Assembly (NCBI GenBank): GCA_907165135.1
Contig: OU015569.1
Location: forward strand, 8,866,001-8,930,000
Length of the DNA: 64,000 bases
Direction of reading: 5' to 3'
Source of the DNA: Oikopleura dioica
Lineage: Eukaryota; Animalia; Chordata
The position numbers were made by a program, and so were the translations under genes. Positions 1 through 64,000 of the stretch are shown here, piece by piece (positions within the stretch are counted from its first letter, which is position 1; each line of letters starts with the position of its first letter). The notes beneath the pieces are model-generated. The model was not told the origin of the DNA, made no database searches, and saw nothing but the letters and a program-made list of their open reading frames with translations.

Positions 1-467
1 TTGTTGGTGATAAGACCAGAGAGACAAATGTAACTAGCAATAGCGACTGATGAATTCACAATTCCAAGTGCGCAGAAAGAGTCCCACTCATCATCACTTT
101 TCAACGGGTCTTTTGATGTTTTAGAGATTTACTGCAAGAAATGTGTCGCGAGACCAGTGCCCATCTTTTTTTCTACTAACGTATTTCCATCCTTCTTTTA
201 AATTGTCTTTTACACCTCTTGGGAGCCTCTGTCTCCGATGAATCGCTGATGAGCGGCTCTCAAGCTCATGGAGACCATGTGACACGTAATAGAACACCAC
301 TACAGACAACTTAGTTAGCATTAAATATCATTTAGCGTTATCGTCATTACAGATACAATTTCGAATAGACATTATCTTCGAATTCACACTTATTTACTGT
401 TATAAAATAAGCGGAAAGGTAACTTACCTAAGCACGCTATGGAGAACTCTACTTTCCCGTGTCGCAT
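1..467 (-). CDS. 5' part of a gene for a probable type II membrane or secreted protein; runs off the left edge
   Basis: ATG at 467. Exon 1 MRHGKVEFSIACL, GT-AG intron 300..427, then in-phase exon VVFYYVSHGLHELESR...DTFLA. N-terminal hydrophobic segment followed by a basic stem. Family not recognised. Confidence 0.45.
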
Positions 468-1007
468 TCTTTATTATTTTTCCTGTTTTCTTTTCTCTAT
501 CTAGCTGTGGATCAGCAGCGGGGAGTAGGCCATTTGAGCAGTGCGGTAGTCGATAACGCACTATCGTGACCTTCAACTCGAGATCATAGTAAACTCAACA
601 CTTAAAATGTCCACGCACTAATTTAGCCTACTGGTATACTCAGTACTAGACAGATGATATTTTTGTAGAAAAAGAGGAAGAGGAGATGTCTAACTCATTC
701 ATTGGAGCATCATTTTATCATCTTCAAATATGATCAAGCCGAATTTTAAATAGTCTTCACATGCTTTCAATGTTACAATGTTTTCAGAAGTCTCTTATAT
801 TTATTCTCGCGCGATAAAGATTTATACAGTAGGGTCGGCAATGCATCATATTGCAGTATCAATTCTGAGCTTTCATGAACTGAGGTTATTCCACCGGAAA
901 GCGGCGGAGAGGCAAGACACGACCAAACATAAATACAAAACTCGTTTTCTGTCACACTCTTTCAGCTATAAAGATTATTTAGTTTCTCATTTAGATCAAA
1001 GTAAAAT

Positions 1008-3393
1008 TTACCTAGATGTACCTTCATTATTTTGGACGTCGACATTTATTTCTGGGGATTGAACTGGAGGAATAGAGTTGAATTCGGATGATAACGTATC
1101 AGTGTTGATATAGATTGGAACCTCAGATGCTTTGAAACGGGGCAGCTTGAGACCAAACTTGTGTTCGATACCGGCATAAGTAGCAGCGGCAACCTTCATG
1201 CCGCCGACATGATCTGGGTTGATTGGTGGCAAATCCGCTACGTGGATGGTCTTTGGCTTGTGAACGGAACCGATGGGCTTTGAGGACGAAAATGACATTC
1301 CTAAATTCATGATTCGTACATTACATTAGTCGTAAGAATTACCTCGTTCCTGGAAGAATCGCTGGAGCAATTCGTAGACGAAGAGAGTCACCGCAAACTG
1401 AGGAGGAGATCGAACCATTCTGAGACCTGCTCCTTTCCAGAGTGCGTTGAAACCTTCTTCTTTCCAGATTCGAGCACCTGTTCTTATTAAACCCTTGTAA
1501 GGCTCAACTCCTTCGGGTTGTTTAGCCTAAATGTATTGTTAGTTTTGGGATTTGACGATCATTCATACCTGAAGACGGGTTTTAATAACATCAGCAGGGG
1601 TAGTAAGACCAGCGGCGGGGAAACCAGCGAGGAAACCGGCCAAGAGCGCGTACTGGATTGGCAAGTGACCATCTTCTTCTGAAAGTGCCTTCTTCAAATG
1701 AGCATAAGCAGGAAAGTAGATTGCCGAGAAGGGAATATCTCGCAAAAGACAGGCAGAAGCACCAACGTAAAGCCTTTTCACGCCGACGTCTTTGAAGGTT
1801 CCAGCCAAACTGGCAGTCTTATCAAGCTGCATTCGGATTTTAATGATTTCAAGAGGGTTCGTAAAAAGAACTTGGCAACCTCCAGCAACACCACCGGCGA
1901 CAATTTCGAGAGGGACGGGAACGACATCGTCTTTTCGGAATAAATCTCGCATGAAATCGTTAACTGTGAGTTTGATGGCTTTTTCAGGACCAACGCCAAG
2001 GCACTGAGCGGCGATTCCGTTGTAGAGCGCCCCAAATCCTTCGTACTGAATGACTTTCTTGGCGCAATCTGCATAGCCGTTGTACATCATCGTCGTCGCC
2101 GCCCGCGTTTCTCCGATAACATTTCGCTGGTTTTGAACGCGCGTCTTCACGGAGTCAATCGGGTAGACCACCAAAGTACCAGCGATACCAGCAATGACAC
2201 CGAGCCCAAATCGGTAAACCTGTTCAGCAACATAAGAAAATGCAGTTCGTTCAGCGATAGTTTCTTTTTGCTGTTTCGATGATATAGGAACTCTCTTAAA
2301 ATCAGTTGAAAATGGTAAATATGGTAATATTAATGGTAAAAATGGTAGAAAAATTTCTATTAGACTATCATTTGTAAAAAAAGCTTTTCTATATCAGTTC
2401 CTGAGAGGCAATATTGTAAGGGAGGACACCTTCTTCGAAAGGAGTGACTCGTTCAATGTCGGTGAGAGTGATGAATCCTCGGGGCTCGTAAAGGTCAGAC
2501 ATTGTGAAAAGGATTTCGACTTCCATCGGGGTCAGCTGAGAGATTCGCTGCGCAGCGATCATAAATTCAACTTTGGTACACTCGTATGTTCGGTCGCGGC
2601 CAGAGAGAGACTGATAGATTCTACGCACAAGTTCCATGTTCTTCATCAGATTGTGAAAGGCGGTAAAGAAAGCGTAGTTGACATTGTGTCCCTTGTTGAA
2701 CACCTGTGCCAAGGCTGTGAGATGGCTGGTGGTCCAGGAGGTCAGTTGGAAAGGTTGAATTTCAGTCATGATGGCGGCAAAGACTGAACGGGCGGATGAA
2801 AGTGATGCAACTCAGTGGCCTAGCTTACCGTCAGGAGTAACAAAGCCGTTACGTAATTTCCGCTGCTGCCAAAAGGCTTGCTTCGAGTATTCCTGGAGAT
2901 AGCCCTGGATGAACTCGGTGAATTCGTCGTAGTTGAGCTGATGCTTGAAGTCGGAACCAAAGAACAGCTTCACGTAGTCTGATTCGAAGTTGAAAGCTGG
3001 CAGTGCCTGGTCTGTATTCCTAAAAACGTCTTACTTCTATAGAAAGCGTGCTAAAACGCACCTGAGAACAACTCGACTCATGAGGTCTCGCACATTGTCG
3101 AGAGAAATAGAACCCGATCCGTCCTGGTCGAAGAGCTGGTAGGCAACTCTGAAGAGCGAATCGGGCAAGTTGAGAGTAGTTTCGAAAGCGTAGAACTCGC
3201 CCCGCGAGATCCGTCCGTCGCCCGTCGTGTCGATGGCGCTGGCAAGGAGAGCGACCGTTTCTTCGCACTTGATCGGCAGGCCGAGATACTCGACGAGGAA
3301 GTCGGAAGGAGTCATGTAGCGCTGCGAGCCTTCCTCAAGACTGGCATACCGATTGAAGATCTCGTCAAGCTCTTCAATAGTGGCGCGTCGCAT
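1008..3393 (-). CDS. SLC25A12/13: Calcium-binding mitochondrial aspartate/glutamate carrier (aralar/citrin family), multi-exon
   Basis: N-terminal EF-hands ([25 protein letters not shown]). Carrier motifs [30 protein letters not shown]-terminal NPDHVGG...[15 protein letters not shown] matches the citrin tail. Introns join in phase, one is GA-AG (2295..2400). Start codon is approximate. Confidence 0.95.
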
Positions 3394-4463
3394 TCGTTGA
3401 ACATCGATGTCTTGAAAGAACTTTAATTTGCAATCAGAGAAAGCGTCAGATACTCGACGGATGAAATCCTAGACCTGGGACCTCCATCCAGGTGCCAGGG
3501 AAAATTTTGGGCTTGCATTGCATTGAGGTTTTGAGGGAGTTCTAAACTCTGTAATGTTTTTACTGTAAGTCAAGGGCCAAAAGAACCAATTCTTTGATCG
3601 GTCGCCGAATTCGAGTTTTCTCATGCTATTTGTGCTAGAATTTAATTGTCGGTGCTCCTGCTAAAGAATTGGTCCTTATTAGCTCTAAAACTAGATCATA
3701 TCGATGAACTTGTAAGTGCACTTGAACTTAATTCGAAGAGTGATTTCGATTCTGTCTCATACCTGGCATGTCGCGTTTGCTATTACGATTTCTCTCTAAA
3801 AATGTGTTGTGAAAGTTTTTTCTTTGTTTGAACTTGTATCGTTTTTTTTTTTGTTTATTCGCCTGCGAATTCAATTCTTCAGGCAAATTTTCAATGCTAG
3901 TTTTATAGGCACACAGGGCAGCCCTATCATGGGCTGCCGTTGCGCAATAACCACCCCAAGTGATTCTGGTAACTTTGAGCTAACTACTTTTGAATCAAAT
4001 TTTTCACCCCTGATGAGGCTACTCAACCCTCATATGACTAGAATTAGGTCGCAGATTTTCAAATTATGATATGGTATAGGATCAAGCATAACAATTATAA
4101 TCAATAAAACGTCGAACTACAGGCAGATTAGTCAAAACTCATTCTTAGGTAAACAAAGAACCCGAGGAGTACGATAAATTTTGTAGGAGATAGAAAAAGA
4201 GTACATAAAAGTAAGTTTCTCTGCTTCTTTCGATTACGGTTTCCCTGAGGAGTTCTACAAATGAGTCAGATGAGAAGACCCCCAGGGCCAATCGAAACCT
4301 TTTCCGTCGTGAGAAAAGTATTTCAAAGAGCCAAAAAACAAAGAAATCGGTGCCTAAAACCGATGACTAACAGCGATATCGATCTGATAAAGGCTTTAAG
4401 TACCTGGGCATGTGAATTATGTAAGCCAGGGCTTATGTAAGTCTACTAACTCAAGCGAGAGCA

Positions 4464-5060
4464 GATGAATTACCATAAGAATTTTTTGGGCAGAAAATTT
4501 CTTTTCGAGTTATCACTATATTCTGAAAGCCCGCATCAGAATTAGTGGATTCCCAAATTTCTAGCGCCTAATGACGTCATTATGACGTCATTTATGATGA
4601 ATTAAGGTTAAAAAAAGGCCCTAAATGATGAAACTTTTTAACCGTTTCTGACATAGATTTTGTTTGAAATTCATTTTTTTCTTTTTGGAATCTTGTTCAG
4701 CATGAAAAACTGAACAATCACCCAGCAAAATTTCATCGAACCGACCGGTTTTATTTTTAACCGGCGAAATTACCGGTCGGTTAACTACGATATCGGACGG
4801 TGTAATGTCGGGTGATTATTCAGTTTTTCATGCTGAAAAATATTCCGAAAAGAAAAACACGAATTTCAAACAAGAACCCTCTCAAAAACGGTTAAAAAGT
4901 TTTGCCTATCTTGATGATAAAATCATCTTTTCTGACGTCATAATGACGTCATCGGGCGCTAGAATTTTGGGAATCCACTAATTCTGATATGGGCTTTCAG
5001 AATAAAGTGATAACTCGAAAAAAAAAATTTTCGGCCAAAAAATTCTTATGGTAATTCATC
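4464..5060. mobile_element. Foldback/MITE-like element: about 600-bp imperfect palindrome with possible 4-bp TSD (AGCA)
   Basis: Left arm GATGAATTACCATAAGAATTTTTTGG...GGATTCCCAAATTTCTAGCGCC...CAGCATGAAAAACTGAA pairs with the right arm ending CCAAAAAATTCTTATGGTAATTCATC. Pairing continues to an inner AACCGACCGGT/ACCGGTCGGTT stem. AGCA lies at 4460-4463 and 5061-5064. No ORF. Confidence 0.85.
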
Positions 5061-5799
5061 AGCAATAACTCAAGTCCCGCTGCTCGTAAATGAAACTTTC
5101 AAAAGAATGTGCTATTCAGAATGTTTCATTTTTTTGAGAATAGATTCACTTTTCAACAATTCAGTTTTCAAAATTCATCAGGCGGAGCCGCTGGTAGAAA
5201 CAAAAAATGGACCTTTTGAGTCAATATTTAACTTCGCCATTCATAAAGGAAGAAAAAAAATCCTTTGCATACTGAATATTACTGATGATGTTCGAGATAA
5301 TGACTTTGATGACTCGGTATCATTGATCGGACTCACCAGATGATTCCTCTTGAACGACGCATTTTGCCAGCCCCTGTGGTGTCATCCCACAGTCTCCTTT
5401 ACTGCTGAAGATGACTGTTAGACAAATCGACAAAGCTCGAGCACAAACAGATTCAAATACAGTATTCTAGAGAAAATAAATATAAATCTGCTAAAATTCG
5501 TTTCCGTCGACAGGGAAATAAATAAACTTTGCGGTTAGTTTTCTCGCTCTCGGTCTCTTTTTTTCTGCTGAAGGAATCGTAAAACTCAACCTGGAGCAGT
5601 TTTGAACACGGTTATCCGACGTGTTCATGACACTGGGCGCCCAAGCGAACCTTCAAAAGCCGCCTACAGTTCGGACAGGCAAAAATTTAGACACTTACAA
5701 AAGATGAATTATGCCCGCTAATCACTGCCGCAACGCGCACTGGGCAATTGAAAATTGATTTGAAAAACGATTTGTTTTCTCTTTTTTGTGCAGACTTAA

Positions 5800-6177
5800 G
5801 GGGGGTCGACGAGAATCGGGATTTCCGTGACCAAAAATGCGGGAAAACCTGAGTAGATAGGCAAAATCTGATTTTATTGGTGGATAGAAAAGGGTTGAAA
5901 AAATCAGGCGGCGAAAACTAGAAAAAATTCTGACCAGAAAAAATCGGTCAAAAATCGACTCAAAGTAGGGCCATTTTCGCGAAAATGCACTAAAAATGAT
6001 CAATTTTTTTACAATTTTGCTCATTTTACCCCCTAAATCTAATTTTTATCAAATGATTTTAGGCTCAACAGATTCAGGAGGATCTGTAGATTCCAAAAAT
6101 ATAAGATTCGTATCCAGACTATGAGTATAAGCGAAATTACGATCTCGCCGGAAAAATTCTCGTCGACCCCCCCCCCC
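5800..6177. mobile_element. Non-autonomous DNA transposon (MITE) with TTAA TSD and G-rich TIRs, Kolobok-like
   Basis: TTAA(5796-5799) GGGGGGTCGACGAGAAT ... ATTCTCGTCGACCCCCCCCCCC TTAA(6178-6181). GG..CC termini with a TTAA TSD fit Kolobok rather than piggyBac (CCC..GGG). Confidence 0.8.
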
Positions 6178-6451
6178 TTAAACTTGTTAAACGATTATTA
6201 TCATCAAATATCATCAATTTTATCACGCTAGACAGGAAAGAATAGAAATAATAAAAGGTTCGCTGTAATAACAAACGCATTTACACTGTAAATTTTATAG
6301 TTCTTGTTTTACCTCATAGTCATTTAGATTGTCAGGGAGGACATTTTACAATAAAATCAGGCGAATGAATTGAAATCGGAATTATTTCGCCAGCAACGCA
6401 TGAAAAGTCAAATTGGAATAAACACTAGAAGATGTCGTGAGTTATAGATTT

Positions 6452-6760
6452 ATTGAGGAATACACGAAGTCGTTAGTGTTATGGATACTTCCACAGTCGA
6501 GAAAAACGTTGTTGTCATAATCGTTATTTGTATCGAGGTGAAAGTCGTCGTCGTTTTTGTTGTGGACTCGAGAGTTAACTCAATTGATTTAGCTGTCAAT
6601 GTCTCCTGAGTTGATGCCCTGGTTGTTGTAGTCGATTGGCAATCGACGATTGCTCAGTAGTCAAGGAGTTTGCTGTGGTCATTAATCCTTCCTGAGTTGC
6701 TACATTCACTTGGGTTGTGCGAGTGAAAAATACTTGGCATTCTGCATCGACCCGAACATT
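6452..6760 (-). pseudogene. Thr/Ser-rich mucin-like coding fragment interrupted by a 14-nt frameshifting insertion
   Basis: Frame TTANSLTTEQS continues as STTTTRASTQETLTAKSIELTLESTTKTTTTFTSIQ only if 6633..6646 is removed. No clear start codon. Confidence 0.35.
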
Positions 6761-6853
6761 CCTAGTTCTTGCTTCGCGAGTTGAAATTTAAAAATATTCT
6801 TTCATTTTTTAACATATGTTATTCATAATAAACTCTAGAGATCCGCGGAGACA

Positions 6854-6927
6854 GGCCCGATGGCTTAGTTGGTTAAAGCGCCTGACTAGTAATCAGGAGA
6901 TCCCGAGTTCAAATCTCGGTCGGGCCT
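6854..6927 (+). tRNA. tRNA-Thr-AGT: tRNA-Thr (anticodon AGT)
   Basis: Acceptor stem GGCCCGA/TCGGGCC, D-arm with TGGCTTAGTTGG A-box, anticodon arm CCTGA-CTAGTAA-TCAGG, T-loop GTTCAAATC, followed by an oligo-T Pol III terminator. Confidence 0.97.
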
Positions 6928-6998
6928 TTTTGTTTTTTCGATCTTCAGGTTACGTCATTTTTGCGTCAAGTTGATCGAAAACAGTAAACGAAAAAACG

Positions 6999-9508
6999 AT
7001 GCTATCCCGTCGTTTATTTAGAAATAGCGTTCTTCGCAACGTTCGTTTTTTGCGCAGTTCTAGTGCGAACAGAGATCTTGACCAGAAAATGGACTTGAAG
7101 ACAATTCGCCCCGCGTATAATGACAAAAACGACGGCTTCACTGATGAAGGTATGTATTTTTTCTTTGAAAGAACTTATCCTCTAGAATCTAGTAAAAACT
7201 GCATGCGAAAGGGAAGTAATACAGATTTAACTTACAGAAAGTATATTTGCGAGTATGAAAAACGGAAACTATATGTACATCAGCAGTCAGTCAGTCAATT
7301 TATGTACAGTTGTGATGAAGTAGTCTAAAAATCGCCTATTGAGGCAATTTCCGTCGGGCTGGTCTGTCCATTAGCGGTAGTGTCGGAACAAAAAGATTTT
7401 AGGTTTGCTGTCAGAAGGATGAGTTCTTAGTGAGAGAATGGAACGACGCCGATGGTGACGCACTGGCCCATGCCGTTGTTTCCGTACCAATCGTCTTCAA
7501 GACCGATCTAGAAAAATAAATTAGAAAAGTGGGCCTCGTCTCAGCGAACCTCGTATTCTTGGTAGTCGGTGAAGTAGTGAGCGTCGTCGATGTTGACCTT
7601 GTTCCAGGCGATGTCGCCCCAGACGTTGTTTCCGTCGGGCTGGCTTGTCTTGGAGCAGAAAGTGATGAGAGTATCCCAGCTGGAGCAGTAGTCGTTGTTG
7701 ATGGACTAGATTACTTTGAGAGGGAATCTTTTTGATCTACTTACGATGAATTCTCGATCAAGACCCTGTCGGTAGTGTTGCCAGATGAGTTTGGCGGCCA
7801 TAGATCGCATCAGGTCGTTCTTGAGAGTAAGATCCTTAGCGGAGACACCGAACTTAGATCCGATCTGGTCCATGACTCGTGGCTTATCACCAGCAGTGTT
7901 CCATGGTTTTCCGAACTGGTTGAGAGCGCCGCATTCGCCGTTCTCTTCGCAGCTAAAGATTTCATTATATTTGCATAAAAAATAAACTGTACCCTTCGGC
8001 GTGAGAAGTGAACCAGAAGACGTGTCTCTTGTCGACCTTGATCATATGCTCGATGGCTCGGTTGACCTGAACACCAATGGCGGATCGTTTGGTGTTGTTG
8101 TCGGAGATGATCTCGTTTCGGCAAGCCTTAGAGCCGACCAGACCATCGACCTCTTCTCGGCAACCAGAGTACCAGTGGTCAAAGCACGATCGCATATGAG
8201 TTCCATTCTCGATGCTGTTCATCTGCATGCAGTCATCAGAGGCCTCGTTGTTGTTGACGACGACAAAGACCCATCCGTCAGTGGGCCAAAGGCTCTGGAA
8301 GTAGGAGAGTAGAGAGTCGGCAACTTCTTTGTTGGAGGTGATAGAGGGGTCCTGGGCGAGAAGTCGGGCGGCGACTCGCTTGAACTCGACCTGCCAGTTT
8401 TCTCGTGGCTCTCGGGCGAGTGGTCGTCGAGACTCGTGTGTCTTAACGTGAGTAGGGTTTGGCTTCTCAACATTTCCATCGACATCGGGCTCGGCGACGT
8501 AGTCAACGAAATTGTCTCGGCACCACTGGTAGGTAGTTCCTCCGGGTGGGCATTCGAGAGGACCGCTGCCGGTGCACGCGTTGATAGCGGTGGCAACTCC
8601 CAAGAATGCAGCACTTACGATCAGCTGAAATACTCAAGTTACAATCTATCAAAATTACTCTCTATCCTGTTCGTTTACCTTCATTTTTGTGACAGAGAAT
8701 ATGCGAGGAAATATTCTTCAAGTAGGAATCGACATCTTTGAAATTCTCACAGACTTACGTAAATATAAGCGATTGCCAACTGGAGCTGCCCATTCGATCT
8801 CTTTGGAGAATGGATAAGCCTTGCTGCGAAAGCTCTAGAAGAGCCCAATGCAATGACAATCGCTACAGTAGACTCTTCTGGTCGACCTTCTGCAAGAGTA
8901 GTGCTTCTCAAAGAATTTTCCAAAGAAAAGGTTTCATTTCATTGACTCTCATCAAAACTTAATGTCTTCAAGGGCTTTGTGTTTTTCACGAATTACGAAG
9001 GGAGAAAAGCTCAGGAAATTGCAAATAACAACAACGTTGCTCTCGTGTTTTACTGGGCAGACATCCACAAGCAAATAAGAATCGAAGGTACTTTTTCTAT
9101 CAGTTTTGCACTTTGACTGTTATATTTTAGGGAAGGCAACAAAGGTCCCTCTAACTGAATCTGAAGATTATTTCAAATCACGCTCGAAAGCGTCGCAAGC
9201 GGGATCCGCAGCATCGCCTCAGTCAAAAATAGTAGAAAGCCGAGAATGGCTGTGGAAAAGAAACGAAGAATTTCTGGAAAAAGATTCTATTCCGATGCCC
9301 AACTGGGGAGGTTATAGCGTTGACCCTGACTGGATAGAATTCTGGCAAGGTATAAAACTGCCGAAGAATGTTTTTTAAATATTTTCTTGAAGGGCAAAGC
9401 AATCGACTCCACGATAGAGTGGTCTTTTCAAAACGAGGATTCGAAGAAGACTCAGCGTTCATTAAAACGCTTAGCGATGGCTGGCAAAAAGCTCGACTCG
9501 CACCTTGA
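6999..9508 (+). CDS. PNPO: Pyridoxine/pyridoxamine 5'-phosphate oxidase, 5 exons, long intron 1 (7150..8769)
   Basis: Mitochondrial-type presequence then [10 protein letters not shown]. Motifs [62 protein letters not shown]. All introns GT-AG and in phase. Confidence 0.95.
7427..8684 (-). CDS. Uncharacterised secreted Cys-containing protein nested antisense in PNPO intron 1 (candidate house/oikosin-type protein)
   Basis: ATG AAG micro-exon, then [13 protein letters not shown] signal peptide. About five exons joined by short introns (the junction near 7690-7740 was not resolved precisely), ending ...[15 protein letters not shown]. Strong C-ending codon bias. Confidence 0.8.
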
Positions 9509-9569
9509 ATTAGTCAAATTGTCAATAAACCGGGTTCTCTGGTTTTCAAGATGAATATGTTCCTGCATA

Positions 9570-12200
9570 AAACACGTGTCTTTTCTCACAAAATAAAAGA
9601 AAAACTAAATTGTGGACGATTGTTTGTTCAAGAAGCTGTTCGATGAATATTTCTGGCTGCAATTGATCATTGGATAGTTTTAGATGTTCATTTCAAGATT
9701 ATTTTAAGTGATTTCACCTTCTAATAGAAAGTCTAAGCCTAACAAAGTCTCAGTGTAAAACAAGCTCCCAGGAAAATAATGACTTCTAACAACACCTCAC
9801 CCTCATTGATTATTCACGACCTAGTCGAATAAATAAAATCGCGTCTTCGGTTAGACCAATTACTCTGATTGAAACAGTTTTACTTGAGAGCAATAACGAG
9901 AATATTTCTCAAAATGCAAACGATTTTTCTCGCAAAATTTCTGGCTCTGAGGTTAGTTCTAGCTTTTCGATTCCGCATTAAATTATACTTCTAGCACCTT
10001 CTCATCCGCCTATCTTCTTCAAAATGAGGCGATTCTGAATCCTTTCAAGCTCCCCCTTCAAGACTTAGAATGGAGTTCGGCATTCAACGACATCGAAAAA
10101 CGCTCCAGTGGTTCTGCTCGTCCATACAGGTTCCTGTACAAGTCCTCTTAGAGGGAAATATTGAAAGTGCTAAGTGTTACACGGCATGCTGCAAATTGAT
10201 TTTCTATTTCGATTTTTTATTTCTTTACAGACCCTAAAATATTATCTAATAAAATCAAAGCTCCGAAACTGGGAAATCAGAATCAACAGAGGGAGTCAAT
10301 TCAAGTTGTCTTCCTTCAAACCAAGAGTCGAATGAAATTTCATCGATGCACAGCATGTCGCTTGTTAATATTTTGGTTAAAGATGCGATGTAAATTTGTT
10401 TACCGGACGAACTCTATCGATGCTTTCATCTCAGGATCTTGTATTTCGTGTAGCTCTAGGACTCGTAATGTTCGAAAGAAGTCTTCTTGTGCAGATAAAC
10501 TCTTCGGTATTTTCACGTGAGCAAGATCTTCAAGCTCGCACCTTTTTGAGATGAACATTTGAAATCTCGTTTGCATCTATTCAGGATTATCAGAAATGCT
10601 CAAACTTCCTTAGAAAATCAAGCTGTTCGTTGTTGAACTTATCCTTGATTTTTAGTAGCCATTTGCCAGCGGCCTTTTCTTTTTCATTTTTCTTCGTCTT
10701 TTCCGTAAAATGAGAAGCGCTCGACCTCATCTTCTTCATTATTTGGTAGTCTTAGCTCGTTCTCTTTACTTTTTTATGTTCTATGTCTTCGTACCTGTTC
10801 TGCTTCTCACATTGTTAAGAGCTTCTTGTTTCGCACGCAGTCTTCCCAACCGTGTCAAATCATAGCTTCGGAGTTTTTCTTTCATCGATATAACAGACTT
10901 TTTGCTGCCTGGTTCTACATGCTGAAAATATTTGTAGTGAAGAGTTAAACAAGGAGTTAGTCTTATCTATTGAGTTATAGGAGCGCTTTAATCGATGAAA
11001 GTTAGTCTGACAAACGTATGGTCGAAATTAGAAGAAAAAGCTCTTTGCGATGCAGAATGTCCATTATGAATGGAAGTAGTGCTGAGCGAGCTATCACCTG
11101 GTTCACTGATAGTCCATTAATCTCAAAGCAAACGATTCTTTAATGGTTTTCAATAAAAGCGAGAAGCGATTCTTAGAAAGAACATTCGGTGAATGTTTTT
11201 TACCAAATGCTTCGGGAATGCAAATTTGATAGCCATTCGGCGAGCCTTAGGAAAAAGTATAGAGAGGGACGAACATTTGTTCGTCTCAAGTTTCAGGCAA
11301 AAAAAGTTTTTTATGATTTTTATTTAGACTTACGTTAACGTCAGCTTGTCGAATTAGACTTTCGTTATTTTTGATAGTGTTGAAATGGGCGCGGGTCATG
11401 TGACGCTTGCCAGATGTCATAAACGTATTCCAACATCCTTCGGCGTGAATGTAATCGGGAAAGTCTATGTCGATTCTTGATCTTTCCAGGGTGGAAGGAG
11501 GTCTGCATTTAACTCGCTCCGAGATGTTTTCCAGCAGCCAGTATAAATATCTTTCAATAGAGTCTCATAATGAGCCGTCTCGGTAATTATTTAATTTTCC
11601 GGTAGATGCAAATATCTTTATGTTCGTGAGCTCAATTCCTAAGTTGAAATTTGTAACTAATAAGCTCATCGTCTGTCTTGCATTTAGAAGTATTATTTAG
11701 CTGATGCATTGTCGTGAACGGCCTGTTGTGTCGCTTTCCTCGAAAATTGAACAGGCCAACAGTATTCACTCCTTTCCGCCATCTAGTGTTCGCTTTCATT
11801 CCCGTATTCGTGTCTGCTGCACGATATAACTGATCCATGCAGCTACTACCACAGCGGACAGGCGACTGTACCTGCCGTCGAAAAGAGCTCAAATGCTGGC
11901 TTCATTCAGTTTCAAAAGGTCTGCTAAGTAGATATTTTCGGACATTTGAAACTTTTCTAAGAAGATTTTGCTCATTCTTGCCGGAGCTGAAAACAGTTTA
12001 ATCTGTTTAAATCAAACAGTGACAATGTAAGAAAAGGTGTCAGCTTGTTCGAGATGACAATGGCAAAATCCCGATTAGCACACGCACCGGATTTCCGACT
12101 GAATGAGAGAACTCGTTTTCTCACGCCTCTTTCGCGATTTTGCAGAGGCAGGTAATTCAATTGAGGGCTCGTAGTCCGCTTCAGTCGCATTTTCTTCTTC
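9570..12200 (-). CDS. Probable multi-exon gene of unknown product
   Basis: Exon-like open segments ending at GT donors, e.g. CELEDLAHVKIPKSLSAQEDFFRTLRVLELHEIQDPEMKASIEFVR (~10400-10545) and DSIERYLYWLLENISERVKCRPP...LIRQADVN (~11335-11565). Full structure not resolved. Confidence 0.3.
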
Positions 12201-12589
12201 TTCCAATTCTAACGCAAGGCTTCGTCGGATGAGCTGAGGGAGAAATGGAATAAAAATAAGTTTTTCTTACTTTGGGTGTATGCATTTCAGTTTTTCCGAC
12301 GGGATCATAAGCTTTGCCTAGCGGACTTGCCCAAGCCTGGAATCTCTGTTGGCGGTATCTTCTCGCCCAGGTATCTAAAACTCAACTCGTGCTCTATCAT
12401 TTCCGTTCCTACCCGCCTTCTCCATCGCAGAATCTTCAGCTGTCAGTTTATCACTTCCTTTGTCGACTTTAGAATTTCATCTCAAGGTCATCTTCGGCAC
12501 TATTTATTCAATTAAAATAATATCTCCAATTGAAGCACGGTTGCTTTCTGATCGCTCTATAAAATACAAGTTCAGGTGTGACCTTTACT

Positions 12590-14370
12590 TATAATATTGT
12601 CCTTAGTGACGCCAAGAGAAGAAGAATCGCCTGAGACAAGAATCCACTGGATCAACTCGCGAGCGCGTTTCCGAATGTTAGCTCGGTAATTATCTAAATG
12701 ACATTAGATCGTTCAAAAAAGAGTCCACGTACCAGATTGCATTTGCGCTTCATCGGCATTTCCCCCAAGATCTAAGGTTTATTACATTGTTAAAGCGTCA
12801 AATTTAAAAATTCCTGATTTATTCTTAACCTGTCACGATCGCGCAAAGCGATGACCTGGAGAGAAGATTCAGAACGGTTTCGTACTGTAATAGCCTCTCA
12901 TTTGTGTCTGTCGCGTAGTTTTGAATTGTGCACTTTCGCCATTTTTCATCAGGTTTCCGTCTTCGATGAATTCTTTTATAAATTTTGAAGCAATCGTTCA
13001 CCTTATGAAAAAGCATTCATTCACTTTGAGGCGGCTGATTTTCACGTGGTGTGTCTCTGGAAAAATAAGCAAATTCTGGCGTCCATCTTTTGCATGCACC
13101 CAGCGAAGTTTATGCGCCTTTTTTCGAAAATAAATAGCTGCTCCTATCACTTGATAGTAACCCTATTATTTATCTGTTTTAATTTCGGAACTGACCCAAC
13201 CGCGTTTTTCTCGAGACTCCATCAAGGATTTTTTTTCTATTTTTACGGCACGACTCCTTCAATCGCGCATATGTAAATGATACTACCTATTGTTCGTTCT
13301 TGCAACCAACAAATTGTCATCATGACAGCAAAAGATTCTTTCTAACTTTATTTTTTACAGTTATTTCAAAGCTACAGAGAAATAAAATAGAGACTATTCA
13401 ACGTACGAGAAACAACTCCAATCATCGTCGCCCATTGACTTGGCTTCACCACCAGTCTGAATTTTTGAGTATTTGGTCTGTATTATTGCTGAGCGCTTAC
13501 TTCGTCGTCCGTACCACCTGAGCACTCTTCCCCGCTCTGATAGAGTTTCTTGCCGACTCTTAGCTCGGTGAGACTGTCGGAGAACTCATCAAACAAGTCC
13601 TGGTCGTCTTGATCCTGACTTCGCTCGCTTCCGTCCTCTTTATTCCCTCCTTGATTGTCATTGTTATCGTCATCCAGAACATCTGAATTAAAATCATCTT
13701 CAGCTTCTTCGGCAGAAAGGAAATCTTCATTGAAGTCATCCGCATCGTCGTCATCTTCGTCTTCGTCTGGCGAATCGCCTTCGTAGGTGTTCAGACAGAA
13801 TAAACTTCGGAGCAAAGTTATTTTCTGACACTATCCTGCTCCATCATCAGATCCTCCGAGCTCCACATTTTCATCGTCATCGTTTTCATCATCTAAACAG
13901 TAAAGATTTTCTGTCGAAATTTTTGAACGGTGAAACAACGATGAAAACATATAGATAATACACACAGAAGTGGTTAAATGGAAGCCGCGATTGATTTCCC
14001 ACAAAGGATTTTCATCAATTTTCATCCCTAAGGGGGATTAAAAATTCGAATCTCTTTTTGAAATTTCAAAATTTGCAATAATTTTAAAATTCTTGGAGGG
14101 AAGACCTGAGTCGGCATCGGCACCACTCGCATTCGATTTCTCCTCTTTGCGAACAAAGAGCAATCGAAGGATCGCGTCAAGAAAGCTCGGATTGACTAAT
14201 TTATACCGTAGAAAAACGTGGAAAAGTTCAATACGCAGTGTCATGAAACATATTAAAAAGAGTGAGATAATGGAGTAAATACTTCCTACCTCCTTGGGAA
14301 GAGTCGTCAAATGAGTTGTCTGTTGATGAGCCTCCAGAAGAAGAAGAGTCAGAATTGAAACTATCGTCTG
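12590..14370 (-). CDS. Probable multi-exon gene for a protein with a long Asp/Glu-rich tract
   Basis: ORF 13483..13815 is highly acidic and ends at a GTAAG donor. Flanking exon-like pieces: MADDSFNSDSSSSGGSS, TGGEAKSMGDDDWSCF, DNYRANIRKRARELIQWILV. Boundaries uncertain. Confidence 0.4.
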
Positions 14371-15697
14371 CCATACAGCCAAAGCACTGCGTCCAGATGG
14401 ACTGATGGTGGTCTTTCTCTTCACGATTCTTGCTTAATCAGCTCAATTTTTTTCTTTATAAGAGTGCTTATTTCCCCTGAAAAATAAAGGCAACAATCCT
14501 TTGAAGATACATAAACAAGCTTTGAACTAGATTCCTTTGTCGGTGGTGATGATGTCGCGTTGGGCACACATCTTCCACTTGACGAGTACTAAAACGGCTA
14601 TTATTCTAAAAACAAAACTTATGTGGTGTTTTCGCACGTGGCTTCCAATTAACGGTAGTTTTCCGTATCAGCACTTGCAGTGATAGAAAGAGTGCACTTC
14701 CTTATCCGAATTCCATGCACTTTGTGGAAGCTATTGCTACTTTAGAGCACTTTTTGAATTATCGTATTCGATGTTTTATTTACGGTTTGGTACCAAAATG
14801 ATGGCCGCGACCTAAGGATTCTAATATCATACCGCGATACGGAATTTTCATGTTGTTCGGAGGTTTTGGGCATTTTTCTTTCATGACTTGCATCTTCTGA
14901 GCGGCCAAACTTGCAGGGCAAAACGCACTCCACTACTTCTGTTTGCCCAGATTGGCAGAGAAGAATGTGTTTGTGCGGCTGTTAAAGGCTTTGCTTACAG
15001 TAAAGGAATCTTTACTTTTTGAACGAGTGGAAGATAAAAGCTTTTCCTTGACGAAAATGGCATGTCGTTCTATTTTCTCGTCCAGTTGATGAGATTTCAC
15101 CGAGGGCTTAGTTCGGGGTGGCTTCGGCTGGGTGATATTTTGTCTGCGCCTCTTATTAAACAATCGGAATCGACCCCGGAGCCACGGTAATTATAGAAAA
15201 TATCACGTTTCTTTTTCGGAACTTCATTTTGGGTTTCATTAATGCTAGGACTCCTTTACTTTAAGTACTATGAGCAAGGATTATTGAGACCCTTTCCTTC
15301 TGGGTACAAAGTTGAGGAAGAAGTGCAGGAATCTTTAAGGATATAAGCTTTTAGAAATTATAGGCCATGGAATTCTAACAGATAAGTCTTATCCCTTTCC
15401 GAGCCAAAACTTGATCCACGTTCGACAATTTACAAAATCATCACAATTATGGATTTCCTCAAAATCCAGGATTACCGCTGCATTTTAAACGCACACCTCC
15501 TTCTACGAATATTTGAAACGTTCTTATTAAATTATATAAATTATTTGAGGTTAACTTGTGGAACCTGTCCTTGAGGTGCACGCTTCGCTCGCTTTTTCTT
15601 TGTTCAATTTTCTCTTAACATTTCGAAATTGAAAATATACTGTAATAATTACTGGTAAATGATGACATCTTGTCAATAAAACGAACTCATGTTATCA

Positions 15698-16399
15698 TTA
15701 CAGCGTATTTTGCACAATAAAATGCGGATTATTCCCTTTTACATACCATTCAGATGTCATTACTGAGAACTTATTACCTAGTTTCTGTTCATTTTTTCTC
15801 TCGCTCGGAATTAGAGGATCCATTTCGTCATTTTCACAGACGATAGGGTTATCGCTTGGAAGGTTAGTCGAGGCAGAAGTTGAGGAATGTGGCTCCAGAA
15901 TGTCCTCAAGAAGAGTCGATTTATTCTGATAAGCATGTTTCTCACGCAGCGCAGCCGGATAGAAACGTGAGAATCGAGAAGAAAAGACGTTTTCGCCGTG
16001 GAGTACACGTTGAAGAGTTAAAATTCTAAAGCGATCATTTAGAATTTCCAAAAGCCGAATCCAATGAAGAAGGGTGCTCTATCATCGCCTGTATGACCAC
16101 AAGTCAATTTTTCCAAGAATAAACTCAAGCTAATGAAAGTTCCTCGTCAGCTCGAAAACTTGGAACATAAAATCTCGGTTGAGTTCTTGACCAAATAATC
16201 GACCGAGGCTGGCAAGTCCGCGGTCTCGACGTGTCCATACCGGTGAGTATTGCGATGAAGATAAACATTCAGCGGGCTTTTGCTGCAACTCTTTGGCTGA
16301 AACAAAGTCGATTAGACTTATGAAACATTCGTTCAAATAAAGCTTTCTTTCGCTTCTGATAAGTACCTGCGCGCTTATTACCGCCATCGCGATGGGCAA
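15698..16399 (-). CDS. Possible exons of an unknown gene
   Basis: Two same-strand ORFs (117 and 89 aa) with protein-like composition and short AT-rich gaps. No recognisable domain. Confidence 0.25.
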
Positions 16400-16644
16400 T
16401 TAACGATTTTTGAGAATTTTGTATTACGGAAGTATTCGCCTCAGATATGTCGCATCTCTCAGCTCAAAATGCAGTTTGGGTTGTTCGTCAATCGCTTTAG
16501 GTTTACGTAATGTCTTTTTTTGTCTGGGCTCAGTAATTTATCCCGCAGACCTTTCTTCCTTCGCTTGTAAGAATTATTCGTAAGAAATGGATTTATTCTC
16601 TATTCTCTGTGATATAATTCCAGAAAAGCAAGAGAGGCTTGAGT

Positions 16645-16797
16645 TAATCCTGCCAAAGCGCACACATCAGTTCCAAATTAATTTTCCTAATTGCGCCTCT
16701 TCATCATAAATCACATCCCTTGATTACATTTTTCCTTCGCGCGCAGAAAAATTAAGAAGGAGGATTAATCAAAGATTTCAGATCTGAAAAGGGATTA
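16645..16797. promoter_or_regulatory. Cluster of three K50 homeodomain (Otx/Pitx-type) TAATCC/GGATTA sites upstream of the CUB gene
   Basis: TAATCC at 16645-16650, GGATTA at 16762-16767 and 16792-16797. Confidence 0.35.
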
Positions 16798-17214
16798 TTC
16801 TTCTGTAACGGAACAAATTTTAAAAGATCATTTCACTCGCTGATTTACTGTAACAGTGGATCATTGACGTTTACAACGAGTAGCAGAATCATCTTGAAGG
16901 CTCTCAAGTTGATGACATTAAAACCCAGCAAAATTATGGCCTTCCCAGATTTGGGGCAGAATTATCAGCGATGGACACAATTAGAGAATGAAAAACGCAT
17001 AAATTCTTACCAGCGCTGAAAGCTATAATTATCCAATGATGAGAAGAAAAAAGTGCGCACATTTGCGCGCCGAAATCGTGAAAATTTAGGTGGCGCTCGC
17101 TCGCTAAGCACGGCGCGTAAAAACGCTCGTCCCGTAAAGCTCGACAGCACTGAGCGAACTTTGATTTCGATTCACAGAGATTTAGAAAGTCGAAGAAAAT
17201 ATTCAAAAGACAGA

Positions 17215-18388
17215 ATGACGAGAAGAATTCTAGCCCTTTTTGGACTAGCAAATGCTCTTGAAAACATGACTGATTACGACAATTACGATGAAGAGCGCGC
17301 TTCCAATAGATATCTGATGGATTCTCCGATCTGCCAATCTGTAGAAGACTGCGCTAATCTTGAAGGTAAGAAAGAAAGTTTCGGTTTATTTGACTTTTAT
17401 GTAGGATGCGATGGAGCTCTGTTCACAAATTCGCAAGGGACAATTCAAATCTCTGATTATAAAAGCCGATTCAACTGTCGATGGGAAATCAAAGCTTCTC
17501 CAGGCCAGCATATTTCGGTAACAAAAATAATTGAAATAACGGAAAACCTCTACTTGTGCGCACTTTAAGTTTTCTTTGCTGATATCAATTTTGTTTAGAT
17601 CGTGGTAGAAGAAGGCGCTTTCTTTGGAATCGAACACAATGCTGCATGCGGGAGCGATGGCCTTAAAATTCACGGTCAAGAAAATGAAGAACTTGTTGGA
17701 TTCGGGCGTCTCTGCTCTTCTTTGACTTCGGCGACGAAACCATACAACGGAATGGCAGCTTATAAGACTAAGGGCGGAGAAAAAATTCAATCGAAGCTCT
17801 TCAGAAACTGGCTTGAGCTAGATTCGGATCATTTGGTCATCGGTTTTGACACGGATCAGAATAATGAAGGTGCTGGTTTTATTTTGCGTTGGAGATTCGA
17901 CGATGCAGGCACAACGACAGCTCCAGAAACAACGACATCATATCCTCTAGTACCTGCAGTCGTAAGTTTAAAAGCATTTATAGTAATTTTGATTTATTTG
18001 TTAGGAAGTTCTTACGGCTTTCGAGAACGATTTGGAAGAGGTCTTCACGGAAATCATTCATTCTGATCGCCATGAGCTGGCTAATCGCCACTTGGAACAA
18101 CTTCTTAGTCGATTTCAGTCTGGAATTAGTCGATGTCCTAATGGAGACCAAAGCACCCGTGAAGTTAGAGGCCCCGATCCAGCAGTATTCGACCCAATCG
18201 ACATTGACGGAATAGAGGCAGAGTGGAACCGATTTAACTCTGAGCTCCTTGATGGCTGCGAACTCGCATACATGGTCAACAACGGCATGGACTACTGGAA
18301 CACAAGCTGGCCTCGCCGCATTCGCCGATTTATGGACAGGTTACGCCGACACATGGGACTCGACGAGCTCGGTCTGCACAATGCATAA
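17215..18388 (+). CDS. Secreted CUB-domain protein with a short Thr-rich linker and an unrecognised helical C-terminal domain, 4 exons
   Basis: Signal peptide MTRRILALFGLANA. CUB motifs GCDG..GTIQ..Y..RFNCRWEI, C.SDGLKI, GRLC, L.IGFDTD.NNEGAGFILRW. Three GT-AG introns in phase. Confidence 0.85.
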
Positions 18389-18610
18389 TTCACTTACTGT
18401 CAACTGAGTTCTTAAAACTCATAAGTTCTGTATAAATTATGTGATAAAATAAATTACAATATTTTTCAAATATATTTCTTCACTGTGAATGCAAAAGGTG
18501 AGATACAAGATTTTAAGTCTCCCCCAAGCGAAGAATTGGATAACCCTGAGACTACCTAGAATCGATGTTCCGGTATTTGTAAAGTTCGAGGAGGCGCCAT
18601 TCCCTCGCTT

Positions 18611-18618
18611 TATATAAG
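18611..18618 (+). promoter_or_regulatory. TATA box
   Basis: TATATAAG about 40 nt upstream of the signal-peptide ATG at 18657. Confidence 0.45.
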
Positions 18619-18656
18619 ACCTTCGAAAAAAGTCAAGACGAGTCCGATGTCTTAGA

Positions 18657-19425
18657 ATGAGAGTTTTTCTTCTACTTGTATCTTGCATTCTCGCTGCCAA
18701 GGGTATATTCCATTACTTCAGCAGAAATATAATGATGTAAAAGTTAAAGGGCCGCTGACCCGAATCCGGAAGTCGACGAAAGCAGCGAGAGAATGGATCG
18801 ATGAGAACCTGCAAGGATTCAAAAGATAGAGAAAACTCGCAGGGTGCTCAGAAGATGGGAAACCAACGTGCTTGTAGGTCTACGAGATATTTTGACAGTT
18901 CAGCTATTCGATTCCGACAAGAACAGCTGAGGCACTTCGAAGTTTTAAACTCAATTATTTCGAAACGTTCAATCAAACATGTTCAAAAAACCAGAAGAAA
19001 AAACACGCATCGATCAAATAAATAGAGCCCGAATGACCGAATTTGACTTTTACATTTCAGTCTGTATTTGATGATGAAGGAACAGTGAAATGCACAGCGC
19101 GAAAAAATGACAACAGCGAGTCAATCAATCGGAAACTGTCGACACGATTTGTCGATGATTACGTCGAACTCGATTTCGAGAACGACGAGGAAGAGTCAAT
19201 ATCGTCACGGCGATGGCCACAGAATCCCACGTTGCAGATTTACAGAGTAAGAAGCAATAAAATAGATATGATGCGACTGTCTTAATTAAGCTTGGCCGGA
19301 ATCTCCGCCGAATAGGTGCTGACTACCTCCAGCACTGCCGCCGTTTTGCCAAGTATCACCTTTTGACAAGAAAGCTCGAACGTCACCTACTCAGTGGTCT
19401 CGCAGTTGTTTCAAAGACTGACTAG
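18657..19425 (+). CDS. Small secreted basic/helical orphan protein; middle exons ambiguous (frameshift or non-canonical intron)
   Basis: Signal peptide MRVFLLLVSCILAAK. The 3' exons SVFDDEGTVKC...LQIYR|LGRNLRRIGADYLQHCRRFAKYHLLTRKLERHLL...* join via a GT-AG intron. An in-frame TAG occurs at 18827-18829. Confidence 0.5.
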
Positions 19426-19951
19426 CTTTCTGCAAACACTATTTCGCAACTTTTTTTATGCATTTTTAAGCTGTATAACTTTTGATGTTCCATGAGACTT
19501 AACGTGGTGAAGCACGAAATTCTTGGTCATTGATTCTTGCTGCATTGACGTTTTATTAAAGAAAGAATGAAAAATGAATTTATGAAAACAGCTAAAGCCA
19601 TGGAAGGAGAATGAGTTTATTTTTGAAAAGAACCTCTGTGGTAAAATAACCGAGGCTTACTACTAGCCACAGAGAACGTAGCGATAAGTGGGCTGTATAT
19701 ACAGCAATTTAGCGCCAGCGATATATCTGCCATCGTCGAAGATTCTGCCGAATTTGAAAATTTTTTTGCAAAAAGAAATAGAAATATTTTAAAATAGTAA
19801 TTCTGAAAGAAAATGAAAAACGTGTGAAAACACTCGATAAAAATATCGTTAAGCACCGTCGTTAGGGGGAGGAACAGCTCAGTGCACATAGCAACCAACT
19901 TTCTCTGAAGACAGAAGGGAACTGTTATTGAAGCGAGAGAAGTAGAAAAAA

Positions 19952-21697
19952 ATGAAGTACTCGATTCACCAGTGGAATCAACACAATAATGCCAAAATTC
20001 AGCACGCTCAGCGGGCGAGAACGATTGGTAAGTAGATTTATCATTTATCGCTTTGAAAATAATAGATAACTGTTCTCCTTTGACAAATGTGCTCGAGAAA
20101 ATTCTGTCTCACGAAAATTTTGATACATGCACGTTTGTTTTTAATCGTGTTTTTTAAAGTCGAGGATTTGCGAGATGAAGCGGCTCGAGCCCTAGAAGAA
20201 ACGGCTAAACACACAAGAAATACCCAGCGCGCTGTAACCACGCGGCTGGACCAGCGGGTCCAAAAGGTCGATCACTGGCAGGGCGAGATTGAGAACAAGC
20301 TTCACGAACTCAACAATGAAATCGACACGCTGCTAAATCTTAAGGTCAGCTTTTGGTCAAGCGTCTAAATTTCGTGATTAAAATTATGGGGGTTAACGTA
20401 TTATCAAGGACACAGTCGCCGAAGCACTTAAAGCCACTGTTGAACCGGTGAAGATTAACCGTCACTGTCAAGCATTGAGGTATCTTTACAGATCTCTTTC
20501 AAGAATAAACATTTTCCCAGAGAGCAGCGAACAGATGTCGACAATGTCCATGATGTCGTCGAAAAAGATCTTGCAAAAGAAATAGACGTTATTCTCTCAT
20601 CTAGTGATATTCTCAGCGACTGCATTGATCAAATCACGGAGCAAATAAGAAAGAACCGCTCTGCCAGATACCACCTAGAAAAAGTATAGTCTCCAAAAAG
20701 CCAACAGCTTTCAAATAAATTTCAGGACCAAAAAGACAAACTAACGGCCCATAGAATCGACGACGAAGCTCAGCAGCTCCACAACAACTCGAAAAATGCT
20801 CAGCGTGTAAGTTACCTGGATAGTTTCGAATTCATTCGGAGAATCACGAGTAACAGTTTTTATAGCGTCCAATGACTGCAAAAGTCACTTTGGATGGATA
20901 CTCCACACCATCGCAATGGCAAAATTTTACAGAAGTGAACGTAGCAAAGGCAGAAAAAGAAAGAGACAACTCTCGAGATCTCCGAGGAGTTGTTGAGGGG
21001 ATTCTTCGACGAACGACAGGTAAATTATAGTTTTGATAATTGACGACGATAACTGTTTTCAAAAGAGAATATGACTGAAGCGAACCGCAAAACGTCCTTC
21101 CAATTCAGCGAGCGCGTCAAAGAGACCAAGATCGCGAAAAAAAAGATGACGAATGAGCTTGATCTAGTGATGAAGGAGGTGAGCGAGCTCGAGAAGTCAA
21201 TTCTTGACTTGGAGCAAGGCATCAAGGCGAAAGAAGGCTCGCTGATGGTTTGCGGTAAAATAACGACATTAACTTCGCTTTGGCAACATTGAGTTTAGAA
21301 ACAAGAATGGAGATGCGCCAGGGGCGGCCGAACTATGAGTACTGCGTGGATCAGCCGCATAAGCAGCTTCGAGCCGAGAATAAGGAAATCAACGAAAATA
21401 TTAATCGGTCGGTTATTTGGAATGATTTTTCGCTAAGTCATATTTAGCCTGGTGGAGCTGCTTCACGGTGCCACCGTGCAGATGAAAGACCTCAAGCGAC
21501 AGCAACTTGAGCTCCAGGAAGAGATCAAGATCAAAGAAAACACAATTTACATTGGTAAGAGCTTAGCGAAGCGGCGGGGTGTAGCAAATTTTAGATTCAC
21601 AAAAAGCACCAAAAACGTCAAAAACTTTATGAAACTGTTTTTAGATGAAGTTTGCTGCATTGCTGAGAGGGAATCGATAAGCTTCAAGTTTTTCTAG
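19952..21697 (+). CDS. TEKT1: Tektin-1 (axonemal filament protein), about 10 exons
   Basis: QIRKNRSARYHLEKD, RIDD, NVAKAEKER.NS, LQEEIKIKENTIYIDEVCC match TEKT1. All introns GT-AG and in phase. The signature reads RPNYEYCVD. Confidence 0.92.
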
Positions 21698-22148
21698 TTT
21701 CAGTCAGCTCCGACCCTGTTTGTACCTTGTATTAGCGTATTTGTGAAAATATAAACTCGAAAATTTTTTTTGCGTTGAACATTTTTGAACACGAGAAAGT
21801 TAAATAACAATTTGACTCTCTAACAGTTAATATTTAAAGATTTCTTAAAAATAATCATCCAGTGGTGATTACTCTGAGCAAAAGGATGAGAGATGAGAAT
21901 ATTTTAAAATCATCAGTGACTAGGCAAGGCCGAGAATAAAACCTCAGAATAAAAGATCAGAAGCATGAATCCGTGGGAGTTTCGCTGAATCATGGACATT
22001 TACTTTGATAAATAACAAATTTCAATTGTCCGAAGTTACGATGCGTGAACGTGAAAGTGCACCTAATTATCCCAATCACAACGGAAAAGCTATTTAAATG
22101 TCCCTATTTTTTATTCAAGTATCAGTTAAGAGACAACTCGACAGAGAA

Positions 22149-23632
22149 ATGAAATATCTATTATGTATACTATTCATATCTCCTGCTTGTGGACTTTCTA
22201 TAAACACTAGAATTTTCGGCGGAGAAAAAGTCGAAGATGAACCAGGAGAAAGAGGGAGATTTCATCATCTTGCTCTTCTTCGTTTCAGCAATAGCATTTG
22301 TTCTGGCGTCTTCATTGAAGAGGATTGGATTCTTACAGCGGCGCACTGTCAACCCATTTTGCAATCAACAACGATTTTTGCTGGCCCGACGACGAATTTT
22401 ACGTCGGCGTATGAATACCGCCCGATTAAAGTCATTCCACATCCCGACTTCAACGAGACTGATCTTAATAATGATATTTCACTTGTAAAAGTCGAGTCCG
22501 TAAATTTGTCTGAGTTGAGCAATGATTTCCCGCTTTCGCCTGTTTTTCCGAAGACTGGAGACTTGTTGAAACAGAGCTCTTGCTACGTGGCTGGCTACGG
22601 ACATACATCAGAGGAGCCCCATGTAATTGACGGGAGCCTGTATTTTGCAAACTTACCGCTCGTAGATGAAACAACCTGCAAAGAACATAACTCTCAAATA
22701 GAGAGCTTTTACGGTACCATCGAATATGAAAATCGTGTTTGCGCTGGTGAAATTGGAAAAACAGACTCTTGCACGGGCGATTCAGGAGGGCCACTCATTT
22801 GTTCGACTGACAACAACGAGGAATTCGTCGTTGGAGTCACTTCTTTTGGACCTATGCCTTGTGGAACTGGATACGGTGTCTACGCAAAAGTATCTCAATA
22901 TTCGAAATGGATAGATTCTGTGGTAAATATTGAAGAAGAATGCTGCCGAACACTTAAGATTTCTTCTAGATTTCCTGGTAAATAAGAAAATTACTTTACT
23001 CTTCATTTGACAATTTTTAAGAGCTAAATGGAGTTTATGAAGTCTCAGAAAACGGCGATATCTTCAATCAAACAGAAAGCGGTGCTTTTGTCCAAAGAGC
23101 AGAATACTTAGACCGTTCTTACTGGCTTTTCTTCAACACTGAAAATAGATCGACATCAACGACTAGGATACGAACAAATGACTCTTTCCAAAACGCGAAT
23201 AGCACATGTATTCTTAAAGAAGATGAGTATGTGAGTGAAAGCGGATCATTTGACTATCAAACTGGAGAAATCTCTGATACATGGACGGCAGACGACGGAT
23301 CTATCTCACTTACATGCTTAGAGAGCGATCCAACAACCACAGTTCAAGGTAACGTGAAAACAACAACTCAATCTGTTCCTCCAATTGCAACAGAAAAAAC
23401 TCGTCAAGAAAAAAATTCTACTCATGCAGTTGTTGAGTCAAGTACGAGCTCATCAAGAGTCTTGGAAACAACTACTAGGCCAGAAACGAACTCAGAATCA
23501 ACTTCAGAATCAACTACAGCGCAAACATTTGTGTCTACTACAGTTTTAAAATCCACGACATCAACAACGAAATCATCCGCATCCCCCTGTTTTTATTTTG
23601 CTTTCCTCATCGTTCTTTGCATTATTATTTGA
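22149..23632 (+). CDS. Trypsin-like (S1A) serine protease with an extra C-terminal domain, Ser/Thr stalk and probable GPI signal, 2 exons
   Basis: Signal peptide, activation site R-IFGG, TAAHC, NDISL, DSCTGDSGGP. The intron after ...SRFP joins in phase to ELNGVYEVSENG... The tail SSASPCFYFAFLIVLCIII* is hydrophobic. Confidence 0.9.
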
Positions 23633-24599
23633 TCAAACTGCAATTAAACTATTTATTTTGAGAAAGTACATTTTTAAAAAGAGTTTTTCAGACAGTTAGC
23701 CAGGAAAGAGATTCATAGATCTCGTCATTATACTATTTTAAAAATAGATCGCTGTCATCATAAGACCGAGTTAAACTGACAATTTAAGTCTCTTCGTCGA
23801 CTTTTATTTCACCAATTGACTGGAGAACGTCACAATGGATTTTATGCTCTCAAATTACTGTAATGATTATTTGATTAGACGTCGGAAATTTCGAACGTCT
23901 ATTTCATCAACACTCGGCGAAAGTCATGGGAGTGGCGCATCGTCTTTCTAACTCTATCGACCGCGATTCACGCAGGAAGAAATCAACGAAGAGAATCCAC
24001 TAAGTGTTCAAAGATTACAGCATTTTGAAGTTTTGAAAATGAAAAGCGTGAAGGTTTAAGTGTGTCTTATCAAAATATTCACACGCGGTGTAAGAGGTGA
24101 TGCTAGGCGTTTACAATGTTACCCAGATTCAAAGGGCATCACCTTTAGGATCGAAATGGCATTTGGTGCGCATGACCTGTTTTATCTGAATTTCTATTGT
24201 TGGTCGTTTAGGCAATTGGTGGGTTTTCTGATTTTACACGGCCGCTTGAAAACATAATTTCCTCACGTTAAGAAGTCAAGAAATTAGGTGTCATTTGAGG
24301 TTAGAATTTGATAAAGGAATTCTTCACGGTTAAATGAAATGATTCGAGACAAGAGAGAGGAACTCCACTATCGGTTATGGACTGGAGTAACTGTATTGTG
24401 GCAGGCATCGGTTTGATAGCGTATGTGAGAGGTGAAATCGTTGCTTTAGCTCAAGTGAGGGCTTTCAGAAAACGTTGAACAGCTTGGGCAGTTGTCATTT
24501 CTGCCGCGTGTTTCGCTCGTACAGCTTATCAAGCGTTTCTAATAAAAATCTTGTTTTTCTTTCAGAAAGCCTCAAAAATATCACCACTCATGCTTGAGC

Positions 24600-25270
24600 T
24601 CCTCAATTCAAAAGTTCGTTTTTCATTTTGAAAATTAAATTTAAATTTTGCCAAAGAAGAATTATAAGTGACGACTCACCATCTAGTCCAACGATAACTT
24701 CTTCCTCATCAGAGAGTTCTTCTACAAGGTCACAGACAACTTCGCCAGTCTCCAAGGAGTCTTCTACTAAGAGTTTACACCCAGCCACTTGAACATGACT
24801 TTGGGGAATCGATCCGCGAGCTCGGAATTTTCGCCCAATTGTTGCTACAAGCGTGAAATTTGCGGAATTTTAAGAAAATAGACGTCTAAGTGGCGCATCC
24901 ATGGAATCACTTCCGCAATGTCTAAATTCAGAGAAGAGATTTATGCTAATTAATTTTTAAGCGATAGAAGGTCTTTCATCAAGAGAACGTGGTTTAACCG
25001 CTGAAAGCTGTTTGATGGGAACTCTTTCCTGACGTTTTGGGGGCTTGCCAGTTTGGTTTCGGAGCGATTATAGAGTAGGAATCTCGCTAAAATGAATATG
25101 GTTAAAATGCAGTTGGACTCCAGGTTCATTCGGAAAGCCGAGATTAAACTCGCTATAAAAGCCAAATCTACCGCTGACAATGAGCACGCGTTCGAAATGT
25201 GAGCTCTGAGTGGAAATTTAGCAGCTTCAGCTGCAAGATTGCGCTGATTTAGCGAGCGTCTATTACCCAT
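24600..25270 (-). CDS. Possible multi-exon gene of unknown product
   Basis: Exon-like segment IGRKFRARGSIPQSHVQVAGCKLLVEDSLETGEVVCDLVEELSDEEEVIVGLD ends at a GTGAG donor. ATG at 25270. Confidence 0.3.
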
Positions 25271-26232
25271 TATTACAGTCTTATTGACAATGCCGTTTTC
25301 GAGACGCCTCGTCTGATCAACTCAATTTGAACCTGTTTTAACATTCCAGCGGCCACTACAGAGTCGGCTTGGATTGGAGTAGCGAACTGCTTTTTGTCAC
25401 GCTGCTTATAAGCTTCTTCGTACAAACTGCTGTTTCTTTTCGTAATCTGAAACTATCTGTTAGGGCTTTTTCAACGTGAGCATGATAAATTATGATATCG
25501 TTTTTGCTTTGAAATGTGATTATTTTGCGCATCGCCAATTATGTATATTCTAGTGTTGCACTTATTATGAGTTTATAAGGTTCTTGAATTAGAAAGTCGG
25601 AGATCAAAAAGGAAATCGTCTAATGTTAAGGCTCTCTTGATAGGGAAGACCTTTTGCCGCGTGAGATGAGCTCCTTTCTAAAAAGGCCATCTGATTTGTG
25701 CCACTGGTCTAAACTTTGAGCGGATCCCGTTTTTAGCGGAACGTCCCTGCAAGTGTTTTTCCATAAGTATAGGCGTGCTCAACGAGAAGTGAATAACAGT
25801 ATCCCCCGCCTGCGGAATAGCTTCACTTGCGCATTTCAAGAATTCTAACTCTCAAGACGCCTCCTCTAAAACACAGCCTTTTTGACATCTAATGATTGTC
25901 GCCTAAAATATTTATATCACAATTGAGACATAAAAGTACGTGTGCTCCACTATTTGTGCAGACAACAATACCTAGGAAGTACTAATACATGAAGTTTTCC
26001 GTTAGAAAACTGCCTGGAACATGCTTTTAATTGGCCACAAATTAAAAGTTACCTCGTTGAATTTATTTGCAAACTTCGGCGAGGAGCCTTCGCCTTTTCG
26101 TTTTTGAATCGTCTCGTCAAAGTTTTTAATCTTTTGTTAATTGTTTTTTTTTTATTAAGTTAAACCTGTTCCTGACTGTATTTACGGTAGTCGATTTCCC
26201 AATCAGGTGGCTGAAAAGATAAAGAACTGTGT

Positions 26233-27830
26233 TTAAAAGTTTGGAATCACCATCTCGCTAAGGACAGGAACTTCGTTTTGCCACGTTTTGTTGAGATCGC
26301 TGTTGATATGTTCCAAAGCGAAAACAAGCTTCTTCGGGATTTGGCGCTCTATCAAAAAGTTATCGGTACTCGGAATAGACTTAGTCAACTTACCTAGGGT
26401 CTTTTTCCTGAATTGCTTATCGTGTGGCTTTTACGGCTTCATTATAATAGTTACTTTGATCGACTATATCATTAAAACCGAGTCCTTTCCAAGATAGTGA
26501 TCTCTTGCCTGTCCTCGCGACGTAAACTCGCAGTTACATGTGGGACAATACTCGTATATTTTGCGTGCATGCAGTTCATCAACTATTGACTTTTGCATCG
26601 CGGTCTTTTTTTGGGCACATAACTTGCTTCCCTTGGAGCCTAAAGATTTCTTTACTCACTTTTGCATGAAAAATGCTCTACCTGGCGGTGGAAGTTGCCA
26701 TAAAGCACTTCCAGCGTCCACTAACTGCTGGATTTCACTTCTCAGATGGCCGGTGTTCTTGAAGTGTTCCACATTTTTGAGGTGTTTCTTTCCTTATTGA
26801 TTGTTTTTTCATTAATAAGCTATTCTAGCTGATCTCCAGCTAACTAAGGGCCAAAGCAAGAAGCCAAACACGTTATGCAGCTTGAGTGCGGTCACATAGT
26901 AGTTACTTCAAAAACATTAGAAAAAACCATTTTCCCATGGAGTGACTGCCGAATTGGTTCATATTTGGAGTCGGGATGTTGCAAAATCTGCAGACTCGTC
27001 TTGTATCGTCCCACTTGAAGTTGCCATTTGGAAGAATTGGCAGGTGATTTTTCTTAAAAATGTGTCACGCATTTTGGCGAGAATTTTTTTTTATTTCCGA
27101 AACAATAAGAAGTCTATTCCAAAGTTTTTTTGTCGCTGTTTCCGGTCTGTTAAATTCCTCGGAGATAGACTCACGTTCCGTGGTTAACAGAATGCGGCTG
27201 TTCTAGTGATGATGAACTGCGGATATTTGAAATAAGCAAATAGACACTTGATGATAACAGTAGCCACTCTCTTTGGAGCGGTTATCTACAGTGCCGAACG
27301 TACTTGCGTGATCAGGATTTGGCGATTCGGATCGGTTGTGCTCACCGTTTGTGGTGACGCCGGAGGTGGATAAGCAGCCACTTGAGGAGAGAAGTCGCCA
27401 CCTGCTTAGGTAAAGTTCAAAAATACATTTTAACAACGTGGTGCTCGGAATCGCCGAGACTCCTCGACTTCTAATAAACGATGAATATAATATCCGCGAG
27501 CACCTTACATTCTTGCTCAAGAAATTTACCTCTTGTCCCCGATGGCCTTGGCCGGGGAGGATTATTCAAACTCATTGGCTTTGGCATATTTTTCAGCGCA
27601 GGCTGGTTTCCTTTTGATTCACCTGAATCTGAACCTTAAAATCGTGTACGGCCACCTGTTACAGCCGAGCGAAGACGGTTTAGAAGGACGGAGCGGTAAA
27701 ACACAAACATCACGAACAGTACCTGGCGGCTGAGAAATCGGACTACAAGGTAAAAACGTGCTCGAAGATGGCGCAGGCGTCTTTGACAGATTAGCTTGTC
27801 TCGGTGCAGATGGGTCGCTGTCTCCTAAAA
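26233..27830 (-). CDS. Matrin/U1-type C2H2 zinc-finger protein (ZNF385/ZMAT-like), multi-exon; both ends uncertain
   Basis: After splicing, two fingers appear: CRFCNIPTPNMNQFGSHSMGKKH and CPTCNCEFTSRGQARDHYLGKPH. The HxxGKKH spacing is typical of matrin-type fingers. Pro/Ser-rich upstream exons. Confidence 0.7.
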
Positions 27831-29099
27831 AAACCGACATAGCCAGCTAGGATGCTGATCAAAGGTTATTGGTCAAGTGCGAGATTTCTTGGACCGCTCA
27901 AGTCAGATTTCTAAATTGAAAAAATATCTAGGAAATTCCAAACACTGTCCAGTAAAGAATTTTGCGGCTTCATAATCAGAAACTTTGAGGAATCGAGCTA
28001 GATGCAGTCATCCCTCGCTCGAAATTCAGCTTTACTTTCCTCAACCATCCTGGTCCTTGATGCATTCTGCGGTCAGTGTTTCTCTCGGAGAATAACTGCA
28101 GTTCTGTCTGCTAGAAACCGTCGACTCCAACTTACTTGTGGCCTTCTTTTCTGGGGCTGCTTTTGGTCTGAAGGTTTTCAAAAAGGACATTAGCTCGTGA
28201 TGACGGACTCCCGGAAAAGAATTAGCGCCTCTTTTTGAAGTTCCCTTGATTGAAAATTTTAATGAAATAGCATACAAAATCATCATAGCATTTGCTTACA
28301 CTTTACGCGTGAATCTTTGGGTGATGAAAAATAAAAAAACTGCGTTGCCGAACTTATTCCTTTGAATAACTGAGCGAATATAGCCTGTATGGAGACACAT
28401 TTTCTTCGCCATGATTTTAGTATGTACGGAGTCAAATGCTGCTTTATTGTCGAATTCTTAATCGAAAATTAAAAATATCGAGTTCGGCATATTCGAGATA
28501 TTTGTCTAATCCGGCTCTGTTATGGATTAGAAAGCAAACCCTTGCATTACCTAGCGTCGCTTCGAGATCCTCAGGGTTCATATTACGGTCTTGAAAAGGT
28601 GTTCTCAGAAATTTAATTCATAGCAGAAAAATGCATTCCTACTGAAACACCATCCTATGCTGAATCTTATCGCACTTGCCTGCTGGAAGCACTCAATCAA
28701 TTGCTTTACTGTACAATCCCTTGTAATGCCTTAATTGTGATGGTTACTTATCGACTGTAATACAGTATTCATTTTCACCTGCTACTAATAAATATGCGCC
28801 AGGCGGACTTGGCGTGCTAATAGATGATAAACTCTCCGTCGACATTCTGAAAGAATCAGAATCAGACAAGGAACATCGAAGTATGAGTGTATTTGCAAAG
28901 TATCAGGAAATGGGATAAAAGCGAAGCAGAATTTATTAACAGAAACTGGGTATCTTTCTAACTTAGAACAAAATATTATTTACTTAAAAGAAGTTTGAGG
29001 ACTAAATTGTGATTAGCCACGAATTGAATTCACTGAAGAACTGGTATTTTTACAGGACGAGGACATGATGATTTTCGCAAGAATAGATGCTCTCACTGA

Positions 29100-29720
29100 C
29101 TAGCCACGAGCGAAATTAAAGTTACTGTTGACGGCGTACCAACCAGCTGTATCACAGTATTCGTCATAGCTGGAGTGATACTTGACTCTGGTATACTCCG
29201 AGAGTTGTTTGAGGGTGTTGCATACGATTTGCTTTTGAGGATACTCGAGAGCGAGGCCGCTCAGCTGGGAATCGAACTTTTCGGCTGTTAGACGCGAAGA
29301 GAGCACTGGGTCCTCACAAGTGCAATCGGTGTTGCTGTCGGCAATGCAGCGATCATTTCCATTTTTAAAGCAGTTCCATGGGCTCCAGCCGCCTTCTTCT
29401 TGTTCCTTCGCGGCGAAGACGCGGAGAGGGGAGAAGTGGTGGCAAGGCGAGGTTTTTGACGTTTTATCACATTTGTCGCCCCAGAATTTTGTGCAAAGCA
29501 GCTTCGTCGATCTAGCAACGTTTCCTTGCGGATTCCAAAGTGCAGTTAAGCAAGCGTTGCATCGCTTGGGAGTCGGACACACGCCTCGATAGCAGCAGAG
29601 CTTGCCAACGGCCAGCCCAATGAGTACTAGAATCGCAATGTTAGTCAGGTGGACTCTATCATGACTGTTTTGTCTGAATCTGCGTTGATTCTTGCGATTG
29701 ACCAGTGATAATGGAAAGAC
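29100..29720 (-). CDS. Cys-rich orphan protein exon with a hydrophobic segment near its N-terminus; start not located
   Basis: The frame is open from the acceptor at 29721 to the stop at 29100. It encodes IAILVLIGLAVG followed by about 15 Cys (CC, CxxC, CxC patterns). Confidence 0.55.
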   Translation of the reverse strand, partial: VFPLSLVNRKNQRRFRQNSHDRVHLTNIAILVLIGLAVGKLCCYRGVCPTPKRCNACLTALWNPQGNVARSTKLLCTKFWGDKCDKTSKTSPCHHFSPLRVFAAKEQEEGGWSPWNCFKNGNDRCIADSNTDCTCEDPVLSSRLTAEKFDSQLSGLALEYPQKQIVCNTLKQLSEYTRVKYHSSYDEYCDTAGWYAVNSNFNFARG

Positions 29721-32700
29721 CTAAACGAGCCGTCTTAACGTTAGACGAAAAGAGCATGCCAGATATCACTCATTAGCGACATCATGATGATAAGTTTATC
29801 AAACTAATGGCGTTCAATTAGGCCAAGCATATTACTTGAGGCCGCGATAGGCCACATTCCTTCGATAATGAGAAGACTTTAATTTCTCAGAAAGTTTCTA
29901 TCACTTGTTTTTATTAATTCCGCGACAAAAGTTGCAAGATTTGTAAGCAATCTTCGAAAGAAACCCATCTCACCAGAAAAAATGCTTGGCATTTTCAAGT
30001 AAACAAAATCTAGGCTAGACCCAGTCAAATGAGCTGGAATGGTGTTTTTGAATCGATTATCGAAGCCAGGAGTAGTCACTTTAGCCAACACATAAAGGTC
30101 AGCCTGGTAGCATTCCAACTACCGGAGCCAAGAAAACGTTCCCGATCCAAATTCTGACGAACGAGCTTTTTTAAGGCTATCGTGAATGAGTTTGAAGATC
30201 AATACTTAATTCGGAACAAGAATTTTAGCCCTGATGGATTTAGAAGTGAGGCAATTGTGGTCGCTGACCACGGAATACCCTCAAGAATGCGCGAAATATG
30301 CTTCATTCTTATTTTCCGCAGGTATTAGATTACATCGCTTAGGAAAAATAGGAAGAACATACATTATCTAAAAAAGGAGATCTGGGCAAAATGAGATGAC
30401 CACTACTAGTAGAACCGAAGCCTATTAATGGATCCAGTTCTATATGCTTAGTTGAACTCTTGTGGTACTTTTGTCGCTTATCTAGCGACATGTTAAGGCG
30501 ATTAATTCGTGGCAACGCAAAACCACAAAATTCCTTAAATCATAAAAACCGCCAGTGACTTACGGATTATTGAGCTCGAGGCACGCATTGGGTTTATTTT
30601 TCTGTATCGCTAGGAGAAGCGCGTGAAGGTTACAATCGGAAGCTGGTGTGTGTGGAATTTTCAAAGCCGATGATTTGCCTCTAAGAGAGGGAATGGGGTC
30701 CCTTATAAACAGCAGTGACTGCGATAATTGGACGAAACCGAAGAAACTCGTAGAGGTTTCTCGAGGGCGCCCACCAGAGGGGGACGTGTTCCAAATCATA
30801 GTTAAACACTTGATCATTGGACTTAAACCACATACTTTTCGGCAAACAAAAACATTCCAATCAACATTTTAATTGATAGTTGACTAACGTGCGTCAATGA
30901 AGACCAGCTGTAATATATAATCGAGTCAATCAAAGCTTGTCCTCCTCTAAGAACGCATTTAACCCTCAGAATTCTGATCAAAGTTTTCCCCCTCAAAATT
31001 TGTTTTATGACAAGGACAATCGCGAAAATGTAAAATTCATAATTATGACGGCAGTTGCGAGTAGAAGTTAGCTGTTTCTTATTCTCTAAAGAGATATAAA
31101 CTTGTCACTTTCTGTCTGGACGGGAGGCGGAAGGAAGTCAAATGTGGAAAGTCAAATTAGCGGTGGCCAAAGCATGGTGGGCTTTAGTGGCTTTCGTAAG
31201 TCATTCAAAAAAGTCATTTTCTGATCTATAAAATTGATCTACCAAAACAAATCTAAATCGAACTCAGAGAACACAAATTATTACCTTTTCATAAATTCGT
31301 GTAATTATAAATCAAACTATGTTAAACTGGGGAATACTATTTCTGGCGGACTCCTTCCTCATAGACATAATTTGTCTGAATTTTCATCAATTCTATTTAA
31401 TACTTTGAATAACTTCTAAAGACTGCGGAGCGTCTACCGCAGATAGACTGCTAGATCGTCGGAATAGAAATATTTTTAAACGGATTTGGTCATCGCTCAC
31501 GGAAAAAACGTCAGCAGAAATGATCTTGTCAGAGCTGTCACGAGTATGGGCTATACGTCTGTCAGGGGATTAGAAAAGTACTGCGAGTGGCGTTCCCGAA
31601 CCTTCAAGGGCGTCATGTCCCTCTCCGAGGGTTCAAGGAGTTCGAGCGTGACACAGCGCTCTTTGGATTTCGATGAACTTGTTGCTTTGCAAGGAGATGG
31701 CTTTGACGACTAGTTTTATTCGGAATAGAGTCTCTTCGGGATATAGCGATATTTCCAGAATTAGAGGTCGCTCATATTTGAGATACTTATTGATAAACTT
31801 GATTGGCCTCTTAGCCATCGAGAAGACATTGCTGCTTGGGTTAAGAGGCACAAGAGTCTCAAGAGGCTCAATCCAGCTGCTGTTAATAAATCGCTCTCGT
31901 CTGGAATGGCGAGAGTTAAAGAAAGTGAGGAATTTCGAGTTGCCCGAGTCAACACTAAACGCCCTTCACTTTTTCGGTATTCCATAAATTTAGGATAACT
32001 TTGTGGACAATCCTTGTTCATAATTATAGACACCAACTTCGATAACAATTACAAAAACTATGGCACTTAATTTTTTAATCAAATGAGAACTTAATTTCAA
32101 GAAAGTCATTGATAATGAAATGTGTGCTCATGTGATGTGATTATCTCGAAAACAATATTAACTTGGAGTGGTAAGGGCCGACGTCAATTTTCGGATATCC
32201 AAGTTGATCCGAGGTCCAGTCCACTCCCAATCACCACTCATTGAATTACACTACAGGAGAAATTTTATACCATCTTGTTAGATAAGCGTCCCCAGAAATA
32301 CTCTTTTTAATATCTAGGGTTCAACTGATCCACCGCGTAACATTATCGCCAAAATGACCGTGACCTGGACATGTGTTATGGAAATGCGTAAACGTGGATC
32401 AATCTTTTTCTGAGTCCGTTTTCGCGAATCCCGCTGGCTCCTTCAATGTTATCTCCAATGCGGCGATAACTGAGCTAGTCCGTAAATGTTCGACTGTTAC
32501 TCGTTTCTCGCAACTTTACGCGCCTTGTACTCGAGTCAGTGAAACCATGTCATTTTTTGATAGTAACGTGTGGAGTTTATTTCGATCGAATCTTGCCATT
32601 CGTCGTTGAACACGAATGTTTTGCCGCCGATCATACCACAGCGAACATCTCTAACACCGTTTTACAGGAATGATGTTTACTATATTCTAGCTCTCGGGCG

Positions 32701-35096
32701 GTTTGTTGCAAGGTGGAACAGAAAAAGTTCACTTCCATCAGCATATTCGAAAAGATATTTGCTAAAAGGACCAGCCTAAGTCAGCAACTGACGAACTTTG
32801 TAGAAGCGGAGTGCAGTTAACGAACTTCACGCGCAACAGCTTGCTGAGCTCACGCTGCAGCACGTTGTCCGTCGAACACGTCACTTAGTTTGGGTATTCG
32901 TTCATTCCTCAACGAGAATTTTCGACCGGGCTCTCCCTTTTTACATGTATTCTTACTCCCGTAAGTAACTGTAAAGATTCGGGTCTTCTAAAAGAGTCTG
33001 TTATCCACTTCTTGAATTCTCTGTTATTAAAGCATCTGTTTCGGAAAGAATAAACCGAATCGAACTCTCAAATGTAAACACGAGGCTGGACCAGGCAACT
33101 ACTACTTGAAAGGGTTGAATTATCTTTAAATTTTAAGTTTCAGCCTTCTTTAAAAATAAACCTGTACTTATCTACCCACTTGGCATAAACACTCGCGCGG
33201 TGTATAAATTACAGTGGTCGATCTAGACAGAAATTTGGGAATTGCAGATACCCTTTCAGCTCTCAATAAAACAAGTTTAGTTGCAGTAAATCATCAAGTT
33301 CAAAAGTAGAGGTCAAATCGTGGTCAATAAGTGATCGACAGCTACTATATAAGTTACAATGAAAAATACTGAGTATCTACTAAAGATCGCGTCTTTCAGC
33401 GAGAAAGTAATCACGTCTTTGCTTGCTCACATTTCAATAAATGTGATGTCGAAGTTGACGTTGTGGCGTCAAAAGAAACGGCACGTTCTGTTAGTAGTGG
33501 AAGCGCAGAAGATTAGATACTCCTCGTATTTGAAAGTTCACTCGGTAGAGTCCACTAATCAGCGAACATAGGCAGATAGCACGTCGGATTTGGGCCATTC
33601 AAAAGAACCCCGAAACGACACTCTTTAGAAAAGATAGCGACTATTCCAAGAGTTAATCTGATCGTGGGGCTCACTACAGTGCTTTAATAATACTACAAAT
33701 TGGCTCGAGCCGAGTTGAACTTTGAACGGCGGCAAATTGAGTTTTATCAAGAATTTCAGCATATCGCAATAACAAAGTTATGCTGATTAACGTTTATAAC
33801 GAGATCTGAGAGAGTTAAAGGCTTGATTCGATTATTCAAAACCCAATTTGAAATACACTGAGCACGTTGAACTGCGCTTGTCTCAAGTTCGGTACTATTT
33901 AGGTGACCTTTAGCGACTGGATTGGCGCGCTTTTTACGTGGTGCTGCTGGAAAGCCGCGTGCTAGAATGGAGAACAACTCTCAGCAGCGAAGTTCATTCG
34001 CGTGTGGAATATTTATTGCTAATTATTGTGCCATGAAACAAGATCTATTGGCTCGTCTTAGTCAAAAACACTTCCCTGGACTAAAATATAAGGCAGCGAT
34101 TAGAAACTATGTAAGTGATATCCTCTTGCTAGCTATAGAAAATACTGTGGAAAACTTGTGGAAAACCAAACTTTCTTCAATAAAAATTGAGTGTCTCATG
34201 CCAGAAACCTTGATGCAAAAATCCGAGTATCTTATCGAATAAAAACATTGGACGGAAGATATTTTTGGACAGAACTGACACTTACTGTCAACAACTGGTC
34301 CGATTTCGGTCTGAAGTTGCGTACCTGAGACTTTTCAGAAATCGAGCTTGCAGATTTTTTCCATCTGCAGCAAAAAGTTGTCGAACAAACTTTCGTTAAC
34401 ATAGTGATAAGGAGCGTAGCTTGTATGAATCTTTTGACTTCTGGTTTATTTTGGCTTGAGTCCGGGAACTCATTCCGTAGCGAGTTATCTCATTTTCTCC
34501 GCCCAAATGGCAGTTTGTTCCTTTCATAAATGAACCTTCAAATGCTCAAATTAATTATACCTTCAATAAGACTAATTGTTTTGTAGAAAATTATGGCATG
34601 TTAAAACGATGTTATATTCCAGCCGGGAATTTTGATAACAAGAACCCTCCGAGTAAGAACAAGATACAATGGTACAATAAATATCAACCTTGATTGATTA
34701 GAAGGTAACCGGCTTGTTGTGTTAGAGCACTGCAATATAGAGTTCTGGAGATTGATGGGTTTTATGTCAGCGGACGATTTACACAACAAATTGTAACGGA
34801 ATTACGCCTTGGCCGTTCTGAATTAATCCACACCGATGTTGATATAAATATGTGAAAGGTGTGCCATTTAAAGTCTTAAGCTTCAGAACCCAGAACCGTT
34901 TCATTGATTGCCTTACCTAAAACTTCATAACATACTTAAAGGCAATTAAAATCAGCTCGAGAAACCTCGAGAATTAATATTTTATGTTACATATTATCTG
35001 TAACAGTTGATCACAAATAAAGAAAAAACTTCTAACATATATGATATATATAAGATATATTATATATGATATATCCTTCTGGTTGACTTCGTTCAC

Positions 35097-35200
35097 AGAT
35101 AATATGATTTTGTATCAAACCTTTACGTTTATTGAGATAAAATATCCTGATGAAGTTTATCTCAATAAATGAAAACGTTTGATACAAAATCATATGATCT
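35097..35200. repeat. About 100-bp palindrome (mini-MITE or hairpin) next to an AT low-complexity tract
   Basis: ATATGATTTTGTATCAAAC..TTTATTGAGATAAA / TTTATCTCAATAAA..GTTTGATACAAAATCATAT with a 14-nt loop. Confidence 0.75.
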
Positions 35201-38200
35201 ACTTCTAACGGAATTACAAGTTGGGCCGTATCATAACCCCATCAAAACCCCTTGAGTTCCCGTTCCTTATATCGATTACGTTGAAATAAAGAAATCGATC
35301 TTTCCCGTGTTTCCATTCTTTCCATCATCGAGCTTTTTTTCTATAATTCTCTTTCTCTTTATTGGGCTTTCCCTTGGGCAGAGTTTTTTAACCAATCAGG
35401 CTTGCTTTTCCAAAACGATGACTCTCGACAACTTCAGTTTCACGAATTTGTACTGCATTTTTCAGTAAATCATCTAGTCGGAGTAGTCGGCGAGGATTTA
35501 TTGAAATGCAGTTTAAATTCGTGAAAAACAGATTTTCACTGATAAGGTGCCCGATTTCGGTGAATCATCGAAATCGGGCATTTTATTGATAGTATCGAAG
35601 TACCTCTCTCAGATACGGAATGGAACTATCTGGGGAGTGCATTCGATTTATGAAACCTACTTTCTCTAGTCTACAGTCAAGGCTTGAATCTACATTGAAC
35701 GCAATGAACGCAATTGAAGACCTAACAAAGTTCATTGTGTGTAGCAATTCTGATGAAGCTTGCGATTAGTCTCTCTGATTTGAACGAGTATCGCAAGCGA
35801 AATTTCGTGGTCACCATGACAAGTATGATGGTGGTATTAGCATTTTTTGAGGCAAGCAAAAATAACTTTGATCTTCAGTCCAGCTCATGTGGCCAGCAAA
35901 AAGGGTTGAGCTACCGTGGAAAAGCTGCTCGTCCGAAAGAGATCTTTTTAGAACAACTGGTTTTTTATTAGGTTTGTTATAACTAATCATTCACTTAGAA
36001 AAAGGCATTACCAACTACATTTTTATTTGCTTTGGTAACGGATCGGATCGTCCATTAATACACACACAAATTAAGCTTTCCGATATCTCGTTTTGAAGAA
36101 GTAACGAAGCGAGATCAATTCAAACGGAACAAATGGTTACGGCCGGGAAAGATTCAAGTAAGCCGGATTAGTACTCGCTTTCTGCTAGGAATAAAGCCAA
36201 ACCAACGACCACAAGCAGGCGAGCTTAGAGCCAGATTCAGGAAATCTGTTTTGTTTCGTGTATTTACACACGCGGTCCGTCTGCAACTTATATGAACTTT
36301 TGGTTTCCTCCACGTATAGAGTAAAAATACCCCGTTCAAGTTCATTCTTCAGCTATGTTACAATTCATTACAGGATTTTTAGAACAGCGACATTCATGGC
36401 GCGGTGTTTCGCCATTATTGCAGCTATGAACATGTGTTAGCAATGCTGGAGTTTGTCGAGGCAGGCAATCGACGATAGAAAGTCTCCAGTAAAATTGATC
36501 TAGATTAGTGGCAGCGAGCAAACTTCAAAGTGCGCACGTTCTGAAGTTTTAGTAATTTTAGCGAAAAACCGCTACTGATTGGTATGTTGGGTGGCTGGCG
36601 GCAGGGTTCCAGCGGTGGCCGATGTCGAACGATGTCGAACGTGGCCTAGGATTGCTCATTAGACCGCTTACAACGTCATTAATCTGTTCAATCTCGATCT
36701 TGGGGATAACTTTGACAGGCGATTAGCTTGGCGATTTTCGATGCGCTCGCGAATGCATTTATAGCTGTTTTTGGCTTATCTAAGATTAGACTGAATCTCC
36801 AGCAATGGGCTCTAAGTATTCCGTGCTGGAGGACGCTCTTTGTGGAGTATGGCGCAGTGGGTGATGCATTGAAATTCATGAGCACTTGGTGGACAACTAC
36901 CGAATTACTCGCAGGGACATTCCACGTTTGCACACTTTGTAAAAAAATCGACAGACGAAATCGGAGCTGCACTGCGTTTAGAAACTGCCAAGCAAGCACG
37001 CGTATCCATCCCTGTAGCTCTGAGCCCAGAGATCATCAAAGTTCAAAAGGGACAAAAGTCTTATCGCAAAAGTCAAGCATCCTGTTTATAAGACATGCGA
37101 CGTGAAAAAAGCGCCGTAACTCTAGAAGCAAACGACCGGTAATTGCGAATTCTGATTACGAACGCTCGTGACCTTCGATACAGTAGGCCACCGTTGATAT
37201 GCTCAACGAGTAAGAAACTCGCTTGCGAAAGAACGCAGATTGAAAAGAACGTTACACTAAAATCTGTCACTGATACCTACAAACGCCTTTCTAATCAGAT
37301 CGAAATCTTGTAAAGCTGATTTCATCCTCTAAGCGTCTGTAAGCAATCTGGTGAACACGTGTCGACTCAAGCAAAGATCCCGACGGTAATAGTTGAGCTC
37401 ACCCAACAATTCCTTTCAGGACTATTTCCTTGGCCACGTGTGCTTTCATCCCAAAAATATTTTCGCTTTTCTTTTTTCCAAAATGTACAAAAGCAAGCTC
37501 ATAAATCTATACCGAGCAGAAAGTGTTTGCGATTTGAATAAATAACTCTTACAGCTGCGTAAATTACGTATCCATTACCATATTTCAAAAGTATTTGTTT
37601 TTGCAGATGTCCAAAAGGCATAAATTATGGCTTCCCTTGTCTTTAATAGTTTAACAATAATTGTAAATTAGATAGAGCAGACATATTCTCTTGGAGTCGC
37701 CTTTAAGTCGATGCGCGATGCCCAAGGAAGGTGACGACTAGCCAGACTAAATAGGCCAATTGCGGTTGCAAATGTGACCCTGATGATAAGCGTCTTTCGA
37801 GCGCGTTAATGCAACCCTAAAGCACTGCCTTTGACAGAAGGCTTCGGATTGAGAATGCTGAGTTTTCTTTTCTAAACAAGTTGCTCTGTAAATTTGCAAA
37901 AACATCGCGCTCTTGAGCCTTATACAGTGAGTCGGAGGACCTCGAGAGTGTGAGTCAAGATTTTAGACTTGCTGGTGAAACCTTCCGTCCTGTCTGATTT
38001 GACATGCTCCTTTCAAATAAAACTTAGAAAATTACTGGTTCATACTGAAAACCGTCGTAAGATTTTACAAATACCATCCGCTTGAGTGAAAGTCACAAAG
38101 TTAGGTTCATGAATAAAGTAAAAGGAATCCGATTCCGCGAAGGCTTAACACTCAAACATAGGAATTTGAGGAAATTCAGATTTTTTTCTTATTTAGAAGG

Positions 38201-38594
38201 GTTTTTTGACACGCGTGGATAAATGATTATAGCCCTTTTTACGCTGCTAAAATTCAGGGAAAGTGTCACACCTCACACCGTTGAGACAACCGCGAAATCG
38301 AAAGCTCTTAGACACCACTGTCCGCGAGTCTTCTGATTAGTTTCGCGACGCCCTGAAAGTAGTGATTTAGTTCGCGGAGATGGTAAACCTTGCCTGCGAA
38401 AATATATGCTAAAGGGTCTTTCATGTAGTATCGAGACCATTAGCACGTGTTCTAAAGAAAACACGACTTTTAGACTTTCGAAGTTCTTGAAAAAAGAATA
38501 ATTGAACACGGGAACTCGCCGCGCAAAGCCTTGCTAAGGCAGCGTTTTATTCACGAAATCGGCCGTTTTGTACTCAACGAAACGGAAAGCTCGT

Positions 38595-39560
38595 TTATTG
38601 CAGGTCAATCCAATTGCGGTACCAGGCAACGTCCGTGTATACTCCCGGGTAGTAAGCTCCTTGTCCTTGGTGCGGATGTCCATAACTCCACGAAGTCACT
38701 CCGACAACCTTATTTTTAGCATTACTCTTTAGTCGATTAATTCTAACCATGTCGCCGTATTTGACCGGTCCACCAGAATCGCCGCCGCATGCGTCTTTTC
38801 CTAAATTCAAACATAAATGAGAAGACTTGTGGATCGAGCATCAACCTCCCACTCCATCCACTCCAGCACACATCATCCCTGGTGAGAGTTCTCCGTTGTA
38901 GTGCTGTCTGTCGTTGCATATGGAATAGGCAATTACGTTGATATCAATACAGTGCAGCTCAGTTGCCATTTGCGAAGGGACATCTCCAGAGACTGGGATT
39001 CTAAGCGTTCAAAAATGGGACCGATTCAATAAAACCTGTGTTTCCCCAGCCGCATACGCGTACTGGCGAGTCGTGCGGCACCCAATCTTGAGACATCTGC
39101 CGCGGCAAATACAGTGGCTTTACATAATCAGTCTCTACAAACGGTGAAGACAGCTACAAACTTGAATTTGTTGCGTTAAGTGCGGCAATACCTTGATTAT
39201 AGCGATGTCATTTTCTAGTAAGTATGAATTGTAGTTTGGATGGACTATGAACTGCGTGACAGCTCTTGACTGGCTTCGAGATTCGTAGACATCAATCTTG
39301 TGCGCGCCAGCAACGGCCGTGACACCGTATGCATTGTGGCAGTGTCCCGCAGTTATCGCTGAAAGCAAGATAATTTATTATAATTTCTCTGCGAAGAAAC
39401 CTTTATTCAAGTATCCTGCTAGCGATGCGCCACAAAAATGAGCTCCACTTCGTTGCAGGGAGACTACATATGGCTCCGAGTTTGGCGCAACGATTTCTCC
39501 GCCGACGACGCGAGAACTTATCTGCTTATGGCGAGATGCGAAGGCCAGACTGACGCAGAG
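38595..39560 (-). CDS. Trypsin-family (S1A) serine protease, at least 6 exons; exon 1 not resolved
   Basis: [57 protein letters not shown]. Short GT-AG introns join in phase. Confidence 0.9.
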
Positions 39561-42500
39561 ATTTGCAGAAAACTTGAATGAGAGCTTATGAATGGAAGTA
39601 GGTCATTGTGTCTTATCTGCGTAATGAGACACTGCCCTCAAAGTCTAGATTCATGCCCGATAATCAGAAACACGTTTTGGGGTGCTATTTCTATCTCTAT
39701 TATTGGGCGCACACGAGACGGTGGATGTGGACATAATTTTAATCAGCTCGCCTTATCTATGTTCTTATAGTAAAAACATCAAACCTTCATATTTCTGCCG
39801 ATGCGGAGTGAGATCACCAAATTACACAACTACAAATGCCAAAGATAAAGAGAAGCACGTGTGCGATTCTCAGACAGGAGCAAATGATTCCGAATCCGAC
39901 GAAACAGCCAAATTGGATTCAAAGCAGGAGAATTTAAGCAGCTTTGAACTCGGAAATATGAGCTTGAAGTTGCGTGAAACTGGCCAATTTCTCGGCTACG
40001 TTGCCGAATCGCCTTTAGAAGGTCGCTGCCGGAAGTTCCTCTTCGTTCACAGAGTCACTGGCCGCAGTTTTAGGTTCATCCCGCTTCCGCAACTATTTAG
40101 AACATGTTCGGCACGGTATTTACCAAGGTTATACAGAAGTGATGCAATCGCTGTAAGCAGAATGCCGAGCGTAACTTTAGATATGCATTTTCAAGAACGA
40201 TGTGTTCATCCGATAATCGCCCGTCAATTGCACCTTCCTAGCGATATTCTCCGAATGCCGCTACCAAAAATATAAATCTTGCCGTTTTTCAAAAACGGCC
40301 AAAACGTGACTTCACTGATCGCCTTCTATTACGCTCCTTGTATTTACCACCATTAATGGCAATTCTTTTCTATTTTGGGAAATGGTAAGAACGCGTGTTA
40401 ATTTGCTTTCGAATTATTTATTGCGCAAAATTATAACTTTTTGGCGGTCAGTCGTTTTAAAAAGAAAGCTAATCAGTTGAACCACATGTGATACTTTCTG
40501 TGAGCGGCGCAAGGTTATGCGTTGAATTGGCAGGGAGACAGAAAGGATTCACTGCTGGTCTTCTTGGATTATGAAGTTTTCGCGTTACCACTCGAAAAGT
40601 GGTATGAACCGCGGGGCTGCACCTGTCTCTGATCGTGTTACTTAAAGTAACAAGAGAAATTCTCTATAACCGAACTTGGGTCTTGCCCCAGCCCCATTTC
40701 ACCGCTAATTAACAGCGAGACGATTAGGCTGGTACGGGACTCATTAATGCACGCTTACGAGGAGTTTTTTGAGCCCGCTTTACGTAATCACATCAACTTA
40801 GCTTTTCAATTTTAGCTTTGGTTAACCTTTGCAGTTTTCGAAAGCTCCTACAGTTACTAGTGATGACGGTGTGGTTTGGAATCCAGTCCACAAGTCTAGT
40901 AGCATATAGGACCGACTGGTGCTTACGTTACTACACTAAGTCGTTCTCTGGCCACGGAGATCTCGAACTTGCAAGTTGAATATCTAATTCTTCTTTTTTT
41001 TCAAGGTAGACTTTAATTTGGCAATCCTGACATTTTTCAATGTAGCATTGATTACGCTGTTTACGCTGCAATTTTCTTGTTTTATTTCCCTAACTTAGCG
41101 AGGTGATGAAGTCAGTTCTTCTGGATAAGCTCCTTTCTGGTGGAGCGGCGGCAAATTTCACAATCGCTCTAGGAATAACATCGTCGACCAAGCTTGCCGA
41201 AAATTGCTTTTCTTGCGCTTCAACTTCAAGCCGAAAAATCAGAAATTTCGAAACTCAGGATCAAGCTTTATCAACGTAGAGAGCGAACAGCGTCTATTCC
41301 CACTGAAGATATCCTTTGCTAAGTTTCTGTTTACATACTCAGGACTACTAACTACTCAATATTGTTCTACAACTCATTGCCAGAAATATGCACGAGAAAC
41401 TCAACAAATCGTGTTTTGAGGTAAACAGCATCCAAGGACAGATGCTTGCCTTCCAGTATTTTATGTTTTAGGTGCTGGCAAATAATTTGTATCTTTTTCT
41501 TCTGCTTTTCGCTAACGGAATTATCGGAGCTGTTTCTAAACATGATGCTTGTTTATTGTTAAAATAGAACAGAAGGAACTTTTGCCCACGTGTAAAATCG
41601 TCATTTTTCGCATTATACGGTTACCTGTAAAATGGCGTTAGTTTGCCCGGTGAGCACTTTTTCAAATCGGAGATTCCCATATCAAGCGAATTTTGGAGGC
41701 AAATGATTTGGAAATAAATCCCGTCTCCCCAGCAATATTTTGGCCCAAATAAATAGCGCTAATGTTAAGTATCTGTTTTGTTATTCCGAGAAACATGCTT
41801 GGCATATTCTAATGCACATAATACGGAGAGTCAATCAAAAATACATCTTGAAAAGCTTAGATTTTATTAACATCGAAAATTTGCGACATTGATCGGTTTT
41901 GGTAATGAATTTAAACTCTTCTCTTTTGTATTGTTGTCAAGAATTTATGGATGAAAATGGACCAATTATTAAAACAAGTATCTAAATCTTATCGAGCAGG
42001 TGTTTCATTTAATTACATTTTGTTTAAATAGAAACCAGGGCAAGCGAATTTGAGCCCGAAATTTGCAGATTTCGATAAATTTTATCAGTGCAAACTTTGA
42101 GCTACATAATTCTAATGGAGTAAGATAAGATTTAATTGGACAGGAGTTCATTCAATTTGCGAACGCGGAATGCTAATGCATGAGCGATAGTGACAGAGCT
42201 GGGAATGGATGGCTCTGGTTAATTTCACCATCAGTACGTTTTTATCAGCCCGTCAGCGGAACTTGTGCGGCCAGTAGATGACGAGCGTGCTCATCCCAAC
42301 CAGGCACACTGGCAAAATCTCTCCCAGGAAAGAGCGACTTCTAAACAAGGAGCACTTGTGATAAGCACGACAACTACGACAGCCTTACGTCTATCGCCTT
42401 CTACGTCTCCATCTGCTCCGCCTGTCACCGACACATGCTTATTCTGAACGGAATCAAAGCTCGGAAATTCTCTTCTTATTTCCTTCTAATTAATCAAGAA

Positions 42501-42598
42501 ATAGAACTTCTCTGCATTTTAAGCTTCCGTTCACGGCATTCAGAATACAACCATTAATCTTGATTCGTCATTAAAGTTTATTACTATTTTGGGTGAAT

Positions 42599-43110
42599 TC
42601 AAATACTCTCTCTGTAGATGCCCAGCACGAGGGAGATGAATCTAATGTCTTTTGAAGTAGTTGTTTTGACTCGTAATTCACGAAAGCCCTGTCGTTTTTC
42701 GTTCTTATCAAGTCTATTAAAGCGTTCAAGAGAGGGTTCGAGGGTTACTGGTTTGGAGCAAACGCCTCTCCTGACTATCCATTTCTGTCGCAGTGACGAG
42801 ATTTTAACGAAGCGCTTATCTCGCGGAAGCCAAAAGAGATAGCCCGACGGATTATAGTCGCTGACCTGAACATGTTAATATATTTTCATTTCCGCAGCTG
42901 TACTTTGACGATGTTGGCGATGACTTGCGACTCGCTGCCATTGGCGTTCACCGCGTTTTCAGCTTTCACCTATTTTAAATAACCACTATAATTATTAGCA
43001 GAGCTTTCACCTCTAAAACAGACACAAGGGCTGCATCAATAAAATTATCAAATTTCCAGACAAAGGTCTCCCCTTCACGCGAAAACGAAGGTAGAGTTGA
43101 ATCAAGAATT
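42599..43110 (-). CDS. Three phase-consistent internal exons of an unidentified, possibly extracellular beta-sandwich or receptor-like gene
   Basis: RILDSTLPSF...VSVLE | VKAENAVNANGSESQVIANIVK | VSDYNPSGYLFWLPRDK...GVCSKP, joined by phase-0 GT-AG introns of 41 and 38 nt. Confidence 0.5.
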
Positions 43111-45672
43111 CGGGTTTAAAATTCAACTGACGACTATTTATCAAAATACTCTTTTGAACCCTTGCCGACGTGTAGACAGAACTTCTCTTCTATCGTAGAA
43201 AAGAGTGACATTTTTCTTCACTGAGACTGAAGTCCCCCGTCTTTGTCCTCGTAAGCTTTAATTGCGAACGATAAAAACCAATTAAGATTCCGCTTGGCAA
43301 AGTTGGGATAAGCATGACGGTCGTCAGTGTTTTGCCAAATGAAAAATATTGAGTCAGTTCATGGAGCGTTGAGTCCGCGGCAGCGAAGGTTTAGAACAAA
43401 TATTTTCTAATCGAGGCCATTCCAGGACCTCTTTACGTGGAAGGCTTTCAACGATCACGAGGCAGAAAATATAAAAAAGGTATAATTGTTTATTCAATGT
43501 GATAACACGACCGGGTTAAGGCTAAGCCTTCACTAAGGGCCGCTAAGATTCAGGGTAAAAAAGATTGAAAAGTAGAACAGATTGGTTGAGCGTAAAATTA
43601 AACGAGCAAGTGTAAGAGGGTGTGATCCGGAATTACCATCGTCCATGGTCACCCGCTATTTCACTCTACGAAACAAAGTCACGTGTGGATAAACTAAGTG
43701 AGGAACAGGAACAAGAGCGATCCGTAAACAAGAAAAGAGGGAATAGAATGCGTGATGAAGAAATGTTTAGAAAGGCGAAGCAGCGTGTTTTGAAAATCAG
43801 CATATTAATCCTCGATGCTGCTAGGCGCATATTTAAGACATTCGGTTGCCAAAACAGACAAAGTGTTGAAGCCTAAAGAAAGCCGCTTTATTGTAGAAAC
43901 TAGGCACGAAGGATCTAGGCCCATCCTTTATACGCAATGAATAAGGTGCTCTTCTAAAATTTAAAGCCTCATAAAGGTCATTCAAACGCTTTTATTGAGA
44001 GCTTGAAAAAATCAACAAACTTTAATTGGTAATATCATGTTTTCTCTGCTTATCAAGAATAATCCAGCCAAATGTTGAGTGAGAAAACAGTGCCGCATTG
44101 TTCGTAGTTGTAGCACTAGCTGTTCTAACGTTCTAACGCACTTGTAAGCACTCTCGGTACAAACAGAGCTTGCCAGAATTGAACTCTCATTCTGGTATTT
44201 ACAAAGCTTGATAGTCGATAAGGAACAAGTCAAGAGTAGATTCGGAACGGCAAAAAATGCTCCTTATAATTTGTAGGGACTATTCGCAGTTTCAAGTTCT
44301 AATCTCTAAAAAATTACTGCTTTAAAAATGAATAAAATGGTCATTTTAGAAGTACTTCTCCATCGAAACTAACTGCGTTAAGATTGGAAGGTATAAATTA
44401 AAATAATTTGTACGAATTTCCGAGAAATCGATTTTCCAATTTTGTTGGATTCGGTCGGACAATCTTCTGACAAACCACACCTCTGGAGGCTCTCCAGCCG
44501 CTCATAAGCAAAAGTGGGCTCGCGTTGCTCAACCGGACCGCGGTCGCATATTTGAGCCGGCGGAGGCGCCAACGAGCATCTCAGAGTGCTCACGAATGGC
44601 GGTCGCGAGCAATCCTAGATACACTGCGAGGAGACGCTTTTTTCACAAATCCTAGCAACCGTTTCACACCGTATCAACGGCAGATTTGATTTTTTTCTCT
44701 GAGAAAAATAATAACGAAGACAAGAAATTATGAAATCTAAGGTTTGATATGTCAAGTAAAGCGAGAGAACGATCAAGAAATTTTCGATGATAATTTCGAA
44801 ATAATATTTCGAAATTGTAATTCTGGGTGATCGGGGCGGGTGCTCCACGACCTCGGAGTGATTAAAGAAAGCGACGCAGGCCAAATGGCTTCATGAGGTA
44901 GAGAACGCGAACCTCGAATTGATTAAGCCTGGCTTGCGAACGCTTCCTTCAACCATTAGTTTCAATCAGGGCTAATGTCACCTGTCGTTCGGCGCACCAC
45001 CGCCGATTAAATTTCCCTTCACCGCAAGACAGAGAGCGAGTTGATTTTCGAAAAGAATTTGAGGCTTTCACTTGTCAGCTCGTCTGAGTTCCAAAGCTTT
45101 TATCACTCGTTCACGGTGCGACAATAATGTTATACTGTGAAAGAAGCGCCACACTTTTCCTCAGTTTACCTGCTTCGGAATTTTTACTTACATTTTTTCC
45201 AAAAAATAAAAATTGACCTAGAGCATAAACAACCACGTAACTATGATGTTAAGATAGCGTAAACCTTCTGAATGGAGCCATTTAAACCTAGTAGCCACAA
45301 TAATTAAAATATTTAGCCGATACTAAATCAAACGGGGCGCCTTCTCGGAGGCACTCAAGGACTCAGTAACTTGCTCTTTTCTATCCACAAACAGGGATGA
45401 ATCAGATATTTATAGTGCAAACAGATGATCTAAAAACGCGAATCCAAGTTACTTTTTCATAACGTTCTTGCTTATTTTGGGCATAAAATACTCTATAAAG
45501 TGCGATTATGGGTTCATAATATTGAATAAGAATCTTACCGTATTTTAAGGATAAACGATCACGTCGACGACAACGAGAGAGTGACGCTTTCTCGCACTCC
45601 TCAGATGGCTCACTAGCAAGTGGTCAGAGTCGCCAAAGTTGCAAAGCACCTAGACTCGACAATGCAGATCTG

Positions 45673-45933
45673 ATGGACAACAACCTGATCGACGCGGAAG
45701 TGTGTGATCGCTCTGAGTTTCTAAATCTGTGGCTGGAGCAGTTGGAGGAAACTTCGCGAACGCTGCCTCATGAAAAACTGCTTCAGCGCGTCGTCGAGCT
45801 TGAGACCGAGCTAGTCGACACTCAGGAGAAGCTCAAACGCGCTACAACCCGCCTTGAAACGCAAAAATCATCGTCATCACATGGACGCGCTCGCGCAAGA
45901 CCCTACTACGTCCCCTTTGACATCCAAATGTAA
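45673..45933 (+). CDS. Small single-exon coiled-coil protein (86 aa)
   Basis: ATG-initiated ORF with a heptad segment LLQRVVELETELVDTQEKLKR, coding-like composition and an AT-rich 3' flank. Confidence 0.55.
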   Translation: MDNNLIDAEVCDRSEFLNLWLEQLEETSRTLPHEKLLQRVVELETELVDTQEKLKRATTRLETQKSSSSHGRARARPYYVPFDIQM

Positions 45934-46379
45934 ATCTCCCCTATCACCATTAAAGACCTCTCGAGACGCGAATATATTTCAACTGTTAATAATCACCCTT
46001 TTTCTATTGGAATATACAGCGCTCGTTAGTGTGACGTTTTGGCGAAACTTTATATTTTCGTATCCGTATGATCGTGTAAAATTCTGTCTTCTAGTGAAAG
46101 ATATAATGTACAATTCCGGTGTAAATTGGTCAATCGAGTATCGAGTACTCTTAGTACCATTATTTTTAAATAAATAACTCTTTGATTAAAATTGTCTGCT
46201 TTGTTCCGATGTTTTATGCATACGCTCAATAGCAAGCATCCATTGAAAATGTAGATAAAGACTTTCTGCAGCTGGTAAAATGAAACTATCCAGCTGAGAT
46301 ACGAACGATGTTTTTTTTTTGTCAGGCATTTATTTGAACCGTTGCCAGAAATAATTTAGCTAAAGCGCAGAACAAGGAT

Positions 46380-47378
46380 TTACTCGACAGTGCTGAAGTA
46401 ATCTTGGGCCTTGGCAGGGTTGATAGTCTTCTTGCCAGGTTTCCAGTTAGCAGGGCAAACTTCACCGTGCTCTTCGACGAATTGGAAAGCCTGGAGTACT
46501 CGGAGGGCCTCTTCGGGAGATCGGCCAACAGGGAGGTCATTGACAGTAGAGTGTCGGAGGATACCGTTGGGGTCAATCAAGAAGAGACCTCGAGTGGCGA
46601 TTCCACCGGCAGCGTCTGAAAAAACATTGAACCGAAATCGAAAACTTCTCCAATTTTGACTAACGAGGGTTAATTTACTCATTCAAATTGTTGAATTAGA
46701 AATTGCTACGTGTTTCTGAATAAGCGCCGCAGTGAAAATAAGAATATTTCTAGCGTAGACTGTTCAGAAAAAGAAAGGAAAAGTTGATTGCCTAGATTCA
46801 GTGACCTTCTCGAGAGGTGAGGCAAGTTGGACGAAAGGCCTCTTCATTGCGAAAAGGTCATTTGATTCACGCAATTTTGGACGAGAGCATAACTTACCGA
46901 TAAGGACACCGTAATCTTCAGCGATCTGCTTCGAAAAGTCGGCGAGAATGGGGTACTCAACGCCTCCAAGGCCACCCTGATTACGGGGCATATTGTTCCA
47001 GGCAAGATGAGAGAAATGCGAGTCAACGGAGCAAGCAATCACTTGGCAGTTGTTGGCGGCAAACTCGGAGACCATGTCGGAGAAAGCGATCAATTCGGTT
47101 GGACAGACAAAGGTGAAATCCAAAGGGTAGAAGAAGAATAGAACCCACTTGCCCTAAAAAAAGATAGAAAATGCAACTAGAATATCAGAGTACCTCGGAA
47201 GTGTACTGCTCAAGGCTAATTTCTTGGAACGCGCCATTGACGACGGCCTGACCGGAGAAGGCAGGTGCCGGCTGAGTGACTTTCGCTGAATATAACCAGC
47301 GTCAACGATAGGTTTTGATTTGTGAACCTTACCAGAGGCAGCCCGTCGGGCGAGGTGACGGCCGATCTGACGGAACAT
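46380..47378 (-). CDS. PRDX3: Typical 2-Cys peroxiredoxin with a mitochondrial presequence, 4 exons
   Basis: [13 protein letters not shown] (peroxidatic Cys), [28 protein letters not shown] (resolving Cys). Arg-rich presequence [15 protein letters not shown]. Confidence 0.93.
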
Positions 47379-47382
47379 TTTT

Positions 47383-47397
47383 CTAAAAACAAACAAA
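47383..47397 (-). promoter_or_regulatory. Unpaired 3' splice acceptor 4 nt before the PRDX3 ATG (putative SL trans-splice site)
   Basis: TTTGTTTGTTTTTAG|AAAAATG. Confidence 0.5.
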
Positions 47398-47760
47398 ATC
47401 TTTGATATGTTTTGATTCAGGTCACTGTATTGAATTTTCGGGAAGGTAATTGAAAGGCTTTTTGGTACTGTTTTAGCTGATTTGAGAAGTTGAAGATTGA
47501 GGAACAGGGCAAGAAAACATGCGTAGGTCTTTTCTGAGCGAATTTTATTTGAAGAATGGATTTGCTGGGAATCGGCTTATCACTTTTGATCAGTTGGATT
47601 GAAGCGTTGCGTGAGCGCGCCGTTGACTCTTATGTACATGCACTTGAGTTTCTGGCAGTAACTTGGTTGGTAAGAACTCGTAAAAGCACTCGAAGACTGA
47701 AAATATTTAAAACTTTGCAGGCAGGGGCTTCACTTACTGTAGCTTCGTAAGTCGGCTCCT

Positions 47761-48235
47761 TCACGACGCCTGTTTTTGTTGCTTTGACGAAGTTGACGTA
47801 CTGAAAGAAATTCTTAGAAAAAAATTACGAAGACTGGGCTGGACTGACAGTAGATAGAATATTTGGTATCATCTGAGAATTCGTCACGTTAGCGAGTATG
47901 AAATTCTCAAGAGCTTACCCTTGGGGTGCCAGCCCGGACAGCTGGCTGCGGCTTGCCTGATTGCTGTGGTTGCTTGGGACGCGACCACGTATATTCACTC
48001 TGGTCGAAAGGCGAATTACCACGACTGAAATATTGAAATGAAAAACTCTCTCCGCTTTTGCTCTCTCAGACCTGTCGAATGGATTTATTTCTAGTGAGTT
48101 TCTTTCTTCGCCGACTGTTCTACGAGAATTGCAATAGGCCTCGATCTCTTCGAGAGAGATCGGGGAAGATTCACTCTCTTTGTCGAGATCGTTGAAATAT
48201 TCACGCTTTGGGACATTTCTATTTTTCGACGTCAT
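47761..48235 (-). CDS. Small orphan protein, partial paralogue of the upstream adaptor-like gene
   Basis: ATG 2 nt after an acceptor. GT-AG introns in phase. Shares the I(E/K)A(Y/W)CNSR motif with 48588..49803. Confidence 0.5.
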
Positions 48236-48587
48236 TTCTTAAATAATTGAAAATTTATTTCGGACGAATTGAATTTAAATAATGTTAAGTCAAAGTTGAC
48301 GCCCTATCGGGCGCCTGGAACAGGAAAGAGATGAATAAATACTACAGAAAATAGAAAAAGGGTTTAAGGCACAATGAAAAAGGAAGATTTCAATATAAGA
48401 TTCGAATAGAAGGATAGTCCAGATGTACACCGATTCGGCAAGTTATTTCTATCAAAGTAGAATCAGCAGTAAATCAGTTGAAGGGATAGGATTAGAATCG
48501 TTTGCGGAATATAGTAACAAAGGTCTCATTTAAGGCAAAGAAATATTTTCTAAAGCACTTTTTCGAACTAAAATAAATTCGTAATGG

Positions 48588-49803
48588 TCAGCCAGTTCTG
48601 AGCTGATCAGTTTTCTCCCAATTGACGGCGACGTAGTCCACGTTGTTTGTGTTTGATTCGATTCTTGGACTAGGAACAGTTCGCATCGGTTGTTTATACA
48701 AGCTGATGTGTTGCTGATGATGCTCAGCGGAGTAACGCGGTCGATTGGGCGTTTGTGGCTGAACATTACGAAAAGGCAAAAAACCACGCTGCTTACCATG
48801 TTGTGTTCAGAATTTACAGATCGCTCCGTGGTTCGCTGGGAGCTGCGCGAGTTGCACCAGGCTTTGATGTCGTCGATTTCGATTTGCTCCTCTCGCTCAA
48901 GAATGTCGAACTCTGATTTTGACTTTATCAATAACAAGTTCGATGTGGGAGGATATTTATTTGTTTTCTTGCTCGGAGCGGATAGATTTGTCATGGAGCT
49001 TGATTTCTAAAAAGAATCTCATTCAAACAAAGATTGAGACCACTGAAATTTGACCTCACGGGTGAGCTTCTTTTTGGAGCGATTTTTCAGAAGGTACTCT
49101 TGGCGACTTCGTTCTCGCAGTTCTTCGCTCATCGGATCGTTCTGATAGAGATCGTCAACGGGTGAGAAAACACCATCGGACTCGAGTGTCTCATTCGAAT
49201 TTGAAATTCGCCCTGCAGTACAACTTTTAACAACTTTTTATGTAAATAATTAACGTTGAACTGAATCTACAATATATTTTGTTCATATCATTACCATAAA
49301 TGTTGGCGTTGTCGATGTCGGTGGTTGGAGACGGACAACTATGATTGGTGAAGGGTCGAATCTGAAGCAATATCTTAGCGATGATGTTTTGAAAATTGCA
49401 CCTTTCACCCTTCCCTACGAATTTCGATTTGACTCTGCTTGCGTTACGTTTAACTAATCAACTAAGTTCAATAAAAAAATCGTGGACGGAGGAAATTCGA
49501 TCAACTGAACCCAAAATACTTTTTTCCACGTTCCAACTTGTTAAGATATTTGTTTTGCCGAAGAAATACTATGAACTTACTTGATTCCATTCAATCTCTG
49601 GCTCTGGCTGTGGATTATAGTCGTATTGTCCTAGGTACATTTTTAATGGCAATGTATATCTAGCTTATCATACTATCTGTGGGCTGATCTTCGATTGTTC
49701 TCTCCTTGCTTTCAGGTAAATTCGTGGCGCAGCATAGTAATCTTGTAAGTTTTTCTACTATGCTTTGTTTCATCAACCGAGAAACTCTCTTAAAAATTCT
49801 CAT
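48588..49803 (-). CDS. Orphan disordered protein with an N-terminal di-Cys and multiple Tyr motifs (adaptor-like), 6 exons
   Basis: Six exons join in phase through GT-AG introns: MKQSIVEKLTRLLCCATNL...DR|QYDYNPQPEPEIEWNQ|IRPF...NIYG|RIS...DDLYQND...TRE|KSSSMTNL...HNM|PQTP...VDYVAVNWEK..*. Start at 49773 or 49803. Confidence 0.65.
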
Positions 49804-50537
49804 CAAAGCCAATCGAAAGTACGCCTCGAACTGTGTGGCACTTTTTTAAGATTCGCGAAAACTATATTTAGTGCTTAGCACGCTCTGACGTTATCAATGT
49901 GTTAACTGATCAACGAAAATTCAGACTAATAGAGACTAAATAGACATCCTGTATTTTTAATTGTATCAAAAAGAGTATCAACAAGAGTTTTCGTATTTTT
50001 ATTTCATGTTTCAGTGGAAAATAGGCACGAACGAGCGTAATTAATGGATTGTTTTTGTTTCATTCGAAGTCGGGGAAAAAGGTTGAAGGATTGAATGCTG
50101 AGGTTATTGGGAATGTGCTAACGATTTGAAATGAATCAGTAGTGAAAAAAGCAAACGAGTTTGTTTGAATTCGGGAGTACAGAGGCCCTTTGGTACATGC
50201 ATTTGAGAACGTTTGTCAAAATAAATAAGAATAAAGATCGTTTTTTTATTGAGTTCAAATTATCGCACTAGAGTCTCTTTTAGAGACGAGAAACAGGAGC
50301 GTGTCCGTTGAAATTAAATAAACAAAGTGGGGGAGAGTCGAGAGAAAGTACAGTGTAGGCATAATGTAGTGCAGTGATTACAGAACTATTTTGGAACTAT
50401 AGTGCCGTATATCTGTCGCAGTTATACGAGTGTCAAGTATTTGTCGGCAAGAGAGGATTCCTTGAGCGATATTCGTATTTTACAATATTTACAAATGTGC
50501 ATGAGTCTGGTAAGAATAAGTAAGAATGGCGATGGCG

Positions 50538-53500
50538 TTAATCCTGGTCTGATAAGAGCATCACATTGCGATCGTAGGAATAAATATCGTTTTCAGCAAC
50601 TTCTTTTGACTAAAAAGAAGTTAGTATGAGACTGTGGTAGTGAGAGTAGATGGACTGCTCGAATCGTCGAGCTTTTCAACAGAAATGAGACATACTCGCT
50701 GTACTTTGCGCTCTGCTCGATGCATCTCAGGTTGGTACTTGTATTCGCCTCGTTGGAAGCAGCCCAGTTTCCAAAGTATCACTGTGATAATAATCTTTCG
50801 CAGGGTTGAGACGCATTTTAGCATGCCTAGTCTCTTATTTAAATAGCTTCAAATAAATCATCTATTTTTCTAGTCCTTCTCAGCCCTTAACAAAATGAGA
50901 ACGCCACCGGCAGCTGCTACGACGATGACCCACAGGGGGACTGTGAAAATTGACGGTGAGGCCTTTTCCGAGTTACCTGTGACCCTGACTGTAGCTGTCA
51001 TGTCACTGTTGGTAGCGACAACATTGTCTGCCTTGAAGAAAGTTGCTTCTTTTTCGTTCTCTTCGCTTGAAAAATCTACGGTCACATCACTTTCTATCAG
51101 AACTTTGTCAATAGGAGTAATGCGATTAAGGAATTCGGAGAATGTTGGCCGGTATGCGTACGCAACGAAATCAAAAACGATGTTTTCACCGCGACGTAAG
51201 TCCGAAATCTTAAGACGGTTTTAGATTCCAGCTCTACTAAAAGTGATTTAACGACTTACCACACATTTTATCGTTTCGCACTTCATTTTCGAATTTTTGC
51301 ACGAGTATTTCTCGAAGTCGTTGAGACCCATCCACTGGGTCCCTCTCTTCTTTGGGTTGGCGGACTCGAATTCTCGATTTTCACGTCGTCTTCGGATTCC
51401 ATTACGTATATTTTGCGGATCTTTACTGTCGAGGTTCTCGCATTCGATGTCGTTTCCGTTTTTGTCAATTTTGATGTCCCAGAGATACAGTAAGAAACCG
51501 CCCGAGTTGAACTCCTCCATTGGCCAGTGAAACTCCAAGGCCACTCTTGGAATGGTCAAGCTTGATTCCGTGTAGATACTGTATCGATGCTCAACCTGAA
51601 CGATTAATCGTCTGATTTCGATGAACTCACTCGTGATAACAAACCTTCGGGCCAATAAGCAACGCTTTGTTTGGTAAGTTCTCTTCTGTTTCTTTTATCT
51701 CGTCGATATTAAGCTTAAAGCGGGAATTAAAAGCGACTCGCTCATATTTACGGTTACCTGTTGATCCTTGGGGATTAGGCGATAAGAGAATTGACCAGAA
51801 TCGACTGTGCTAGTTTCGATTTTCAGCATTGGATCGAGCTTGATGCGCATTATGTAATCTGTTTCGCCGTCGTCTTTCTGGTGTGAGGTAGTGTTCTTCG
51901 AAAGGTGAAAGGATATCTCGTCTTGCGAGACGATCGTTGCCTGTTTTTGAAATCGAAGGCGAACTTGTGCCTTGTCGTTGTGCTTGAACGGATTACCCAG
52001 GACGCAACGCAGGGAAGTGTACAGATCCCTCAAAACACTTTAATACGAGGTATACCAGAAGGTAAGCTACCTATTGCTCAGTTCACTGTCGTTCTCTTCT
52101 TTGAAGCACTTTACATTGGTACTGTCCGGGTCGATCTTGTCGTAACCGTGATAAAGAACATGTTTAGGGTAACGAACTGTGAAGCTCGCCTCGTGGGCGT
52201 CGTCTTTATTGTTACGACTTGTAACCAGGAAGCCGATCAGTTCCTCTCTGCCAAGCGTGAATGTAGTTAAACTGCGTTTCTGCTTTCGGTTCTGCTTTTT
52301 CTGAAATTTCAGATGTTCCTGGATAATTTCTTTGGATACTTACATTATTCGTTGGATTAGTAGAACTCCACATAAACGTCCCATTCATGTCTTTAACTCC
52401 CATCTGGAACTCTCCGAAAGTCTGTAAGTTCGACTTGCAGATCAAGTCGGGACCGCAGTTGTTCTCCACTTGGATTTGAATATTTTGGGAGGAGCTGTCG
52501 AGAGAATCGAGAATCGGAATCAAGTCCGATGATTCTGCACGTCGGGAACGGCCCTTTCCTGCCAAATCCCACGTCAGACGAACGTCGATAGGTGACAGTT
52601 TGTCATCGTATTGCCTAACAAAATGCGTAAGATTCAAGACATTTATACAACCATCAAGGAAGGGAATCCTTGAAAGCATCTAACCCTTGTTTTCGCAGAT
52701 AAAACTTGACATCTTCTACGCACTCTTCTTTCCCAAGCTCGAGCGAGATGTCATCAGAGAATACAGTTTGCGCATCGTCTTTGTCAAAGGAAACACGAGG
52801 GCGTCCTCTTCTTAGACCGTCGAGAGTAATGTTGTAGTTGATCTGAAAAATCAATTAGACTCTATTAAAAGCTAAATTGACTCACAATTATATTCTTTTT
52901 CATAGAGTTTGAGCGTTCGTTGAAGGAAAAACAGAAATCGAGCGTGATACTGCGTTCATTTTCGTCCAACTTTAATGATTTCTTATTTGGCTTTAGCTTG
53001 GATTGAACATCAATGATCGGCCTTGATTTGAAAAGGAAAACGCTCTCGCTCAGAGATCCAACGATCACGTCTGAGTACCCGTTGTCATCGAAGTCCGCGG
53101 CAGTGATTGAGTACCCAAAGCCAATTACTTCCTCGCTGTTTTCAGTTTCCAGCACTTGAACATGTTTATTTTCCTCGGTAAAAGTTCTGTTTCCATGATA
53201 GATGTAAACTTTGTTTTCACCAGGGGCAGCGATCGCTAAGTCATCGATCCCATCGTGATTGATGTCACCGACATTTCTGATGCTCTGACCAAAACGAGAT
53301 GCGTACGGACCCTCTAGTTTTATATATTTGCCACCTTCTAGGTCATTTTTAGAGCTCCAGCTTGGATTGTCACGGCTGAGGTAAATCAGGACCAGGCCTT
53401 CAGTACTTCTTTATTTCGGCTGAGATACAATTCTTTTGGATCTTTAGCGCTTATGCTATTTATAGATAGACAAATTTGTTATTAAATGAAAATTTTAGGC

Positions 53501-54673
53501 CGTTCCTAAGCTTATCAGTCTGATTTATATAAACATGGAGTGGAGCGCCGACGACGATATCGAGTTCGCCATCACCGTCCAAATCAATCGTTTCGACAAC
53601 TCGTCCAAAGCCGGAGATATCAGCTATTCCACGAACACCGTCCCTTGATTTCCCCGGCGGTCGAATTGTAGACTGCAAGTTGAATTTCTTTCCATCACTG
53701 TCAATAGTGTAGAGGTTGACTTCATTGAGATGATCTCCGCCGGAAATTAGAGTGATGCCAGGAGAGTTCGATGTTAAATTCGCTGCTTTCAAAGAGGTGC
53801 CCAAGTACGAGTTAGAAAATAGCCCCTTGTCCGGCTTATTGATGAAGTCTTCTTCGATCAGCGGCTCGTAGATCCATGTGTATGGATTCGGCAAGTCAAC
53901 GTCGAAGGTCATAAATTTATCCATAAAGACGTTGTCCAAAGTGTTAGTAGGCAGTGCAGACACAATATTTCCTGCATATTGAAGCATATTTGGCAAGCCC
54001 ATATAAAGTGCTGTCAAAGCGTCATCTCCGATAGTGGTGGGCGACCATTCCGCCGAGAAACCGGCGTTACAGAAAAGATAATTCTTCAATGACGGGTCGG
54101 ATGTACTCGACAGCGTGGTTTTATCGAGACAAGGGTTGAAAGAACATTCTGGATCGTCCTTGATCCTGAGCGAGCTGTCGAGTATCATGCATTCGCCAAC
54201 TTGGGTGTTGATCTTTTTGTTATTTTTCGAGAGCCAAAGCCTCGGAGAGCAGACAGCTACGTCGCCGTCCGGCCCAGCACTGGCGATCGTGTAGCCAAAC
54301 ATTTTCCCAGTCTCGTTGAAGCTCCAGTAGTAATCGACATTTTGGCCCTGTCTAGCAATTTGACGGTTTCGGCTTTCAACGCATGACGAGACGTCTACCT
54401 TCTGGCAATCGGGCTTGAGTCCGGACGCGTTGAGGGGGCATTTGTACAGGGATCCTTCCGAGCTGTCAGTTGGCGCTCCAATTAAAAGGGTCCACTCGGA
54501 TTGAGACTGGTGCAATTCGAGGGAAGCACCAAAATAGCCTAAATACCTTGCTCAAGGTGTAATTCTCGTCAGCTCTTACCTTTATTGCCCAAAAGAACTC
54601 CGCCATTAATAACATTTGATTGTTGAAGATTGAAGGCAGCTACTAAAGGGGAAAATATCGCCGATGCTCGCAT
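50538..54673 (-). CDS. ITGA6-like: Integrin alpha subunit without I-domain, probably of the laminin-binding (alpha3/6/7, PS1) group
   Basis: Signal peptide plus AFNL. FG-GAP repeats (YFGASL..LLIGAP, FGYTI, DLDGDGELDIVVGAP, DINHDGIDDLAIAAP, DFDDNGYSDVIVG). Thigh/calf region, TM VPLWVIVVAAAGG..ILWK, tail KLGCFQR. Confidence 0.93.
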
Positions 54674-56511
54674 TCTCAGAAGGCTTCTTTTCTGTCTCTT
54701 CCTTTCTTTGTCAACTCATATCTGAATTAAAAATGCAATGAGTATTTTTTTCTCTCCGCCTTCAAGAAAAAAATGGGCGCTGCCCCCAAGCGTGTTCAAG
54801 TCGTGAGTCCGAATAGATTCACAATAAATTCTTAATCACTCTAGTTCACACTTTTGGTCGTGAATGGGAAGAAGGATCGATTGATATCTCTCAAGTCGCT
54901 CTCAGTCTGCTAACTTCAAATCGATTTTCCGGTTTCAATGGTTAGATCGATTCTGCCGCATGTTTTCCGCTTTTTTCGTTACCAGATATCCGTAATAAAC
55001 TATTCATAAACAGTAAAACTCTCTAACTATATTATCCTTCGCCGAAAAGTCGAAAAATATCTTTGAGAAAAAAGCGAAAGCTAATTTTCGGGTGAAATTT
55101 CTTTGTCTCTGGATAAGGGGCGCACATCTGACGCCCACTTTGATCAGAAAAGCCTACTTGACAGGAGGGTATGAAATTTTATTCTCGGTGGGAGAGTGAT
55201 GCCGAGTGGGTCACATACAAAAAGTGGTCAACGCTTTTTGGGGCACCCATCGACGGTCACACATGCTTATCATTCCTCATACGATAAATAGCCGCCACAA
55301 CGACCTATTTAGAGAGGATTTGTTTGTCTTGATATAATAAAGATACAAACGCGCGAAAGTGGGCTCTTACGTTTGTCAATACAGCCTTTTTATATATCAA
55401 AGAGTATTTCAAACAGATGCAAACCTTGGATTGAAGTTTTAACCGATATTGAGCGTCCGATTCATGCGAGATAAATTATTCCTTGAGTTCTCTTTTCTTA
55501 GCAAATTTTCTTACAGTTCCGCTTTTTGTTTCTTCGGCGTGTTCTAAGGGATTCTCTCGCTTTCACATATGAAATGGGGGATAATAGAGGAAACAATTAA
55601 CCCAAGCGCGGTCAATTACTAACCAACTGTCGAGGAGAAAATCTCAGTTGGATTCGGCGCCGCCGCACTCTCCCGCCACAGTCGAGCGGGTTTTTGAAAG
55701 AAAACTCCCGCGAAATTCTCCCTAAACACGCCCCAAACTGGAAAAATTTGCGGATGAGTGGCTATATTTGCTGTCCGCCGACAGTTCATTGTTTGCTCCG
55801 CCAAGAAAAACCCGAAATCGAGTTATTTTGCAAGTTCTTGCGAACGCAGCTGGCAGCCCTTTCATGGCATTTGGTATTGACGATTTCGCGAATTTGATAT
55901 CAAATATAAAATAGTTATCCGCTCTGGCGAAATTAAAGGGCTGGGAGAATCGCAAAACTAGCTTATTCATCTTGAACTCACCAACAAAACCTCCATTCAG
56001 GGGTGACCTCTGAGATGAGCTTATCCCGATCAAGTTCAGAAGCGAGAAATTGCCCCTTCTGTAATATCAAGCCGAATCGTGTAAAGGCGTCACGCTCAGT
56101 TGCTTCAAAAAATCTTTTGATCAATCGAGGACGTTTTGGATTCGGGGATTTTGTAGTCTCGCGAGATCAAAAACGGATTTATGAGCAGATCGTGGCTTCC
56201 TCATTTTGATCTGGGCTCGATTCAAGTTGAACGATATAAATTCATAAATCACCCGCGCGTTTCCGCAATAAAATCATTCCTTTCGCCTTCAAACGATTAG
56301 GTCAACTTCGAGAGACGTTCCTTGTAATTTATGATTGGTACACAAATATGTTGGCTAAAAACAACGACTCGGGAGCGGGAACATCACTAGAACAGGCCAA
56401 GCTGAATTAACCATCAAGTTTTGTTTCCACTAAAAACAGCTCTTTCCATCAAAAAATGTTTATTTCCTTTATATAAATAGTGTTCTCGTGGTGATCTGGG
56501 CGAGCTGGTGA

Positions 56512-57550
56512 TCAGCTCTTTGCAGTAGCTAAATTGTCAGATAGGTTTTTGTAGCAGATGCCCATTTTCTGGCGCGTCTTGAGGGATAGTTCTCTGGCAG
56601 CTGCGCCAATCTCTTCCGAATTTACATGTTTGGGGTAAATTGGATCTGAATATTTATTTTTACTCTTGGCGGCGATCTAATTTGCATAGACTCACCGAGG
56701 ATTTGAATGGGGAGAACGTCGCGCCCAGCATAATCTTCGTGATTAGCGATCACAATGGGCACAATAGGCACACGCGCCCGCAGTGCTGTCTGAAACGCCC
56801 CAACTTTGAAGGGCAAGAGTTCTTTTGTTGGTGCTCGCGTTCCTTCTGGAAATATGACGATACAGTATTTCTCGCTCGAGCTCAATCTGAACAATGGGAT
56901 AAGTCGAGGGTTTAACGCTTCTGAATGTTTACCGTTGCTGAATGGAGTTCATCGTCGCAAGAGCCTGCTCGCGGTCGGATCGATCGATGAAGGTCAGCCC
57001 CAGCTTGTGAAAAACAACGGAAACGGGACCCAAGCTCTTCGCAAGAGACGCTTTGGTAACCACGGAGCCGTGCAAGGGGATAAACTTGAGCAGGGGACAA
57101 ATATCGAGACCTACGTTCTTTTCTAAGACGGGCGAAAGCGGGGCTTAATTACCTGACTGATGATTACAAACAATGACGCAGTTCTCATTTGGGATCTCGC
57201 CGCGAATATCTATCTAATTGCATGTTACCGAATATGAATCAAGAATCCACGTTGAGTTTTTAAAGTTCCCTTTTCGATAATTAAAATAAAGGATTCACGA
57301 ATTCAGAAGCACTTCCTTGGTACGCCAAATGATACTCATGAAGAACGGGACGATGCGGGTGGCTTCGAATTTCGCATTTGCAAGGAGCTGGTACACCAAC
57401 ACTAAAAGGACGGAGCAAACGAAAGTGGTATCGCTTTTTACCTGGGATGACGAGTATTTGAGCGACAAGGAAGAATTCTATGCGACGGAATATTATGTCG
57501 ATTCTCGGCGAAGATTTTACTGTTGAGGTTTTTTTAGTGGGGAATTTCAT
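56512..57550 (-). CDS. AGPAT1/2: 1-acyl-sn-glycerol-3-phosphate acyltransferase (AGPAT1/2-like), multi-exon
   Basis: CNHQS.LD (HX4D), FIDR, IFPEGTR, PFKVGAF, VPIVPIV motifs. Start codon is approximate. Confidence 0.88.
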
Positions 57551-57991
57551 TGAAATGATTAATTTTAAAAACGCTTTCCTATTGTCCCGCGCAGGAGGCC
57601 ATAAAACCTATATTTCATTATTATAAGGAAAACGAAATTCGAGAGGTTAAGAAACGAGCTTCCATAATTTAAAACTTTTCAAAAGTTCAAGGAGCTTGAA
57701 TTTGATGGAGACTTACCCTAAGTAAAAGAGCCAAACTCTCATATGAATGTCTCTTGTTAGTAAATTGCTGTTCTTTCGCCTTATTGCACAAACTCTAAAC
57801 ACTTTTTCCCTGGCGTCGTTCTAGAGGTCATGTTCGGAATTTATAAAATCAGTATTTGCAAATAGTGACTATTACAAACAGAGCATGCTTCAGCGAAGAT
57901 CACTTACTGGCCAGTCAATAGATTTTTAATAGCTTTGTCGATTTTATTACATAATGATACATTTTTGATATAAGCAAGGCTGTTGAAGTAA

Positions 57992-60186
57992 TTATGGCTG
58001 GTGTTGGGCCCACTCTGCGCGAAGTTTTTGAATTATTTCATCGTCGTTGACTAAATGCTTGCACATCCGCTTGTTCTGCACTTGTTTCGGGATCAGTCCA
58101 GCTTTCTCGCGTAGCACCCCTAAAAATCAGTCAGCCTTGTGAATTAAGAAGAAAGTTCCGGGATGATCAAACGTGGGTATAAAAAGGAGTCTCCCTGTCT
58201 GTTTTGCTCATTTGAAAAAATAGCCAGCGATGGATGAGCAAGAGATGGGAGAGCAAGATTTGAAAATGAAGAGACTCTTGGACAACGCCGATGCTCTTAC
58301 ATATATACTCAACACTCTGCAAGTACTGAAATCTAAGGAAGGCGAAGAAGATGAGTTTCTCGTTAAATTGATGGATGATGAACGTAAAGCCCAAAAGGAA
58401 AAAGAGAAATTTGATATCGAAAATCGTTATAAGATGGAGAAGATTAGAGAACAAAGAGACAGAGCTGAGGAACGGCTCCATAGACTATGCATAGTAAATA
58501 ACTTATAATGATAATTAGCCGTATTATTAAAGGTAGAGCAAAGCAAAGAAACGATTAAAGGACTACAAGAAAACGATGGCGGAGCTTACCAAACAATATT
58601 ATTCGTTGGATCATAAAAAAAGCGGAGACACTGCCTTAGAAGCAACAGAGTCCTCAGAGCCTTCCGCAAAGAAAACAAAGCTGACTGAGCTCGAAAACTC
58701 TGACGAAGATGAATCTTCGTCCGAAGTATGGGTTGTATTCGAATCAAAGATATAGAAAAAAGTATCAAATCAGAGAAATAACCCAAACAAGGCTCACCAG
58801 TCCCGAAAGTAAGAGGACTAGATGGCAAATTGTACAACTTTTGGGAAGTCGACTCTACTCTAAAGTAAATCCAGACAGTACTATTTAAAATTGATATGTG
58901 ATAAAATACTGAAGAAAAAAACAGAAAAACTTATTGACACTGAAAAAATAAATTGAAATACGCGAACCTGTCAAATATGCATCATCAACAGGAGCATCGC
59001 GATAAGTAACTTGTGCGTTTTTGAAGAGTTTCACCGCTGCCCATCGTGGCATACTGAAACAGGCGCCCTCGCAGTACACTGGATAAAATTCTTTTCCGTA
59101 CGATTCCCACGATGTTTGCCATTTCCCTTTGCGCGTGACTCTAAAATCGTTGAATTTCGGACGCCAGTTATGCAAGAGTTTTACCTTGCGTGCTGTACGT
59201 AGTTGTACAAACAAGCCAGTTCAACTTGCGAGTTCTCGGCCTTATTGAGAAAGCCCAGTATCAAAGGTAAATCCGGAAAAACGTCGTCGTCGACTGAAAG
59301 ATAATTTCGTGAGTCCGTGCATTCGTTGGCAAACCATTGCAGTCCACTAATTGATTTTGAGGTTAGATTCTGATACGCATCAAGATAGTCGCCGACTTTT
59401 AAGAATGATTGGAAAAATATTTATGAAAATCGCAGGAGTATTTATCAATCACATTCCTAGCAGGTCTTGTTTGTCTCGCCCCTCGTTTTGCAAATTCTTG
59501 TTCAAGTACTTCGAGTCCGACTTTCCGACGAGAAAGATTGTGGCAATAGACCATTTTTCGATGGCATGCGTGTGAGCCCATGTATTTCGAATTATCTCTC
59601 GCAGGCCAGAGCTCTCAACGCGAGACTTTACGAAGATGACGAGGTCTTTCCGCACGCAGTCGACCTCTGGAGTGATCATGAACTCCAAATCTGGGACGGT
59701 AGTGTTGTCCGCGTAACGCTTTGGAATGGACTCATCTGGGTTCTCGGCGATCAGGTATCGAACTCGATCGATCAGTTGTGCAGTTTGGACTACCCCCTCT
59801 TTCTTTTGCAATTGAGCAAGCAGCGGGTTTCCTGGAATTACTTCCGCCTTCTTCTCTTCACTCTCGGGTTCACTTTCTTTGCTCGAAGTCTCCGAAGATA
59901 ATGTGGTGCTTGTCGTGCTCGTCGAAGACGTAGTTGATTTGAGCACTCGCGGTGCGCTTTTGTCGTGAAAGTCGATGTCTACCTCAAAGTTGAAAGCACG
60001 GGGAGTCCTCTTCTCTTTGTGCGGGATCGCTTTTCCATCGTCAAGACTGCTCGGTTTGATCTTCGAAACCAGGAACAGGTTGAAGACAATGAAGCAAAAG
60101 CCGAAAAACGCCAAAAAGTTCCTAACGAGTGATTCGATTCTACCAGGACCTTTTTTACGCCTTCTGCGCTTTCTCTCTTCACCCAT
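57992..60186 (-). CDS. Beta-1,3-glycosyltransferase (GT31, B3GALT/B3GNT-like), 4 exons, type II membrane
   Basis: TM near the N-terminus. Motifs LVIFVKS, LREIIRNTW, DLLVGDYLDAYQNLT, DDD, GKW, YPVYCEG, DDAYLT|GVLREKAG. The last exon (57992..58119) lies beyond an 848-nt intron. Confidence 0.88.
58230..58812 (+). CDS. Charged coiled-coil orphan protein nested antisense in the last intron of the GT31 gene, 3 exons
   Basis: MDEQEMGEQDLKMKRLL...LHRLCI | DYKKTMAELTKQ...EDESSSE | RNNPNKAHQSRK*, with GT-AG introns in phase 0. Confidence 0.65.
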
Positions 60187-60343
60187 TTATTCCATGCTCG
60201 ATTCAAGTACTGGAAAGAATTTCTCGCGAAAAAGAAAAAATCGCGCTTGCCCTGCGGGGATGTTTTGCTCTAACATTTTAAAAAGACTAAAATAACTTAG
60301 CCCTGAAATACAAACAATAGAAGATGTCCGATAAAACACAAAT

Positions 60344-61436
60344 CTATTCTCTCTCGTTCTTTCGCTTAAATAAGTCAATCAACAGTAAATGTATTTTCTT
60401 TCGCGCAGCCAAGAGACAGCTTGAACCATGCTCTGAAGGCTGTTGAATACTCTGGTTTCAGGTCTCGTCGTTACTTTGTCCAGCATATACATCAAGTGCT
60501 TGTGATAGGAGGAATACGGTATTCCAAGCTCAAGCGCTATCCTAGTCCATTCTGAAAAACTCTTTTAGGGCTTTAGTTAAGTAGAAGCTTCTCACCTGTT
60601 AACACTTCCGGATCTCCAAGGCGTCGCTCGTCGAACAGTCCTGGGTTGTGTAAAAGACCGCGTGCGACCATAACACCGCCAACACCAGTCGCCTCATATG
60701 CTATTTGAGCGTCTTCGCGAGTGCGAATACTTCCGTTGTAATTAACGGGAATGCTACAAGGAAAACAAATCAACTTTGCATTTTTAACTGACTGTTACCT
60801 CAAGGTTTCGACAATAGTTGAGATAGTATTTACTCTTACAGGGTGATCCCTTTCTCCATGCGTCCTACCATGAATCGACAACATGGTCGCGCCCGCCTTC
60901 TCAATTCTCCTGGCCATTTCGATTGTTGCTTGCAAGTCGTCGAAGACGCGCGTTTTGACAGAAATAGAAAACTGCGAATCAGGAATCGCCCGCCGCGCTA
61001 CCAAAATAATATCAGCCAGCAACTCGGGCTGCTTCATTAAGATGTCGCCGTAGTTGAGTGCGTTGACCCAGCGCTGAGGACATCCGCAGTTGAGGTCGAT
61101 TCCCTCGCAATGTCCGTAAAGCATTTGGGCCACTTGGGCGAAATCGTCGCCTTTGTTCGCAGCGAACTGGACGACGAGCGGCCCATCGTCCGCATTGCTG
61201 CGCAAATCGGCATCACGAGCAGAGGCCGAGTTGATGAACGAGTCCGAAATCAGCATTGGCGAGAAGCAGAGATCGACGTTGAACTTTCGGCAAAGTGCGC
61301 GGAAAGGGAGACGTGAGTAGCGCACCATTGGCGCGCAGATTGATACAAAACGGTTGTTTTCGCGAGCAGTAGAATAGATTTGGCGGATAGAGCCGAACCG
61401 GCGACGCCTCTCTTTTTGTAATTCATCCCTATCCAT
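60344..61436 (-). CDS. DUS4L: tRNA-dihydrouridine(20a/20b) synthase-like, 3 exons
   Basis: CAPMVRYSRLPFR, PLVVQF, IDLNCGCPQRW, IHGRT, PVNYNGSI, GVMVARGLLHNP, ALELG..HKHL..ML..RVFNSL match DUS4L. Confidence 0.93.
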
Positions 61437-61957
61437 TGAGTTTTCTCTCGGCGTACTCTTTTTCGAACTGGGCAAAGTACTCTTCGTCGAAGGCGGATTC
61501 CTCCTCCTCTACTGGCTTCTGCACTTCTGGCTTTGTCACTCCTGTGATCTTGCACCAAATATTGAAATCAGTGTCGACTCTGCTTTTCTGAACAAGACGA
61601 TGCTTCTGCGCCAGTTCCTTTTCTCGATCTACTTTCTAAAAGTATCGATTTATAGGTAAAGGAAATACGTGCTAAAATACCTTGAGTCTCTTCTCAGCGA
61701 TTTTCTTGTCGGCTACGTATTTGTTGTTGAGGCCGAAACGAGCACTAGCGGCTTCCTTGTTGGCTTTTTCTTGCTTTCGGAACTTTTTGTTCGTCTTATG
61801 CTTTTCGGTCTGTGCAGCTGCTGCCTAAAATAAATTTGATTTTTTGATTAACTATCATTTCCTGTTTTGCCTTTTGAGATTTCTTCTTGGTGAGTTGGGT
61901 GATTCTAACGTCGTCGCAGTCAAGGATTTCGAGTCCTTCGGCTAACAAATCATCCAT
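61429..61957 (-). CDS. RPS19BP1: Active regulator of SIRT1 / RPS19-binding protein 1-like, 3 exons
   Basis: N-terminus MDDLLAEGLEIL resembles AROS LLRRGLELL. C-terminus ESAFDEEYFAQFEKEY resembles TVFTEEDFQKFQQEY. Lys-rich middle. The acceptor TTCAG lies directly before the ATG. Confidence 0.7.
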
Positions 61958-62154
61958 CTGAACTTTACAATTCAAGAAAAGTCTTCCTAGATTCAGAATT
62001 ATAAACGCTTGAGTCTCCGAGACGAATCTAAAAATTTCTCTGTCTGCTCCGCCAATCAGCGCTCAAGGAAAAAATAAGCTAAAACAGATCTACTGAAAAG
62101 AGCATTTCTTATTTTTTGTCCGGCCGTTCTACCAACATCCTAACAGACGCACAA

Positions 62155-62990
62155 ATGCGAAGAGATAAGAGAGAAAACAAAGCTCAATCAAAAGGAACTC
62201 GACCTGCGTTTATAGTTGCGGAGCGATCTGCACCCAAAGGGCTTGAAGGGGTAGTTTCTTTAACACTGACCTAAATTTTCTAATTCGCTCGGCTTTAGAT
62301 CAAGAAGGAGAAGTCTTCGATCATCACTGCAATTAACGCCACAAACAATCGTGCAGCCCGCAAAGGAAAGCTACCAGCGGCCAACCAAATCTTCGAAAGT
62401 AATCATCAAACACTCAGTGTCTGAGATTTACATCTTTTTTTCTTTTAGCTGGCAAGGAGAAGAGACGCTTCCGTAAATCGGCGACCAATGCTCCTTTGCT
62501 TCGGACGAAGAGGATCTCATTGGCGCATGAAATCATGGTCAACAAATGGCTGATGGAAGAGCATGAAGTGAAAGAACTCAGCGATGCATTCCGGGATGAT
62601 ACCTTGAAGCGAGAAAATCTTCTTAAAAAATACGCCGAGAATTTGGAGTGCTGTAGAAAAGAGAAGGAGCAGCAGGAGAGTCGTCAAATAGGGAGTTTCT
62701 TCGAGGATGAAGCCAGTTCGGGCGAGTTGGATACTGACGAGCTTGCGAGTGATGACTTGAAGGAGGAAAAACAAGTTCGGAAGATTGTTGGTAAGTGTCC
62801 GCTTACTTGTTGAAACATGATAACGACGGGAAACTCAGAGTCATTCACCAAGACGAATTCGAAGGTGGGCATGAACTGGCTCAAAGCGTACTACCGCAAT
62901 GTCGTAGAGAAAAATGAGAAGAAAGAAACAGGACTCATTTTCAAAATCAACGAGTTACAAGAAGCGGTAATTCGATACGACCTATCGTGA
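62155..62990 (+). CDS. Charged, partly coiled-coil protein of unknown family, 4 exons, divergent from RPS19BP1
   Basis: Three GT-AG introns join in phase: MRRDKRENK...GLEG|IKKEK...IFET|GKEKRRF...KIVE|SFTKTN... Confidence 0.65.
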
Positions 62991-63118
62991 AGCCGAGTTT
63001 TTTGACTTCGACGGAGATTTAACTCAAATTTGTACTTTTTTTCTGTCCTTTAATTTTTTACTGCCGTCATCATTGCATTGCCCATCAACTGCTTACTTCA
63101 AGCTTTACGAGAAGAAGA

Positions 63119-64000
63119 ATGACCAAAAGACAGATTATCAAACTATTTTGTATCAGCTATTTTGCCCATTGTGCCTTTTGTGCATGGATTTCGAGCGGGG
63201 GCAGCAACCGACGGGGCGCAACTCAGTTTTTGATTGGTTCCTTTTCTGAACTTCTGACCATCATATATACCTAGGGTCTCCGGACAAAAATTATCTTTCG
63301 ATCCTCAAGGGGTTTTTGGCATTTTTATGAGCTCTATCGATAGCTTAGAAGATACTGAGGAAGAATATGAAATAAAAAAGTAGGTGTATAATTTTGGAAG
63401 TTGGTCAAAAAAGGGATTGAAAATTCGTACTTTTTCACATTTTGGCATTTTTGACCAACTTCCGAAATTATACACCTACTTTTTTATTTCATATTCTTGC
63501 TTGAAATCATCTAAGCTATCCATAGAGCCGATAAAAATGTAAAAAAACCCTTGAGGATCAAAAGTTAGCATTTTTTCTACCGGAAACCCTATATATACCA
63601 GTCATAATCGGACAAAGATAACAGAGAACTTGAAAGCAAAAAACGAAAGCCCGTGACGGCTTTCTTGCGTGCCCAACGGCCCGAAATTCTTCACCGCTTG
63701 TAACTGCGGTCGAAAATCCGGCCGAGTAGAGAAATTTGTTTTAGCCCAGAAAAGCTAGTTCTCACCCTCATACGCACACTTATGTTCATTCCCCATTTAC
63801 TGCCCTTAGATTATTGCTAAGAATATTTCATATGGCTGCTATAAATAACGCTCGTTTTTATTCCAGAAGTCGGGCTCTCGTAATGGAGCGAATTCTTGCT
63901 CGTTTCGGTCTCAACGTGGTCGATGAAGATTGGATCAAGTCGACCTGGATGCAGCCACTTCAAGAGAGTCAATTTCACATGGATCTGCCAGAGCCAAATC
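63119..64000 (+). CDS. Possible 5' part of a secreted-protein gene that runs off the right edge; the MITE would lie in its intron
   Basis: MTKRQIIKLFCISYFAHCAFCAW is signal-like. An exon after the TTCCAG acceptor (SRALVMERILARFGLNVVDEDWIK...) stays open to the window end. Confidence 0.35.
63272..63591. mobile_element. hAT-like MITE (320 bp, long imperfect TIRs, 8-bp TSD)
   Basis: TSD TATATACC at 63264-63271 and 63592-63599. Termini TAGGGTCTCCGG / CCGGAAACCCTA. Arms pair over about 140 bp (e.g. AAGAATATGAAATAAAAAAGTAGGTGTATAATTT). Confidence 0.9.

Follow-up and report, generated by a model that had tools for sequence, protein, structure and literature searches.

How does an animal express the second of two genes when its start codon overlaps the stop codon of the first? 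The question is raised by a locus in the window analysed here, which is a stretch of 64,000 nucleotides of Oikopleura dioica (contig OU015569.1, positions 8,866,001 to 8,930,000) whose own positions are used as coordinates throughout. On its minus strand, where all the features described below are located, the gene of the 40S maturation factor AROS (RPS19BP1) is followed by DUS4L, the gene of a tRNA dihydrouridine synthase. The AROS frame reads ...AAA CTC AAT GGA TAG and stops at 61431-61429, while the DUS4L frame opens with ATG GAT AGG at 61436. The stop (61431-61429) and the start (61436-61434) are therefore joined in an overlap of 8 nt (A ATG GAT AG, 61429-61436). Oikopleura is the textbook chordate in which operon transcripts are divided into mRNAs of single genes by spliced-leader (SL) trans-splicing. 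The original prediction described the overlap as bacterial-style coupling in an animal and proposed three models for it, namely a stable bicistronic mRNA with termination-reinitiation, trans-splicing inside the last exon of AROS, and an alternative splice that yields a fusion protein. The best reading of the data, which we hold with rather more confidence than doubt, is a stable SL-capped bicistronic mRNA on which DUS4L would be translated by leaky scanning.

Contig set and gene models

Twelve transcript contigs (L001-L008, L010, L011, L013 and L014) and two genomic contigs (L009 and L012) from about eight appendicularian lineages were used to compare the locus. They were gathered by a protein search with DUS4L exon 1, by exact look-ups of the matches and by a scan with the AROS alignment. 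The transcript contigs belong to JGI and Logan transcriptome assemblies made from different samples, all of them short-read.

DUS4L consists of three exons. Exon 1 (60799-61436) carries the Pfam Dus domain (E 4e-40) and shows residue conservation from position 2. Intron 1 (60754-60798, 45 nt, GT-AG) is skipped in X1 record 1, a spliced metatranscriptome contig from the same lineage as the window (~99% identical), and exon 2 (60596-60753) is defined by the sequence and by spliced contigs. Reads of a related lineage join across intron 2 (60552-60595, 44 nt, GT-AG; joined positions 60549-60598), and exon 3 (60379-60551), read from the sequence, ends with TGA at 60381-60379. The total product is 322 aa long, and its named relatives are tRNA-dihydrouridine(20a/20b) synthase-like proteins with 42-49% identity. 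The identity that the original prediction gave to DUS4L stands on the Pfam Dus match, and that of AROS stands on ESM-Atlas and UniRef, the Pfam match being weak in the latter case.

Public models of DUS4L start further downstream, giving 286 aa for the Bergen model (CBY25064.1, beginning at the Met in CAPMVRYS) and 262 aa for the Okinawa model. Such placements would fit an annotation artefact, in which DUS4L starts at the CAPMVRYS Met or on an unseen upstream exon and the overlap is not real. We consider this very improbable, since conservation across lineages extends over the 36 residues ahead of that Met, beginning at residue 2, with D2, R10 and F14 invariant and the C-A-P of the family motif included. 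Moreover, at this point the spliced contigs run colinear with the genome and join no upstream exon. Over the first 60 residues, the appendicularian DUS4L proteins share 57-88% identity. As judged from this conservation, the public models are N-truncated and sidestep the overlap, and a product of 322 aa is proposed against their 286 and 262. From the stop TAG at 61511-61509 (in CAGTAG) to the CAPMVRYS motif, the ATG at 61436 is the sole in-frame one, and the adjoining ATG at 61426 is out of the DUS4L frame. The predicted 8-nt overlap, between the AROS stop at 61431-61429 and the only usable in-frame DUS4L start, can be read directly in the sequence.

The AROS frame starts with ATG at 61957-61955. 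The end of exon 1 (61871-61957) was set by the spliced transcript L001 and by identity to the public protein P0124. Within this exon an out-of-frame ATG (61953-61951) opens a mini-ORF of 3 codons, which stops with TAG at 61944-61942. Intron 1 (61825-61870, 46 nt) has non-canonical GC-AG borders, and its removal in L001 (CAAAAG/GCGGCTGCT) agrees with the window, which reads CAAAAG/...TTTTAG/GCAGCAGCT. Exon 2 (61681-61824) was taken from the sequence. Intron 2 (61636-61680, 45 nt, GT-AG) is spliced out in L001, L010 and others; it remains in X1 record 3, a metatranscriptome contig, and its homologue remains in L014, P0135 and P0140. Exon 3 (61429-61635), which ends with the TAG at 61431-61429, carries the conserved C-terminal motif SAFDEEYFxxFEKEY, as seen from Pfam, alignment and ESM-Atlas. 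With the GC-AG intron 1 included, the product has 145 aa and is identical to CAG5098715.1 (Oidioi OKI2018_I69.XSR.g15911), by which the window is assigned to the X-specific region of the Okinawa genome. The gene model first put forward for AROS was right in its identity and its stop, and its intron 1 had to be corrected to GC-AG at 61870-61825 on the basis of L001 and CAG5098715.1.

The AROS assignment appears to hold, on weaker evidence than that of DUS4L, from ESM-Atlas features and a UniRef name with a sub-threshold Pfam score. Exon 3 alone scored 17.3 bits (E 0.007) with Pfam AROS (PF15684), which is below the gathering cut-off of 27; the full-length appendicularian proteins gave no match to Pfam AROS, and a PDB profile search with AROS gave no relative. 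In the ESM-Atlas the AROS clusters score 0.96 with 212 of 256 features shared, and 8 of the 10 best matches are in the family. UniRef labels the Bergen orthologue '40S ribosomal protein S19-binding protein 1'. The AROS-like traits present are the size, the basic middle, and the acidic stretch with the C-terminal F-D/T-E-E-x-F-x-x-F motif.

The 5′ end of the AROS mRNA in the window was carried over by homology from L001, in which the 3′ part of the SL (...GATTGTCTAACAG) is joined to TTCAGATGGATG; the window reads ...TTGTAAAG and then TTCAGATGGATG. The putative SL acceptor (61962-61964) would thus have its AG at 61964-61963 and the first mRNA base at 61962, 5 nt ahead of the AROS ATG. On the 3′ side, a candidate variant poly(A) signal, AATAGA, is present in the DUS4L 3′ UTR at 60343-60348. 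It lies within a conserved block, GAATAGATTT, that is common to the window, L006, L011 and the loose ends of the RNA runs X6 and X7, and the poly(A) tail of L006 begins 13 nt past it. From AATAGA and GAATAGATTT, cleavage of the DUS4L mRNA is predicted near 60325. Neither AATAAA nor ATTAAA occurs on the minus strand from 62000 to 60300, in agreement with the earlier remark that AATAAA is absent ahead of the DUS4L end.

Transcripts across the AROS-DUS4L junction

An assembly error in the window can be rejected as the source of the overlap, because the junction AATGGATAG recurs in two further O. dioica lineages, in the transcripts L001, L010 and L011 and in the genomic metagenome contig L012. The value of -8 nt is accordingly found in three O. 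dioica lineages (the window; L001; L010/L011 with L012).

All 12 transcript contigs are cis-spliced and cross the AROS-DUS4L junction, with L014 keeping the homologue of AROS intron 2. Five to six contigs (L001, L002, L005, L007, L013, L014) start with the Oikopleura SL, 0-5 nt ahead of the AROS ATG, and the O. dioica SL sequence was confirmed against PMC6883708. At the other end, L003, L004, L006 and L008 run past DUS4L into tails of A14-A24. The full 40-nt SL is present in L005 and L014 with CATGGGG ahead of it, which we take to be a template-switch remnant of full-length cDNA. Further members of the DUS4L cluster are found on contigs of ~1450-1570 nt, which is the bicistronic size. Among the ~14 contigs there is no poly(A) after AROS. 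There is also no read-through into a third gene, which shows that the next gene boundary does break contigs and provides an internal control. From these contigs, AROS and DUS4L very probably share one mature SL-capped, polyadenylated bicistronic mRNA as their main form. A contig that runs across two genes is assembly-level evidence rather than proof of a single molecule, and its majority path may mask a minor SL-DUS4L isoform; we infer that both ORFs are carried on single molecules.

The same contigs bear on the second of the original models, in which the locus is an SL operon squeezed to the point that DUS4L acquires its own SL at an AG in the last exon of AROS (e.g. TTTGCCCAG), so that a precursor gives either AROS or DUS4L and the bicistronic contigs are precursors or assembly merges. 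Both TTTGCCCAG and CAGTAG are indeed present where the original prediction had placed them, and several AGs lie upstream of the ATG at 61436. Many O. dioica operons are resolved with the same SL, and Ciona has operons without intercistronic DNA (PMC1488885). Precursors have been sampled, as seen from outron-bearing reads and contigs (L006, L010 and the loose ends of X8). In addition X1 record 3, which is unspliced and has no poly(A), stops precisely where the AROS stop codon does, at 61429; this end could be the 3′ end of AROS or a break at a polymorphism, and the X1 contigs neighbouring record 3 likewise end at polymorphic sites. The X1 metatranscriptome contigs as a set (~99% identical to the window, depth ~4) include none that bridges 61398-61428. 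The RNA runs X6-X8 are of the North Atlantic type, matching L010 and 5-10% diverged from the window, and their reads cover conserved patches only, with nothing at 61105-61900.

Against internal trans-splicing, an SL adjoining DUS4L is found in no contig of any lineage, though a minor isoform is possible, and the JGI contigs, when scanned for a DUS4L start lying 2-32 nt past the SL 3′ end, gave 0 matches. A poly(A) after AROS and an AATAAA before it are equally missing. The contigs that bridge the junction are intron-free with SL and poly(A) ends, unlike precursors, and they do break at the next gene boundary. The stretch without AUG codons described below spans the whole AROS ORF and would be needless under SL resolution. 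With neither an SL-DUS4L nor an AROS-poly(A) molecule among the contigs, we regard this model as unlikely, with the proviso that assemblies may hide minor forms. As for individual acceptors, the AG at 61430-61429, in the AROS stop itself, was considered as a Ciona-style site and rejected, because the resulting mRNA would lose the ATG at 61436 and its first AUG, at 61426, would be out of frame.

The third model called for a fusion protein, which would arise if the donor of AROS exon 2 were spliced to the acceptor CAGTAG at 61509. Donor and acceptor agree in phase, and the DUS frame is free of stops from 61508 onward, but the joint is absent from the reads and from all ~14 contigs, and no ORF of fusion length was found: the search with the 322-aa query admitted candidates up to 563 aa, and the longest appendicularian match had 338 aa. 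Moreover, the CAGTAG acceptor is not a conserved feature elsewhere, and the spacing differs between lineages. A fusion protein can hardly be credited on this evidence.

Missing AUG codons and the position of the DUS4L start

In all of the 8 lineages, the 348-438 nt from the AROS start region to the DUS4L initiator contain no ATG in any frame. The one exception to this rule is the mini-ORF of 3 codons overlapping the AROS start in some lineages; leaving it aside, the first AUG past the AROS AUG is the DUS4L initiator in all 8. In the window the AUG-free stretch comprises the exonic parts of 61437-61950, amounting to 417 nt of spliced mRNA, with ATG counted in all frames. The DUS4L CDS of the same transcripts has 1.5-3.0 ATG per 100 nt. 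The probability of finding no ATG ranges per lineage from 0.006 to 0.47 with synonymous-codon shuffles and from 0.009 to 0.105 with codon-order shuffles. For six diverged clades, the product with synonymous shuffles is ~6e-7, a value that assumes independent clades and is approximate as the lineages are related. Taken by itself, the O. dioica group has P of 0.15-0.47 under the most conservative null, which is modest, and significance needs the pooling of related lineages. An AROS ORF that is free of AUGs points to leaky scanning.

The distance from the AROS stop to the DUS4L start varies between lineages. It is -8 nt in the window, L001 and L010, +1 nt in L002 and L004, +4 nt in L006, +6 nt in L005, +12 nt in L007 and L008, and -83 nt in L003, L009 and L013. 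In the last clade the usual ATG has been lost (AAT GAT in the DUS frame), and GAT GAC in the F-D-D motif of AROS supplies a new ATG for the DUS frame, 83 nt ahead of the AROS stop. The relocated start is again the first AUG, and the other lineages have GAC at that site. A 1-nt assembly error in L003 as the cause of its missing ATG was rejected, since the same is found in the genomic contig L009 and in the transcripts L013 and L014. The conservation of the overlap in relatives, which had been proposed as a check, is thus seen at -8 nt in three O. dioica lineages and is replaced by other distances in the rest. In the sequences compared, the constant feature is the missing AUGs and not the geometry of stop and start.

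This variation bears on termination-reinitiation, whereby ribosomes that end AROS at the TAG would step back a few bases and initiate anew at the overlapping ATG. An mRNA that is bicistronic is in keeping with it, as is the location of stop and start within -8 to +12 nt of each other in 7 of 8 lineages across deep divergence. However, short spacers would also be given by extreme genome compaction, and L003, L009 and L013 begin DUS4L as far as 83 nt ahead of the AROS stop. Further, an AUG-free ORF of 350-440 nt is neither required nor explained by termination-reinitiation. It also counts against it that eukaryotic reinitiation after an ORF of 145 codons is inefficient without a dedicated element. 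In view of the -83 clade, and as it has no need of an AUG-free ORF, we find termination-reinitiation improbable, slightly more so than internal trans-splicing. The first of the original models is thus retained in its stable bicistronic mRNA, represented by contigs of the form SL-AROS...DUS4L-poly(A), while its termination-reinitiation is not the best fit to the -83 clade and the AUG-free ORF. The label of bacterial-style coupling is likewise not the best fit to a locus in which the distance varies and DUS4L of L003, L009 and L013 starts 83 nt upstream of the AROS stop.

With leaky scanning as the preferred reading, the context of the AROS AUG is of relevance. Its -3 position is C or T in the 7 lineages with upstream sequence (the window has TTCAG ATG, with C at -3). 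Its +4 position is G, so that the context would not count as extremely weak.

Proposed mechanism and its meaning

Given the bicistronic mRNA as the main mature form, a scanning-type mechanism is probable from the arrangement of start codons. The AROS-DUS4L transcript would receive the SL by trans-splicing 0-5 nt ahead of the AROS AUG and would be fully cis-spliced and exported uncut, with polyadenylation only downstream of DUS4L. The AROS AUG, having a pyrimidine at -3, would capture most of the scanning 43S complexes. Some complexes would bypass it, or would translate the mini-ORF of 3 codons and then resume scanning. The bypassing complexes would cross ~420 nt without an AUG and initiate at the DUS4L AUG, and DUS4L would in this way be translated from the bicistronic mRNA.

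In the literature searched, which was limited in its reach, no translated bicistronic mRNA is described for Oikopleura. It is conceivable, and we put this forward tentatively and at less than even confidence, that appendicularians keep a second kind of operon, in which pairs of genes are left as SL-capped bicistrons and read by leaky scanning through AUG-free upstream ORFs. If so, AROS-DUS4L would be its first documented member, and it would hold a 40S maturation factor and a tRNA-modifying enzyme at a fixed ratio. Translation-level polycistrony would then coexist with SL resolution in one animal, and the choice between the two would become testable at one locus. Compact genomes could be screened for similar pairs by a spacer of <=12 nt together with an AUG-free upstream ORF. 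For annotation, the public DUS4L gene models would be corrected to 322 aa in place of 286 or 262.

Comparison with known systems

The linkage of AROS and DUS4L is conserved only among appendicularians, being absent in the ascidian Styela clava. Oikopleura operons have intercistronic regions of 23-30 nt and are SL-resolved, and spacer-less operons are known from Ciona and as the SL1-type of C. elegans (PMC1488885). Like these, AROS and DUS4L are on the same strand, co-transcribed and very tightly spaced, and the first gene is SL trans-spliced. In contrast to these, the spacer measures -8 nt, and neither an SL on DUS4L nor a 3′ end of AROS is seen. The overlap of the coding sequences is a further difference from SL operons, as resolution would truncate the mRNA of one product.

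Stop-start coupling in bacteria and archaea uses the overlaps ATGA and TGATG (PMC6728339). With this coupling and with viral termination-reinitiation, the present locus shares a stop and a start that overlap or adjoin in most lineages. It differs from the bacterial, archaeal and viral cases in that the overlap length varies (-8, -83, +1 to +12) and one clade starts far upstream.

Among animals, MOCS2A/MOCS2B is a bicistronic gene with overlapping ORFs. Drosophila Sloth1/Sloth2 is another animal bicistronic gene (PMC9681215). The likeness to both lies in unrelated proteins, overlapping or near-abutting ORFs, a second ORF reached via leaky scanning (which for DUS4L is the proposed route) and conservation across species. 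In contrast to MOCS2 and Sloth, AROS-DUS4L unites a 40S maturation factor and a tRNA dihydrouridine synthase, and it does so in an operon-bearing genome.

Leaky scanning is the means by which green algae translate bicistronic mRNAs (Gallaher 2021, PMC7896298; Duenas 2025, PMC11892635), and their diagnostics are a weak start context of ORF1 and a scarcity of start codons ahead of ORF2 (PMC11892635). The present locus is like them in its capped, polyadenylated mRNA with two conserved ORFs, here at the assembly level, and in the scarcity of AUGs before DUS4L. It is unlike them in that it sits in an animal with SL operon resolution and has a trans-spliced leader as its 5′ end, and in the overlapping or abutting arrangement of its ORFs (-83 to +12 nt). 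On the best reading of these likenesses and differences, AROS-DUS4L would resemble the green-algal bicistrons more than it resembles bacterial stop-start coupling or mutually exclusive trans-splicing.

Processing of AROS transcripts

Intron 1 of AROS (minus strand, window 61825-61870) is 46 nt long with GC-AG boundaries, and its donor is the one found both in the spliced transcript contig L001 and in the public model; the GT donor at 61852 that the original prediction implied, which would leave an intron of 28 nt, is used in neither. AROS transcripts in which an intron is retained were found in several lineages (window 61429-61719; 190-393 in the appendicularian transcript contig L014; P0135 and P0140), and in one of the marine metatranscriptome contigs (X1, record 3) intron 2 is kept and the contig ends at 61429, the final base of the AROS stop codon. 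On the 5′ side, some RNA reads of the North Atlantic lineage (loose ends at window 61964 in the raw run X8) and the transcript contig L010 (1-1121) carry no spliced leader, and run from AROS exon 1 upstream across a spacer of ~150 nt into a divergent gene, which in this lineage has a 224-aa ORF on the opposite strand. This extension without the leader represents either a long outron or a 5′ leader left unprocessed.

DUS4L gene models and flanking regions

The public DUS4L models of two O. dioica assemblies are truncated at the N-terminus relative to the window reading frame (61436-60379), with 262 aa in CAG5098714.1 (Okinawa) and 286 aa in CBY25064.1 (Bergen), the latter starting at a Met within the conserved CAPMVRYS motif; the shortening apparently serves to avoid CDS overlap. 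The lineage of genomic contig L009 has a DUS4L intron (4045-4113) that is absent from O. dioica and permits no frame-keeping GT-AG reading, its boundaries being read as TT..AG or GT..AA. In the DUS4L 3′ UTR, the block GAATAGATTT (window 60343-60352) is conserved across O. dioica lineages, including the 3′ UTRs of transcript contigs L006 and L011, and the L006 poly(A) tail begins 13 nt past it, AATAGA within the block being a candidate non-canonical poly(A) signal. The next gene downstream (minus strand, ATG 60188-60186, region 60186-60200) has a weak Galactosyl_T match and starts within ATGGAATAAATGGGT. Its start is adjoined by a two-codon ORF (ATG GAA TAA) and its ATG is overlapped by AATAAA; a comparable AATAAAAATG lies 3′ of DUS4L in transcript contig L005.

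Linkage outside appendicularians

The AROS-DUS4L linkage looks restricted to appendicularians, because in the ascidian compared, Styela clava (L015, OZ123525.1, 8910-11346), the upstream neighbour of DUS4L is not AROS but a glyoxalase-domain gene ~600 nt away.
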